From a virus (Duplodnaviria; Caudoviricetes), in the IMG/VR virus record IMGVR_UViG_3300011008_000016, positions 32,001-96,000 of that record: 64,000 bases of DNA; one strand, given 5' to 3'. Shown here in pieces: positions 1 through 64,000 of this stretch (position 1 is its first letter; the number at the start of each line of letters is the position of its first letter). A program made the position numbers and the translations under genes. The notes under the pieces were generated by a model that saw only the letters and a list, made by a program, of their open reading frames with translations, did no database searches and was not told where the DNA came from.

Positions 1-37
1 GTAACTCTTCATGTATAATATATACTCTAAACACCTC

Positions 38-844
38 CTACTTTTTTCGAATCGTTCCTCTCTTTTTCTTGACAGTATTTACCGTATGAGCAGCTTTCTC
101 TATAGATGAATGTATCTTAGGTTGAGCCTTTTTCACATTAACGCCAGTTTCTTCATCCTTATCTACCCTCATAGTAGTCCGATGTTTTGGCATTGTTTTA
201 TGAATATTGGAAGACTTCTTTTTCTTCTTTAGCTTCTCTTCTGCCTTTCGATATTGGTCCATTATCTCGTCTAATGTACGGATATGGGATACTAAGTATT
301 TTTCATCATACGGCTTTGCTATCATTTCCAAAGTGACACGATTCATCTTCTTTGATTCTAGTATATACCTTGCTGCAAAGTAGATGTATTTGTCGTACAT
401 AATGTTTTGATTACGGTTCCGAACATCTGGGGAGGAAGAGATAATTTTCCTCCCCAGTTTGGATGTAAGTTTCGGAATCATTAATCCATTCTTGTTGAAT
501 ACATATGCAAAAGTATATGCGAATGAAGGTGTATTAGTGAATACCTGAAAATCATATTTGTAAATGGACAGATCTCGTCTGTGTTTCTTTTCTGGATCAT
601 GAAACTTAAAGACTACATCATAAGTATTGTCACGCTCTGTTTCTGTCGGCATGACCAACCAGAAGTAATACGTATCACTACCGGCATTTCTGTAGACTTT
701 CATTTCAATGATTTTATGTTTTCCTGTAGAACCATCTGTATAGCGGTCATACTTTGCAGATAAAGCTCCAAGGATAAGAGATTTGTTGGGAATGGATGCA
801 TCCCCTTTTCCAACGGGATTTTCAAGGAATTCAGCTAAATACAT
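38..844 (-). CDS. hypothetical protein with basic C-terminal tail
   Basis: 268-aa ORF directly downstream of the chaperonin; no recognised motif. Confidence 0.7.
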   Translation of the reverse strand: MYLAEFLENPVGKGDASIPNKSLILGALSAKYDRYTDGSTGKHKIIEMKVYRNAGSDTYYFWLVMPTETERDNTYDVVFKFHDPEKKHRRDLSIYKYDFQVFTNTPSFAYTFAYVFNKNGLMIPKLTSKLGRKIISSSPDVRNRNQNIMYDKYIYFAARYILESKKMNRVTLEMIAKPYDEKYLVSHIRTLDEIMDQYRKAEEKLKKKKKSSNIHKTMPKHRTTMRVDKDEETGVNVKKAQPKIHSSIEKAAHTVNTVKKKRGTIRKK

Positions 845-845
845 T

Positions 846-2711
846 TTATCCCTTCACCTCCCTCATACCTTCCAACTCCTCACCAGCATTATCATATGCT
901 GCAAAAAGGAACTGGTTTGTCGTTGTTGTTGTAAGTACCAGATTGAGTACACCTTTTATGACCTCAATATCGACCCGAACCGGATGAACGATAGTTTCAT
1001 CAAATTCATTTGTAATAAGGTTCCAAGGTGTGTTCCTTCTCTCTGCTTCATAAATGACGTTCTTGGATAATTCATTGTCCTTATAATCCGGACACTTATC
1101 ATCGCCGTACTTGTTGTAGAACATCGTTAAAGCTGTCTTAACAAAGCTTTCATAAATGATGACGAGGAAATTCTTTCTGAGACTATCTTTCTCCTCACTC
1201 ATCAAATCACCAACTGCTTTTATGATAGCAATTTCGCCACCCGGAACGACACCTTCAGCATATGCTTTCTCACATGCTTTAATAGCATCGTCAAGAGCAT
1301 CTCTCTTTGCTTTTAATTGGCTGTCCCCAAACCCACCGACATTAATTGTTGCCATCTTGAGTTTGAGTTTACCGAGACGAATCTTTTTCAAACCGATTTC
1401 GTCTGTAATCATGCTCTTAGCACTCATATCCTTCTCAGCCTTGGTGATTTCTGCCTGAATTGTGGACATACGTTCTTTGATTGCATCGGAATTTTCAATA
1501 TCGCCAAATCCTTTTGCAACCAACTGCTTATCATCAACAGTCAGTTCATCACATACGCCGAGAAAACGCTGCATGTGTTCAATGAGTTCATCTCCTGCAT
1601 TAATTAGGGACTGCTTGAACTCTGATACTGCATTTTGGAACTGGGTATCTGTCTCAAACTGCTCCCTTGTAGGAGAAGGCTGTTTTGTAATCCGCGTAAA
1701 CTCATCCATGATTTCTTCAATTTCGTCATTTCCCTTGGCATTGATAGCCGCTCCGGTGAGGAAACTGAAGTCGATGAGCATCTCACGTTCAATATTGTAT
1801 TCCGCAAAATATTTCACCATAACCATACTCGGTAATGGAGCCTTATGCTTTGCCTGATAAATACAATACTGATTATATTTATCCCTGAAGTTTTTATCAA
1901 AGTCAGGTGCCAGAATGAATAATTCTGTACCAAGCCTTTGGTTCAGGAAAGTTGAAGTTGTGAGAAGTCTTTCAAACAGCTCTGTTCCGACTGTATATGA
2001 GAAAATCAGAATAATCGGTCTGTTTGATGTATATTTCTTCTCACCAACGTGATTGACTTTGAACTCGCTAAGGAGTCGAGCCGACATATCATAGCCTTCG
2101 TTATATTCGACAAAGCTATGCTCTGTGCCGGAGTTCTGTACTTTGATAATCGGATTGCCTGTATTGACATATATGTCACGAATAAACCCGGCAAACTCTG
2201 TATCCCAGTCTAATGAAACTAGAGCAACATTGTAGATGTATTCTGCCAGATTTTCTTCCGTAATCTTTGTAGAATTCTCGATAAGTTTATCACAAATCTT
2301 CTCGATACAATATTCGAGATTCTTTGTGATGGTTTTCGCATGAATCTTATTCTCTTTCTTCCACGCCATTAAAGCTTCGTTAATAGCGTTTGCTGCAATG
2401 ACACCGGTGGTAGTACCGTCACCTGCCCTAAGGTTAATAGCCGTAGAGACATCCACAGCCATCTTCCGAATAACACTTGCCATTACGCTTTTCGGATAAA
2501 TGAGAGACTGTTCTACGGACCAACCGTCCTTTGTAATTAAAACTTTATTGTTTACCTGATACGCAGTATTTGCACCATATGGTCCATATGTTCGTGAGAC
2601 ATATTTCGCCATCTGAGAAAATACTGTACTGAAAAGTGTCTCCAATTCCTCTCCGTCGATGACGTTGGGGGTGAGATTGAGTGTAATCTTGTTATCAGAT
2701 TCCATCGACAT
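846..2711 (-). CDS. groEL: phage-encoded GroEL-like chaperonin
   Basis: TYGPYG, ITKDG, AGDGTTT ATP-binding motif, DDAIKA and GVVPGG; RBS AGGAGG. Confidence 0.92.
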   Translation of the reverse strand: MSMESDNKITLNLTPNVIDGEELETLFSTVFSQMAKYVSRTYGPYGANTAYQVNNKVLITKDGWSVEQSLIYPKSVMASVIRKMAVDVSTAINLRAGDGTTTGVIAANAINEALMAWKKENKIHAKTITKNLEYCIEKICDKLIENSTKITEENLAEYIYNVALVSLDWDTEFAGFIRDIYVNTGNPIIKVQNSGTEHSFVEYNEGYDMSARLLSEFKVNHVGEKKYTSNRPIILIFSYTVGTELFERLLTTSTFLNQRLGTELFILAPDFDKNFRDKYNQYCIYQAKHKAPLPSMVMVKYFAEYNIEREMLIDFSFLTGAAINAKGNDEIEEIMDEFTRITKQPSPTREQFETDTQFQNAVSEFKQSLINAGDELIEHMQRFLGVCDELTVDDKQLVAKGFGDIENSDAIKERMSTIQAEITKAEKDMSAKSMITDEIGLKKIRLGKLKLKMATINVGGFGDSQLKAKRDALDDAIKACEKAYAEGVVPGGEIAIIKAVGDLMSEEKDSLRKNFLVIIYESFVKTALTMFYNKYGDDKCPDYKDNELSKNVIYEAERRNTPWNLITNEFDETIVHPVRVDIEVIKGVLNLVLTTTTTNQFLFAAYDNAGEELEGMREVKG

Positions 2712-2763
2712 AACCTCCTTTGTTTTTAATTATTTCATTGTTACATAACATATTGTATTTCAG

Positions 2764-3531
2764 CTAAATGGGTGTAGCTATTGTATTGATAGAAAGATTG
2801 AAATTATCACGGTACCACTTTTCTTCATGGTCTAATTTCAGTCTTGTAATAGTAACTTGCTCTATTAACTTTTCTATGTTTGATCTATCTTCTATCAGAT
2901 TAAATTCATATGCTGGGATAATCACTTCTGTTAATCCTGCATATTTTACTGAGAGATATTTATCTATATCTCGTGCGTCTTCCAATACATAAGAATCTGC
3001 GATGAATTCTTTTGCTTTCTTTTCTTTTTGCCCTACGAATACAGATAATTTATCTAAGCTGTATCCATTAAAAGCATCTCTGATACTTTCATATATGATA
3101 TCTGAATCATATGGCATATATAGAGTTACTCTGGATGTATTATTGTCATTACATAATATCCGTAAGTTGTTTCCAAATCCGGTTAATTGTACGTATTCAT
3201 CACAGGTTGGATTCTGTAACATATCCTTTACTAAATTCTCTACGTATATAACCAGCATGTTTGGGTCATTCATTTCACAGAATTTTTCTTTGTTAATCCA
3301 GTCCAATAAGACATTCTTATTTATTTTATTGGATAATACTCGTACAATACCTCTATCGTTTTTTGGAATTGGTTCTATATCTGGAATATTATCGGAAAAG
3401 AAATATTGAAGACATGCATCTGTTTCCATTCGTTTTTTCATTTCATGATATAGAAATAAATCTACGTAGAGCATTACATTGAATACATCTACAAAAAAAG
3501 TAGACCGTTTGTATAATACACTTTTACGCAT
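2764..3531 (-). CDS. hypothetical protein
   Basis: 255-aa ORF with RBS AAGGAG. Confidence 0.7.
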   Translation of the reverse strand: MRKSVLYKRSTFFVDVFNVMLYVDLFLYHEMKKRMETDACLQYFFSDNIPDIEPIPKNDRGIVRVLSNKINKNVLLDWINKEKFCEMNDPNMLVIYVENLVKDMLQNPTCDEYVQLTGFGNNLRILCNDNNTSRVTLYMPYDSDIIYESIRDAFNGYSLDKLSVFVGQKEKKAKEFIADSYVLEDARDIDKYLSVKYAGLTEVIIPAYEFNLIEDRSNIEKLIEQVTITRLKLDHEEKWYRDNFNLSINTIATPI

Positions 3532-3596
3532 ACATAGTCAACTCCTTTCAGTAAAACGGGTGGTTCTCATATTGTCTATGGAACCACCCTTAAATC

Positions 3597-4013
3597 TCAT
3601 CCATACATAAATACCTTTCGGTCTTTTTGTATGCCATTGTACTGTAAGACTCCCACATGGAATCCTGTAACTGTATCCATTGGTTTTCCAAATACATCAT
3701 AAGAAGAAAACCTGTATACAATAGCCATAGCTTTGTCATTACTGCGGATTGGCGGTATGAATCCTTTTATTCCAAACATCTCCATTCTATCATTGAACTT
3801 TAACATATCATCCCAATAATAGACATCGACATCGCTGAGAAGATAAATGGACCAAGAATTCTCCAGATGAACACTTTTCCGCAGAATAGCATCTCCAACC
3901 TTCTCCTGGAAAAATTCAGAATCTTCCTTTATCAGCAGTTGAAGCTCTTTATCGAGTGTTTTGATAAAGTCATTCACCGCTCCTATTGCTTTCATAGTAT
4001 CACCTCTTTTCAT
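3597..4013 (-). CDS. hypothetical protein
   Basis: ORF overlapping the upstream gene (ATGA); the true start may be the second Met. Confidence 0.6.
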   Translation of the reverse strand: MKRGDTMKAIGAVNDFIKTLDKELQLLIKEDSEFFQEKVGDAILRKSVHLENSWSIYLLSDVDVYYWDDMLKFNDRMEMFGIKGFIPPIRSNDKAMAIVYRFSSYDVFGKPMDTVTGFHVGVLQYNGIQKDRKVFMYG

Positions 4014-4339
4014 TCTAACTCAAGTTGTTTCTTAGTAATTAGTGTACCATCCTTATTATACATTGGCGTGATAGTTGCACCATATTCTGATTCGTATAGA
4101 AGATACACGACACCGGAAATATCATCAGTTATATAACGAAAATTAGCTTCGTATATAAAATCTTTTCCACCGAGAGTATCATAGATTGTAATATTTGGAG
4201 TTGTATGGGTAAATGACTTTGATATAGTGGTTATTTCAACTAAACCACTGTTTCCTCCACCAACTGACATTTGATACATCCCTAATACACCCATTGCTAT
4301 AAAAATACAGACTGCAATTATTTTCGAGCCCCTTTTCAT
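4010..4339 (-). CDS. small membrane-anchored or secreted protein
   Basis: N-terminal basic residues plus hydrophobic stretch IIAVCIFIAMGVLG; RBS AGGAGG. Confidence 0.65.
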   Translation of the reverse strand: MKRGSKIIAVCIFIAMGVLGMYQMSVGGGNSGLVEITTISKSFTHTTPNITIYDTLGGKDFIYEANFRYITDDISGVVYLLYESEYGATITPMYNKDGTLITKKQLELE

Positions 4340-4412
4340 TTTGTATCCTCCTTAAATTAAATGGAGAACAGAGGACATCATTGTCCCCTATTCTCCTCTC
4401 GTAATGTGTCTA

Positions 4413-5210
4413 TTACGCCTGCTCTCCTTCGAATTCGACATTCAAATCATCCAGTGATGAAATCTGTTCCACTGGTGCATTCATCGAATTACTGTCGAAC
4501 AGGGACTGTTGCCCATATCTGGCTCCGCCTCGCTGAGATGCATATCCTGTACTCATTTCTGCACCGACTTTATTGCCGATAGACCGGATGTCTGATACAA
4601 CCATATCCTTGTAGGTCTTGTCAACCACACGATTTGCATGATTCCATGCCTTCGAAGATCCTGCAATGAAGTTTTTCAAATCTTCGATAAACAACAGGAA
4701 CTCATTATCGGTGATATTACGCCCACCAAACTTCCCGCTTTCGTGATTGTAATCGACAATCAGTTCGCCTTTCCGGAACTCATACTCGATTGCCTCTTTG
4801 CTGGTGAGACTTGACGCATCAATGTTCTTGATAAGCTCAGCGTATCCACACATCTCGTCTTTATCGTTCTTCCGCACGCCGATTCCAAACTGATTTACAT
4901 CAGCGACCGGTACAGAGATAAACTTCTCCTGACCTTCCTTCATTGCTGGAAATACGATTTCCTTAAAGCCATTCCAAAGATCGACACACTTCACCCGGCT
5001 GATACATGTAATCCAGCTATGTTGATAATCGTACCGCCTCTTCTCAGTCTGTTCTGCTTCAGGAAGTTCCGGTGAGATAATAATCTTGAGCATATCTCCC
5101 TGAAATGACCATTCAAAAGCTGCCGGATGTCTCTGCATTCCATTTGTTGTGCGGAAGCATCGGGTCTGTACATCCCTCTGTTCATTTCCGTTATTTTCTC
5201 CATATGCCAT
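4413..5210 (-). CDS. hypothetical protein, possible single-stranded DNA-binding protein
   Basis: follows DNA polymerase; Gly/Gln-rich linker and acidic C-terminal tail (SSLDDLNVEFEGEQA); function is inference. Confidence 0.45.
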   Translation of the reverse strand: MAYGENNGNEQRDVQTRCFRTTNGMQRHPAAFEWSFQGDMLKIIISPELPEAEQTEKRRYDYQHSWITCISRVKCVDLWNGFKEIVFPAMKEGQEKFISVPVADVNQFGIGVRKNDKDEMCGYAELIKNIDASSLTSKEAIEYEFRKGELIVDYNHESGKFGGRNITDNEFLLFIEDLKNFIAGSSKAWNHANRVVDKTYKDMVVSDIRSIGNKVGAEMSTGYASQRGGARYGQQSLFDSNSMNAPVEQISSLDDLNVEFEGEQA

Positions 5211-5278
5211 TTTACTATTCCTCCTTTATTAACTATTGACTTAGAATTTTTCTAAGATGTTACCTGTGATTTATAATA

Positions 5279-7252
5279 TTATACGTTGAGTATGTTAGAA
5301 GCATACTCATTATCGCCCGTACTAATAGTGATAAATGATAATGATTTTACTACAGGATAAAATGTTCCAATATTCCTTGTTACGATTCGCTCTTCATCCA
5401 GTACAGGATAAACCCATTCTGGAATCTTTGTATTGTCATTTGGTAACGCAAGATATTTACATCCGTTTTTCTCAAATTGAGGAATTCCACCATGGAATAT
5501 ATTTTTCCTTATGATATCCGCCTCTTTTGGGAATTTTGGAGCAAGCTTCTCGTCCAATATCTTTTCACTTGTAAGGTTAAGGAAAACCACATCACATTTA
5601 TCTGGCACCATAATAACATTATCTGGATTGATAAGATTCCAGAGGATTGGTCCAGTAAACGCTCCTTGTGAATACGGGTCTGCATAAGATTTTTCCACCT
5701 TACAGTTCATTCGAAGTAGATACGTCCGTTCTCTGTTATGGATAGATTCTCTTATTTCCCTTTCAAGAGCTGCCACATCTCGCATTAGTCCTACGACATT
5801 GATTAATGGGTCATTAATGATATCTTTTTTAATAATTCCCATTAATTTATCTTCGATATCCTTATTTACCCCAGCCTTTTTGAAGTCATGACCCTTCAAT
5901 TCAATCTTGCTAATTTGCTTTCCTTCCCTAAGTTTGATATGAGCAATATATCGTTTCTTTGCATTAGCAAGTAATACTTTAGAGAAATAAAATTCATTCT
6001 TTGTATTGAGTCGCTGATGGAACCTCGGAAGGACATTACAATCATCTGCATATCTATCCAATAACTCTCTTGCCATTCTGGTTACCAGATAAGCCAATGT
6101 ATTAACACTACAGAATTGCTTATCTTCCTCCCCCATAGATGTATGAGATTGTTCCCAGATATTATCCTTTGTCCAGTCTACCCAAGGTTTAATATTGATA
6201 ACGTTACTATCTGTATCAATCAGAATAACCCTTGACCTTGGATCATGTTTCAACCTATCAATCTGCTCAGTATAAGCATGATTATAGAATACAAATTCCC
6301 GACAATAATCCCAAATAAACTCTAAGTCTTCTTTGATATTTTCTGGTTGTTTATTTGGGTTACGGAAACTCTCAGTAACATTGAAAATTCTCTTGAGACG
6401 ACTACTAATCATATCGTTCTCAACAAACCCGAATAAATTGTTATTGTAGTAGAGTCTCGTTAAATCTTCTACGGAACAATTCCGAAGGATATTCCTAATA
6501 GGTCCATCGTATTCATTTTTCCATTCCCAGAAATTATTTTTCCATACAGCATAAACCATTTCTGGGTCTTGGATATAACGAAGACCATCAATTTTTAAAT
6601 TATGCGGATCTTTCCTGAGAACATTTCCAACCATTGTAAATAGTTCTCCAAGAGATTTGAATTTAACTGCGTTATTTAAGAAGGCTTCAAACGCCATTGC
6701 AGTTGTAGATATAAGCGATTGTGCTGTACCAGTTGTACTTGATGCTGTATAAATGTTATATAACTGGAAAGTTTTCGCCCCAAATGAACCATATATGGCG
6801 TTAATCTTAACCTTGGCTTCCATCTGCATCATTTCATAATATTGATATTCATAGGAATCCGTCTCACCATTTGGTCCAAGATAAGTATCTCGAATTTTTT
6901 GATACTGTTTACGAGCTGCAATACGGCCATCAATAACATTTTGTATTGGAGAGGACTTTACATCATGATTGTAGAAGAAAGTGCCGTGTCCCGCAGCAAT
7001 TGGTCTATTTTTATAATACCAATCGTATAACTTTAATAAGGTTGCCTGAACCTTCATATCATCTTGATAATCGTTATGCAAATATGCTTCATGATCTTCA
7101 ATATGTTCAGATGCTATATCATATAAGACTTTTCGTAGTATATTTTCATCTGCGTTCGGATATTGTAGCTTAAAGTAGACGACATTATCATCCACCCAAT
7201 CCTTTATAAATTTAGAACGCATTAGTATTTCGTTACTAATCATTCTATACAC
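5279..7252 (-). CDS. B-family DNA polymerase, C-terminal part (motifs B and C)
   Basis: KVKINAIYG (motif B), IDTDS (motif C), KKRY, LKG; no exonuclease domain or motif A. Confidence 0.88.
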   Translation of the reverse strand: MYRMISNEILMRSKFIKDWVDDNVVYFKLQYPNADENILRKVLYDIASEHIEDHEAYLHNDYQDDMKVQATLLKLYDWYYKNRPIAAGHGTFFYNHDVKSSPIQNVIDGRIAARKQYQKIRDTYLGPNGETDSYEYQYYEMMQMEAKVKINAIYGSFGAKTFQLYNIYTASSTTGTAQSLISTTAMAFEAFLNNAVKFKSLGELFTMVGNVLRKDPHNLKIDGLRYIQDPEMVYAVWKNNFWEWKNEYDGPIRNILRNCSVEDLTRLYYNNNLFGFVENDMISSRLKRIFNVTESFRNPNKQPENIKEDLEFIWDYCREFVFYNHAYTEQIDRLKHDPRSRVILIDTDSNVINIKPWVDWTKDNIWEQSHTSMGEEDKQFCSVNTLAYLVTRMARELLDRYADDCNVLPRFHQRLNTKNEFYFSKVLLANAKKRYIAHIKLREGKQISKIELKGHDFKKAGVNKDIEDKLMGIIKKDIINDPLINVVGLMRDVAALEREIRESIHNRERTYLLRMNCKVEKSYADPYSQGAFTGPILWNLINPDNVIMVPDKCDVVFLNLTSEKILDEKLAPKFPKEADIIRKNIFHGGIPQFEKNGCKYLALPNDNTKIPEWVYPVLDEERIVTRNIGTFYPVVKSLSFITISTGDNEYASNILNV

Positions 7253-7426
7253 CTCCTAACTTTTCAAAGTTTAGATATTTGTCAACTACGGTATAAATAG
7301 CTACCACACCGTTGTACAATACATCTTAAACTCAATCATTTAATATAGTTGCAAGGTGTAAGTTGAACCATTACGATTTCTACGGCTCAACAAAACAATA
7401 ATGACTAAGATAAGGAGGTAAAAGAT

Positions 7427-8020
7427 ATGGCTTCTTACGAAAACATCGAAGAAGAAGAATCCGAAGAGCTTTTAGGCACACCCCTTAGGTCATCCGGAGC
7501 ACTACCTGTTATGAACATGCCTGTTGCCGTTGTTGGTGAGAACACATATCCTGTCGTTTTAGCCAATCTCGTTAAGGGAACAATGCCTGTTCAAAGAGGC
7601 GGCACCGGACTTAACGATCTTGACGGCGGGAAGTTAATTGCTTCAAGTGAAAATGGTATAATGCTGGAGGAGATCGATGTCCCTGTAAGTCATTTTGCAG
7701 GTCTCAGTGCGAATATTGAAGAGAGACTGAAAAAAGTTCGGTCTTACAATGTCGCCATACCAACAACTGGTTGGTCAGTTGCAAGTGGTGCTGGTGATGG
7801 TTTTCAACAAACAATATCCGTACCTGGGATGACATCATCGGACAATCCTGTTGTCGGGCTAAATTCTGCTGCGACAACAACTTCTGCTTTGGAAGCGGAA
7901 CGGCGGGCATACGATTGTATTGATCGTATTGACACAGGCAATGATAGTATTACAGTTTATTGCTTTAAAACTGCTCCGACTACATCATTTTCAATTAGGA
8001 TTCAATGTAATGGTTCGTGA
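7427..8020 (+). CDS. putative virion / tail-fibre-associated protein
   Basis: GTMPVQRGGTG motif typical of fibre proteins; preceded by AACA-N6-TAA at 7389. Confidence 0.5.
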   Translation: MASYENIEEEESEELLGTPLRSSGALPVMNMPVAVVGENTYPVVLANLVKGTMPVQRGGTGLNDLDGGKLIASSENGIMLEEIDVPVSHFAGLSANIEERLKKVRSYNVAIPTTGWSVASGAGDGFQQTISVPGMTSSDNPVVGLNSAATTTSALEAERRAYDCIDRIDTGNDSITVYCFKTAPTTSFSIRIQCNGS

Positions 8021-8079
8021 ACCATTTTTCAGTGACAAGAAGAATATTCTAAACCCATTAATGGAAGGAGGACACCAAA

Positions 8080-8649
8080 ATGTCTAACCTTAGTACATTG
8101 ATGCAGAGTGGTAATGTTCAGCTTGCGGAGAATGTTGAATATGTTAGCATGACCGAGAGTGACATGGCTAATCTGCTTGCAATCGCCATACAGGAAGCGA
8201 TTCTGGAAGGCGTATCCGAAGAGGTTTGCGACCCTGAAGAGGATAAGTCCGTAACAGAAGGAACGTTGCCTGAGGATATGGCTGTTTTGGAGACGTCTAT
8301 TGTACGTCTCGATAAGGCGGCTAAGAAACAGCGTGCATATAAACTCGCTATTCTTCAGACTGCAAAAGAAGCTGAGAGTAAAGATTACAAGAAGCTGGAG
8401 ACTCTGTGGCGTATGGAAAAGTACCTGTTCCGCAGACTTGAGAAGAAGTATCAGTCTAAGGCAAGGTCTCGTATGCATCAGACGGCAAAGAAGGCTTCTG
8501 GTAACAACGGCATTGTGCAGCGGGCGAAGTCGGTATTGACTCGTTCTCAGAAGGAGACTAAGAAGGCTCTTGCTGGGGATATTAAGCCCCCGTCACAGGT
8601 AAAGAGTCAGTTTAAGACCATCACTCAGAAACTGAGTTCTAAGGTTTAA
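8080..8649 (+). CDS. putative internal head protein (acidic N-part, basic C-part)
   Basis: many hydrophobic-x-E-(S/A/G/N) sites in the N-terminal half; Lys/Arg-rich C-terminal half. Confidence 0.5.
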   Translation: MSNLSTLMQSGNVQLAENVEYVSMTESDMANLLAIAIQEAILEGVSEEVCDPEEDKSVTEGTLPEDMAVLETSIVRLDKAAKKQRAYKLAILQTAKEAESKDYKKLETLWRMEKYLFRRLEKKYQSKARSRMHQTAKKASGNNGIVQRAKSVLTRSQKETKKALAGDIKPPSQVKSQFKTITQKLSSKV

Positions 8650-8849
8650 CTGACTATCCGGTTATTTAATTACAAAAGGTTTATACAGATAGATGCACTG
8701 AACAATTAGGAGTGGATGTCAAGGTTCATAGAAACTTTGGCATCCATTCTTTTATTGATATATTAAAGAATCGTGAGGAAAGGAGGATTTGAAATGTAAC
8801 AACAACGGTCACATTTTTATATAATACATGAAAAGGAGGATATTCGCTT

Positions 8850-11153
8850 ATGATTTTAGCAGAAGGCATCACAGTTGATGACGATGGGTTTGATCCCAGC
8901 AAAATCGAAGAGGGTCCTACCGAGAAAGCAAAGGAGATAATGGCAATGCTCAAAGATAGTATCTTTGTCATTGACGATATTATCAACAAAGGAAAGGAAC
9001 TCGGTGAGGAGAGACACGATCCTGATTATTATATGGAATATTATCAGGATTTTTACATGAAGATGGTTGTTATGGAGCTCCATGGATTTGAGCATAAAGA
9101 GTTCAGAGAGTTTCCAGTGTATTTTAAGTTTCATAATGACCCAGGTGAACCATTGAAACATTTGGAGTTTCGGTATTTTGTTCTGAATCTGGCATTTTGG
9201 TATCCACTTGTAACCGCTGATCCATCCAAACTCAGTGATGAGCATATTGTCACGCGGGATATGGGTTATCATATGAATGCAAAGTTCATTGCCGATTATA
9301 TGAATAAGTATTATGCGAAACCCTATGCAAGAAAGATTGATTATCGGAGAAGGAGTGAAACATTTGCCGATGTCAATTTCTTATTAAATAAGATTCCGTT
9401 GAAGTTCAATCAGTTTATTGGACTTTCAATTAATATAGAAGAACTTCGAGATATGGCAAAGAGAATGCCGGGATTCAAAGAAGGTCTCTATGTAAAATTA
9501 GACGAGACGAAGCAGCCAGCCGAGCAGGAAGCTCAGAAGAAAGCATATGATAAAGCTCAGATTGATAGAACTGAGCATGATGAAGTTCTTACGACTTATC
9601 GGGCTATGGTCGGAAGTCATTCTGCAAAGGTGGCTCAGTTATCTGAGTTTGTTTCTATCATTGGTGGGAAACCAGACGAAAATGGTAAGACTATTGCGAC
9701 ACCAATTAACAATAATTATGTTACAGGAAATCTTGGTTCCATTCCGAAATATTATATCAATAATATATCTGGACGAAAGGCAGCAGTAACAAACCATGAA
9801 TTTATGGGACCGGGTGGTTATGTATTGATTCTTGTAGCACTTCTTAGTGCTCAGGTAAAACTCAGTAAAACCGTGACAGATTGTCATAGTGCAAACCCTA
9901 TTCCAATCCTTATTCAGTCCGATGACCATCTATATCATTTGGATGGAAGACGTTATCGTTTTAATCAATCGGATTCGTATAAAATCATTGACTATGATAC
10001 GGATAAAGATTTGATTGGACAATGGGTTTGGTTGCGTTCTCCAGTTACTTGTTGTGCACCAGACGGCGTATGTAAAGAATGTTATGGAGAACTTTATCAC
10101 ACGAATAAGGATTTGTATTCTGCGGGTTGTTACGCAGCCTTTACAGAATTTAACCCTATCGTTCAGGGATTGTTGTCAGCAAAACATTTCCAAGGGACTT
10201 CATCTAAGATGATTAACTTTGGACCAGAATTTGACAAATATCTCATTATTGCCACGACCGATATCATGTTAAATCCGAATCTTGAAGATATGGAACTTTA
10301 TTCAATCGTTATCTTAATGGATGACTTAGAGTCATCTGATTATGCGAGTGACGATGATGATATTGAGAAGAATAAGAAGTTTGGTGGTAATAACAAGAAA
10401 AAGAAGAAGCGGAACAATGATGAAGACTTTGATGATTTTGACGGCGAATTTGGTAGTTCTTCCGATGATGAGGGGGAATATCGGTTGAATTATTATGTGC
10501 CAAAGTTTTATGTCGTCAAGAATCTTCACAGTAAGAAGAAAGAATATGTTGAGATTACGGAGTTTATTGACCCGAATACAAAAGAACTTTATATGCATGA
10601 AGACTTCTTGAAGAGAATGTCTGAAGGTGCATTGGATTTGTTTGACGGTCGACAGTATCTGTATCTTGATTTTGGTGATATATCGTTTGAAGAATTCATC
10701 TTTATGGTGGATGTGAAAAATAATGAGTTGACGGCTCCAATGAAGAAGATTCAGGCATTGATTCATAATCAGAATCATGCAGGTGCAACAACTTATGAAG
10801 AGATGGTTCAGATGATGCTCGATCTCACGATTGAATCAAAGATTGATGCGGCATCCGTACACGGTGAAATGATTATACGTCAATTAGTTAGAAGACCTAT
10901 GAATCAGCAGCTTCGTCCTGATTTCTCAAGGATTGTAATGCCTGAGGATTATGTACTTCTATCGGTTCTTGTTGCGTTAAAGCAAAATCCATCATTCACT
11001 GTATCTATGTCGGCATCTTATTTGAAATATCAGTTGGTTCAGCTTACGAGCACATTTGACAAATACGAATCATCTGATTTTGACTGGTGGTATCGCCGGA
11101 ACATTGAATTGGATGAGAACATGATTTATTACAGCGAGGAAAGTGAAGAATAA
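8850..11153 (+). CDS. phage multisubunit RNA polymerase beta'-like subunit (C-terminal part), probably non-virion RNAP
   Basis: LRSPVTC..DGVCKECYG zinc site, QGLLSAKH trigger-loop-like segment, VHGEMIIRQLVR; TATATTAA at 8759. Confidence 0.85.
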   Translation: MILAEGITVDDDGFDPSKIEEGPTEKAKEIMAMLKDSIFVIDDIINKGKELGEERHDPDYYMEYYQDFYMKMVVMELHGFEHKEFREFPVYFKFHNDPGEPLKHLEFRYFVLNLAFWYPLVTADPSKLSDEHIVTRDMGYHMNAKFIADYMNKYYAKPYARKIDYRRRSETFADVNFLLNKIPLKFNQFIGLSINIEELRDMAKRMPGFKEGLYVKLDETKQPAEQEAQKKAYDKAQIDRTEHDEVLTTYRAMVGSHSAKVAQLSEFVSIIGGKPDENGKTIATPINNNYVTGNLGSIPKYYINNISGRKAAVTNHEFMGPGGYVLILVALLSAQVKLSKTVTDCHSANPIPILIQSDDHLYHLDGRRYRFNQSDSYKIIDYDTDKDLIGQWVWLRSPVTCCAPDGVCKECYGELYHTNKDLYSAGCYAAFTEFNPIVQGLLSAKHFQGTSSKMINFGPEFDKYLIIATTDIMLNPNLEDMELYSIVILMDDLESSDYASDDDDIEKNKKFGGNNKKKKKRNNDEDFDDFDGEFGSSSDDEGEYRLNYYVPKFYVVKNLHSKKKEYVEITEFIDPNTKELYMHEDFLKRMSEGALDLFDGRQYLYLDFGDISFEEFIFMVDVKNNELTAPMKKIQALIHNQNHAGATTYEEMVQMMLDLTIESKIDAASVHGEMIIRQLVRRPMNQQLRPDFSRIVMPEDYVLLSVLVALKQNPSFTVSMSASYLKYQLVQLTSTFDKYESSDFDWWYRRNIELDENMIYYSEESEE

Positions 11154-11168
11154 GGAGGTTTAAAGACA

Positions 11169-11558
11169 ATGGCAAAATCTGAAGAGCAGAAGAAGGTTTT
11201 TACGATTGCAAAGACCAAGAAAGGACGTACTGTACTTCGTATTAATGAAGGACAGTTTGTATTGGATGAGAAAGAACAATATCGATTAATCCGGTTCTTT
11301 AATCGAATTTGCGATCCACAGACGTTACCGTATCCGGAGAGTGGTTCATCTACTTATATCACATACGATAATGGTATTAATGCCGTTACGTTATCGGCTG
11401 GGCGGTTAGACAATGCTGTAACAAAGTTCTTCCTCAACGTAGTCTATATGACCCCTAATAATCAGGGGTATAATTCGGATGCCTTCTTCTTGAACAGGGC
11501 AACCGTGGAGAACTATATGCAGGTTCTGGGTACAGAATTAGGAGCCACCCAGTTGTAA
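11169..11558 (+). CDS. hypothetical protein
   Basis: 129-aa ORF with RBS AGGAGG; followed by hairpin plus T-run at about 11595-11633. Confidence 0.7.
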   Translation: MAKSEEQKKVFTIAKTKKGRTVLRINEGQFVLDEKEQYRLIRFFNRICDPQTLPYPESGSSTYITYDNGINAVTLSAGRLDNAVTKFFLNVVYMTPNNQGYNSDAFFLNRATVENYMQVLGTELGATQL

Positions 11559-11687
11559 AACATTTGAACGGACAGTTTTTATCGTTATAATATTGAGGAG
11601 GTAGATGGATGAACTACCTCCTCATTCTTTTTTACGTAGACTTTTACACGGTTATAACGATATATAAAATAAAGGAGTGATATAACA

Positions 11688-13142
11688 ATGCGGAAGAACA
11701 AGATATATGCGTTCAATACGCATTACGAAATATATGATTACTCATTAGGTGATAACGTTAGATTGGAACGCTCTCTTACGTATCATGATTATGCAGCATT
11801 TACGGACCATCCAAAATATCTTTATGACAAAGTAGAACGTATCCTTTATATTCCAAGAGGGTATGACGATGCATTTTTAGAAGAATGGAATGAAAAACCT
11901 GTTACAATAATAGATAATGAGACAAATGAGTTTCGAACGGATTATGTAATGGAAAAACCACCAAGGGATACAAATGAAGAAAAAGCGATTCGATTTTTAG
12001 TAGGAGAAGGAGAGTTTTCTGGTTTACGATTAAGTCCGCAGAAAGTATTGATTATGCCACCTGGTATGGGAAAGACATATTGTACAATAGCGGCTATCCA
12101 AAATCTCCATACAAAGTCTCTTATCATTATGAAAACTCAAACTTTGAAAGACCAATGGGTAGCAAGATTTAAAGAATATACGAATCTTGGTGGACCAAAT
12201 ATTGTAGACATATATTCATCAGATTTTCTTCATGGATATATGAGAAAAAAACCAAGCAAGAATCAAAAAGTATTCATTGTAACAAGGAAACTATTAATCT
12301 CTTATTGTGAAAGATATGGAGCAACGGCTTTACAAGAGGTGATCGAACGATTAGGAATTGGTGTTAAGGTATTTGATGAGGCTCATCAAGAATATGCGAT
12401 GACTCTTCTGATAGATTATTGCACTAATGTAAAAAGAACCTTCTATCTTACTGCCACATTCCAGTTATCAAATTATGGAGATAATAAAGTCTTTCAGACT
12501 GCGTTTTATAAAGTACCTAAACTCAAGTTAAAGCAAAGCGATGATGCAAGGCATATCACTTATATAGCAGTACTTTTTAATAGTCACCCTAACTCTGTTG
12601 ATGTAGCAAGAGTAACTGGTGGAAAACGAAAGTACAATAAGTATGCATACGTTGAGTATGAATTGAGAAAGGGTATTTTAGAGAAAGAAGTCCGTAGACT
12701 TATTAGTTTCTTTCTCAATGAAAAACAAATGTCTGGTAAAACTCTTATACTATCGTCCAAGAAGACGACTTGTGATTTCTTTAAAGAGGTTGCTAATGAA
12801 GAAACAGATGGTAGATTCAATGTATGCTCTTTCTATACAGGAAACAAAGTAGATAATTATAAAAGTTACGATATCATTACTGCTACGTCTGGTATGCTTG
12901 GTACGGGTGAAGACATTCCAGAATTAAGATTCATGCATAATACAGAACCTGGGGCATCTTTGCCAAATACAGATCAATTTTCTGGTCGATTAAGACCTTA
13001 TGAAGACGGTACAAAACCAACGTATTATATTGAGTATATTGATGTAGGTTTTGATAAGCTTTATGATTGGTACCAACATAGAGCAAGATTACTCAAGAAG
13101 AAGGTAAAAGAATGTAAAGAGTTGAACCACGTTATGATATAA
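11688..13142 (+). CDS. superfamily 2 (UvsW-like) DNA/RNA helicase
   Basis: PPGMGKT Walker A, VFDEAH, LTAT, GTGEDIP, QFSGRLRP. Confidence 0.9.
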   Translation: MRKNKIYAFNTHYEIYDYSLGDNVRLERSLTYHDYAAFTDHPKYLYDKVERILYIPRGYDDAFLEEWNEKPVTIIDNETNEFRTDYVMEKPPRDTNEEKAIRFLVGEGEFSGLRLSPQKVLIMPPGMGKTYCTIAAIQNLHTKSLIIMKTQTLKDQWVARFKEYTNLGGPNIVDIYSSDFLHGYMRKKPSKNQKVFIVTRKLLISYCERYGATALQEVIERLGIGVKVFDEAHQEYAMTLLIDYCTNVKRTFYLTATFQLSNYGDNKVFQTAFYKVPKLKLKQSDDARHITYIAVLFNSHPNSVDVARVTGGKRKYNKYAYVEYELRKGILEKEVRRLISFFLNEKQMSGKTLILSSKKTTCDFFKEVANEETDGRFNVCSFYTGNKVDNYKSYDIITATSGMLGTGEDIPELRFMHNTEPGASLPNTDQFSGRLRPYEDGTKPTYYIEYIDVGFDKLYDWYQHRARLLKKKVKECKELNHVMI

Positions 13143-13163
13143 TTGAAAGGAGATAGATTTGAT

Positions 13164-13460
13164 ATGGTAAATTCTGTTAAGTCAGATAAATTTCCATTGG
13201 ATGATGCCACATTAAAGCAACTTATCCTTGATGCTGCTTGTAAAGCAGAAGCGATAGCAAGGGCTTTAGATAAGCATACTCATCCTGTTCATGGGGGTAA
13301 AATAGTTCCATATGGGGATACAATGGCTGAAATGAAAAAGGTACAAGGGGAATCTCCGTATAAAAGTGGATATGCTGCGGCAAAGGGAGAAAGCGCTCCT
13401 GCGAATAGTGATGAAGCGTATCTCAGAATGTTTACAAGGAATCTCATTACTCCTTCATAA
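13164..13460 (+). CDS. hypothetical protein
   Basis: ORF with RBS AAGGAG before the ATG at 13164; terminator-like hairpin follows. Confidence 0.6.
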   Translation: MVNSVKSDKFPLDDATLKQLILDAACKAEAIARALDKHTHPVHGGKIVPYGDTMAEMKKVQGESPYKSGYAAAKGESAPANSDEAYLRMFTRNLITPS

Positions 13461-13600
13461 CAAGAGAGGAAGAAGATGTATTGGATGACAGCTCCCAATA
13501 CATCTTCTTTAATGAGTAAATGATTCTTATTATTTTGTATATGTATATATTATTCACTATATACATCTATAAAACTTTATTTAAAAGAAAGGAGATAATT

Positions 13601-13846
13601 ATGTTAGATAGCGAGCGGTTTCAGAAGTTCTATAAAGAGGTTGAATTTTTCCTTAACAATGCTCCGTTTGAGGAAGATTGTTCTAATGAGGAAAACTCTA
13701 TTTATTGTGAACTTGCGAACTTAAAGGATGCCATTGAAGATTATCAACATAGCAAGAAAAAGAAACCTGTTGATATAAAGGTACAAGACTCCACTACCGG
13801 ATATGATAAAGAAATTTGGAAAGGGGCGGGAGTCGAAGTGAGGTGA
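13601..13846 (+). CDS. hypothetical early protein
   Basis: RBS AAGGAG before the ATG at 13601; TATATTAT at 13546. Confidence 0.6.
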   Translation: MLDSERFQKFYKEVEFFLNNAPFEEDCSNEENSIYCELANLKDAIEDYQHSKKKKPVDIKVQDSTTGYDKEIWKGAGVEVR

Positions 13847-13850
13847 TACT

Positions 13851-14273
13851 ATGGGAAAATTTCAAGAAACACGTAATCGTTTTATGAAAGAAATGCAAGC
13901 AACTGGAAAAGATCCTGAGGAAGTTTCAAGACAAAATCTTGCAAATCAAATTATCATGGATCAATTGTTTCATTTCAATTCTGATGATGTGGATGATGAC
14001 GTAAGCTTATCACCAGAACAAGAAGCACGTATTGATGAAATATATAATGCGTGTTATGACTTTTGTAAAATCCTTGCCGATAAAGAAGATTTGGAATGGA
14101 GTATGTATTCCATAGGCGAGATTGTGGATACTGCCTGTCGCATGTTACTTATTGATCCTGCACTTGGAATAGATAAAATATATTTTCCAGCTTATGTTGA
14201 TAACGAATGCTATGGAGAAGAAACGATAGAAGATTATGTGACTTCAGAAGACTTTGAATACGGAGAATTCTGA
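13851..14273 (+). CDS. hypothetical acidic protein
   Basis: 140-aa ORF with RBS GAGGTG. Confidence 0.65.
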   Translation: MGKFQETRNRFMKEMQATGKDPEEVSRQNLANQIIMDQLFHFNSDDVDDDVSLSPEQEARIDEIYNACYDFCKILADKEDLEWSMYSIGEIVDTACRMLLIDPALGIDKIYFPAYVDNECYGEETIEDYVTSEDFEYGEF

Positions 14274-14280
14274 AGTTATG

Positions 14281-14326
14281 GAGAAGACTGGGATTTCCGT
14301 TTGGATTTCCCAGTCTTCTCTTTTTT
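14281..14326. terminator. bidirectional intrinsic terminator
   Basis: GAGAAGACTGGGA...TCCCAGTCTTCTC inverted repeat plus T-run between convergent genes. Confidence 0.75.
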
Positions 14327-14834
14327 ATAGTAATACCAGTTTGTCAAGTTCCAATGATCTTCTCATATCAATTGTCCTCTGGTTAGAAGAACCTTTGAAC
14401 ACGAGCATCATATCTTTTTTGTCCATCTCGAATGGTCCATCCACTAAGACATCAATGTATGATAAGAATTCATATAGATTTAGAATTGTTTCCATTTTTT
14501 GTGTCATTATGGTCTTATACGTATAACCGCTAAAACACCACAAGTCTTTTGTATCTCCGAATTCCTTACGGAAACGTCGAGTCAATGGTAATAAACCTTC
14601 TACATTATCCAATGGTTCTCCACCAAGAATTGATAATCCTTGATACATCGGATTTCGTAAATCATCTATTATATACTCAATGTCATTTCTTGTGAATTCT
14701 TTACCATAATTAAAGTCCCAAGCAACTTTATTGAAACAATCTGGACAATGTATAGTGCAGCCAGATACGAATAAAGACAGTCGTATACCTGGTCCATTTG
14801 CCACATCAAAATGTTTTATGGTCGCAAAATTCAT
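14325..14834 (-). CDS. nrdG: anaerobic ribonucleotide reductase activating enzyme (radical SAM)
   Basis: NGPGIRLSLFVSGCTIHCPDCFN, GGEP, VDGPF, GSSNQR. Confidence 0.97.
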   Translation of the reverse strand: MNFATIKHFDVANGPGIRLSLFVSGCTIHCPDCFNKVAWDFNYGKEFTRNDIEYIIDDLRNPMYQGLSILGGEPLDNVEGLLPLTRRFRKEFGDTKDLWCFSGYTYKTIMTQKMETILNLYEFLSYIDVLVDGPFEMDKKDMMLVFKGSSNQRTIDMRRSLELDKLVLL

Positions 14835-17545
14835 AGATGTAATACCCTATCCGCAATTTCTTGCGTCCTTCCTTGATTCCAGTACTGAGTTCCTATGTCA
14901 TTGCTTACCCTCGGTTTCCCGATACTTGCAAAGGGGATTAGAGTACACAATCCTTGTATTTCTACAAGTTGAGAATTATACTCGTTGAACGTCCTCCATT
15001 TTACAGGAGTTTCGCTGCGTCTGGGAGACTTGCACTCCCGGTTATCCCTATCCACACCAGTTTTTATGGTCTCTATGATTTCTCACTAATGAGCTTAAAG
15101 CTCGTGCCACCGTCACGTTTGTCGTTTCCAACTCCGTTGTGGTCGATGTGGGTTATGGGGATTTTCCCGCAATTTATCTCATTTAACGTGGCCGCATAGG
15201 ATTGTTCAGCCACAAGTACGTCTGGCTACAGACATTTTTGACTGGTCTCGATTTCCACAGTTAGGGCATTCCCAAACTAATTTACCATTATCATCTTTAA
15301 CTATCTTAATCTCGCCATCAAATCCGCAACAGGAACAATAGTCAGATTTAGTATTCAGTTCTGCGTACACGATATTTTCATATATAAATTTCATAACGCT
15401 TAATACCGCAGGAATGTTATTTTGAAGATTTGGTACTTCCACATAACTAATTGCTCCTCCAGGTGATAATTTCTGGAAATCAGATTCGAATTTCAGTTTC
15501 GAGAAAGCATCAATTTCTTCTGATACATGAACATGATAGCTATTAGTAATGTAATTTTTGTCAGTAACTCCTTTAATGATTCCAAACCGCTTCTGTAAAC
15601 ATTTTGCAAACTTATAAGTAGTTGATTCAATAGGTGTACCATAAACGGAATAACTGATGTTTTCTTCAGCTCTCCACTGGGCACACTTATCATTGAGCAT
15701 CTGCATAACTTTCAAACTGAATTCTCTACCTTCATCGGAAGTATGTGATTTTCCAGTCATCCTTACGCACATCTCATAGAGTCCGGCGTATCCCAATGAA
15801 ATTGTACTATAATTGTTATAGAGTAATCTATCAATGGTTTCACCTTTCTTTAGTCTTGCAAGGGCACCATGCTGCCAGAGAATCGGCGCAACATCAGATA
15901 CCGTACCCTTGAGCCTTTCATGTCGAATCCTTAGAGCTTTATGACAAAGTTCCAATCTTTCTTCAAGAATATTCCAGAATTTGTTCGTATCTCCGTAAGA
16001 AGAACAGGCAACATCAACCAAGTTAATGGTAACTACACCCTGATTAAATCTTCCATAGTACTTATGTTCTCCGTTTGGTCCAAGACCTTCTATATCTGGG
16101 GTAAGGAAAGACCGACACCCCATACATGTATATACATCGCCATTCTTATACTCTCTCATCTTTTTAGCTGAGATATAATCTGGTACCATCCTCTTGGCAG
16201 TACATTGAGCCGCAAGTTCTGTAAGATACCAATACTTGGAATCCTCTGTCACATTATCTTCATCTAATACGTAGATAAGTTTCGGGAATGCTGGTGTTAC
16301 CCATTGACCCTGTTCATTTTTAACACCCTGCTTCCTCTGAATAAGAACTTCCTTAATGATTGCAGCCAAATCATCTCTTGTTTGACCTTCTTCAACTTCA
16401 TCCAAATACATAAACATTGTGACAAATGGAGCCTGTCCGTTGCATGTCATCAGTGTAATAATTTGGTACTGAATTGTCTGAATTCCTGCTTTAATAACTT
16501 CCTTTAATCGCATCTCTGTAATTTTAGAGACCTTTTCCGAAATTGGCTCATCTCCACAAGCTTCAAATTCATCAATTACGCTTTGACGAATTTTCTGACG
16601 AGATATATCCACAAACGGTGCCAAGTGAGCCAATGAAAATGATTGACCACCATATTGATTGGATGCTACTTGTGCAATAATCTGAGTGGCAATATTACAA
16701 GCGGTTGTGAAACTATGAGGTTTCTCAATGAGAGTTTGTGAAATCACAGTTCCATTCTGTAACATATCTTCCAAGTTCAATAAATCGCAGTTATGACTTT
16801 TTTGCGCGAAATAATCGGTATCATGGAAATGAATAATACCTTCTTCATGTGCTTTTACAATATCCTCAGGAAGAAGCATTCTTTTAGAAATGTCACGGGA
16901 TACTTCTCCTGCCATATAGTCTCTTTGAGTTGAAATGATAACAGGATTTTTGTTTGAATTCTCCTGTTTCATTTCTTCATTATCATCATTGATGAGATTT
17001 AAAATGGCTTCATCAATTGTATTTGATTTACGAGACAATTCTCTTTTATAGCGATATCTGATATATGCCTGAGCCAGCTCTTCGTATCCTTCACGACGCA
17101 TCAATGCAATTTCTACTTTATCCTGTATATCTTCAACACTAACCGCATGAGTTGATTTTGAAACTGCTCCGCTGATTTCCTGAGCGATTCTTTGAACCTC
17201 TATACAAGGAAGTTTCCTGCTCACTGTATCATTTGCCTTTTTAATGGCATTAACAATTTTCTTCGCATCAAATTTAACTTCCTTACCATTTCGTTTGATA
17301 ACATTGATGTTGATATTTCCATTTGCTTCTTCGGGTGTTGCATAAAACATACTTTCGAACCAATCAACTTTGTTTGTTACTCTGTAATGAGTATAAGCAC
17401 CCTCTGTTTCCATACAAATTGCTTCTAATTCATCGTTCTTTTTGTAGTTATGGATAACCCTCTCTATTCTCATTTTGATAGGGTAACCCTCCTCTGCTAA
17501 CATATACCAAATAGTCCCGAGTGTAAACTTGTTATTGTTGTCCAT
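14831..17545 (-). CDS. nrdD: anaerobic (class III) ribonucleoside-triphosphate reductase; exons 17545-15208 and 14898-14831
   Basis: ATP cone (VIKRNGKEVKFD), MGCRSF, C-terminal CxxC...CPNCG; splicing restores RRTCG-Y-IGTQYWNQGRTQEIADRVLHL. Confidence 0.96.
14899..15207 (-). mobile_element. group I self-splicing intron without a homing endonuclease (309 nt)
   Basis: 5' exon ends in U and the intron ends in G; IGS GGCCAC pairs with exon GTGGCT; CCTATG pairs with 3' exon CATAGG; P AAATTGCGGGAA, R GTTCAACGAGTATA, P7 GAGTA/TACTC. Confidence 0.93.
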
Positions 17546-17800
17546 CGATGTGAACCTCCTTTTGGTAAAATTTGTATAAAATAACTAACCAAGATGACCC
17601 GTTTTCTTATTACGTAATCATCTTGGTTAGTTACAATCTTTAATTGAGAGAAATCAATCAAACCCGCAAAATAATCTATTTTAATTTGGTTTTCGGTTGT
17701 TGAATTTCCCAATACAATAAGCTTTGTAGCTAAATCAGAACTGTTTCATAGAGTCATTTCGACCCATTAAGATTTTGTTAATAGAATGGTCAAAACCTAC

Positions 17801-20395
17801 TTAGGCGTTTTCTGATTCTTGCTCTTCTGCTAACTTCGTCTGTATCTTGTTAAAGAGGTTCGCTTGCCTTGCCTTGAGTAATGCCGTATTATACATATCG
17901 GGCAATAATTCCCAAGGTGCCGCAGGAGTTTGTTCAATGACAAGTTGTCTTGTCATATCTTCAATGATGAAATTTGTTATTTCTGGTGGATTCGTACTGT
18001 CTCCACCAACATAAGTCTTCACCATACTCTCACACATTCCGATGTTATCATTAAGTTGCTGATTTGTCATGTTATTATTGATAACCTTGGACTCTCTTAA
18101 CGTAATTTTCATCTTATCAAGAACATTATCCGGTATTGCGTGAGGATAACAATTCTTGACAAGAACCTTTGCAGTATCTGTGAGAGGACCATTGAAGTCT
18201 CTCTTAATACCATTACAACGAACCAGATGTTTGATATTTGCCATACCAAGCATCGTCGCATATTCGATTTCATCTACATAGTCAACCATAACAGCAGGAA
18301 CTCCAGTAGAACCAATCGCCATCTTCTTTAAATCCGTTAAAAACTCATTATGAACATCGATATTTTGTCCAGATACGACATCCATTTCAAATGGCTTGAT
18401 TTCGGATGTTCCCATATTGAGGAAATATCTCTTGTTGATGGCTCTGTTACCATGTAAAATGTTACCGTTTGCAATCTGAATAGGGTCTACATTGCTATCT
18501 TCAAGTTGGTCCATCATATCTGAAATCTGGTTGTTGATTTGTCCATCTAATGCAGATTCTTTCAGATAATAGAACTCGCTATCTGTTGATTTTGTAATGA
18601 TAGCAGTTGTATAAAAAAGCATAAGAGAAGTATATATCCTCGCATAAAGTAGTGAACGAAGCATAACTGGTTGCCCGTTGTCATGTTCATCCAGGTTTGT
18701 TTTCCAAGGAATAACGTATTCTGGTCGAACGAACTTTATCCTTATAGGGTTATCTCTCTTTTCCGCATAAAGTATGCAGTTAAGGATCATACTTCTAAGC
18801 TGTTTATCCCCTTTAACAATATCACCATAATTCAGATTCTTTAGAACTGAGTCAACAATACCGTCAATGACCATATTCCGCTGATTAAAATTCATCTGGT
18901 TAGACATAATGTCTGTTACAGATGTACCCATTTTAGCGAAATCGTAGTTTTCGAAGTAATAATATCCGATAACGTAATCGAATATTTTAATTGGAACAAG
19001 TTGTCTTGGGTCAACCAGTTTTACATGGCATCCAATCATATTTTCCGACTGTTTGAGTTGATTCATAGTGATAGAGTCATCACCCATTACAGCAGTTTCT
19101 GGTTGTTCTGAAGATGGACTTCTCCGATTTGCATTTTTCTGGGCAAGTTCATCCAATTCTTCATTACTCAGTAAACTTCCTACATCAATTTTTTCATCGT
19201 TTTGAAGCTTCTCATAATCGAGCATGACATTTCTGCCCGCGCCAATCTTTGAAGCTGTTCCTGCTTTTCCACCAACCGATATAGAAACTTTTGAGTTACT
19301 AAGAACTGGGTCTTCATCAGAGAGTTCTTTCTGAGCTTTCTTCATCGCATCCAGCAATGCATCCTGTACATGAGTATTAATTTTCTTATAGGTACCAAGT
19401 CCCTCAATGTCTGGAATAGATGTATCTTCACAGATATAAATTTGTTTTGCATTTTCTTTTATAACGTCGATTGTTTCCTGTACTTCTTTTGGGAAATTAT
19501 TTCCTTTATCTTGTTCTGTAAACGATTCAAATAACGTCGTTACACTCTCCATGCAACTATTGTATCCTTCTTCCCCGAATAATGCATGAGTATCTGTAGA
19601 TTCGTAGAACGGATGTCCACCATAACCCAAACCTTGGGAATTATGTAAAGACATAAGCTTGGGACCAATTTCACCATAAGGGATAATCATAATGTAATAG
19701 GTTCCATACTTTATTGCCTTTGGTGCAACATGGTCACGAATCTTAATCGTTGTATTCTGATATTCCAAAGCCTTCTTTACAATGGAAACATATGAACTCA
19801 CGTCATCTGTAATACCGGGAAAATCGACATCCATACTGATGTCTTCATTTACCTGTTCTGCACGAAGTACATTATCCCTTGTGATAAGATTAGCTTCTTC
19901 CAATTGATAGAAATAACTACATACAGAATCTATTTCGTCATATATATGAATGATATCAGATGATGTAGACAAAAAATATGTAGCAATCTGGGTATCACCC
20001 ATTGTAAAGAGTTTCTCAAGTTGGGCATTTCGAAGCAATTTATCCTGCATCGGATGACCTGTGGAGAAATTCTTTTGATTAAAAATCTTTTGTGCTTGAC
20101 CGTAATCTTTATGTCCAATCAAAGCATTTACCAGATATTCATACGTACTATCTGATGTATCTTTTGATGACCGGACTCCCTGATAATCCTGCTGGATTAT
20201 ATTATTATATCTATGATGTAGATTAAGTAGTTCATCAGACCTACCAACATCATCACCGTTTAAAGCAATAGATTCCGAACGAAGTAAATCAACAAGCTCT
20301 TTATTCATATCTTCCATACGGCTGATGTTGACAGAAGAACTATTGGACTTTGAGTCTGGCATAATAATTCTCCTTTCCTCTAAGTATTCATACAA
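17801..20395 (-). CDS. putative portal protein
   Basis: 864 aa; KYGTYY, IGYYY and AIGSTGVP segments resemble T4/phiKZ-type portals; contains head-protease-type E sites. Confidence 0.6.
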   Translation of the reverse strand: MYEYLEERRIIMPDSKSNSSSVNISRMEDMNKELVDLLRSESIALNGDDVGRSDELLNLHHRYNNIIQQDYQGVRSSKDTSDSTYEYLVNALIGHKDYGQAQKIFNQKNFSTGHPMQDKLLRNAQLEKLFTMGDTQIATYFLSTSSDIIHIYDEIDSVCSYFYQLEEANLITRDNVLRAEQVNEDISMDVDFPGITDDVSSYVSIVKKALEYQNTTIKIRDHVAPKAIKYGTYYIMIIPYGEIGPKLMSLHNSQGLGYGGHPFYESTDTHALFGEEGYNSCMESVTTLFESFTEQDKGNNFPKEVQETIDVIKENAKQIYICEDTSIPDIEGLGTYKKINTHVQDALLDAMKKAQKELSDEDPVLSNSKVSISVGGKAGTASKIGAGRNVMLDYEKLQNDEKIDVGSLLSNEELDELAQKNANRRSPSSEQPETAVMGDDSITMNQLKQSENMIGCHVKLVDPRQLVPIKIFDYVIGYYYFENYDFAKMGTSVTDIMSNQMNFNQRNMVIDGIVDSVLKNLNYGDIVKGDKQLRSMILNCILYAEKRDNPIRIKFVRPEYVIPWKTNLDEHDNGQPVMLRSLLYARIYTSLMLFYTTAIITKSTDSEFYYLKESALDGQINNQISDMMDQLEDSNVDPIQIANGNILHGNRAINKRYFLNMGTSEIKPFEMDVVSGQNIDVHNEFLTDLKKMAIGSTGVPAVMVDYVDEIEYATMLGMANIKHLVRCNGIKRDFNGPLTDTAKVLVKNCYPHAIPDNVLDKMKITLRESKVINNNMTNQQLNDNIGMCESMVKTYVGGDSTNPPEITNFIIEDMTRQLVIEQTPAAPWELLPDMYNTALLKARQANLFNKIQTKLAEEQESENA

Positions 20396-20452
20396 AACCC
20401 TGTTAAGGGTTTCTTATTACTTATCTTGTGCAAATGGGGATATTTACAACAA

Positions 20453-20505
20453 TTCCAAAAATCCGGTTCACAGAGATTTTGCAACTATATTAAATACTTA
20501 GATAT
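20453..20505 (+). repeat. promoter/leader repeat, copy 1 (49/53 identical to 40391-40443)
   Basis: TTCCAAAA.TCCGGTTCACAGA....GCAACTATATTAAATACTTAGATAT. Confidence 0.9.
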
Positions 20506-20850
20506 GAGAAGTAGTCAATCCCATATCAATATTAAGAAAGGGAACAAAAAAAGAAATCGATGTGACTGTTAAGAAAGGAGACAGATTATGCCATTAACTG
20601 GTAATATCGTGGATGACAAACTCATTCGCAATTTTAATCGGTTAATCCTTGGTTGTCCGGATGGAATATATCGTCCGAATACAACAAAGGCAAGAAGAGC
20701 TTCGAATCAAAGCTTGATCGAGCAGACGATTCGAAACTCTTCTAACAAAGAAATGGTTTACCAGTATCATTCTTTGTAAGCCATTAACTGGTACCAACCA
20801 ATAAATGGTTGGGGTAATCGGGAGCCCACACACTCCCGATTACTTTTTTG
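20505..20850 (+). ncRNA. candidate structured RNA (overlaps a 63-aa ORF at 20588-20779)
   Basis: hairpins at 20647-20690 and 20695-20741; ACTGGTAA/TTACCAGT long-range pairing; terminator at 20815-20849. Confidence 0.4.
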
Positions 20851-20861
20851 TATATTCTTTT

Positions 20862-21317
20862 TTATTCTTTAATAGTATCAATGTACATTTCGATGTAAAG
20901 ATATCCGGTTTCTTTGTGTTTAAGTGGAGATTGATTCCAGATAATATCATATAAGCTATCATTCCCTATGAGTACAGTATCATTTTCTTTTCTGATTTCA
21001 CCATTGAATACATACTGCTCTTCTTTACAGATAGCAATTTCACTGAATAGTTGCTCAACCTTTTCAACACCGACTATTCTCATAGAAATTTTTCTTCTCT
21101 CATCATCTTCACAAAAGTGAATTTTCATATATTCATCAAGAAGTAATTCCGATGTATCGTGAATAATAATCTGTGGTTTATCAGATAGCAACAACTTATC
21201 TCCAGAATATTCTTCTACAAGAGTATGATTACCATAATCAATCTTTGTAAATACTCCCCCCAACACTACAATTTCTGTAGCCATATTTTCATCTCCTATT
21301 CTTTTAATATTGTCCAT
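20862..21317 (-). CDS. hypothetical protein
   Basis: ORF in a minus-strand gene run. Confidence 0.6.
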   Translation of the reverse strand: MDNIKRIGDENMATEIVVLGGVFTKIDYGNHTLVEEYSGDKLLLSDKPQIIIHDTSELLLDEYMKIHFCEDDERRKISMRIVGVEKVEQLFSEIAICKEEQYVFNGEIRKENDTVLIGNDSLYDIIWNQSPLKHKETGYLYIEMYIDTIKE

Positions 21318-21823
21318 GGGATGATATTCTTCGGAACATAGATAGCTTTCAATGGCATACTGAGATTATAGGATATTTCAGGAAGCATAGATTTGGTATC
21401 ATATATAGTCCCGTTGATATATGCAAACGCATGGTCGTTAAATGATACAATATAACTATTCGTCGTATGAGTGATGAGAAATGTACCAAGTTGTACGTTT
21501 TTAATTGGTACAACTAATTGGAATCCAAACTCTTCTAAAAACTCTTTGACAACCCAATAGTTATTCATTAAACGATGATGCTTTCGTCCGATGGAAGATA
21601 GTTTGTCATATACATATTCCCACGTATATGTGACATCTTTAGCTTTTTGGACATGATTTAATACCATAAGAATCGAACGAACTACACAATCTTCAGCTCG
21701 TTCATCACCATTGGGATTCAAGTTTCTTTCTTCAAATTTAATCCCAAGCATATTCAATAATCCATATTTTCCAGTTGGTTCATAACTGTTTCCAACAGGA
21801 ATCGTTGGTACTTTATCATTCAA
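21296..21823 (-). CDS. hypothetical protein with a papain-like Cys-His-Asp pattern
   Basis: DCVVRSI ... HAFAYINGTIYDT. Confidence 0.5.
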   Translation of the reverse strand: MNDKVPTIPVGNSYEPTGKYGLLNMLGIKFEERNLNPNGDERAEDCVVRSILMVLNHVQKAKDVTYTWEYVYDKLSSIGRKHHRLMNNYWVVKEFLEEFGFQLVVPIKNVQLGTFLITHTTNSYIVSFNDHAFAYINGTIYDTKSMLPEISYNLSMPLKAIYVPKNIIPWTILKE

Positions 21824-21828
21824 TTCCG

Positions 21829-22635
21829 TTACCCTCCATACATCAGTACCAGATATTCATGCATACAATTTATCTTGAATGTCGTACTTTGACCGCATTT
21901 ATAATTTGCGTGACATCTGAAAATTGCTATATCTGATTGGTCTGAAGGTAAGAATGTATATTTCATGGATAACGCTATAGGAGTGCCTTTTCTTGTTACT
22001 CCTGCCAATATGAATAAGGACTTTGCAATTCTTGTCTCTGCTAAACGATCTCCCAGATCTCTTGTTACTGTAATAGCTTCACCATCTCTAATACGAATCA
22101 ACATATCCTCGTCCATATCAACCCATTTATCTCCCATCATATTATCGACAGGATTAGTTAAATCTTGATACATAGTTAATCCGTCTGCTGTTGATTTTAC
22201 GTGTTCCGGTATATTATCCGTAATGAGTTTTCCAAGTTGAATTACCAAGTGCTCTCCTTCGGCAGTTTCCATATAGAAACCAAAATACGTTTCCGATTTA
22301 ACATAAGTGATATTCTTTCTGTATTCTGATTTCTCTGTATTGATTTCTTTTATTTCTGCAATCAATTTATCAAGGTCATCCATTTGATAGATACCATCTT
22401 TTGTGTAGTAATTATCTTCTAAATTATAAGAATTAAAAAATGGATCTTTGATGATGTGTCGCCCTGGAATTTTTCCAGTGTCCCAATTATTCTTTTCAGT
22501 ACAAATATAGCAATCGTTCTTTACAATGTAACGATTACCTATTTTGATGAGTCTTCCTAAAAAGGATAAGTAAGAATCAAAATCCTTACACTTTATAGGT
22601 AGTCTATATTCTAGCATGGTTAATCCCCCTTTCAT
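21829..22635 (-). CDS. hypothetical protein
   Basis: 268-aa ORF. Confidence 0.65.
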   Translation of the reverse strand: MKGGLTMLEYRLPIKCKDFDSYLSFLGRLIKIGNRYIVKNDCYICTEKNNWDTGKIPGRHIIKDPFFNSYNLEDNYYTKDGIYQMDDLDKLIAEIKEINTEKSEYRKNITYVKSETYFGFYMETAEGEHLVIQLGKLITDNIPEHVKSTADGLTMYQDLTNPVDNMMGDKWVDMDEDMLIRIRDGEAITVTRDLGDRLAETRIAKSLFILAGVTRKGTPIALSMKYTFLPSDQSDIAIFRCHANYKCGQSTTFKINCMHEYLVLMYGG

Positions 22636-22727
22636 TTATAGTTAAGTTTTATACAAAATAAGAAACCATTTTGCCAACCTCGGCAAAATGGTTTCTTTTA
22701 ATACCCCGCTTTAGACATGGTTATAGA

Positions 22728-23321
22728 TTAAGACCCGCTTTCATCATCAGATGCACAAGGACAATCTGATCCGTCTTCGGATTCACCGTCCCCTGAACAG
22801 CAATGATACTTAACTTCCGGCTGCTCGTCCTTAATAACTTTACCCGTAAGCATCGTAACGTCAATCTCATTCGAATAAATTGGTGAAAAGCTGATGTTAG
22901 ATTCAACTCCTACCAGTTTATAATCCCTGAGACATCCATAAATGAATGCATAGAGTGCTTTCAGCTTATGGGACATGAAGACTGCCGTATTCAGAATAAT
23001 CGCACAATCATAGAATTTGTCTTCAAGGGTGACTCCGAATATGGAATCCAGCATCTCTGCATAAGATTCGGAATCAATCTTGTTCAACGCAACATACAGT
23101 TCATACATAATGTTGCGATAGGATTCCTGTGAAGCCTTGGTGTTTTTGAATACAGCCATTGCATCCCTGATAGGCTTCATAAACAGGTTGAACTCTGTGT
23201 CATGGTCACAATGACCACTGTTTAACTGTGTCAGTTCGTTGTAAATATTGGCAAACGTATCGTGTATCCATTTGATATCGTTGTTTACCATATTCAACTG
23301 TATGACCTGAGTATAGCTCAT
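22728..23321 (-). CDS. hypothetical protein
   Basis: 197-aa ORF with acidic/Cys-containing tail. Confidence 0.65.
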   Translation of the reverse strand: MSYTQVIQLNMVNNDIKWIHDTFANIYNELTQLNSGHCDHDTEFNLFMKPIRDAMAVFKNTKASQESYRNIMYELYVALNKIDSESYAEMLDSIFGVTLEDKFYDCAIILNTAVFMSHKLKALYAFIYGCLRDYKLVGVESNISFSPIYSNEIDVTMLTGKVIKDEQPEVKYHCCSGDGESEDGSDCPCASDDESGS

Positions 23322-23752
23322 AATTCAAACTCCTTTACATCATACCCATTGTCATTAAACCACTTTGCTAAGATATGGCGATGACAAAAATCTTCAGGTT
23401 TCTCGTAGCAACATAACAGAATGTTGATTTCATCGGTTTCCATGATGGAGCAGTCCATTTCCATCAATTTGTTATCCAAGGTGTCTGGAAGAAATGACTC
23501 CAGTTCGAGAATCACTTCTGCCGCAACAAGATCTCTCAATATATTATTCTGATAACGAGTGGTGTATCTCTGTTCGTCAACAACACCCGTTTTATAACTT
23601 GTAAGTAAATCGTAGTCGGGCATAAGCGATTTAATCCTTGGTCCATGGAACCACTTCGGTGTTGAGAATGCGATAGAATATGGTACATAAAACCTACCAT
23701 CTGTCAGCTTATCGATCTTCTTTAACTTCCCGAAATAAGATGTGTAAATCAT
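23318..23752 (-). CDS. DUF488-like protein
   Basis: IYTSYF N-terminus and LLCCYEKPEDFCHRHILAKW motif. Confidence 0.7.
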   Translation of the reverse strand: MIYTSYFGKLKKIDKLTDGRFYVPYSIAFSTPKWFHGPRIKSLMPDYDLLTSYKTGVVDEQRYTTRYQNNILRDLVAAEVILELESFLPDTLDNKLMEMDCSIMETDEINILLCCYEKPEDFCHRHILAKWFNDNGYDVKEFEL

Positions 23753-23845
23753 CCTTTACTTATTACCTCCTTATAAGTTTGTACACCGGAGTAACGAGCA
23801 AAAATTAATGCCCGTTACTCCTTTAATCAACAATCCCTATTTCTT

Positions 23846-24814
23846 TTACTTCTTATCAGTACTCGGAGTTCTCAACTCGGAAATGAACGCTTCAATCAAT
23901 GGGTTCTTATCGTATTTTCCACCTGTCCTTTCTGCCAGATATTTAGTGATATGAATAGCAAACTCGTTTGCTAAGTTCTTCTCTGTCTGCGGACCTCTTC
24001 CAGTCTTTAACATCAACCGGAAATATTCCTTATCCGCATCATACTGCAACATATCATTCAATGTATTGACGGCGCTTGCATACCGTTTAACAGCCTCTTC
24101 ATGACTAATGCCCAAGATGTAAACCATCTCACTTATGATATTTCCAATGGTGTATCCTGTAGCCCATTTCCTTTCCGATTCAACGTAAAACACGTTCGGA
24201 TGGAATACCGATGTAATCATGTCCCTGAGAACTTTACCAGCCTGGTTTATAGGAGCATGTTCAATAAGCATCCTTGAGAATTTCAGATAGGTCGGCATTT
24301 TCTTATTCTTCCTATCATAATTCTCAATATGTCTTGCAAGCTCTGTATTCATCTTCTCAAGTCGCTTAGATGTATCTTCCAGTTTAGCCAGTTCTTCTGG
24401 AGTTACATTAAAATGAATGACGGTGAGAATATTTTCCGATGTCCTCTTATACCATTCTGACGTTTCCTTCGGTAAAATTTTGCAAATTACCGATAAGTTG
24501 AATAAAATTCCATTGACCAAATCACTCATTGAAGTTTCACCGAGTAAACTAAGTTCTGCTACATTAGCTCCAGTTGGTAACTTATTGAGGTAGAACTTTG
24601 GTTCCCAGTGTTCCTTAATAAAACTGGTAATTTGATCCTCGATAACCTCGTTCACTGTCGAACGGGTAGACTTATAGTATTCTACCGTTGCTCCATTATC
24701 AATCGCATTGATAATGTCCTCTTCAGAAAACCCATCAACGATTTCTCCATTACAATAAATATTGAGTTCTGGATCGTTATAGATTTCTTTGAGGTTCTCC
24801 TTTGTCAATTGCAT
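23846..24814 (-). CDS. hypothetical protein
   Basis: 322-aa ORF with RBS AGGAGG. Confidence 0.7.
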   Translation of the reverse strand: MQLTKENLKEIYNDPELNIYCNGEIVDGFSEEDIINAIDNGATVEYYKSTRSTVNEVIEDQITSFIKEHWEPKFYLNKLPTGANVAELSLLGETSMSDLVNGILFNLSVICKILPKETSEWYKRTSENILTVIHFNVTPEELAKLEDTSKRLEKMNTELARHIENYDRKNKKMPTYLKFSRMLIEHAPINQAGKVLRDMITSVFHPNVFYVESERKWATGYTIGNIISEMVYILGISHEEAVKRYASAVNTLNDMLQYDADKEYFRLMLKTGRGPQTEKNLANEFAIHITKYLAERTGGKYDKNPLIEAFISELRTPSTDKK

Positions 24815-24984
24815 TATGAATTTCCTCCTTCTATCGTTTCGATGACCCTACTAATTAGCTCATCTATCTTAGCCACATCGTCGATGTTGATATAGGCTAC
24901 AGATTTAGAAGCCATTGGGCAGTTATTCTCATAGTATCGTATAATCGACAGAGCTTCATTAAGATCATTAATTGCCGTTTCCAT
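24814..24984 (-). CDS. small hypothetical protein (56 aa)
   Basis: METAINDLNEAL...; RBS AAGGAG; TAATG overlaps with both neighbours. Confidence 0.5.
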   Translation of the reverse strand: METAINDLNEALSIIRYYENNCPMASKSVAYINIDDVAKIDELISRVIETIEGGNS

Positions 24985-25163
24985 TATACTCTCCTTAATA
25001 TATCGACCCTATTTGGATCAAACTTTTCAGCCAGTCTTTTTTCAGTCTCCTTCCTCATTTTCTGAATAACAAGGCTCTTTCTGGCAGAACCTACCTTAAT
25101 ATACATTGCATGTGCGATTGCACCATCAACAGATGTTGTCGGGTTTATTGCTGTTGTAATCAT
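24984..25163 (-). CDS. small hypothetical protein (59 aa)
   Basis: MITTAINPTT...; RBS AGGAGG. Confidence 0.5.
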   Translation of the reverse strand: MITTAINPTTSVDGAIAHAMYIKVGSARKSLVIQKMRKETEKRLAEKFDPNRVDILRRV

Positions 25164-25178
25164 ATTGTGATACCTCCT

Positions 25179-25808
25179 TTATTTCCTCTCCAGTTTCGAT
25201 GCTATCATGTCTGCTGTATGTGTCCAAAATACATTTGGGCAGGTTTTGATGGCTTCGTCATAAAACCTCCATTCAGATGAATCTGTATACGCTCCCATAT
25301 GATACCGGATACATAATGCCTCTTCCTCTGTAAGCAGAATCTTTGATGAGAGCATAAGGATGCTCTTGGAACCATGTCCTGATTCGAACGTAGGTCTGTA
25401 CTCAATTGGACCTTTTCCTGTAAAGTATTTTTCTTGAATATCTATCTTACTATCAAAATCATAGTCGTATTCGTGCAATTTGCATACATCATGAAGTATT
25501 CCGATAATAATTGGAGAACCATTATCCATCCATTCTAACTGATATAACTCTGTTAAAAGAACTAACTGACGAGTCACTTCAAATGAATGAATAAATAATC
25601 CACCCCGACAAGCTCCGTGATGCCCTTTACCAGCCGGACAATTGTAATATCCACTAGCACCAAGCCATTTGAATAATCCCGATGCTGCTCGGTTTGTTAT
25701 AAAAGCTGCCATAATATACTTTGTAAATTCTCTCCTCTCAGCCGTTCCCATCTCAGATACATCTGTATCGATGATCCGTTCGTAAATTTGTTTTACCCCA
25801 TCATTCAT
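25179..25808 (-). CDS. HD-domain phosphohydrolase
   Basis: PAGKGHHG..GGLFIHS, LHDVCK, GHG, IRYHMG, HTAD. Confidence 0.88.
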   Translation of the reverse strand: MNDGVKQIYERIIDTDVSEMGTAERREFTKYIMAAFITNRAASGLFKWLGASGYYNCPAGKGHHGACRGGLFIHSFEVTRQLVLLTELYQLEWMDNGSPIIIGILHDVCKLHEYDYDFDSKIDIQEKYFTGKGPIEYRPTFESGHGSKSILMLSSKILLTEEEALCIRYHMGAYTDSSEWRFYDEAIKTCPNVFWTHTADMIASKLERK

Positions 25809-25890
25809 ATGATGACCTCCTTTTGTATGTTTAAATTATAAGTAGTGGGTTGAGATTTCTCAACCCACTACTTTAATATAGTTACTAATA

Positions 25891-27687
25891 TTACGCCGTC
25901 ATCTTCATGCGGTTATAAACCTCTGCACTAATGGTTTCATAGCTTGGAAGATTAAACCACTTCTCACCTAAGAACAGAGTGTTCTTTGCAATAAGATCTT
26001 CTACGAACTCCTTACCAGCGTCATCGTCGTATCGTTTCAGTTTATCTCCATCAATAATAAACAGCTTTCCTATCATTGTAGCCGCAAAGATATTAAAGGA
26101 ACATATAGAATTTGGATACATTGCTGAGAAGTCGAAATCTATAGAATCACCGAAGAGATATTTACTTGCTTTTCCAAACAGAATAATACCGTGATGTCCA
26201 TTTAATTCTGGGTCACCATTGATGGCACCTTCAAATGACTCTTGGGAATCTTCCAAATCTCTTTCGAACGAATCACTCTCAGCATCTTCATCGTAATATC
26301 CATTATCAGAGTCTACTCGTTTAGCCCCATTGTCAAAGTTGACGTTATGGCCGAGTATCAAATTATCGTTAATTAAGAATTCTCTATAGAAGAATGCCCT
26401 TAACGAAACAGTCTGTTTCATACCATCTTTATAGTTGCAGTATGAATGTAGACATGAATTGTATAGGTTATAGGCATCATTACATTTCTCATTAATTCCT
26501 GATTGTAACAAAGTATCGTTGACATTGTATACGTCATACAGCAGGAAATTATTACGAGAAAATAAAATAAAGTTGCCCTTCGTTTCTTCTCCGAATTTAA
26601 TTTTTCCTTCACCAACACCTTCTTTTGTTGCAATAGCATCCAAAGATACTTTTCGAAGAGCTGTCTGCGACCTACGAAGACCAGCGTATACAGCAGGTTG
26701 ATCGAGGTAACGTGTATAAGATGAACAATCGAAATAATTTCTCTTTGTATCCCAATCGAAGTTGTTATTATCTTCATGATAGTAAAGTGTTGATGTAGGG
26801 AAATCCGAATGGCAAAATAGGTTTGCTGGATTCATTTTAAGGTGTTCCGCACGTCCGATAATGTATGGAATATCGAAATCCATATTCCAAATAAAACAAA
26901 TGTCTCGTTTCAGTACATGAATTAATCGAAACGCCTGTGTTAATAAATCTCGTTCATCATCGAACGCATATTGTACATATTCAAACCCCGGAAATGACTC
27001 ATCGAATCGTTCATGTAATTTTTGTTGTAATTCCTCTTGTCTATTCTCAATAAATGGAATAATCTGAGGATTGTCTTTTGTTTTAAGATAAAACGTACTG
27101 ACTCTTCGTTTAACAGAGTCACAAATAGAAATCATATCAATGGGACATTCACCACGCCTTGGAATTGGACCATCCCAATGCATCTGGTCAACCTCGATAT
27201 CAAGGTATATGCAATCTAACCATTTTCTATCTTCATTGTCGAGTTCTTGTTCCCAGATAACCCGGTAATAAGTTTCAATAGGAATGTCTCCACCTAAACA
27301 ATAAGGCCACTTATAAAGTTGCCTACGCATCTTTTTTGTCTTATTTTCATAGTAGAATTTTTCGTATTCTGAACCAGCCATCTTTGCAATTTCTTTTAGT
27401 ACATCTTTATATTTTACCTCGTGCGGAATAAGTTTATCTTTTTCCATATAATGACGAGGTTTCTTAAATGTAGAACGAAGTTCTTCAGGAACCTCATACA
27501 ACATAATGGTTGGTTCAGTAATTGTATAAATTCCCTTCTGTTTCGTGATTAAGTCTTTATATACAAAATTCAGATAATCCTTCCATCCTGTTGTAGCATT
27601 ACCACTTTGATATATAACGTCGCATAACATTAATTTGCGACCGGCAAGTTCTTTAAATACTAAAGGTTCTGTTGCCATTGGAAACAT
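25891..27687 (-). CDS. B-family DNA polymerase, N-terminal part (3'-5' exonuclease plus motif A)
   Basis: YLDIEVD (ExoI), WNMDFDIPYI (ExoII), YNVND (ExoIII), DFDFSAMYPN (motif A). Confidence 0.9.
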   Translation of the reverse strand: MFPMATEPLVFKELAGRKLMLCDVIYQSGNATTGWKDYLNFVYKDLITKQKGIYTITEPTIMLYEVPEELRSTFKKPRHYMEKDKLIPHEVKYKDVLKEIAKMAGSEYEKFYYENKTKKMRRQLYKWPYCLGGDIPIETYYRVIWEQELDNEDRKWLDCIYLDIEVDQMHWDGPIPRRGECPIDMISICDSVKRRVSTFYLKTKDNPQIIPFIENRQEELQQKLHERFDESFPGFEYVQYAFDDERDLLTQAFRLIHVLKRDICFIWNMDFDIPYIIGRAEHLKMNPANLFCHSDFPTSTLYYHEDNNNFDWDTKRNYFDCSSYTRYLDQPAVYAGLRRSQTALRKVSLDAIATKEGVGEGKIKFGEETKGNFILFSRNNFLLYDVYNVNDTLLQSGINEKCNDAYNLYNSCLHSYCNYKDGMKQTVSLRAFFYREFLINDNLILGHNVNFDNGAKRVDSDNGYYDEDAESDSFERDLEDSQESFEGAINGDPELNGHHGIILFGKASKYLFGDSIDFDFSAMYPNSICSFNIFAATMIGKLFIIDGDKLKRYDDDAGKEFVEDLIAKNTLFLGEKWFNLPSYETISAEVYNRMKMTA

Positions 27688-27835
27688 CTCCTTTCTTTGT
27701 TTTTTAGTTTCTATCTTTTAGATGGTTGTCAATTTGGTCATACGAACTTAATATCGTTATAAAACAAAGAAAGCACTTGGGTAGAAACCTACCCAAGTGC
27801 TTTTATGAGTTCGTAATCTTCTCGGTTTGATCAGA

Positions 27836-28819
27836 TTAAGCATCCGCCCAACGACTTGTAACAACATCGTCAGAAGCTGAATCCGGGTTTGGATTATCTT
27901 TGAGAGACGATGCAGAAGGTCCAAACGGAGCCGCATAGTTATGACCGTCATCAAATGTCATCCAGTTGTTGATATGCGGAGTCTGAATTCTCTTACCGAT
28001 AAGTTCCTTATTGTATCCAGAGTACATATTCAGATAGTTCCTCAGGATATTGTACCTTGCCAGAGCAAGAGTCCCGATGTAGTTAATCTGTGCACTCATG
28101 TATTTCGATGCCGTAAACTCAATGCTGAGCTGTACGAGATCATGTGAACCAGACTCATAGACAAAGTGACTATGATCGCTCCCCTTCGGGAACATATTGG
28201 TCAACAGGCATACGTACTCAGGCTCCATACCCGTTGGGTCGGTAGCCACATAAAGCATCTCCATAGTATGATTGGACTGAGACAGATACAAATCGCCACG
28301 AGTTGTAACGTCGTATCCCTCATTTTCCAGTAACGTAGAACCGGTCTGATAATCGACATCTCTTGCACCATGATAGTGCGAAAGACCCGTAAACGGATCG
28401 ATTGTACCGGTAATCCAGAAGTCAAGATATGTACGAATCAGGGAACCCTGGGTTTCGTAAATCTTAACTGTAATAGCGGATGTATCATCCTTTACGTTGA
28501 TAGGGAGTTCAACCGTATTTCCAACGTAACCAACGGTAGCGCTGGTGAAATCAACGGTATAACCCTGAATTCCATCGATTCCAGTATTAGCAAACTGAAG
28601 TAAGTGACGGAACTTCTTTGTTTCATCCGGCAGCAGATACTGGACAAATTTCGGCATCTGCAAGATGAACATACGACCGTAACCTGTTCTCAGGAGGTCA
28701 TACTGTTTCAACGCAGCATTCGTTGTATCAGTGCCGCCAAGCCAGAATGCGTAATTCTCAAGATTATCCAGATTATCTTTATGGATATTATCCTGTAAAG
28801 TCGCAACTAATCTTGCCAT
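27836..28819 (-). CDS. putative tail tube protein
   Basis: 327 aa directly downstream of the sheath gene; tube-like composition; terminator follows. Confidence 0.6.
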   Translation of the reverse strand: MARLVATLQDNIHKDNLDNLENYAFWLGGTDTTNAALKQYDLLRTGYGRMFILQMPKFVQYLLPDETKKFRHLLQFANTGIDGIQGYTVDFTSATVGYVGNTVELPINVKDDTSAITVKIYETQGSLIRTYLDFWITGTIDPFTGLSHYHGARDVDYQTGSTLLENEGYDVTTRGDLYLSQSNHTMEMLYVATDPTGMEPEYVCLLTNMFPKGSDHSHFVYESGSHDLVQLSIEFTASKYMSAQINYIGTLALARYNILRNYLNMYSGYNKELIGKRIQTPHINNWMTFDDGHNYAAPFGPSASSLKDNPNPDSASDDVVTSRWADA

Positions 28820-28837
28820 TTTAATTACCTCCTTTCA

Positions 28838-31252
28838 TTATGATGCCGCCGCCGCTGTCATAGACGTTGTACCGTCAACGACACGAGGGTCAAGATAAAG
28901 TTCAAGCTCACCTCTCTGAATAACCGTCTTGAAGGTAATGTGAATCTTCAGGCGGAGCAAGCTCTTCTTCTCATCGTTAGAAGTCATCTCGAACTGTAAG
29001 TAAGCACTTCTGACATATTTTCCAAGTTCGTACTGAAGGATATCAGAAGCATCCTCTTCATAACGAGCACGGTCAGAAGCCTCTCCAAGCTTGTAAATCT
29101 TGGAAGACAACAGCCGGTAACCAACCTCGATTGCTTTCTGAACGATGTACTCATTCATTTCAAGCAGACGGTCCGATTTACTCTGGCAGGAAGTAATAGC
29201 CGTAGACCTCTGTACAGAGTTATATGTCAGTGTCTCATAGACATTGACACGCAGCCTATACAGTGTATCTTTCAAATCATCCGAATCAGGATCAATAACC
29301 GGTAGGAATGTCCCACGGATATAATCCTTCTTAGTCCTCAGGATAGCCTTATCCCTTGCCAACGGCAGTCCGTAGATAGTCTCTTCGCTTGCCATATGGT
29401 TCGGAAGTGCTTTTGCAAGCCAGTGAGTAATTGTAAACTCACAAACTTTTCCAGTATAGAGAACATCACGTTTCTTGTAGCAATGACCTTCTTTAACGAC
29501 ATTGTATCCATATACACCACGCAGACGAGATGCAACGTTTACAAGACGGGAAGTCGTTCTGACAAGACCGCAATCAATGTAAGTCATCAGGTCATACTCA
29601 CGCATATTCGCAAGAGCCGCCATCTGCTTCTTGACAGGGAGGTCATATCCAGCATCCAGATTGAAGTTTGCAGGGGAAGAGAACCTCGACTTGATATAAG
29701 GGTCAATCTCACCAGCATAAGCCTTAACCAGAAGTTCAGACTTCGCCGTTGTAATCTCCTCAGTAGTCATGTCATCCCAACCATCATTACCACATTTCAT
29801 GGTAAATCCATCCAGTGAGAACAGATTCAGATAGTCATCTCTCGTAGTATCCTGCTCCAGACCTTCAACGGTCAAGCCTTCCAGCGTAAGTCCGGTAAGA
29901 ATATCCATAGTCCACGGAGTGAACTCAGAACCCGGCTTTACAAGGCTATTGTACATCTCGCATATAGCTTCGTATGTCTCGATGTAAACCTTAGAATTGA
30001 TTCTAAGAGAACCGGTCTCAAGATCGTTGATAACGTCTTCCAGATAAACTGAAGGACCATAATCAACACTCTTGTCGAAGCCATCAGGATCAAATGTACC
30101 GGTTCCGATTTCCCTTTTCACCAGTCCTTCGTCACCCGGCTCCATAACCGTAATTGTGTATTCATGTCTCTCCGGAAGTTCATAGCCAAGCCAGTTTCCG
30201 TAGAGATAATCACTCAGTCCATTGCCATTAATGTACTCAGTGATGTTAGCAAACTGAAGGTGAATGCTATCACCATATTTGCCACGTCCCTGTGCATAGT
30301 ACAGCATGAACGGCATATTGTAGAAGCCATTCTCATCAGGATCAATTTCCATCAGAGACAGAGCGGCTTCCTGAAGGGCATCAATCGTATGAGCACCTTC
30401 GATGTATTTCGGATAGAAAGAGTACACGAGTTTGTACTGAGTAGTCTCTTCCTCAGTCTCGCCACTTTCGTCTCCTGTTTCGTCTCCACCAGTGGTATCT
30501 TCACCGTCAACAATAGTTCCAGGGGTATCCCCACTATCATCAACATAGGTACCGTTTTTAATGGCAGTAAGTTTATCGGCAAGTTCCTCTTTGGAACTCC
30601 ACGTAACTTTCGTAAGGTAGCCTTCATCGATATTGATCTGAACCTCTTCACGAGAAGAGAATAACAGACTGGTATCTTCGAAAAGCTCGTCCGGATTCTC
30701 GCCCTTTACAGCCCTGAAGTCATTATCGCCTTCAAAGATGTAGATGATATCATCATCCTTATCATAGTATCCGGTCGTTGTAGTAGTTTCATCGGTTTCA
30801 TCAGGATTTTCAATAGTAGGAACAGAGCTTGACTCGTCTCCACTTGTAGATCCGGATGTATCGCCGTTGGTAGTATCTGTAGATGTATTATCATCGCCCG
30901 CAGTAACGGCCTCGACTTTAAATCTAACCATGACGACGATATTGGAGTATGTTGCGGTTTCCGGTCTGAGATTCATGACATACATGCCGCAATTCCCTGT
31001 CGCCAGAGCATTGTCAACATTATATGCTGCTTGACCCAGAAGCTTGTAATTCGGTTTACCGCATTCACGTAGATAAGCGGTCCGGTTCGCCATATACAAC
31101 AAGGTATTGTCACGGCCCCCCGTGAAGAACCCGACCTGCATTCCGTTAAAACTTTTACGAGTCTCGACAACTTCTTCTTCCTGGAACTCAGTATTGTCGT
31201 AGATCTGTATGGTAATATACGGATGCTGGTAATTTGTTGTACCAGTACTCAT
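28838..31252 (-). CDS. contractile tail sheath protein
   Basis: N-terminal HPYITIQIYD, C-terminal sheath-like LRLKIHITFKTVI; CACA-N6-TAA at 31313-31325. Confidence 0.75.
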   Translation of the reverse strand: MSTGTTNYQHPYITIQIYDNTEFQEEEVVETRKSFNGMQVGFFTGGRDNTLLYMANRTAYLRECGKPNYKLLGQAAYNVDNALATGNCGMYVMNLRPETATYSNIVVMVRFKVEAVTAGDDNTSTDTTNGDTSGSTSGDESSSVPTIENPDETDETTTTTGYYDKDDDIIYIFEGDNDFRAVKGENPDELFEDTSLLFSSREEVQINIDEGYLTKVTWSSKEELADKLTAIKNGTYVDDSGDTPGTIVDGEDTTGGDETGDESGETEEETTQYKLVYSFYPKYIEGAHTIDALQEAALSLMEIDPDENGFYNMPFMLYYAQGRGKYGDSIHLQFANITEYINGNGLSDYLYGNWLGYELPERHEYTITVMEPGDEGLVKREIGTGTFDPDGFDKSVDYGPSVYLEDVINDLETGSLRINSKVYIETYEAICEMYNSLVKPGSEFTPWTMDILTGLTLEGLTVEGLEQDTTRDDYLNLFSLDGFTMKCGNDGWDDMTTEEITTAKSELLVKAYAGEIDPYIKSRFSSPANFNLDAGYDLPVKKQMAALANMREYDLMTYIDCGLVRTTSRLVNVASRLRGVYGYNVVKEGHCYKKRDVLYTGKVCEFTITHWLAKALPNHMASEETIYGLPLARDKAILRTKKDYIRGTFLPVIDPDSDDLKDTLYRLRVNVYETLTYNSVQRSTAITSCQSKSDRLLEMNEYIVQKAIEVGYRLLSSKIYKLGEASDRARYEEDASDILQYELGKYVRSAYLQFEMTSNDEKKSLLRLKIHITFKTVIQRGELELYLDPRVVDGTTSMTAAAAS

Positions 31253-31312
31253 GGTCTTTACCTCCTATTTTAATTTTTCATTTTGTGAACGCACTGACTG
31301 GGATATGTGCAT

Positions 31313-31325
31313 TTATATGGTTGTG
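31313..31325 (-). promoter_or_regulatory. representative late-type promoter motif NACA-N6-TAA
   Basis: also at 2730, 7271, 23771, 27718, 32203, 40140, 45944, 50517, 53222 and 55995 (-) and 7389, 11645, 35581, 48000, 52198 and 56034 (+). Confidence 0.75.
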
Positions 31326-31434
31326 GGACAGTAGAACGAGACGATTTGAAAGATTTATAATAATAAAACCATTTAATTTTAGATTAAATAAAAGAGAATA
31401 AGTGGTACGAAAACCATGTCCGTACCACTTATTC

Positions 31435-32196
31435 TCATAATTTTAGCAAATCCTCGATAGGGGAAATCTTCTGTTCCCTTTCCTCTTTTGTCATAGAAAG
31501 TGCAATGTCGACTGTAAAATTAAAGTCTTCGAATGATAGACCACCTAATACAGAGGATGCACTCATCTCACGAATATTGGCAAACCGATAGCCAATCATT
31601 TTTGGTTTCTTCATCTTAGCAATCACTTCGCACCATCTTACATCCATATTATTTGGGTCACGACATAAACTTGCCGTAATAGTAGATAGTGCAGTAACCG
31701 GAACATGCAGAGAAATATCATTCATAACCATGTTTTGAATCCAAGACGGAGTCAAAATATCGTATGGGATATTATCATCTAATCGTCCATCCAGATAAGT
31801 CTCTGCATATAAAGTTACACTATCCAAATCCCGAATAATTTCATTCTGGAAACATTTATATCCATCTCCAAATGTAAGAACGCAATATGGCTTTACATAA
31901 GATTCAGGATATATCAAGATGTTTTTATCACTATCTACATCCTGAGGATAGAAATTAATATAAGATGGTATACGAAGTGTACCTTTTTTAGCCACTTTTC
32001 CAGCATCTGCATCCTGAATTGTTTCATACCATCTATATGGAAGTAATCCTAAACAACCGACTGTAGAACCCTCGATTTTACCGATATTTGTATCAATGTA
32101 TTTTTGTAAAATAAAAACTTGTAATACTCCCTTTGTGAGTACAAAGTTTTGCTTATCTTTTTTAAGAATCTTTGATAAGTTCTCCATAACAATCAC
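31435..32196 (-). CDS. putative RNA polymerase beta' extreme C-terminal fragment (virion RNAP?)
   Basis: SVLGGLSFEDFNFTVDIAL resembles bacterial beta' SFISAASFQETTRVLTEAA; late-type motif at 32203. Confidence 0.45.
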   Translation of the reverse strand: MIVMENLSKILKKDKQNFVLTKGVLQVFILQKYIDTNIGKIEGSTVGCLGLLPYRWYETIQDADAGKVAKKGTLRIPSYINFYPQDVDSDKNILIYPESYVKPYCVLTFGDGYKCFQNEIIRDLDSVTLYAETYLDGRLDDNIPYDILTPSWIQNMVMNDISLHVPVTALSTITASLCRDPNNMDVRWCEVIAKMKKPKMIGYRFANIREMSASSVLGGLSFEDFNFTVDIALSMTKEEREQKISPIEDLLKL

Positions 32197-32217
32197 CTCA
32201 CTTTATCTTTTTGTGGA

Positions 32218-33282
32218 TTAAGTGAACGCTACCTTGTATGCATTAATGATGGTATCCATCATACGAATGGTCTCCCTATAGGCAATCTTCTCAAAGAATC
32301 CCATATGCCGTTTCACGTTTATTAGCATTTGAATATCATTCGTCAAATTAGATAGCCATGTCTGGAATCCAATGTATGTGCAACGTGTCATGTCAGTAAG
32401 CATATGTGTTATGGATTCATTACCATATTCGGCTGTGCCATTTTTAAGTTGGTATAATCTGCCGTCATCCAATTCGTTAGCATACATTCGGGTAGTATAT
32501 AAATACATGACAGGAATGAATTCTACCCAGCCTTCAATATTAGTATATCTGCGTAAAATGGATTGTATTTCTGGCGGATATGACGTAATGCTATCATCAT
32601 TGATTTTTTGATACATATATAATGGTCGCGTAATGTTTTCTCTATAATGAGAAAGGTCACTACTATACCCACCATCTGGCTTAATATCAGATATCATTCC
32701 GAAATAATCGTTCATTGCTTCAGCCTGTTTCGCATTACTGATAACATAAAATTTTTCATCCTTGAATGTATCAATAAGTTGGACATCCCAGCTATCTAAT
32801 CGATGATAATAAAACTTAGTATCTGACGTTTTGAAACATAAGCTTGCAAATTTGTAAGGTAACGGATCATCAAGCTGAGTGATAACATCCGGTATATCGT
32901 TGATAGTAATACCATCTGTCGGTATCATTGAATTATTGGGTGCCCTTTTATCATCTGTTTTTCCATTGCAGAAATCTTTGACAGATGCCAGATCAGAAAG
33001 ATAGATATCCAGCATCTTATTGATCATAAACTTGATATCTTCTAATCTCTCTGGTGAACTATTTAACTCCGACTTATATTCATCCATCATCTTATCAAAC
33101 ATCATCTTGCGAATATTTGATTTTTCGATATCTTTCATAATAGCAGTATCCGTATCTTTAATTACTGCGTTAATAATAACGTTCTGATCATTTTTGATTG
33201 CTTCAGAACCTTCATTCAAAGCTTTTGAATCCTCTTTATTCATATATTCGGATACGGCTCCGAGTGCCGATTTTCCATTCAT
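32218..33282 (-). CDS. hypothetical protein
   Basis: 354-aa ORF with RBS AGGAGG. Confidence 0.7.
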   Translation of the reverse strand: MNGKSALGAVSEYMNKEDSKALNEGSEAIKNDQNVIINAVIKDTDTAIMKDIEKSNIRKMMFDKMMDEYKSELNSSPERLEDIKFMINKMLDIYLSDLASVKDFCNGKTDDKRAPNNSMIPTDGITINDIPDVITQLDDPLPYKFASLCFKTSDTKFYYHRLDSWDVQLIDTFKDEKFYVISNAKQAEAMNDYFGMISDIKPDGGYSSDLSHYRENITRPLYMYQKINDDSITSYPPEIQSILRRYTNIEGWVEFIPVMYLYTTRMYANELDDGRLYQLKNGTAEYGNESITHMLTDMTRCTYIGFQTWLSNLTNDIQMLINVKRHMGFFEKIAYRETIRMMDTIINAYKVAFT

Positions 33283-33339
33283 AAGTCCTCCTTTACTGGT
33301 AAATGGGTTGTAGTCCGAAGACTACAACCCTACCATATG

Positions 33340-34731
33340 TTATTTTCCTTCAAAGTAGCTCAGGAATTTCTTAATTCCTTCTTTCATAATATCAGCAGTT
33401 TTCTCGTCCATCTGATTATTCAAGAGTTGTCCGAGAGTGATGTATAATGCCGAGTGGAAGACTTCATCTTCTTTATTAGGAAGACTCATTCCAAGACTTC
33501 GGATAATAAAGAACACAGTGAAACCTTCTAATCCGGTAGGATAATCATCCAACGGAATTACCTTGTATTCTAAGCTATCCTTCGGATCATTGGATAAGAA
33601 TCCAAATAGATTAAGATTGATCTTTGCCGTTTTGAGTTTTCCCTGATACCGTTTTCCGATATCCTGAATCTTGTTATCATTCCGGAAATCCTTCAGAGCA
33701 TTATCAATGATTGAAGGTCTCTTTTCAACCAATTCAATCATATTTTCCAATGTATACGCTGATCGGATTGCCTTAGCCTTTTTCAACTCAGCTTTTTTAC
33801 GTTTATCATCTTCCCGGATAAGGGTCGGCATCTTTTTTGTAACCATATCATCCAACGTATGGTCATCCATGTCCTTGTTGGTTGATGTTACATATTTCCG
33901 ATAAGCTTCCGCCAGTGCATCCTCATCAGTCGGTTTCTCCGAACGCTCAATCAAAAACTTTACGTACTTATAGAGCGTATTACTGTTCATATTCAGAGCG
34001 TTGTTGATATCTGCTGTAAGTTCAGCCGTCGCTTCATCAAGTTTCTTGGTTTCTTCTTCAATCTTTGCCAGATATTCATCATTCTGTTTAAAGTAAAGAA
34101 GCATACCCCTCTTGAACTGAAGTTCATCTGATTTATTATTGACGGCTGTCTCCCCGCTGAGTTCCAGAATCTCATGTGTTATCGGATGTTCAAAGAATGA
34201 TTCAATTCGTTCATTTACCTTTTTATCAGTGATTGGTCCTTCCAGATGCTTATTCAATGCATCAAACGAATCCCATTTATCCAAATGATATTGGATAACT
34301 TCATCGGGAGTATTGATCGCCCCTTCAACATCTCCCAAGGATACGTTTTTCAGGTTCTGAAATGAATGAGAGGCAATTTCATGCTTCTGGGCTCTTGCAT
34401 TATTCATATTCTGCTTCATATTGTTAAGCTGGGCTGTAGTTTTGATGAGTTCGGTAGACTTTTCAAAATCGATGGAATCGAAATCAATCTCCTCCGCCTT
34501 TTTTGATGAATCTTTAACCTGTACCGGATTTTGATTGTCATCCAGTGAAGTCCCATAACTTTCTGGTTCATCAGGGATCGCATAAGAATCCATCTTAGGT
34601 TCATCTCTCATTCTCATACGGTCTTTAATGACCATTGGTTTATCTTCCTGAATCGGAGATGGTGCATTTACAAATTCATCTCTTTCCTTTCCTCCGAAAT
34701 CATGTATGACCATTGCATTAGAATCCATCAT
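33340..34731 (-). CDS. hypothetical coiled-coil-rich protein
   Basis: 463-aa ORF with RBS AAGGAG. Confidence 0.7.
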   Translation of the reverse strand: MMDSNAMVIHDFGGKERDEFVNAPSPIQEDKPMVIKDRMRMRDEPKMDSYAIPDEPESYGTSLDDNQNPVQVKDSSKKAEEIDFDSIDFEKSTELIKTTAQLNNMKQNMNNARAQKHEIASHSFQNLKNVSLGDVEGAINTPDEVIQYHLDKWDSFDALNKHLEGPITDKKVNERIESFFEHPITHEILELSGETAVNNKSDELQFKRGMLLYFKQNDEYLAKIEEETKKLDEATAELTADINNALNMNSNTLYKYVKFLIERSEKPTDEDALAEAYRKYVTSTNKDMDDHTLDDMVTKKMPTLIREDDKRKKAELKKAKAIRSAYTLENMIELVEKRPSIIDNALKDFRNDNKIQDIGKRYQGKLKTAKINLNLFGFLSNDPKDSLEYKVIPLDDYPTGLEGFTVFFIIRSLGMSLPNKEDEVFHSALYITLGQLLNNQMDEKTADIMKEGIKKFLSYFEGK

Positions 34732-34743
34732 TGTTTCTCCTTT

Positions 34744-35535
34744 CTAAATGTTTGATAGGTGAGTTCTGATGTCAGAACGTAATGACATGGATATATCATC
34801 CGCATAAGACCCAACTTCACCACTTATATACTGCTGATAAAAATCTCCCATCAGCATATCCTGATTGTAGTATGATATGATGTTGGCTATATAATAATCA
34901 CCATCATCGATCGTATCAAGAAACTCTGTTGCCTCAATTCCTGCTTCAGAAGAAATATACCGGATTACTTCATCCAGATTTGATAGAATCGGCACATTAT
35001 CTTTCGGTATATTCTTTTTCCGATTGGCTATGGTGGTAATATCACCACTTCTGGCATTGAGTCCCATTTGATTAGCAATGTCTTTTTTGTTACAGTCGAT
35101 ATACTGGATAAAGAAGTTGATTGTATTCCGATGTTTATCCAGAACAAAGAAATGATACAATGTTTCCAGTATATCTAATGAGCCATCAACTGACTCTTCG
35201 TTTATGTTGTTATATCCTAAGTTGTACTGGTTTATGATTGCGTGGATAAGTTGATTTGACCAATCAACTATTTCAGAACGAATACCCCTGATAGAATCAT
35301 CATCCGCATTTTCTTCAATGGCTCTGAACTTTCTGATAACGATTTCTAAGAAATCTCTTGTCGCATTGAAACCGTTTTCTATTTGGTCTCTAATGGATGT
35401 TTCCATTATGGGTAGCGACAATGATTCTAATAAGGAATCCGTACTTTGAGAGGCAATTTCCTCTACTGATAAATCTTCAATGTATTGTCCCACGACGCTT
35501 ACCTCCTTTGATATAATTACTTTTAATGTAACCAA
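34744..35535 (-). CDS. hypothetical protein
   Basis: ORF; the real start is probably the GTG near 35493, after AGGAGG. Confidence 0.65.
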   Translation of the reverse strand: MVTLKVIISKEVSVVGQYIEDLSVEEIASQSTDSLLESLSLPIMETSIRDQIENGFNATRDFLEIVIRKFRAIEENADDDSIRGIRSEIVDWSNQLIHAIINQYNLGYNNINEESVDGSLDILETLYHFFVLDKHRNTINFFIQYIDCNKKDIANQMGLNARSGDITTIANRKKNIPKDNVPILSNLDEVIRYISSEAGIEATEFLDTIDDGDYYIANIISYYNQDMLMGDFYQQYISGEVGSYADDISMSLRSDIRTHLSNI

Positions 35536-35621
35536 AGTATTTGTTTCTTATGAAAAAACTTACCAACCACGAATTTGTTGTACAATAAAATAATACTCAT
35601 ACAATATAGGAGGGAAATGAT

Positions 35622-35939
35622 ATGACATATACTGAAATTACAATCAATACGGAAGACTACAATCAAGTGTATCTTGGTGATGCAACGATTGAGTTTGTCC
35701 CATCTTATCGTAACGGAAGTAATAATGGAATGCTCTGTAAAGTCAGTGTATTCGGGAAAGTTGCGTTCTCTGCACCTATCACCAAGGATAAAACTATCTG
35801 TATTTGCGGGAATGTTACCGGAAAAACCCAGAAAGTATATGTTAAAGTTAAGGGAAGTCTTAATTATACTCCGGGAAATTATGGGAAGGTAACATCTACA
35901 TTCCGTATCGGCATAGATGTAAAAGACCGTGTACGATAA
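35622..35939 (+). CDS. hypothetical beta-rich protein
   Basis: 105 aa; RBS AGGAGG; TACA-N6-TAA at 35581. Confidence 0.65.
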   Translation: MTYTEITINTEDYNQVYLGDATIEFVPSYRNGSNNGMLCKVSVFGKVAFSAPITKDKTICICGNVTGKTQKVYVKVKGSLNYTPGNYGKVTSTFRIGIDVKDRVR

Positions 35940-35999
35940 CAATGACAATCGAATAATGAAGTAACGGTGGAAATCCAAACCACCGTTACTTCAGTGTCG

Positions 36000-38525
36000 T
36001 TATATCCACCCATCATCATTGTGGGATTTCTTTTTGGTACCAAATGCCGTATATTCCATACTGGATGCCTTACGATTATTTAGGTTTGCCCATTTTTCTC
36101 GTAGCATTGATGCTGGGCTATCCGCACTTGGAGACCTATCAACTGTTTGTTTTCCATATTCGGGATCAGCTTGTACCAAATCCTTTACAATAGAGCCCAT
36201 TTCATTATCAGCAACGGCCCGTAATGTCATACTCTTCTTTTCTTTGTATTTCTCTTCCAATCTGGTACGAACAGTACTTTCGTAGAATTGAGTCATTGTA
36301 GGGAATTGAGCACGAATAAGAGGGTTCTTATAAAGCTCTTCTAAGTTCTCAAATTCTTCATCGAGAACCATATCATCTGGTAATTCCCCTTTATGGAATC
36401 CATAACGTTCTAACTTTTCACCAAAATAGTATGCGTACATTGCAATACACCACGACATAACACAGTCATCGTGTTTATCAGCCGCAGCTTTAATGATATC
36501 ATTCTTTATAACCAGATTCTTAATGTCTTCCACTAAGTTTTCTGATCTTAGTATGTCTTTTCGGAATTTTACAGAATCTACCAGTATAGACATCATCATT
36601 CTTCTGGTTGTTGTCGTTGTATGAACACCATAATATTTCCGTCTCATCAATTCATCTTTTAAGAATCCTACATTATCGTATTTGTCTCTTGTAAGAAGTG
36701 TTTCAGGAGATGCTTCCGAAGAGGCATATATACGACTTTTAATCCAAGAATCTTTAAAGAAATCTATGAGTGTAATACCATTACGGTTACTTTCAACACA
36801 GATAATTGCTTTTGGTATCCATTTTGTAAGCATATATTCCAACAATTCTCGACACCCTTGTGGAGACATATATTCGTTCTTAAACTCAATAACAGTTTTA
36901 AACGTATATGGATCTATAACGGTCATTGCGTAATTATCAGAGCCAGTACCATCGGATGGGTCAAGTCCCAAGAAGTAAATTCTATTTTTTCTTATCTCTT
37001 CTTGAGGTACGTAGAATTTAATCTCATACATTCCGCCTTTTCCGAACTTAACAACTTCAACTGGTTTCTGTTGATTTTCATCAAGTTCAGTGATATCTTC
37101 TTCACTAAACGGTGACATATTGTTACCGGAGAACCTTTGAAGTAAGATTTCCCTACGAATCTTTGGAATGTTATTACCAACCGTAGAGCAAGCTCTTACA
37201 AACCAAGCTTCCCCAAGTCCCAATTGTTTGTAATTATATTCGATGTAAACAACTCGATAGTTTGTCTTCTTGACGATATACTTTTTAAACTCTAAAGGAT
37301 GTACATCGTAATATTTTTCACTCCAGACGACAGAATCTTCTACGATTTTTAGTGCAGAACCGCACTTCTTTTCGTTTGATAAGTCTCCCGGAGTAGTAGC
37401 AAACATCCGACATGAATGCATCCCATTCATTAGAGCGTTATATGAAGCTGTATTGAATGCCATACCTGAGACCTGTACAGTAGTTTCAATACAAGTGGTG
37501 AATTCTGCTTCATCAAAGAACTCAAAGTTATGAGTATCGCCACGACCAAGTTCGTCAGCAGTTTCTTCTGATATGGCACAATGCATAACATCCGCAGTAT
37601 TTCTGGTTACAGGTTCTGCGTATTTCGTAATGTTATTTGTTTTCTTAACAAGTCTACCAGAGTTATCATATGTTTTGGAACCCATATTAGCCATATATTT
37701 AGGGAGTAGACCAATATAAGTTACCATTCTCTTTAAGTTGGCTTTACTATTCTTTTCTTTATTGGCATAAAAAGCAAATCCACCATTGGTGATACCGAAC
37801 TTAAATGCCCAAGATAAGAAAGCACATAACCCAACCGATTTTCCAGTCTGTCGAGGTTTGATTAAATAGAAATTGATATCATTAATGAAACAATATGCTG
37901 CTGCAAGTGTCGCTCTATCTAATTCAAATTGTACAACACCCGCACCCTGTTGGGGTATTCTTACAACCTCTCTTAAATAATAGAAGAAGTTCAATTGACA
38001 TTCTTCTATGACCATCATTGCAACCTGAGGAGAGATATTCGGGTCGTGTGGATCTACTCCCTTTAGTTTGGGATTCAATAATAATAAAAAGAATTCATTA
38101 TTCCGAATCCCAAGCATCTTTAATTGCTCATGTACCTTTAAGAATGACTTATTCTTTGTTTCATGATCATAGATGGGACGCATTGCCCTATATCCGTTAA
38201 AATATGCCGGATTTGATACATCAGGGGAAATCGTTTGATGTATAGTATTACTTGATGGTGACTCATTTTTTGTGTCACCATCAAGTATTCTTTTCACAGC
38301 ATTATCATCCAGAACAGGAGAATCTTCAATATCTGTATTTACTACTTGTATATCTGGATTATCTGCGTTTATTTGGCTCATTCGTACCTTCTGTATCATA
38401 TCAGAAAGTGTCATTTGTTTTGGTTGATATGTTACTTGTACTTGCTCCTCTGATGTTTGTCGGGGTTCTTCATTACCGGCAGTTCTAAACTTAGGTCGAA
38501 GTTTTGATATGGGAGCGTATACCAA
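36000..38525 (-). CDS. terminase large subunit
   Basis: KPRQTGKS Walker A, FFDEAEF Walker B, TTPG, LGLDPSDG and KHDDCVMS nuclease motifs, VESN. Confidence 0.92.
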   Translation of the reverse strand: MVYAPISKLRPKFRTAGNEEPRQTSEEQVQVTYQPKQMTLSDMIQKVRMSQINADNPDIQVVNTDIEDSPVLDDNAVKRILDGDTKNESPSSNTIHQTISPDVSNPAYFNGYRAMRPIYDHETKNKSFLKVHEQLKMLGIRNNEFFLLLLNPKLKGVDPHDPNISPQVAMMVIEECQLNFFYYLREVVRIPQQGAGVVQFELDRATLAAAYCFINDINFYLIKPRQTGKSVGLCAFLSWAFKFGITNGGFAFYANKEKNSKANLKRMVTYIGLLPKYMANMGSKTYDNSGRLVKKTNNITKYAEPVTRNTADVMHCAISEETADELGRGDTHNFEFFDEAEFTTCIETTVQVSGMAFNTASYNALMNGMHSCRMFATTPGDLSNEKKCGSALKIVEDSVVWSEKYYDVHPLEFKKYIVKKTNYRVVYIEYNYKQLGLGEAWFVRACSTVGNNIPKIRREILLQRFSGNNMSPFSEEDITELDENQQKPVEVVKFGKGGMYEIKFYVPQEEIRKNRIYFLGLDPSDGTGSDNYAMTVIDPYTFKTVIEFKNEYMSPQGCRELLEYMLTKWIPKAIICVESNRNGITLIDFFKDSWIKSRIYASSEASPETLLTRDKYDNVGFLKDELMRRKYYGVHTTTTTRRMMMSILVDSVKFRKDILRSENLVEDIKNLVIKNDIIKAAADKHDDCVMSWCIAMYAYYFGEKLERYGFHKGELPDDMVLDEEFENLEELYKNPLIRAQFPTMTQFYESTVRTRLEEKYKEKKSMTLRAVADNEMGSIVKDLVQADPEYGKQTVDRSPSADSPASMLREKWANLNNRKASSMEYTAFGTKKKSHNDDGWI

Positions 38526-38530
38526 TTATA

Positions 38531-39865
38531 TCACCCCTCATATCCTGCTGGATATTTTACGTAAATGCCGTATTTATCCCCGATATTATCGACATTCTTT
38601 GACAAAATCTCTTTTCTCATTTCATTAAGTCTATCCAACCTGTCATCTTTAGGCAGATTCAGAACTCTACCCTTTGCTGCTTTAATCTGTTTTGTTTCCT
38701 CCTCTTTGATGGCATCAATGCAGTCATAGACTTTATGTATGAAATACATTTTATCTTCTGGTGTCTTGATATCATCAATCTGAACCTGAAGTACATCAAG
38801 GTCTCGTGATGTTACTTTCATTGCTTCAGTTATAGCAGATTCAGCCGCTTTCTTCTGCTGGTCATATTCCCTATTATATGCGTTTTCCATAAGGGACTTT
38901 GATGTCGAGGTTGTATACTTATCATCACCAGGGTCGTATCCAGTAAGGTTACGTCCAACGAAAGTCATAAGTTTCTTCTGGAAATGACTATTTGTCGGAT
39001 TGTTATATTGAGCCTGAATCTGCCGATTCAACATATCCCTACGATCCCGTAGCATTTCAACAGAATCCCTGGATAACTCAATACCGACTTCCTGCTCTTT
39101 GTCGAATGATTTTCCGTCTACAACCATTCGAGAACCTTCAGGAGAAGTAAGCAGATTTTCATTCATATAAGAAACTAATGCGCCCTTATATTCATCAGGT
39201 ACATAAGCATCCGCAGCCATTTCGCAAGCTTTCTGATCGTGCCTATCTCGAACGACAATAAAGAATTCCAATGTATGAGTAAACATCGGAAGAAGTATCG
39301 CCCTAACAATTCGGCTATTAGAAAGCATCATTTTCTCTAACATAGAAAATTCAAGGGACTTCACTTTGTAGTTATTGATAAGTCGAATCGGATTCTCTGT
39401 CATAACATGACCGATTTCATGACAAAGAAGTGCTACAAACTGTCGTCCATCCGTTACACATAAACGGTTTCCTTTTGTCAACACCCTTGTATCAATTTCA
39501 ATATGCCATTCATGAATTTCTGCCCATTTCCGGACAAACTCTGCATTGTTAGACCTTGGATTCGTGAGAATCTTAGTGAGTTCGTCTGACTTTGCATAGA
39601 GTTCACTGATATCGGGAGTTATTGACATAACAAATGCTGTTTTCGCATTCTGATTCCATGTAATAGTGACTCTCTTTGAAGGCATCAATGTGTTAGGAAT
39701 AACCCTTGCAAGAACATTATTTAGGCTCATAGCCATTGCTGGATTATTCTGTTTACTACTCAAAAAATAATTGACTTCATCCTCAATAATCTTGAGTTGA
39801 GCCAATTCTGATGTTGAGAATGTACTCATTATAGTATGTCTCCTTTCTTTATTCGTATAACTCAA
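38531..39865 (-). CDS. putative virion protein with a zincin metallopeptidase motif
   Basis: LLCHEIGHV plus downstream EMAAD; late-type motif upstream at 40140. Confidence 0.6.
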   Translation of the reverse strand: MSYTNKERRHTIMSTFSTSELAQLKIIEDEVNYFLSSKQNNPAMAMSLNNVLARVIPNTLMPSKRVTITWNQNAKTAFVMSITPDISELYAKSDELTKILTNPRSNNAEFVRKWAEIHEWHIEIDTRVLTKGNRLCVTDGRQFVALLCHEIGHVMTENPIRLINNYKVKSLEFSMLEKMMLSNSRIVRAILLPMFTHTLEFFIVVRDRHDQKACEMAADAYVPDEYKGALVSYMNENLLTSPEGSRMVVDGKSFDKEQEVGIELSRDSVEMLRDRRDMLNRQIQAQYNNPTNSHFQKKLMTFVGRNLTGYDPGDDKYTTSTSKSLMENAYNREYDQQKKAAESAITEAMKVTSRDLDVLQVQIDDIKTPEDKMYFIHKVYDCIDAIKEEETKQIKAAKGRVLNLPKDDRLDRLNEMRKEILSKNVDNIGDKYGIYVKYPAGYEG

Positions 39866-40130
39866 TTCCTAATTCTTTTAATTCTTCCGGACTTAACTGG
39901 TCTAATCCTAAACCCGCCAATGCTTCTTTCTGAGTAATTGGTTGATTCGGGTCCCAAGGTTCATATCCAGATTCTATGAGATGCCCGATAAAAGCATCTA
40001 TGTCACAACCTGCATCTTTGAGTTTTAAGTCATCCCATTTTCCAGATTCAAGTTGTCTCTTTGCATATTCCCGATAAGCTTCTTCATTTGTACTGTAAGG
40101 TGTATCCATAAGAAACTCCTTTCTGGCCAA
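39849..40130 (-). CDS. hypothetical protein
   Basis: short acidic ORF; start probably the ATG at 40109 after AAGGAG. Confidence 0.55.
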   Translation of the reverse strand: MARKEFLMDTPYSTNEEAYREYAKRQLESGKWDDLKLKDAGCDIDAFIGHLIESGYEPWDPNQPITQKEALAGLGLDQLSPEELKELGIELYE

Positions 40131-40214
40131 TAGTTTATCTTAGAATTGTGTTGAATACGAGCATTCTAAATCAAATTCGTGATGGTGGATTATTCATGAA
40201 TATATTAAATCTTT

Positions 40215-40385
40215 ATACATAAGATAACCAATAACCATTTACTACTTAGATAAAGCGAAAATGCAGAGATACAGAAGTTAAGGAGCTATCAATTCGTATT
40301 ACAACTCTACGAAAGATAACCTTATTTCTGCATCTCTGCATTTTTCGTAGCAAGGGGGCGAAAGCCCCCTTCTACCCGTTTTTTG
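40215..40385 (+). ncRNA. candidate small RNA: long hairpin plus terminator
   Basis: TATATTAA at 40201; about 28-bp stem between 40255 and 40348; GC hairpin at 40352-40371 plus T-run; no ORF. Confidence 0.6.
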
Positions 40386-40390
40386 TATAT

Positions 40391-40443
40391 TTCCAAAATT
40401 CCGGTTCACAGACTTTTCGCAACTATATTAAATACTTAGATAT
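40391..40443 (+). repeat. promoter/leader repeat, copy 2
   Basis: 49/53 identical to 20453-20505; contains TATATTAA at 40424. Confidence 0.9.
40424..40431 (+). promoter_or_regulatory. representative early-type promoter motif TATATTAW
   Basis: also at 8759, 13546, 20486, 40201, 45998, 50567, 53271 and 59224 (+) and 15, 7340 and 25873 (-), in intergenic DNA. Confidence 0.75.
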
Positions 40444-41010
40444 ACAGAATAAATCCAAAGATAATGCAATTAGAAAGGAACATTATCAGATTCTATATAT
40501 CGAGTCTATAGAAAGGAGTGAACCTTCGGTGAAAAACATTTGGTCAAACTTGGCACTTGCTACAACAGGGAAGCATAATCCAAATTATACAGGTGTCCAA
40601 GCGATGAGTGATTTACAGAAGAGACTGCCTGCAAGTACAAGGATTGCTACTCGTAATGTGTCCGCATTACACGTAACCCAAGACTTGCAAGGCAGTCTCA
40701 TTCTTCTGTAAGTTACCACCGTCAACCAGTGGTGATTGGTAACCGCAGTTTCATGGACGAGTATGATTCACATCGTTCAAATATTGCGGATAATCCCGAA
40801 CTGTTTGAATCTGACATTAATCAGATAATGGCAGTTCTGGGTTAAATCCCATCATTACGACATACCATCCATTCTAATTCTGCAATTATCAAATTGTTAT
40901 AATATAAATAATCTATTAGAATATGATGGTATGAGATGGTGCTACAGAAATCGTACCTTGACAACTGAATAAAATAGGGGTGGTCGGTCGCGACTCAACC
41001 ACCCCCCTTA
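40440..41010 (+). ncRNA. candidate large structured RNA (about 550 nt)
   Basis: successive long stems (40613-40711, 40733-40790, 40792-40844, 40861-40933), boxA-like GTACCTTGACAACTGAATA at 40953, GC hairpin at 40977-41006. Confidence 0.6.
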
Positions 41011-41097
41011 CACTATACACCCTATGATAATTTATAGGGCCGCAGGTATATCCCGCGATTAATAAAATGTTATGTGTAGTTTAAATTATAATGATTA

Positions 41098-41146
41098 AAA
41101 CCGTAAAGGGTAACGACGATAGTTACCCTTTACGGTTTATTTTTTT
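41098..41146. terminator. intrinsic terminator downstream of the major capsid gene
   Basis: AAACCGTAAAGGGTAAC...GTTACCCTTTACGGTTT perfect 17-bp inverted repeat. Confidence 0.85.
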
Positions 41147-41168
41147 GTACTGTTTAACCGAACATTGC

Positions 41169-43091
41169 TTACATGTTCTCAGCCGTTACAGCAGAATCAT
41201 AGTTCTTGATCTTGAGCTGGAACGCGAACGGAACGTAAGGACGTGTGAAGAACGTAGCAACACACATTACGTTCGGGTTGTTCGGCATCTCGCGTACCCT
41301 GTGGTCACGATCAAAGTACAGAGCCCTCTTGAAATGTTTCCAAGTAAGGAAGTTCTGCTCGTTGATCGGGAAGCCAAGTCCGCGAATTCCATCCTCTTCC
41401 TTGAATTTCAGGGAAGTGATGATACGAAGAGCATTTCCATCCTGAGTCGTAACACCCATGTTGTAGTCGGAACGGATTCCGCCAATGATGTTATCGCCAG
41501 CATTGACCTTCCAGTCGAAATTACTTCCGACAAAGAGAGAAGCCACATTCGGATGGCAATATGCTGTAAGTCTGAACGGCTCGTTCTGGCAGGTCCTGCG
41601 AGCTTCACGAATAATCGCATTCAGCTCATTGCTGACCTTATCCTGTAAGTACTCAAGCCGCTTCATGTACGGATTATTCTGATCATACGCAACATCCACT
41701 GTACGCGTAATGAACACACGACCTTTGAAGTGAATGAACGGATGCTCAGTGACACCACGCCACTTCTCGGTCTCATCCTGAATCGTCTTGACGATAGAAG
41801 TATCCTCAAGATTGTTGTAAATCTCTGTCAGGCGGTTAATACCCCAAGCGATGATATCGATGGAAGCAGTCTCGTTGTACAAACGCATATCCTCAACAGT
41901 GATAGGCAGATTTGCACGATACCCTTCCGGGATTGGATGCTGCCATGCATCGTATTCATCTCTGAACGACAGATATTCCATGTTATTCTTATTGGACAGA
42001 TTTCCGCCGAAGCGAACCTGCTTTACAAGACCGTTCATGGAAACAACGCTGACACGAGCGGTATACTCGTCGTAGGTAGCCATCAGGACATCCTCGGCAT
42101 ATCTCTCGATATTACCAGCAGCATCCTTAACAGGGAACCTTACCTTACCGCCAATCTGGTTCTTCGGGCTAATAGCGGTCGTATCCAGATACTTCTCAAG
42201 TCCAGAAATCTCAACCATATAGCTCTCGCCCGCAGAGTTCGTAACCATAGCACGAGCGGCATCAATGCAAACATTGATATCCAGTGCGTCGCCGATTTCA
42301 CGAGCCCCACCAGACTCACCAAGCAGGTCAAGGTCTTCGACCCTACCAGCCTTATCTGTGAACTTATATTTCTTTTCAGAACTTCCTTCACCCTCAGTGA
42401 AATCAGGAGTACCAGTGGAAGAAGCCTCAAGCTCCTCAACACCATCCTCCGGATACCAAGTGGAAGTAACCCTCGGTCCCTTAGCGGACTGAAGGATTTC
42501 AGCCGTTGCATCGTAATCGTTGTATACATCCGGCTCAAGATGACGCTGTCCATCCTTCGTTACGATGTACTTGAACTGCTCCTTAATACGAATGAAGTGC
42601 TGCTTCGGCACGATGTAAGGAAGTAGATCCTTTCCGACAAGCGGAAGATATGTACGAATGATAACAAAAGGTAAGAAAGCATCGTAAGGCGTTAATTCGC
42701 CAATACCCCTTTGGTTCGCATTTGCTACACGCATTTCGGTGGTAGAATTCTCCAGAAGTCTCTGGAGGTTTCCTCTATGCAAGTCAGCCATGCCAACTGC
42801 TTCGGAGACTTCGTCATCGTCTTCGGTCATGCTCTCAAGGAAAACGCACGCACCTTTTTCGTAACTATTATCACCGAATAACTGCAAGCCATTGGAGTTA
42901 TCTACTGACTCCATTGCCATCGCAATGGTCGTATCTTCGAAATCTTTACTGTAAAGACTCATCGGGTCCCGAATAGGATCAGCGTAACCGGCTACTCGTC
43001 CAATGAATGATTCCATGGACTGGACAAGGTCTTCCGGAGTCTCACGCTTATACATATTGAGACGCTGAGTTCTGTTCATACCAGCACTCAT
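41169..43091 (-). CDS. major capsid protein (precursor)
   Basis: 640 aa; strongly biased codon usage; N-terminal region rich in x-x-E-S/A cleavage-like sites; strong terminator; lies near terminase. Confidence 0.7.
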   Translation of the reverse strand: MSAGMNRTQRLNMYKRETPEDLVQSMESFIGRVAGYADPIRDPMSLYSKDFEDTTIAMAMESVDNSNGLQLFGDNSYEKGACVFLESMTEDDDEVSEAVGMADLHRGNLQRLLENSTTEMRVANANQRGIGELTPYDAFLPFVIIRTYLPLVGKDLLPYIVPKQHFIRIKEQFKYIVTKDGQRHLEPDVYNDYDATAEILQSAKGPRVTSTWYPEDGVEELEASSTGTPDFTEGEGSSEKKYKFTDKAGRVEDLDLLGESGGAREIGDALDINVCIDAARAMVTNSAGESYMVEISGLEKYLDTTAISPKNQIGGKVRFPVKDAAGNIERYAEDVLMATYDEYTARVSVVSMNGLVKQVRFGGNLSNKNNMEYLSFRDEYDAWQHPIPEGYRANLPITVEDMRLYNETASIDIIAWGINRLTEIYNNLEDTSIVKTIQDETEKWRGVTEHPFIHFKGRVFITRTVDVAYDQNNPYMKRLEYLQDKVSNELNAIIREARRTCQNEPFRLTAYCHPNVASLFVGSNFDWKVNAGDNIIGGIRSDYNMGVTTQDGNALRIITSLKFKEEDGIRGLGFPINEQNFLTWKHFKRALYFDRDHRVREMPNNPNVMCVATFFTRPYVPFAFQLKIKNYDSAVTAENM

Positions 43092-45916
43092 GACTTGTTA
43101 TTCCTCCTTCTATTCTTTATTTTTGTACCCTCATCGCCTAAATCTACTGCTGCTTTAAACAGTTTCAGATTCATTCTCAGAGTACTCATGAGAATATTGT
43201 AGTAATAAAGGTTGAACGCGTAATCACTCTCACTGAATTGGAACTGGATGAATTTTTCAATGAAAGTCTTTACGTCCTGGAGGTTCTTTACCACCTTAGC
43301 CATGATACTATTAGCATCTGGTGTTGGTAGCACGACTCCATTTACCGAGTCCAATACATCTATTACTGTTTGATGCATGGACAGAAAACTGTTCAACAGG
43401 AAGTAATTCTTTATTTCTTTGTTGTCATAACGGTTTCCATTTTCATTATTATCTTCCTCTGTAGAGGAATCATCAGAAGATGTATCATCTGTTGAATTAT
43501 CGTCTCCAGAATCATCCATACCTTCATCGCCTTCTGTGGTATCATCCTCTCCCATTCCCTCGGCTCCAGCATCATCAGCCATATCTGTATAATCAGTGGC
43601 TTCTTCATCCCCACCATCATTCTCAGTTGATTCTTCATCACCTGTATCATCTGGTGTATCATCGGTTGGTTCTGTTACTTCTTCTCCTTCATCTTCTGTT
43701 CCAGTATCGTCAGGAGCATTTTCTTCTCCTTCATCTGGATTGTCTTCACTACCATCAGAAGTTTCGTCTGTTTCATCATCGGTTGGTTCATCTGGTGTTT
43801 CTTCGTCAGAGTCATCATCGTCTTCAGCACCAGCTTCATCAGCCATATTGGTATAATCCGTAGCTCCTTCTCCACCGGTAGCTTCGTCAGGTTCAGCATT
43901 GTCATCATCCGATTCTGCACCTTCTTCATCTGCCATATCAGTGTAATCTGTAGCCGTTTCTGGCTCTTCCTCATCATCGTCATCATCTGCTTCCATAACA
44001 GATTTCAGATTTAATGTACGAACTTCAGCAGCTTCCATTTGAGCCATATATTCCATCTGATTGGATTGACATTCAGCTAATGATGCATAAATCATATTAA
44101 CAACTCGACTACTGAAATCAGCAAAATCTCCAGTATCTTCTGTACCATCCCATTCGTCATCAAAATCACCTCGTTCGAATTGTTGTAACATCATTCGCAG
44201 TACACCTTTTTCTTTATCACAAATTTGATATCTTTTCTGAGGTGGTAATGATTTATCTTGAACCTCTTTAGCTAATTGCTCAAGAGTTTTTAGATAATCT
44301 TTTAATGAGAAGTTCTCAGTAACTAGTTGATAATATTTCCCAAAACGGTTTTTCTTACCGACTTTAATGTCTTTCATATGGAACCGTTTTATACGTCTGA
44401 TGATATTATTGGCTAACTCTTCTTCCTCATCCTTTTTTGCGTAATTGAAGAATTTAATAGCCGATTTAACATGTTTTTCATCAGGTATTGGATAAGCTTT
44501 TCTCTCAGGGAGACCATAGCAATCATCAGGATATTTCTTCTCCATTATGATGTCACCTATATTGAATGCTTCAAAAATAGGCTCATCAATCTGACAAGAG
44601 AAATCCGGAAGATGAATGTCGTCATCCATAAACTCCAGATTATGAGTTTTCATATATTCCTCAATGTCATCTCCTGGCTGAATATCTCCGTTTATTCTTG
44701 CATCATCTAATCTTTCCCGAATAAATTTCTCATCCAAATAGTTATGGGTTTTGAATGATTTATATTCGCTTACCTTTGGAAAAATAACATCCTCTGTATT
44801 TTCGTTTGTTATCTCTATGATATCTTTAAAATCATAAATTGATACATTGAATACATCTCTTCTTTCATAAGGAATATCTGACTCTCTGAATGTATATTCC
44901 TTTAAAGAAGGGTCATTCCCAATTCCAATATCGAGTCCTTTAGCGTTAATTGTATATACGTAGAATCGACACTTTTTATCAAGTAAGTCTCGTTCCTGAA
45001 TATAATCAAGAACCTTCTTACTCATAACAAGATACCCATTGACAAATAATACTTTCAAATCTTTGGAATCTTGAATTCCATATCCAGGTTCAAATGTTTC
45101 ATTCAGCATATTTGTAAACGCCTTTGAAGCTCCATAAAGTTTTGCATAGTCAAATTCACCAAAACAAAAAGTAGACCAACCTGGTTTCTCAAAGGAATTA
45201 CCAAGGTCTATACTCATTGGTTTAAATTTGTCTATTTCACAAACTGTACCGTGGAATAATTTTTCTCCCGGTACAATGATAGGGGAATTATTATCTGTTG
45301 ATTCGTTGATAATGTCTCCTCTGTACGCATTTAATGCAAACTTTGCTTCATCTGAGACAAATTGAGAATGTATTAAGGCTTCAACATGTTCTCGTCTGAG
45401 ATATTTAGCTACTTTAGGAATTTCATAGAATTTTCCGTTCGTAGCCATATCATCATCCAAATCCTTTTCTTCTATCTTGGATTTGTCATATGGCCCATCA
45501 TAAACTCCAATGAATACATCTGAGATACTTCCGACATATTCTATTGGCATATCACCGCCCTTTAGAAGAAATCCAGGTTCATACATTTCATAACACTGAA
45601 TCCCGGAATTATACACTAAAGCAACGCTTAGCAGAGCTTCTTCATTAGTTTCGGCAATCGCTTGTTCAGACTTAGAAGAATCTGCATCTATGGAACCACC
45701 TGGTATCCGATATTCATATTTCTTTTTATCGGGTGGTACCTTATCTATATTATCCTTGATTCTGAGAAATATTTCTCTTCCGTTTCGTAATACAAGCATT
45801 TCAACCCTTGGTCTGTATGGTTTGTCTTTAAACCATACAATCGGGTGATACACTCCTTTATATATAAAGGAAGGATCACCAACCTTAATGGGTTTTCCAC
45901 CATCAGGTATAATCAT
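43088..45916 (-). CDS. multidomain head-associated protein: Nudix, ART-like domain and acidic repeat region
   Basis: PGGSIDADSSKSEQAIAETNEE Nudix box; LFHGT...STF...YVY...EY pattern; three ATDYT(D/N)MAD repeats; stop overlaps the capsid start. Confidence 0.6.
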   Translation of the reverse strand: MIIPDGGKPIKVGDPSFIYKGVYHPIVWFKDKPYRPRVEMLVLRNGREIFLRIKDNIDKVPPDKKKYEYRIPGGSIDADSSKSEQAIAETNEEALLSVALVYNSGIQCYEMYEPGFLLKGGDMPIEYVGSISDVFIGVYDGPYDKSKIEEKDLDDDMATNGKFYEIPKVAKYLRREHVEALIHSQFVSDEAKFALNAYRGDIINESTDNNSPIIVPGEKLFHGTVCEIDKFKPMSIDLGNSFEKPGWSTFCFGEFDYAKLYGASKAFTNMLNETFEPGYGIQDSKDLKVLFVNGYLVMSKKVLDYIQERDLLDKKCRFYVYTINAKGLDIGIGNDPSLKEYTFRESDIPYERRDVFNVSIYDFKDIIEITNENTEDVIFPKVSEYKSFKTHNYLDEKFIRERLDDARINGDIQPGDDIEEYMKTHNLEFMDDDIHLPDFSCQIDEPIFEAFNIGDIIMEKKYPDDCYGLPERKAYPIPDEKHVKSAIKFFNYAKKDEEEELANNIIRRIKRFHMKDIKVGKKNRFGKYYQLVTENFSLKDYLKTLEQLAKEVQDKSLPPQKRYQICDKEKGVLRMMLQQFERGDFDDEWDGTEDTGDFADFSSRVVNMIYASLAECQSNQMEYMAQMEAAEVRTLNLKSVMEADDDDDEEEPETATDYTDMADEEGAESDDDNAEPDEATGGEGATDYTNMADEAGAEDDDDSDEETPDEPTDDETDETSDGSEDNPDEGEENAPDDTGTEDEGEEVTEPTDDTPDDTGDEESTENDGGDEEATDYTDMADDAGAEGMGEDDTTEGDEGMDDSGDDNSTDDTSSDDSSTEEDNNENGNRYDNKEIKNYFLLNSFLSMHQTVIDVLDSVNGVVLPTPDANSIMAKVVKNLQDVKTFIEKFIQFQFSESDYAFNLYYYNILMSTLRMNLKLFKAAVDLGDEGTKIKNRRRNNKS

Positions 45917-46062
45917 CGGATTATCCTCCTTTCTATTACTTGATTAAATGCTTGTGGACTGGAACCAATTTCTACGAACTAAGCTGAAATTCAATGATAT
46001 ATTATACGAATATATAAGAGTTCTTATATACATACATATTTTACATCAAAGGAGGTATTATC

Positions 46063-46245
46063 ATGATGAAAAAGAGGTTGCTTAAAAGTTTTGGTGAGAC
46101 GATTGACGAGAATTTTACCGCAGAAGATTTTTCTGGTAATCTCGGTGAGTTGCTTGCTGATCCAGTTGCAGACAGGATGCCCGATCACATTCGTCAGTTC
46201 GTACAGACGGTTTACGAACTGGCGTGTTCAGTTGTGATGAAATAA
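46063..46245 (+). CDS. small early hypothetical protein
   Basis: TATATTAT at 45998; RBS AGGAGG. Confidence 0.6.
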   Translation: MMKKRLLKSFGETIDENFTAEDFSGNLGELLADPVADRMPDHIRQFVQTVYELACSVVMK

Positions 46246-47225
46246 CTATGAAAGGAGACTTATGGCGTTGGAAAGGGGTGGATATAATGGATCAAAATGT
46301 TTATAAAGATTCTGCAACAATGAAAAGACTGCTTGACAATAGATTACAGAAACTTGGTCCGGTCATATACGGATATAATCACTACGAGAAATTTAAGGTA
46401 TTCGAGGTGCAGCGTTTAGGTGAAAGTGACTATATTCTTGGAATACAAGGTGGTATATCATGTGGTAGAAATTTCTATAGATTCCACCGTAAGGAATACG
46501 AGAGACTTTATCCAAATGTATTCCAAAAAGAAGATAGGTTGCTCCCTGCTTTATCTGCATTCTCGGAATCAACAGAACTCGTTCAGGCACAAGAAACACT
46601 CGATAACTTTACGACAATGGATTTTTCATCCGCTAAGTTCATCCCAATTGATTGGATTGATAAAGATATTGTATTTAAGCCTGGTAATCAAGTAATACGG
46701 GATTTGATAGATGTTACATTTGAAACCTTTGTTATTACGGAGATATTGAAAGGCGTTCATGGAAATGTAAAACATTTATCAAAGCTTACATTATCAAGCT
46801 TATTCACAATTATGCTACATGCAGTTAGTGTAGACTCAGTTCATCATCACAATGGTTGGCGGATAGAAAATGAAAGACAGAAAGATGAAGAAGTTCACGA
46901 TTTTGAATTTAGGATAGGAGACTTAACAGATAAAGAACTTGATCAGTTGGAGATAAAAAGTAAACGGGAGGGAACATGGTTATCTCAGTATGAAGAACAT
47001 TCTTTGGTTGTACTTCAGGGACAAGAGATGGACCTTGATACAAATGCTAAAGACGTTGTTAGAATAAAGGGTATTCGACCTGGTAATGCCCTAAACCTTT
47101 ATCATAAACCGGTGGATAAAGGTATTATGTTCGCAATGATGTATATCGTTGTAAATATGATTAATTCTCAGTCGGAAAACCATCCGATGATTGTTGATAA
47201 AAAGAAAGGAGTTAAAGAAGTGTGA
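46224..47225 (+). CDS. hypothetical protein
   Basis: long ORF; the real start is probably an internal ATG (e.g. 46288). Confidence 0.65.
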   Translation: MFSCDEITMKGDLWRWKGVDIMDQNVYKDSATMKRLLDNRLQKLGPVIYGYNHYEKFKVFEVQRLGESDYILGIQGGISCGRNFYRFHRKEYERLYPNVFQKEDRLLPALSAFSESTELVQAQETLDNFTTMDFSSAKFIPIDWIDKDIVFKPGNQVIRDLIDVTFETFVITEILKGVHGNVKHLSKLTLSSLFTIMLHAVSVDSVHHHNGWRIENERQKDEEVHDFEFRIGDLTDKELDQLEIKSKREGTWLSQYEEHSLVVLQGQEMDLDTNAKDVVRIKGIRPGNALNLYHKPVDKGIMFAMMYIVVNMINSQSENHPMIVDKKKGVKEV

Positions 47226-47917
47226 GAAAAGAAACTGCAAACGCCTTAATTGATACTATAATAAAAACAGCAGAACTCTTAAAGGGAGAGACTGTTGCTG
47301 AGGATAGCCCAGATTCATTAATGAATGATGGTAAATTATCCAATGATAATTTTATACAGGTAATCAGACCCGCTGAGATAACTATTGGTCGAGTTGATCT
47401 TAATGATTATCTTAGGTTTTCAATATATGGAAAGTACTATTCAGCAACTGCGATTAAGCAAGAAACAGATTCTATGCTATTCTGTTTTAATAATTGTCTT
47501 TCTGATGATGTTCCTATGTTTACCGAGGAACCAGTTAATGGCGGGTATGACGTGTCTGATTTACGGAAATTTTTAAAGAAAATAGAGAACGAATTCCCTG
47601 CGAATATCAAAAAGCGTATGATTCCATTCAAGAATGGTGATTTGTTACGAATTGCTACCTGTGAGGAAATTCTTGATAAATACGAATTTGTTGATAGATC
47701 ATGTGAAGATTTGGGAGGTAATCAGATTCCGTACTTCAAAAATTTTAAGAAAAGGATTGCACTAAGAGATGATGAACCTGAATGGTATTGGATGCAAAAC
47801 AGGATTAAAGGAAGTCCATCGTACTTCGCAATTTGTTATCATGATGGACGCTGTGGTTCTTCTGATCCAACTGTTCCGCATGGTGTACGCCCATTCTTTC
47901 AAATTCGAAATATATAG
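47222..47917 (+). CDS. DUF6273-like (CLec-type) protein with a DGR VR-like C-terminus
   Basis: GGYDVSDLRKFL ... WYWMQN ... GVRPFF. Confidence 0.75.
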   Translation: MRKETANALIDTIIKTAELLKGETVAEDSPDSLMNDGKLSNDNFIQVIRPAEITIGRVDLNDYLRFSIYGKYYSATAIKQETDSMLFCFNNCLSDDVPMFTEEPVNGGYDVSDLRKFLKKIENEFPANIKKRMIPFKNGDLLRIATCEEILDKYEFVDRSCEDLGGNQIPYFKNFKKRIALRDDEPEWYWMQNRIKGSPSYFAICYHDGRCGSSDPTVPHGVRPFFQIRNI

Positions 47918-48066
47918 TTGTTAAGTAAGTTATTTTTATCGTTCAACTGTCTAAGTTAATATAAAGGCAGTTGAACGATTGTATTTCAGTAATGAACTCA
48001 ACACCCAACTAATGGAAATGATTACCATTTATTTTTTTGTATTCTATATATGAAAGGAGCTATTAG

Positions 48067-49218
48067 ATGAGTGAATTGCTTAGTGATAAAATTTTGACAA
48101 ATATGACAACTCATATTTTGAGTTCAATGAAACTCTCCGCAGAGTGTCATATTGTCGATGGGTATTTGAATCCATATGATTTTTTGAATAACGCAATCAG
48201 TAAATCAGAAAGTTATTGGATTCCGACGATTCAGAAGGCTGCAACGGATACAGATATTTATAAATTCCATTTGCTTCCGTTAAGAACTGATGAAAATGCA
48301 ACTGTTGGGTTTAAGATTACAGCGACAGTTGAGAAATATACAGAAGGTGTATTGGCTTATTCTGACAGAGAGTTACAGTCGTATACATTCCCAGATGATA
48401 CATTGAAGACCTTTTATACCGCTATAGCCACTCTTGTCCAATATTATATAAAAAATAAGAGTTGGCTTGAAGCTGAGGTGGGTACTAGTACAGTCAATGT
48501 CCCTATCTTTCATGCCGATAGATTCAAGACTGTTGATAGCGAAGGGAATGAGACGCCAATCAGTACACAGGTGGATGTCGAAACGTATCAGGAAGAACAG
48601 TCAGGGGAAGCGGCAAAGAAGAAATATGGTGATCCGATAGTGGTTATGAGACCCTCTACCCAAACAATACAAGGTGGTACGGATACATTTACACATAACG
48701 ACTCTATAACGATTGGATTACCGACAGGAGCATATACAGCTACTGTGGTGGCAGTTCCTGGTGATGGAAGTGCAATGTTTGCTTTTGATGCTCTTTATTC
48801 TGAGAAAACATTGATGATTACGGCTGGTGGTATTGCTGGTGGTTATGAAGCTTCTAATTTGAGAAGTTTTCTTCAGGGACTATTTGATCAATTTCCTGAT
48901 GATATCAAGAAGAAATGTGTTGCTTTCAGTAATGGAGATTATTTATCCATACCGACAACTGCTCAATTATTTGGATTAACTCCGGACAATGCAGCCACTA
49001 ATGGACAACTCGAATATTTTAAAGACCGTAGACATCGTATTGCAAACTTGGATGGAGACTGGTATCCGTATTGGTGTCAAGATACCAGTATCAACAATAC
49101 GTTTATCGTGTGTTCGAAAGGTGGAGATTTTGATTATGCGAATTCCAACAATGAAGATGTTGGAATACGGATTTTATTTAAGTTAAAGCTTGATTCGAAC
49201 AAGAAACTTGATGTTTAA
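48067..49218 (+). CDS. protein with a C-terminal DUF6273-like domain
   Basis: GGYEASNLRSFL ... PYWCQD ... GIRILF; paralogous to the C-part of 47222-47917; AACA-N6-TAA at 48000. Confidence 0.7.
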   Translation: MSELLSDKILTNMTTHILSSMKLSAECHIVDGYLNPYDFLNNAISKSESYWIPTIQKAATDTDIYKFHLLPLRTDENATVGFKITATVEKYTEGVLAYSDRELQSYTFPDDTLKTFYTAIATLVQYYIKNKSWLEAEVGTSTVNVPIFHADRFKTVDSEGNETPISTQVDVETYQEEQSGEAAKKKYGDPIVVMRPSTQTIQGGTDTFTHNDSITIGLPTGAYTATVVAVPGDGSAMFAFDALYSEKTLMITAGGIAGGYEASNLRSFLQGLFDQFPDDIKKKCVAFSNGDYLSIPTTAQLFGLTPDNAATNGQLEYFKDRRHRIANLDGDWYPYWCQDTSINNTFIVCSKGGDFDYANSNNEDVGIRILFKLKLDSNKKLDV

Positions 49219-49279
49219 CTTCTTAGTAAGTGATAAGAAGAAGGATGCGACTCCGAAAGGAACCCCACCCCTCTTCTTA

Positions 49280-50491
49280 TCACCTTTTGTCCGGATCATC
49301 ATCGAAATAAGGATACTCCATATTATCAATATCTGAAATATCCGTTGGACCCATTTGTATTACTCTATACTTTCGATTTGCGAAATCGTATACGTAATCA
49401 GAACCCGGCTTGATATGTAATGAGTCCATTATATCAGGATTCGTATCTGATGGTAACTCAACTCCTTCTACAACCTCTCCATTTCCATCCAATGCAACGA
49501 ATTGATATTGACCATCTGAAAGTTCATATACACAGATATCAACATCTCTTCCCTCGTTTGCGATATAGCCATATTCATCTCCATTAACGATTCCACCACC
49601 ATATCGTAACCCTTGAATTGGCTGTGTTGGGTTGAATCCCATATTCATAGCGAGTCCATCAACCTTAGAAGGGTCAACTTCTTCTCTATTCATAATAGTA
49701 GATGGTTGGTCATCGAAAATAGGATTGTATTCGAAGTTACTATCGACAGGAAACTGTTGTGCACCAAGTTCAGTCATGTTTCTTGGACCACCACTAATGA
49801 TATTACGATAGAACAAATCTGCTACACTATCTGTATCCTGTCCTACCCCTTCTGCACTATCTTTCATTGCTTTAAGTTTCCAGTCAACCTGTTTAGAACG
49901 AAGTGCAGCCATTTCTTTAATAATCTGCAACTTCGTAGTATTGATTCCGTTATAAGCCGCTACTAAATCAGAGTAATTTTTTGTAATACCAACTGACCGG
50001 GCACCGGCTCCTTTTCCACCAGAAGCCATTTTATTCAACTGATTACGGATAGTTGTACCATGAGACTTCACTTCTTTTAGAACTTCTGATAACATTGCAA
50101 GTTCTTTCTTAAACACTTTACCATATTTATCATTGTCATCTACCAAGTTTTCATCTAATTGAAATCCAACCATCTGTTCATCTGTGATGGATTCAATAGG
50201 TGAATACTCTAATGCACTGGATTCTAAATCTGAAACAAAATCTCCCCAATCACTATTAGTCGCAACATTGGTAGGTTTAATAGGTTCCATAGGTTGTATT
50301 GTTGTAACTTCTTCTTGTTTTTCTTCTTCCTTTGGTTTGATATCTTTTATTGAGAACGAATTAGAACCACCTGGTTGCCGTGCAGGTTTTGACATTTGTT
50401 CCAATTCTTTTAGGAATGCTTTACGTTTTTCGTCTTTTTTATATTGCTCAAACTCTTCATCTGAGAGTATTTTAATTTCCCATTTAGCCAT
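49280..50491 (-). CDS. hypothetical protein
   Basis: 403-aa ORF; AACA-N6-TAA at 50517-50529. Confidence 0.7.
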   Translation of the reverse strand: MAKWEIKILSDEEFEQYKKDEKRKAFLKELEQMSKPARQPGGSNSFSIKDIKPKEEEKQEEVTTIQPMEPIKPTNVATNSDWGDFVSDLESSALEYSPIESITDEQMVGFQLDENLVDDNDKYGKVFKKELAMLSEVLKEVKSHGTTIRNQLNKMASGGKGAGARSVGITKNYSDLVAAYNGINTTKLQIIKEMAALRSKQVDWKLKAMKDSAEGVGQDTDSVADLFYRNIISGGPRNMTELGAQQFPVDSNFEYNPIFDDQPSTIMNREEVDPSKVDGLAMNMGFNPTQPIQGLRYGGGIVNGDEYGYIANEGRDVDICVYELSDGQYQFVALDGNGEVVEGVELPSDTNPDIMDSLHIKPGSDYVYDFANRKYRVIQMGPTDISDIDNMEYPYFDDDPDKR

Positions 50492-50609
50492 AATATTCTC
50501 TCCTTTCTAAAGACTATTATAGTCGTGTTAAAATCACAATATTTATTGTAACTCAGATTTTACGACTATATTAACCCTTTACTAAAATAAACTATAAGGA
50601 GGAAAAAGT

Positions 50610-51068
50610 ATGAGAGTTACACCATATATTTCTCGGAAAAATCTGAGTAATAACAGAACAATGAAAATCATCAATAACTCTATTGTTAATCTAGCTCAGA
50701 TAACACTCACAAAACCAGATGAAGATAAGCTTCGGACAATTTATACAAAAGTTGCTGAAGATAACTGGATAGTTGTTTATGAGCTACCTGAACACGATAA
50801 AGAATTTTGTCCGTGCTGTGGAAAACATGTTGACCATTATAATATTTTTGACGGTTACCTTTGTAATGGGTATGAATGTATTGATAATCATACACTTGTA
50901 CAGAGATTAATCAGGTATGTTAGGCAATACAAGACCTTTAGTTTAATCAGTTCTAAAATAATGAAAGAACTTCCTCATGAAAATGCAAATGCCCTCAAAG
51001 CATATGTTTTAGATTATATTGATAGCAATGATAAAACAAATAATAACGGAGGTACAATTAATGCTTGA
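50610..51068 (+). CDS. hypothetical Zn-binding protein
   Basis: CPCC...CNGYEC; TATATTAA at 50567. Confidence 0.6.
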   Translation: MRVTPYISRKNLSNNRTMKIINNSIVNLAQITLTKPDEDKLRTIYTKVAEDNWIVVYELPEHDKEFCPCCGKHVDHYNIFDGYLCNGYECIDNHTLVQRLIRYVRQYKTFSLISSKIMKELPHENANALKAYVLDYIDSNDKTNNNGGTINA

Positions 51069-51522
51069 AGTAATCATGTACACAGATGGTGCTGCAAGAG
51101 GAAATCCTGATGGACCGGGTGGATATGGAATCGTTCTAAAGATAAAGAACGAGAGTGGTGAAGAAACTCAGGCTGAATTTTCAGCAGGGTTTCACAGAAC
51201 CACAAACAATCGTATGGAGCTTCTGGCTGTTATTGTCGGTTTAGAAGCTCTTCAAGAGACTGCAAATGTATTGGTGGTATCTGATTCTAAATATGTCACT
51301 GATACGTTTAATAAGGACTGGATTCATAACTGGAAAAAGAATGGCTGGAGAACTGCGACGAATAAGCCGGTGAAGAATCTTGATCTTTGGCATCGCTTAC
51401 TTAAAGTTATGAAGCATCATAATGTAACCTTTAAATGGATACGGGGACATGATGGTGATTTATTAAATGAACGATGTGACCAGTTAGCTACAGAAGCCGC
51501 AGATAAAATGAAAGGAGAATGA
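51061..51522 (+). CDS. rnhA: ribonuclease HI
   Basis: YTDGAARGNP, TTNNRMEL, SDSKY, KNLDLW, WIRGH, NERCDQLA; RBS GGAGG before the ATG at 51061. Confidence 0.96.
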   Translation: MLEVIMYTDGAARGNPDGPGGYGIVLKIKNESGEETQAEFSAGFHRTTNNRMELLAVIVGLEALQETANVLVVSDSKYVTDTFNKDWIHNWKKNGWRTATNKPVKNLDLWHRLLKVMKHHNVTFKWIRGHDGDLLNERCDQLATEAADKMKGE

Positions 51523-51528
51523 TTTTTA

Positions 51529-52086
51529 ATGGCTGAAACTAAGAAACGAACAAGAAAACCCGATACAAAAGAGGAGCAATCCCGTATATTTGCTTTCGAT
51601 ATGGACGGTACATTGTGTGAAATGTTTTATGGTGAGAATTGTATGAATCTATATAAGGATGAAGACGATAAAGCCATTCGTCGTACATTCATCAATGATT
51701 CTTATGAAAATACTCGCCCTATTCCACAGGCTCAAAAGTTAGTATCGGAGATTATGGATAAAGTTTCATCTGATAGTGTATATGTGATAACCTCAATTCA
51801 TAACGGCATGGAATTTATGCACAAAACAAAATGGTTAGAAAATCATTTTCCTGGTCTTAACCCATCGAACGTAATTGGCGTAATTGAAGAAGATGATAAA
51901 GCCAGAATATTACATCATATTATGAGCTCACATATGGGGAGTAATTTACTTTATGTAGATGATAATTTAAGTTATCTGATTAAGATATTTGCTCTCTACC
52001 ATTCAACTTACAATGTTTCTGTGGCTCATTCAAGTGTGATCCTTACACGAACGACAGAAGAATTCATGAAAATATACGGTATATAA
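51529..52086 (+). CDS. HAD-superfamily hydrolase (nucleotidase-like)
   Basis: FDMDGTL motif I, ITS motif II, K and YVDD motif IV. Confidence 0.8.
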   Translation: MAETKKRTRKPDTKEEQSRIFAFDMDGTLCEMFYGENCMNLYKDEDDKAIRRTFINDSYENTRPIPQAQKLVSEIMDKVSSDSVYVITSIHNGMEFMHKTKWLENHFPGLNPSNVIGVIEEDDKARILHHIMSSHMGSNLLYVDDNLSYLIKIFALYHSTYNVSVAHSSVILTRTTEEFMKIYGI

Positions 52087-52240
52087 GGATAGGAGTATAT
52101 AATTTTCGGTGGATGTTGTGGGTGTTGTAATCATTGATGAAGATTACAGGGGATTTCGGTTCCCTGTAATCTTTTTTGTAATGCAATAGGGGTTTTCCAC
52201 AATCTTGTAATCAAATAAAACGAGAGAAAGGAGAAACTCC

Positions 52241-53083
52241 ATGGATATAAATAAGCTATTAAAAGCTGGGAAAAAAGCTTGTGGTAGAGTACTAAAACTT
52301 CTTCCACGAGATGGAGAAGATGGGATTGGTTCCCCTTTAGCATATATGATGCAAACCCTTGAAGATGATACTTTAATGTCAATTAATATACTTCACCCAT
52401 TACTTATTAAAAAGACTTTTAGTACTGGTTTCTTAACACCAGTAGATGTACATAGTGATGAGGTCCTTGATTTAGCAGTTGATAATCAATTGATGAATCG
52501 AGTTATGAACGATGATAGATATTCTATGTATAGAATGCCTTTATCTCTAACAGATGGTCATGAAGTAATGTCTATCAAATCTTGTGTACCAGTGCGATCA
52601 AATGGTGCAAGTCTTGGGATGTATGGTGATTTTTATAATGAGTTACCATGGAACAATCATTTTGGTAGAACTACCAGTGGTGATTTATATGGTTCTACAA
52701 TGGCTGCGCTTGTCGATTATGCGGATAGACAATTACTTGGTGGAATTTCCAGAGGATTCCGGTTCTATTTCTTTAGTCCAAATATTTTTTCTTGTACAAA
52801 TTACGTTGGTGCTCTTAACGCTACGTTTTGTTGCAAGAATGACTCATCACTTATTTCTTGTGATGATACGACGTTTGAGTATGTAAAGAGATTATTTGTA
52901 TTGGATTTAAAGAAGAATATATATAATGAATTCGGAAACTTCACAGAATTGGATACAGCATTTGGAACATTGGATTTGAAGATAAGTGATTGGTCAAGTG
53001 CAGAAAGTGAACGGAATGAGTTATTTGATACCTTGAAGACTACTGCACACTTTAGAACTTCTTCTATGCGGTCATCAGGATAA
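52241..53083 (+). CDS. putative virion structural (neck/head-completion-like) protein
   Basis: late-type motif at 52198; function is inferred only. Confidence 0.4.
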   Translation: MDINKLLKAGKKACGRVLKLLPRDGEDGIGSPLAYMMQTLEDDTLMSINILHPLLIKKTFSTGFLTPVDVHSDEVLDLAVDNQLMNRVMNDDRYSMYRMPLSLTDGHEVMSIKSCVPVRSNGASLGMYGDFYNELPWNNHFGRTTSGDLYGSTMAALVDYADRQLLGGISRGFRFYFFSPNIFSCTNYVGALNATFCCKNDSSLISCDDTTFEYVKRLFVLDLKKNIYNEFGNFTELDTAFGTLDLKISDWSSAESERNELFDTLKTTAHFRTSSMRSSG

Positions 53084-53090
53084 TAGCACA

Positions 53091-53126
53091 AGAGGGAACC
53101 AACTTGGCAATAGTTGGTTCCCTCTT
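53091..53126. terminator. intrinsic terminator-like hairpin
   Basis: AGAGGGAACCAAC...GTTGGTTCCCTCT. Confidence 0.7.
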
Positions 53127-53350
53127 TGGGCTTTGAAACGAAAGGGGAAAGTAAAAATGGACTTTCCGCTTAATGAGTGTCGCTGGTGAAAGCACATTCA
53201 ATAAGCTCTGGGCTTACCCCATTAAATTTGTGTTAATTAACAATAATCCTATTCCCAAGGATTTCGATTATATATTAAACCATTAGTATTGAGGAAATCT
53301 CGGTACTAAACATACATACTTACATACTACAGATAAGGAGGAATAATAGT

Positions 53351-53926
53351 ATGGAAACAGGTAACTTAGAGGTGCGATATCCAGTAAATGTTTTGAATTG
53401 GTTGGGAGTTCCAATTTTGAACTTGGATATGCAGTATGATCGCATTGACGATGTATTAAATGCGATTACGAAGGGTTACAACCCCGATAATCAGCAAATT
53501 GTGAAGGACGTATTCATTGCACGATTTGTGGTAGGACTTTCGTATGATGAAATTGAGGGTCGTGTGGTTTGTAATAGTGGGAGGTGGAACGCAGAGAGGC
53601 TGATGACTAAGCTTCATCGTGATATTTGTCACAATCAGTACTGTATGGACTATCTCAAGCTTCTTCGGAATTCTTATCAGAATAAGTTTGAGAAGCTTAA
53701 TTGCGATATCAGGGATGCTCAGATAACAGCAATTCCTGCACAATCAAGGTTCTACCCCAGTAATATATGGGGAGTTCCTGATGCCCAGTGGAGAGTTGTT
53801 GAATCATTTTACTATGAAGGGATGCCGATTAAAATCATTAGTCAGGAGATGAGTTTATCTCAGAACACAGTCAGGAAGATGTTACATCTGGCAGTTGATC
53901 TGATAAGGACTTGCGAAGAAGATTAA
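53351..53926 (+). CDS. protein with two sigma-70 region-4-like HTH segments
   Basis: KDVFIARFVVGLSYDEIE and RVVESFYYEGMPIKIISQEMSLSQNTVRKMLHLAVDLIR; TATATTAA at 53271. Confidence 0.65.
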   Translation: METGNLEVRYPVNVLNWLGVPILNLDMQYDRIDDVLNAITKGYNPDNQQIVKDVFIARFVVGLSYDEIEGRVVCNSGRWNAERLMTKLHRDICHNQYCMDYLKLLRNSYQNKFEKLNCDIRDAQITAIPAQSRFYPSNIWGVPDAQWRVVESFYYEGMPIKIISQEMSLSQNTVRKMLHLAVDLIRTCEED

Positions 53927-53995
53927 TAGTTTGAATGATACCACTATATAAATTATATAGTGGTATCATTCGTTTTATTTAGAAAGGAGAATGTT

Positions 53996-54420
53996 ATGAA
54001 GAAATCTGTTTATAGGTGTCGGTGCGGTATGGTGTATATTGAAGATGATGACGTTTATCAAAAATTAACAGCAAAAAATGTTCCATTTACTGTTACGAAA
54101 TGTGTATTCTGCGATAGCACATAGAACCATCTACAAATACAGTAGAACTTGTAACCGATGATGATATAGGTTATATCCCAGTACGTTCGGTTAGGAAATC
54201 TAAAGAGAAAGAGGATTTAGGATATATCCCAGTAAATTCAGTAGAATATGGAAAATCCAATTACCGATCATTTACATCTCGAATTCATGCGTGTTGGAGA
54301 TGTTCATGTGGATATAGTCAGGTTGCTAGTTTAAGTGATTTTTTGAAGTTTGATAAAACTATTGAGTTTTGTCCAATGTGTAGGACAAAACTACACATTT
54401 ATGACACAAGGGAGGTATGA
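53996..54420 (+). pseudogene. frameshifted Zn-ribbon protein gene
   Basis: MKKSVYRCRCG...CVFCDS stops at 54124; a different frame runs 54121-54420 with no early start codon and contains WRCSCG...FCPMC. Confidence 0.5.
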
Positions 54421-54424
54421 CGTA

Positions 54425-55033
54425 ATGAAACTTTGGGTTGTCGTTGGAAGAGATCGTAAGGATACTGGATTATTTATTGTGGCAATTTGTGATAATCAAA
54501 GAAATGCGGAAATTGCTAAAAGGCGGTCTGGTTTATATTATAGAGACGTATATATCCTTGATAGTCCCGAAGAATGCAATTATATGGGGCGTAATGATGG
54601 GGTGCAGTTCATACTCAATAAACTATATGGACTCAACCATGATGAAATAGATTTATTGGGATTAGAGTTCCCTGATAATATAAGTCAAAAATTTTATGAC
54701 AAGGGGATATTTACGTTATCAGAATTATGTAATACTTCAGACAAAGATATCATTGAAGCATTAGATAATTCTGATGATTTTTACGAAGTATTGTCAGTGT
54801 TACATAACAAGGGGTTACAGTTACATAATGCGGAAAATCGTCTTAGTAGTATAGGGTTACCAACTTTCATCATTATAAATCTATTTTTCTGTAAAATTAG
54901 GAGTATCTCCAAACTTTGTTCCTATAGCGAACGGGGATTACATTCGGTTAAGTACATTGATAGTGATGATATTGATGCGATTAAAAAATGTTTGACTGAA
55001 CATGGACTATCGTTATGTACAGAAAACGGCTAA
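54425..55033 (+). CDS. protein with tandem RNA polymerase alpha-CTD-like domains
   Basis: KGIFTLSELCNTSDKDI...LHNKGLQL and KIRSISKLCSYSERGLHSVKYI...IKKCLTEHGLSL match the alpha-CTD pattern. Confidence 0.65.
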   Translation: MKLWVVVGRDRKDTGLFIVAICDNQRNAEIAKRRSGLYYRDVYILDSPEECNYMGRNDGVQFILNKLYGLNHDEIDLLGLEFPDNISQKFYDKGIFTLSELCNTSDKDIIEALDNSDDFYEVLSVLHNKGLQLHNAENRLSSIGLPTFIIINLFFCKIRSISKLCSYSERGLHSVKYIDSDDIDAIKKCLTEHGLSLCTENG

Positions 55034-55099
55034 ACGGATAAATCCTGGTGGACATGAAACTATGTCCACCCGGATTATTTTTTGTATGTTCCAAGGGAA

Positions 55100-55966
55100 T
55101 TAGAACCTTTTCCAGATATCTGCGTAACGTCTCGCAGTTTCTATTTCAGCTTGGAATACGAACTTATCCTGTCCATTACTTATAGAGAATGAGTGATTCC
55201 CATAAGTTGTTAAAGTAGACGGATCAAGTCCAAAGGATTCACATACAACCTTTGCGTTGTCAGAATCTCTCATTACCATTTCCTGAATATCCGATCCTAA
55301 GATAGCTCTGGATGCATCCTGTAAAGGTGCTGTATTAATGGTCACAGTAGACTCGAACGTAGTCTCTTCACCGGTATATAGTTTTGCAACTTTTATCTTC
55401 TTCTCATCACCATAAGCTTCTTTATGAGATGGTAAATTCACTTCGTCATATGTAATGAACCTTGGCGGTACCATAACGTATGAGATGTTACCCTTCTTGT
55501 CAATAACTGCGAATCCTCTATAGGAATAAGACGGATTGATTCCCTGAAGTATTCCCTTTGTAAGTTTTGTCCCATACATTCCATCGTCAAGTGTTTCAAT
55601 AGAACCCCTGATAAGGTCTCCATCTCGCCACATTTTCTTGATGATATTGCATGTATACTTTGGATCAATGGTAGCAATCCTTGCAGGAGTACCATCAACT
55701 GGATGCCCCGCTTCACTCTGAAGTTTGTTGTTTCGCTGTAATTCAGCGACTTCAGGAGTTGTAATGGATGCTACGATTGCAGAATCCTTGTAATATCTTT
55801 TATTCCGGTTAATACAGTTTAAAGATTGAAGAACCGTATCAAATCGAATAAAAAATAAATGGTCGTGGTTTATCACTTTTACATTACTAACTTCCTGAAA
55901 AGAATTGTCGTTTTCCATCAGAATGAAACCGAAGGGAGCATTTGGGTTTACAACGCTTGTATTCAT
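55100..55966 (-). CDS. prohead core protease (T4 gp21-like)
   Basis: NRNKRYY, SEAGHP, PSYSYRG, ITYDEVNLPSH; CACA-N6-TAA at 55995-56007. Confidence 0.85.
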   Translation of the reverse strand: MNTSVVNPNAPFGFILMENDNSFQEVSNVKVINHDHLFFIRFDTVLQSLNCINRNKRYYKDSAIVASITTPEVAELQRNNKLQSEAGHPVDGTPARIATIDPKYTCNIIKKMWRDGDLIRGSIETLDDGMYGTKLTKGILQGINPSYSYRGFAVIDKKGNISYVMVPPRFITYDEVNLPSHKEAYGDEKKIKVAKLYTGEETTFESTVTINTAPLQDASRAILGSDIQEMVMRDSDNAKVVCESFGLDPSTLTTYGNHSFSISNGQDKFVFQAEIETARRYADIWKRF

Positions 55967-56066
55967 AAATCTATACTCCTTTCATCTGAGTTTATTAGTA
56001 GCGTGTGTCTGTCGTAGAAAGACAAGAGCGTGAAACACGGTTATAAGGACAGTATTTTAGAAAGGG

Positions 56067-56267
56067 GTGTTGCAAATGTTATATGAACGATTATTTGAAA
56101 TACTCAAGAATCTTAGTTTTACTCCTATTGAAAACAATGATGATGAATACTTGAATCAAAAGACAATGAGTATTGCTATTCTTGGAGAAAAAGGTGGATT
56201 TTCTCGTGTTGTAAAATACCACTTCAATAAAGAATCAAAACAATGTATAGGATGTGAAGTGGTGTAA
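56067..56267 (+). CDS. small hypothetical protein
   Basis: short ORF after AACA-N6-TAA at 56034. Confidence 0.5.
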   Translation: MLQMLYERLFEILKNLSFTPIENNDDEYLNQKTMSIAILGEKGGFSRVVKYHFNKESKQCIGCEVV

Positions 56268-56305
56268 TACACTATGTTAAATTCTTAGAAAGGAGATGAA
56301 GTACT

Positions 56306-56569
56306 ATGACAATGTTAGGATTCGAAACAGAATACGAAGATTTTATTGCTCTATTAAGTTCTGTAAATGCGGAGTTTCAAGAAGATACTGGAGTTTTGGA
56401 TATTTCTGAAGATGATGAGTCCGCAATATACATGGATAAAGAAACAGTTAAAACAAAAGATATTATCTTTACAGGAAGAAGCGCTCTTAGTTTCGGAACC
56501 CCCTGCCTAAGATTTAACGCAGAAACTGGAAAATTCTTAGGAGGGGGGTGTGATGATGGATATGCATAA
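56306..56569 (+). CDS. small acidic hypothetical protein
   Basis: RBS AAGGAG. Confidence 0.55.
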   Translation: MTMLGFETEYEDFIALLSSVNAEFQEDTGVLDISEDDESAIYMDKETVKTKDIIFTGRSALSFGTPCLRFNAETGKFLGGGCDDGYA

Positions 56570-56685
56570 TATGCCAAAGTTTGGTCTAATTCTGTTACAA
56601 AAAATATAACACCGGTATAAAGAAATGTTGTTTTCATGGTAATATGAGGTAGTGGGGTTTTTCGTCCCACTACCTCACTCCCTTT

Positions 56686-57693
56686 TTACCCACGCCTTCT
56701 AAATTCAGATTCCACCAAAGACATATCAGACCTATTGTACATTGCTGTAGTAGAAATGTCTGTATGTCCTGCAATAACTTGAACCTCCTCAAGTTTCATA
56801 CCTCGTTTCAAGAGAGTTGTAATTCTTGTTACTCGGTATCTATGAGGATGGGCGTGTTTCACGTCAGCAAGTCTTGCAATCATAGCTAATTTTCTTCTAA
56901 TAGAATCTTCTGTTACTCTTCTATATGGCTTTCTCGACGTAATAAATAATGCACTACATTTATCCTCATCACCCCGTCTTTTCAGATATTCATTAATGTA
57001 GAACATAGATTTATCCGTCAGTGGTACAATCCTATCTTTTGCACCTTTACCATGTAAAACAACATGTTTCTTTACAAAATCAATATCACTCAAGTCAGTT
57101 TTACATAGCTCTGAAACACGACACGCTGTTGAATACATAAATTCCAGTATGGCTTTATCTTTGATTGTCTTGGCTGATAACATAAGCGATTCCATTTCCC
57201 ATTCTGTAAACGGTTCCTCTTTCATGGTATCATGTTTTATCTTCGATAGTCGTTTTGCTGGACTTTTCTGTATAATATCCTCATCAGCCATCCAGTTAAA
57301 GAAAGACGTATAGATTCGTCTAATCCCATCCATGGAAGTATTTGAACCACCACCCTTCTCCTGATACATGGCTAAGAAGAATCTTAGATTTGAAGTAGTC
57401 ATATCTCTAAATGTTAGGTCTGGATAAAAGTCTATCAATTTTTGTATAAACATTTGATACCTTTCTAATGTCTTCTCTGACCTACCTTCAATCCTCTTTG
57501 TTGCTATAAATTGTTTCATCGCTCGTATATTAAAATCATCTGTAACAATAAGACCGGTCTCTTTTCGACTGATGCTATAATCGTAGCAACAACCAACGAT
57601 TACGTTCTTTGCGGATTGCATATTATCGGGTGTAATGTAATTTTGCAAACCGTTGACCAGAGAGTTAATTAATTCTCCCTCACAATCTTCCAT
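56686..57693 (-). CDS. tyrosine recombinase (XerD/integrase family)
   Basis: N-terminal SAM-like domain; STACRVSEL, GKGAKDR, HPHRYR, AGHTDISTTAMY. Confidence 0.92.
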   Translation of the reverse strand: MEDCEGELINSLVNGLQNYITPDNMQSAKNVIVGCCYDYSISRKETGLIVTDDFNIRAMKQFIATKRIEGRSEKTLERYQMFIQKLIDFYPDLTFRDMTTSNLRFFLAMYQEKGGGSNTSMDGIRRIYTSFFNWMADEDIIQKSPAKRLSKIKHDTMKEEPFTEWEMESLMLSAKTIKDKAILEFMYSTACRVSELCKTDLSDIDFVKKHVVLHGKGAKDRIVPLTDKSMFYINEYLKRRGDEDKCSALFITSRKPYRRVTEDSIRRKLAMIARLADVKHAHPHRYRVTRITTLLKRGMKLEEVQVIAGHTDISTTAMYNRSDMSLVESEFRRRG

Positions 57694-57924
57694 TTACATA
57701 CCTCCTTACATTAGACCTTTATCCTCAACCCATATGTTAAATATATAATCATAAAGAAGTTATGATAAACAATGGTTTACTTGATAATGTATTTTGAGTT
57801 TAATGAAGACGCGTTAGTTCGCTAAACCCCAATTTTAGGGACATCTGCTGTAATTTTTTACCAGAATTTCCATAAGTTTCCAATTTGTAAGTTTCCCAAG
57901 TAAACTTTCGTTTAATAAGAACTA

Positions 57925-59112
57925 TCAGAAGTCATCATCAACATCTCCATCTAAATCTGTATCAATGGTTGGTGTTGGTTGCTGCTCCGATGTAGTGTTG
58001 TTTAATGAATTTATATAATCGACTATGCCAAAATCCGACTTGTAAATAACAACTGGAGTTCTGGCTAAGAAGTAATACTTCGAATATGTGAGTGTTTCAC
58101 TATCGACATCATTGGCATCTTTCCAATAGATGGATAATTTGTATTGCTCGTTGTCTTTCGGTATAAAAATGAACGGTTTCTCGTAGATATCTTCTCTCCG
58201 AAAATCTTCATTACTTATAGTAAAAACACTAAGCTTTACAATAACTCCATCTGGAACATGAATGAGTCGATTTACATTTGCGATATAATCTAGTGTACAT
58301 ATTCCATTCTTCTGTTCCTGTATCTCACCGGTATTATCGTAGATTTTATTCATTATAAATGGTAAATCTACGAGTTCATTATCAGCCAGTGTAATTTGAT
58401 AAGGGTTCGGTTTTGTCCAGAGTTTCATATTGTTTCGTTTGATAAATTCTCTGGGGTTCTCAATATCATTCTCGTTCCTATCAGAGACAACGATACGATA
58501 TAATTTATCCGTTTCTACGTTTGTAAGTCCTGTGGAATTCAGTATGTTCGTTGTAGAAATGAAACCCTCGTTGACATCATATGCCAGTATCGCGATTGTC
58601 CTAGTTGCCGAACAAGCATATTCAATCATATCATCTAAAGCTATATAATTCTTAGAACGAATCATATAATTCCCTTTGATTTTGTTGCCATTGTATATGT
58701 CGAGACCACCATATTCCCATTCACATTCTGCAAGAATGTCTCTTAGATAGCCGTTATTAAATGCACTGAACTTGTCAAACGAAACCATTCCATTGTTGAG
58801 ATTGGTAACCTCACTTTGAATCCGACTACTACTCCATGTATCACCGGAATTTGCATCCGTATCGTCTATTTCAGGGATATATGTAACTTTGTCACTACCA
58901 GATGTATCAATCCATGCTTTTGTATGTGATGGTGGTGTCTCGTCACCAACGTATATATCTCTATATTTCTTTATTTGCTCTCGCACAGCGTCACCTGCAC
59001 TTGCGTAAGTAGTTTCGCCATCTATACCAATACGGATATCGATAAGTTCTGCGTCACCTGTAGTTGAGCCATCGTTTAATGAAACAATTTGACTGATTCG
59101 GTTCCGTTCCAC
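57925..59112 (-). CDS. tail/baseplate-fibre-like protein, possibly 5'-truncated
   Basis: [25 protein letters not shown] and DTWSSSRI motifs typical of Firmicute phage tail proteins; no RBS before the GTG. Confidence 0.55.
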
Positions 59113-59278
59113 GTTTAAATCAGAAGTTAAGTAAATAAGAAAAATGAAGGATTAGACTTGTAATTAGAAATGTAAACTTTAGTATAGTTGGAATAAAAAT
59201 CCGTTTTGTAGGAGATTTATTACTATATTAATACGTTAGATACAAACAAACAAGTCTTCATACAAAAGGAGGAAGATT

Positions 59279-59881
59279 ATGATTCACACGAATGTTTATT
59301 TGAACCAGATGGGCAGCGACTATATGGGAGACATGGTCAAGGTTCATCCAGATGATATCAAACAGTCACATATGACACTGTTGGCTCCAGTTGGTAAGCG
59401 TCATGATGTTATTATGGGCTATGCTGAACTTTTGGAGAACGGCTTTGATCTCGGTGCATTTGAGATTAATGGGACATTCAACGACAGTATCTCGGTTGTC
59501 AGATTTTTGAAGAAATATATGCCTGTTAAGAAAGAGCAGGGAACCGAGATCGCTAATTACGTGTACATCAATATTCCTGAAAAGGATAATAAGTACTATG
59601 TTGTACGTCATGATGCAAGTAGTTGCCGTGTATATGATATCCACGTTGACTTAATCGTCAATTACACGCTCGGGAAATATATGTACGTTGATGCTATTTG
59701 CTTCCGTTTCTTACAAGTTGACCTAATAAATTCTGTAAGTATTCTTTACTCTCATGAATGACATAAGTATCATCCATATATCGACCATATAGAAGAGACC
59801 CAGCTTGGATTGCCTGCTGCTAATGATAATGCCCCCGAACTTTCAGAAGATGATCTGAAACGGATATTTGCTGACAAGTGA
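59279..59881 (+). pseudogene. early hypothetical gene interrupted by an RT-derived segment (in-frame TGA at 59759-59761)
   Basis: TATATTAA at 59224 and RBS AGGAGG; the same frame continues IEETQLGL...FADK* to 59881, followed by a terminator. Confidence 0.6.
59708..59789 (+). repeat. exact 82-bp direct copy of 61244-61325 (RT YMDD region)
   Basis: TTCTTACAAGTTGACC...CATATATCGACCATA is identical at both loci. Confidence 0.95.
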
Positions 59882-59965
59882 TTTCGGCGTAACAAATGGA
59901 GGGGAGCAAGGTGGTATCAAAACCACCTTGCTCCTATAAGTAAAGAAATGAAAAAGAATCTTTTT

Positions 59966-60793
59966 TTATACCTTGGTTGTATATGCAAGACATATCCAAC
60001 CTACACCACTCTTGAGTCTACCCCATTTAGTATTTCCTACCATCTTTTCTTCGACGATAGTATACTTTTCATTCTTCTTTATAGTGGTGACTAATTTGTA
60101 GGTAGAACCTGCACCAGCACGAACATTTAGTTCCGTCGCGGTAACTTTAACAACGTAAGATGTAGATGAACCGCTAGAAACTGACGCCGTTGAGTCTTTC
60201 TTTTTTGTATCCGTACTGGTCGATGTATCACCTTTTAAGATACTTTTTATCATTGCTTTAAATGCATTCCATTCGGCATTGTTTGCACTTGCCATCTGAA
60301 GTGGACACGCTTTACGAGTAATGTCATAATGACGTAATACATAAGTATCAACCTGAGACGCTGTGATTCCAAGCATCTTGCAGATATAAGCACAGAGTTG
60401 AGCAGCAACTGCTTTTGTCGTCTCAGAGACTTTATAGTCCCCTGATGTACACATCTCAATTCCGATAGAATTTGTATTCCGACAAGAAGCATGATAATAC
60501 TTACCAGATGTACCGCAATGCCATGCCCTGTCTCGAAGTTCTACGGATTGACGGATGTGAGAATCATCAACAAAGAAATGTGCAGAAGCTCCACGCCCAC
60601 CAGAAGTGTTGAAATACCTACAATTTGCTTCGGCTGTATCTTTTGGATTCCCAGTATAATGCATTACAACATAGCCAACTGAACGACTTGCTTGGTTGGT
60701 ATAATTCCCAGCATTACACGGGATGTTGTATTCTACGGGTATTCCACCAATTACTGTGTTGGTTAAAAATCCAGTTGAAATAGTTTTAGCCAT
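59966..60793 (-). CDS. endolysin: N-acetylmuramoyl-L-alanine amidase plus SH3b domain
   Basis: VMHYT, ASAHFFVD, AWHCG, NSIGIEMC, RHYD..KACP; LNVRAGAG...WGRLKSGVGWI. Confidence 0.92.
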   Translation of the reverse strand: MAKTISTGFLTNTVIGGIPVEYNIPCNAGNYTNQASRSVGYVVMHYTGNPKDTAEANCRYFNTSGGRGASAHFFVDDSHIRQSVELRDRAWHCGTSGKYYHASCRNTNSIGIEMCTSGDYKVSETTKAVAAQLCAYICKMLGITASQVDTYVLRHYDITRKACPLQMASANNAEWNAFKAMIKSILKGDTSTSTDTKKKDSTASVSSGSSTSYVVKVTATELNVRAGAGSTYKLVTTIKKNEKYTIVEEKMVGNTKWGRLKSGVGWICLAYTTKV

Positions 60794-60905
60794 AGAAATT
60801 ACCTCCTTTTCTTTTTTATAGCTTAAAAAGAAGAAACTGTTACATTATCGGATTAAGAACCGATGCAGTCTGCATCCATCCCGTCACCAATGTAACAGTT
60901 TCTTC

Positions 60906-62255
60906 TCAATAATACGAATCATCATAAAGCCAGTCCTCAACAAATAGTTTGTTATGTAATTCGTCCATTCGTCGAATTGTTTGGTATGCATTATACCATT
61001 GTGCATTGCCTCGCCAAGACCCGTATCCGTTACGGACATCACTATAGTGAATCTTTCCTTCTTTTACCAAGTTTGCCATTCTCTTTAATTTCCGTCTTTC
61101 ACGAACAATGTTATCGTGAGGCATATTCTTAATGATTTTACCTGTCTCTGTGAGATTGTATTTTGTTTTAAGGAATGTAAATTTCGTAAGAGGACAAATC
61201 TGCGTTTTCTTTTCATTTACATGAATACCCAAATCTGTACATATTCTTACAAGTTGACCTAATAAATTCTGTAAGTATTCTTTACTCTCATGAATGACAT
61301 AAGTATCATCCATATATCGACCATAATAATGTAAACCACGAACGATTTTGCAGTAATTATCCATTTGAGTCGGATATAATATCCCAGAGATTTGTGATAT
61401 CTGACTACCAATCCCAAGAGACTTCCGCATCATCTTCTCTCCGGTGTGGAGTTCTTTTGGAATGTTATTGTAGTATTCCAGAGAATTAAATAAATCCTCT
61501 CTACAATGACTAAACTCCTCATCGGACATATATGATACATCTATCTCAAAGGTACTAATCAAATAAGTCACAATTCCCATTGCTAACTCATCTGGTATTT
61601 TCTCATTAAAATAGTTCAAGAGTTTTTCATGGTCAATATTGTCAAAGAATTTACGGAAATCAATTAGTAATACATATCCTTTGTTTGTTCCGTGTTTGCG
61701 ATAATACTGATGTAGGTGTCGATCTAATCGTTTACGTGTAAATCCGATTCCGCGTCCTTTGATCGATGCACCGTTGTCATAAATAAGATACCTCTGCACG
61801 GACGGATTAAGAATGTAGTCACAAACTGCACGATTAATCACACGGTCAGAGATATGCAAACTTTTAACGTGGCGGCGCTTTCCACGCTCATACAATGGAA
61901 ATTCGTAAAATGGTTTTTGTACGTATGTTCCATTGGACAAAACCTTCACAGTCCTATTGATGTTTTTAAGCATTGATGCCTCATATCGCTGTACGGACTC
62001 TTTCCAATCGACTCCCTTCTGCGAATTTTTGAATGCATCATACAAATTATTTGCATCTAACAACTTAGAAAATAGAGGATATTCGATTTCGAAATCCTCT
62101 ACATTTATATTTTCAGGAGTCATAGTTTTTAACCCCTTGTTTATAGCCTCAACTGTCGTAACAGGACGCATCAATGGGGTAAATTCACCTTGCGGACGGA
62201 CAAGATCTCCTTTCTTAATTCTCCATGTCGGCTCTACATAGCCTACTCTTAGCAT
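60906..62255 (-). CDS. brt: DGR-type reverse transcriptase
   Basis: GKRR, DRV, LLIDFRKFFDNIDH, LGIGSQISQ, YGRYMDD, FTFL; lies downstream of avd and TR; true start may be near 62123. Confidence 0.93.
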   Translation of the reverse strand: MLRVGYVEPTWRIKKGDLVRPQGEFTPLMRPVTTVEAINKGLKTMTPENINVEDFEIEYPLFSKLLDANNLYDAFKNSQKGVDWKESVQRYEASMLKNINRTVKVLSNGTYVQKPFYEFPLYERGKRRHVKSLHISDRVINRAVCDYILNPSVQRYLIYDNGASIKGRGIGFTRKRLDRHLHQYYRKHGTNKGYVLLIDFRKFFDNIDHEKLLNYFNEKIPDELAMGIVTYLISTFEIDVSYMSDEEFSHCREDLFNSLEYYNNIPKELHTGEKMMRKSLGIGSQISQISGILYPTQMDNYCKIVRGLHYYGRYMDDTYVIHESKEYLQNLLGQLVRICTDLGIHVNEKKTQICPLTKFTFLKTKYNLTETGKIIKNMPHDNIVRERRKLKRMANLVKEGKIHYSDVRNGYGSWRGNAQWYNAYQTIRRMDELHNKLFVEDWLYDDSYY

Positions 62256-62262
62256 GGTCTAA

Positions 62263-62357
62263 GAAATCGGGCGCACACCGTTCGAGTTGGACGCGTTGTT
62301 GTTATTGGAATTGCCATTGTTGTTGCAATTCGCAAAGTTCGTCGAGTTCGCAACGGC
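62263..62357 (-). ncRNA. DGR template repeat (TR)
   Basis: AAC/AAT-rich tract reading AVANSTNFANCNNNGNSNNNNASNSNGVRP between avd and RT; ends in GC-rich GTGCGCCCG. Confidence 0.9.
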
Positions 62358-62416
62358 TTTTTCTTCAATGAGATCAGATCTTCCCCGAGATTTCTTACGA
62401 TATAGCTGTAAGCATC

Positions 62417-63259
62417 CTACGTAGTTGTTACCTGCTCAGAAATAATTTTTGGAGAATTGTTCACAGACGTATTAATGATGGTTTTAGCATCACAGACCTC
62501 GTCGTCATCCAATTCGGTGTATTCCCTGATGAATCTATCTGCATACGATTTATGTTGATTATTGGCTGTTGCCGTGTTTTCAGTTTCTGTTTTGTCTTTG
62601 GTATGTTTCTTTTTGCGTTTCTGTTTTTGTTGGTTATTATAATCGTACTCTTCTCGAACTTTCTTTTCAATCTTCTCTCGTTCGATTTCTCTATGAAGGT
62701 CATTCGCATAGATTTTCTTTAAGAGACGATTGTCGCTCTTTCGCCAAGCTCGAAGTAGAGCAATTTCTTTTTCGATGAGGTCAACGTAAGGTAAATATTT
62801 GTTCACGTTAATATCAATCACCGTAAGGATATATTGTAATTCTTGTAGTATCTGTTCACAACAACCAATGGCTTGAGACTGATATTTTCGTCGTTCTGTC
62901 CATTCATCCATAGTTGTTGGATATAATGTATTTGCTTGAATAATGTTTCGAATAAGAAACCTGACTTCCGACATAACCCTGACTCGCATATCGGAAATTA
63001 ACCACTCAGGGTATTCGTCAACGATATTTCGTATTCCATACTTATCAACGATTTCCAGAAACTGTTCTGTATCCTCTGGAGACATTCGATTGATTCTCGT
63101 ATAGAGTTCTGAATTACGAACTTTAGCCTTGACACCGAAATCCCTGAGTAGTAATTCCGTTATGTTCTTTCTTATCTTGTATGCCGTGTGTAAAAATTCA
63201 AGTCTTGAGGTCTTTCTCTTACTTTTAAGTACCGACATACGATTTAGTTCCTTTCTCAT
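62417..63259 (-). CDS. avd: DGR accessory variability determinant (Avd) with a long charged C-terminal extension
   Basis: MSVLKSKR, IIQANTLYP, ERRKYQSQAIGCC, EIALLRAWRKSD; upstream of TR and RT. Confidence 0.85.
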   Translation of the reverse strand: MRKELNRMSVLKSKRKTSRLEFLHTAYKIRKNITELLLRDFGVKAKVRNSELYTRINRMSPEDTEQFLEIVDKYGIRNIVDEYPEWLISDMRVRVMSEVRFLIRNIIQANTLYPTTMDEWTERRKYQSQAIGCCEQILQELQYILTVIDINVNKYLPYVDLIEKEIALLRAWRKSDNRLLKKIYANDLHREIEREKIEKKVREEYDYNNQQKQKRKKKHTKDKTETENTATANNQHKSYADRFIREYTELDDDEVCDAKTIINTSVNNSPKIISEQVTTT

Positions 63260-63317
63260 AAAGATGTAAAAGATTTCATTATAAAAATGTATGTCGTTTG
63301 GAAATTAATTAGAAATA

Positions 63318-64000
63318 TTATCCAATTAACCAATAAGGCCGTAATCCTACATCAACTACGAATATATTATTATTATATATTCGTGGACAATATAATCTGG
63401 ATAATTTACCAGTTGGATATCTAATTGTAAGTCCCATATTGGATGGGTTAGAAGCAGAAGCCCCATTAGCATTATTGCTATTATACACAATGACGTTTGT
63501 ATCATTTCCACACACGCCATACTGATAACTCTCGTAATATGTGGTACCAATTATAGCAGCACTACCAACAGTTCCTGCATATGATGCTTGGTTTGATAAA
63601 ACCCATTGTTTAAATACATTTTCCGTACCTTTTTTTGCTAATCTAAAATTTGGATTAAGTCGAAATATTGGAAATTCTATATCCATCCATTCACCATCTA
63701 AATAATAAGCGTAATTGTTAGCAATGTATATATCACCAAATACATTTTTTATAGATGGTTCCCCAATTTTAAATAATACTTCACCATAATTTGGAGTTGT
63801 ATTTGGTGTTTTAAGATGAGAACCAAACTTATTACTTATTGCCGTTTCATATGCATTAAGTTTAGATGTAAATAATGGTCTATGTATTAGTGCTGTAGAT
63901 GATGTTGCCGCAACATCATCAAGTGTTGTTGTGCCACAATTAAGACAATGTCTTGGCATTATTATTGCAGCGTTTGAATTAAGCTCATTAAATCCGTTTT
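63318..64000 (-). CDS. 3' part of a DUF6273/CLec-like protein (open to the window edge)
   Basis: frame stays open to 64000; FPIFRLNP...WVLS...VGLRPYWLIG. Confidence 0.6.
   Translation of the reverse strand, partial: NGFNELNSNAAIIMPRHCLNCGTTTLDDVAATSSTALIHRPLFTSKLNAYETAISNKFGSHLKTPNTTPNYGEVLFKIGEPSIKNVFGDIYIANNYAYYLDGEWMDIEFPIFRLNPNFRLAKKGTENVFKQWVLSNQASYAGTVGSAAIIGTTYYESYQYGVCGNDTNVIVYNSNNANGASASNPSNMGLTIRYPTGKLSRLYCPRIYNNNIFVVDVGLRPYWLIG

Follow-up and report, generated by a model that had tools for sequence, protein, structure and literature searches.

A hairpin-tiled small gene with an early-type promoter between the capsid and terminase operons of a phiKZ/AR9-type jumbo phage

The DNA analysed here (hereafter the window) is a stretch of 64,000 nucleotides that forms part of a complete phage record of 244,309 bp. 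Two RNA polymerase beta-like genes (PF00562) and a tubulin are encoded in this genome (G000), and because of this gene content the phage is placed with the phiKZ/AR9-type jumbo phages. AR9 and phiKZ possess two multisubunit RNA polymerases, a TATATTA-type early promoter and an AACA-N6-TA late motif (PMC5312081; PMC13282480). The window's phage resembles them in its two polymerase genes and in both kinds of motif, but differs in carrying a protein family, described below, for which neither PHROG nor Pfam gave a match. A Firmicute host is probable, judged only from the Shine-Dalgarno sequence of its AGGAG-type ribosome-binding sites. No tRNA gene was found in the whole phage genome, and chimallin was not identified among the ten large ORFs checked. 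The family B DNA polymerase is split over two distant genes (window 5279-7252 and 25891-27687, minus strand), a phiKZ-like arrangement.

The island of interest lies between the major capsid gene (41169-43091, minus strand) and the terminase gene (36000-38525, minus strand), with the tail sheath further left, also on the minus strand. The terminase operon begins with an inserted 93-aa ORF (39849-40130, minus strand); it is absent from the syntenic loci of relatives, which were reached via a capsid protein search, and no relatives of it were found in viral contigs. The island holds the following features:

40201-40208, plus strand: early-type promoter core TATATTAA of an upstream small RNA, after the AR9 consensus (PMC5312081); an ATATTAA-like motif is likewise placed in relatives
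40215-40385, plus strand: separate RNA of ~170 nt, with a bulged hairpin (40258-40344), a GAAA-tetraloop hairpin (40354-40369) and a U-tract
40379-40443, plus strand: extended early promoter module of 65 nt, core TATATTAA at 40424-40431; seven genome copies with 83-94% identity
40510-40518, plus strand: Shine-Dalgarno sequence AGAAAGGAG, in a leader segment common to sister cassettes
40529-40711, plus strand: 60-aa ORF with GTG start at 40529; the family protein's N-terminal half is encoded by codons 1-43, after which comes an out-of-frame tail
40601-40720, plus strand: long coding hairpin, colinear with that of the ortholog; its long stem was located at 40608-40716
40657-40661, plus strand: frameshift site in the apical loop of the long hairpin, where a short GT repeat holds two bases more than the ortholog
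40657-40845, plus strand: open -1 frame, the C-terminal half of the protein, with a helix-turn-helix block at 40744-40842
40743-40790, plus strand: hairpin over the Y-E-x-x-R codons (CCGCAG/TTGCGG), the sole stem in register family-wide
40791-40844, plus strand: hairpin over the last 17 codons, found in relatives in differing registers
40861-40933, plus strand: further stem, quoted earlier and present
40887-40898, minus strand: late-promoter-like AACA-N6-TA inside the 40861-40933 hairpin, pointing back through the ORF
40965-41071, minus strand: candidate late RNA of ~95 nt, with AACA-N6-TA at 41071-41060, two small hairpins and a GC hairpin (40977-41006) followed by a U-tract
41098-41147, plus strand: terminator of the plus-strand unit, a 17-bp stem and U-tract

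An earlier note on this DNA had placed in the island a large non-coding RNA of about 550 nt, and the sequences and stems that it quoted were all found in their places by direct sequence check. Its claim of heavy base-pairing is borne out: the plus strand of 40440-41010 folds at -179.6 kcal/mol (z -9.46, matched by 0/100 shuffles), and in a scan of the 244-kb genome this region is the second strongest sustained folded block of 480 nt. However, judged from its signals, the unit is a cassette of early promoter, ribosome-binding site, ORF and terminator, not an ORF-free RNA. The start motif proposed at 40424 proved to be the core of the repeated 65-nt promoter module and matches the AR9 early consensus (PMC5312081); with the promoter-to-start spacing borrowed from AR9, transcription would begin near 40438. 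The GC hairpin that had been taken to close the unit carries its U-tract on the minus strand and the plus-strand terminator stands at 41098-41147, so the unit would measure ~710 nt rather than 550. This terminator probably serves the minus strand as well, closing the major capsid operon. Among family copies, a ribosome-binding site precedes the ORF in 14/16 and a U-tract lies within 100 nt of the stop in 15/16. The island also houses a second, separate plus-strand unit (40201-40385). In the window, an SD-like sequence recurs at 40472-40479 (plus strand); the leader there (40464-40511, plus strand) and the sister leaders at G000 161307, 175280 and 195994 hold two or three SD-like repeats and a 15-codon upstream ORF that ends just 5' of the main ribosome-binding site. 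These elements may provide 5'-end stabilisation or translation coupling.

The label non-coding does not hold, as the site AGAAAGGAG stands before the GTG at 40529 and the structured body is, from the codon pattern in relatives, a protein-coding gene under purifying selection. Nor is the 60-aa ORF the only one on this strand, since it is overlapped by a second open frame (40657-40845) that holds the conserved domain. Both frames are spanned by a single intact 106-aa ORF in an ortholog (P0141, contig L080), which has the upstream terminator, the 65-nt promoter module and the ribosome-binding site as in the window. A stem similar to the window's terminator is also present there, in a 3' region ~200 nt shorter, the 3' third of the window unit being missing. 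Identity to P0141 is 60% over 43 aa for the 60-aa ORF and 58% over 57 aa for the -1 frame. The latter matches the family profile at E 2.8e-20 and, with a model built without the window copy and without the ortholog, reaches 59.5 bits and scores above the ortholog. Similarly, capsid-adjacent relatives have a promoter, a ribosome-binding site and an intact 71-78-aa ORF at the equivalent place, and the C-terminal 31 residues of these ORFs match the -1 frame, not the 60-aa ORF. A metagenome scan with P0141 gave no further orthologs, leaving one close ortholog in all. On another contig (L067, JGI 3300035498) the promoter, ribosome-binding site and start codon are deleted and the copy is fused directly to the upstream terminator, with its C-terminal frame still open.

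A profile search over 1.84 billion proteins returned 19 matches, 17 of them credible, with lengths of 57-106 aa, and the copy number in four near-complete genomes is 1, 6, 0 and 0. Eighteen DNA copies align gap-free over 33 codons; third codon positions vary most, and pN/pS is 0.10-0.45 across nine pairs. Between window and ortholog, uncorrected pN/pS in three parts is 0.24, 0.39 and 0.29, the first two values belonging to the 60-aa ORF part. The predicted protein has a disordered, variable N-terminus and a confident, conserved C-terminal helix-turn-helix of 33 residues (AlphaFold pLDDT 91) with invariant residues F-x7-R-x6-P, and a membrane helix is absent (best 19-residue hydropathy <=1.08). 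No Pfam or PHROG family matched it and no relative was found in the PDB or among solved structures; Foldseek and VIA gave generic helix pairs only (best Z 4.2), and the matches of an Atlas search were all under Atlas's own lead threshold. The body was unmatched in a DNA search of annotated phages and an exact-pattern scan of IMG/VR. These proteins form a previously undescribed family of small, putatively early jumbo-phage proteins. A RecA C-terminal look-alike from bacterial genomes was treated as a generic helix-NP-helix motif, because it had been picked from 84 candidates and was missing in the whole-library profile search. Family copies on contigs L061, L078, L081 and L100 adjoin a phage ABC-transporter (PF00664/PF00005) or RNA polymerase gene.

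Comparison of the copies shows that the RNA fold is selected alongside the peptide. Compensatory changes among homologues, the covariation by which the earlier note had proposed to judge the structure, are present in the long stem and in the Y-E-x-x-R hairpin; together with the AR9-type early promoter they uphold its putative early plus-strand transcript with a selected structure. The long hairpin shares 36 pairs between the window and L080 (20 unchanged, 5 with one-sided and 11 with two-sided changes), and 500 synonymous recodings of the L080 peptide shared 3.8 pairs on average, with 0/500 reaching 36. In the Y-E-x-x-R hairpin 75.6% of cells are paired and five pairs show two-sided change, counts that relatedness inflates; its Arg codon is CGN in 18/18 copies (again inflated by relatedness), whereas AGR makes up 48% of the Arg codons of the genome. 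Moreover, folding of the conserved block is stronger than that of synonymous recodings with matched GC content (window z -4.9, genome background -0.7 +/- 1.3), and the sense strand folds more strongly than the antisense strand in 18/18 copies. Among the other hairpins the register varies from subgroup to subgroup, and most are not homologous across distant members, so selection appears to favour a hairpin-tiled message with no single ornate architecture. Invariant nucleotides among the 18 copies all fall inside codons of conserved residues.

The window allele itself seems to have received a recent 2-nt insertion, through which the 60-aa product would lack the conserved domain while the RNA fold stays untouched. 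Matching codon blocks are spaced 29 nt apart in the window and 27 nt in L080, and deleting 2 nt at the frameshift site shifts the fold by <2 kcal/mol. The C-terminal half is undecayed (short branch, high profile score), so the break would be recent or, less likely, recoded. That the ribosome hops over the long hairpin, or that this hairpin is spliced out, was suggested by a 104-nt skip that fitted the length versus L002; both ideas were rejected because the ortholog codes straight through the homologous hairpin.

On the minus strand, a late-type motif (consensus from AR9; PMC5312081) lies at -20 to +60 of the stop in 11/18 family copies, compared to 8/235 genes of the window's genome. The antisense motif is present in 7/13 sequence clusters, with a rough binomial p of 2e-5 for a motif that was spotted by eye before counting. 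Seven late promoters of AR9 drive antisense RNA (PMC5312081). In the capsid-adjacent copies, the late-type promoter might feed the terminase operon instead. The candidate ~95-nt minus-strand RNA is antisense to the 3' part of the plus-strand unit and is absent from the ortholog.

The explanation that we favour, with reasonable rather than high confidence, is a structure-protected early mRNA that encodes a small protein and is switched off late by an antisense promoter, the window allele being a recently broken one. By analogy with AR9, the virion RNA polymerase would transcribe the mini-gene from its strong, repeated promoter. Hairpin tiling would most likely make the early message long-lived and resistant to nucleases, and keep its translation restrained. 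The small soluble protein would most likely act in takeover or anti-defence by binding to a protein of the host or the phage early in infection, a role suggested by its timing, size and pattern of gain and loss. The early small proteins of phiKZ include the ribosome binder phiKZ014 (PMC10914614). Later, the promoter whose motif is seen on the opposite strand would probably silence the mini-gene by antisense transcription. No account of families of early mini-genes that are tiled with hairpins and show compensatory base changes was found in the literature.

Elsewhere in the genome, the remaining strongly folded blocks lie downstream of copies of the promoter module; they code for two additional families of small paralogs, likewise laid out as promoter, hairpins and terminator. 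Family C at G000 183841-184320 (minus strand; L109) ranks first in folding among all blocks of the genome (mean z -8.4) and has the same promoter module and an apparently leaderless 55-aa ORF; three paralogs lie at G000 160943, 174957 and 195661. Family B has two copies, at window 20453-20850 (plus strand; ORF 20588-20779) and G000 17360-17549, each a hairpin-tiled ORF of ~62 aa with the 65-nt promoter module upstream and its own terminator. Both families are unrelated to the mini-gene family by profile and were not found in three relatives.

A dual-function RNA is a possible, though doubtful, alternative, in which the fold regulates by base-pairing, acts as a decoy for a protein or serves RNase III as a substrate, and in which the window copy still works without the peptide. 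It would account for the 11 two-sided changes of the long stem falling where the peptide is least conserved, for an insertion so placed that the fold stays intact, for L067 retaining the body without start signals, and for the long additional structured 3' regions of the window and L002. Against it, all hairpins but one are non-homologous among paralogs, nucleotide invariance is confined to conserved-residue codons, L067 folds less than any other capsid-adjacent copy (z -1.9) and no base-pairing target was seen in the genome. Dual-function RNAs are exemplified by S. aureus RNAIII/delta-haemolysin and B. subtilis SR1/SR1P and SR7 (PMC12612679, PMC8501984, PMC7834092). With them the mini-gene has in common a promoter and a terminator of its own, a small ORF and a structured transcript on which two kinds of constraint act; it differs in that its ORF takes up most of the transcript and in being phage-encoded and multicopy, and any base-pairing activity would be hypothetical. 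A bolder and equally tentative proposal is that at least three unrelated mini-gene families are dual-function early transcripts whose fold acts on its own (as decoy, armour against RNA-targeting defence, or regulator) until late antisense transcription turns them off, the protein being dead and the RNA alive in the window.

The favoured structured mRNA also shares features with the Firmicute type I toxin mRNAs txpA/RatA, bsrG/SR4 and fst, namely a folded small-protein message and a convergent antisense promoter, present here as a motif only. A type I toxin-antitoxin-like pair, with a toxic small protein, a structured mRNA and a convergent antisense RNA, is nevertheless improbable, even though the start region lies within stems in several copies. 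The mini-gene protein is a predicted soluble helix-turn-helix, not a hydrophobic peptide, and no Rfam or Pfam toxin-antitoxin family matched. Furthermore, the sense and antisense promoters belong to different temporal classes, early and late, which suits a timer, not addiction, and the antisense RNA would begin at the stop codon and cover the entire ORF.

Two readings would keep a full-length protein in the window, and both are very improbable. Programmed recoding, by a -1 shift between 40657 and 40708, could draw on the undecayed -1 frame, open from 40657, and on the strong stems downstream. However, there is no X XXY YYZ slippery site within the overlap, the ortholog and all other copies are single-frame, and duplication within the GT repeat is a simple explanation. 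An assembly error in an intact gene would fit the position of the site within a short dinucleotide repeat, but an ENA contig (L066) has identical bases there, gap-free and with no indel relative to the window, and a further JGI contig encodes an identical 60-aa product, although the ENA and JGI sequences may share the window's sample.

The weakest reading takes the ORF as incidental to a large, ornate RNA that is non-coding, as ROOL and GOLLD are. It has size, a strong fold and an own promoter in its favour, and is largely refuted by the conserved ribosome-binding site, ORF and codon pattern, a register kept family-wide by just one stem, an ortholog without the 3' third, and the absence of Rfam hits and tRNAs. 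With gathering and E-value thresholds, Rfam gave nothing for the window and 19 related loci; no ROOL, GOLLD, tmRNA or RNase P model matched, and group I/II introns, tmRNA and RNase P were excluded on the same ground. The Rfam entries concerned are RF03087 for ROOL and RF02032 for GOLLD. Likeness to these RNAs extends to a length of ~600-700 nt, a strong fold and a phage of an anaerobic Firmicute-type host (the host being inferred from the Shine-Dalgarno sequence only), whereas the window unit is protein-coding, has one stem in register family-wide, no tRNA neighbours and no covariance-model match. ROOL has six conserved multistem junctions and three pseudoknots (PMC5737381). In its mode of action the window unit would resemble an early mRNA with structure, or else a dual-function RNA, and it is not a member of the ROOL, GOLLD or membrane-toxin type I groups.

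A false non-coding RNA lead has in this way turned into a new, testable family of putative early effectors of jumbo phages, and it serves as a warning for non-coding RNA screens, in which a folded, frameshifted mini-gene can mimic a large RNA. The family shows that a phage ORF can be shaped over its full length by selection on protein and RNA structure together, and the two layers are already uncoupled in natural alleles that are intact, frameshifted or promoter-less. A takeover or anti-defence role of the peptide would imply a new binding partner. Protection of early messages by the fold would be relevant to the way jumbo phages withstand RNA-targeting immunity, to which they are known to be vulnerable (PMC13282480).

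Judged from its layout, the upstream unit at 40201-40385 is a stronger candidate for a non-coding RNA than the mini-gene in this island. No Rfam model matched its ~170-nt RNA, and in G004 it was not found by exact pattern. Per genome it is single copy, between the capsid and terminase operons, and two-sided change is seen in 4/26 pairs (four sequences). Its layout is kept in 7/7 other syntenic loci read (L001, L002, L003, L067, L068, L079 and L080), with very different sequences and no ORF in common; two of the seven carry no mini-gene, the RNA thus being kept more widely than the mini-gene.
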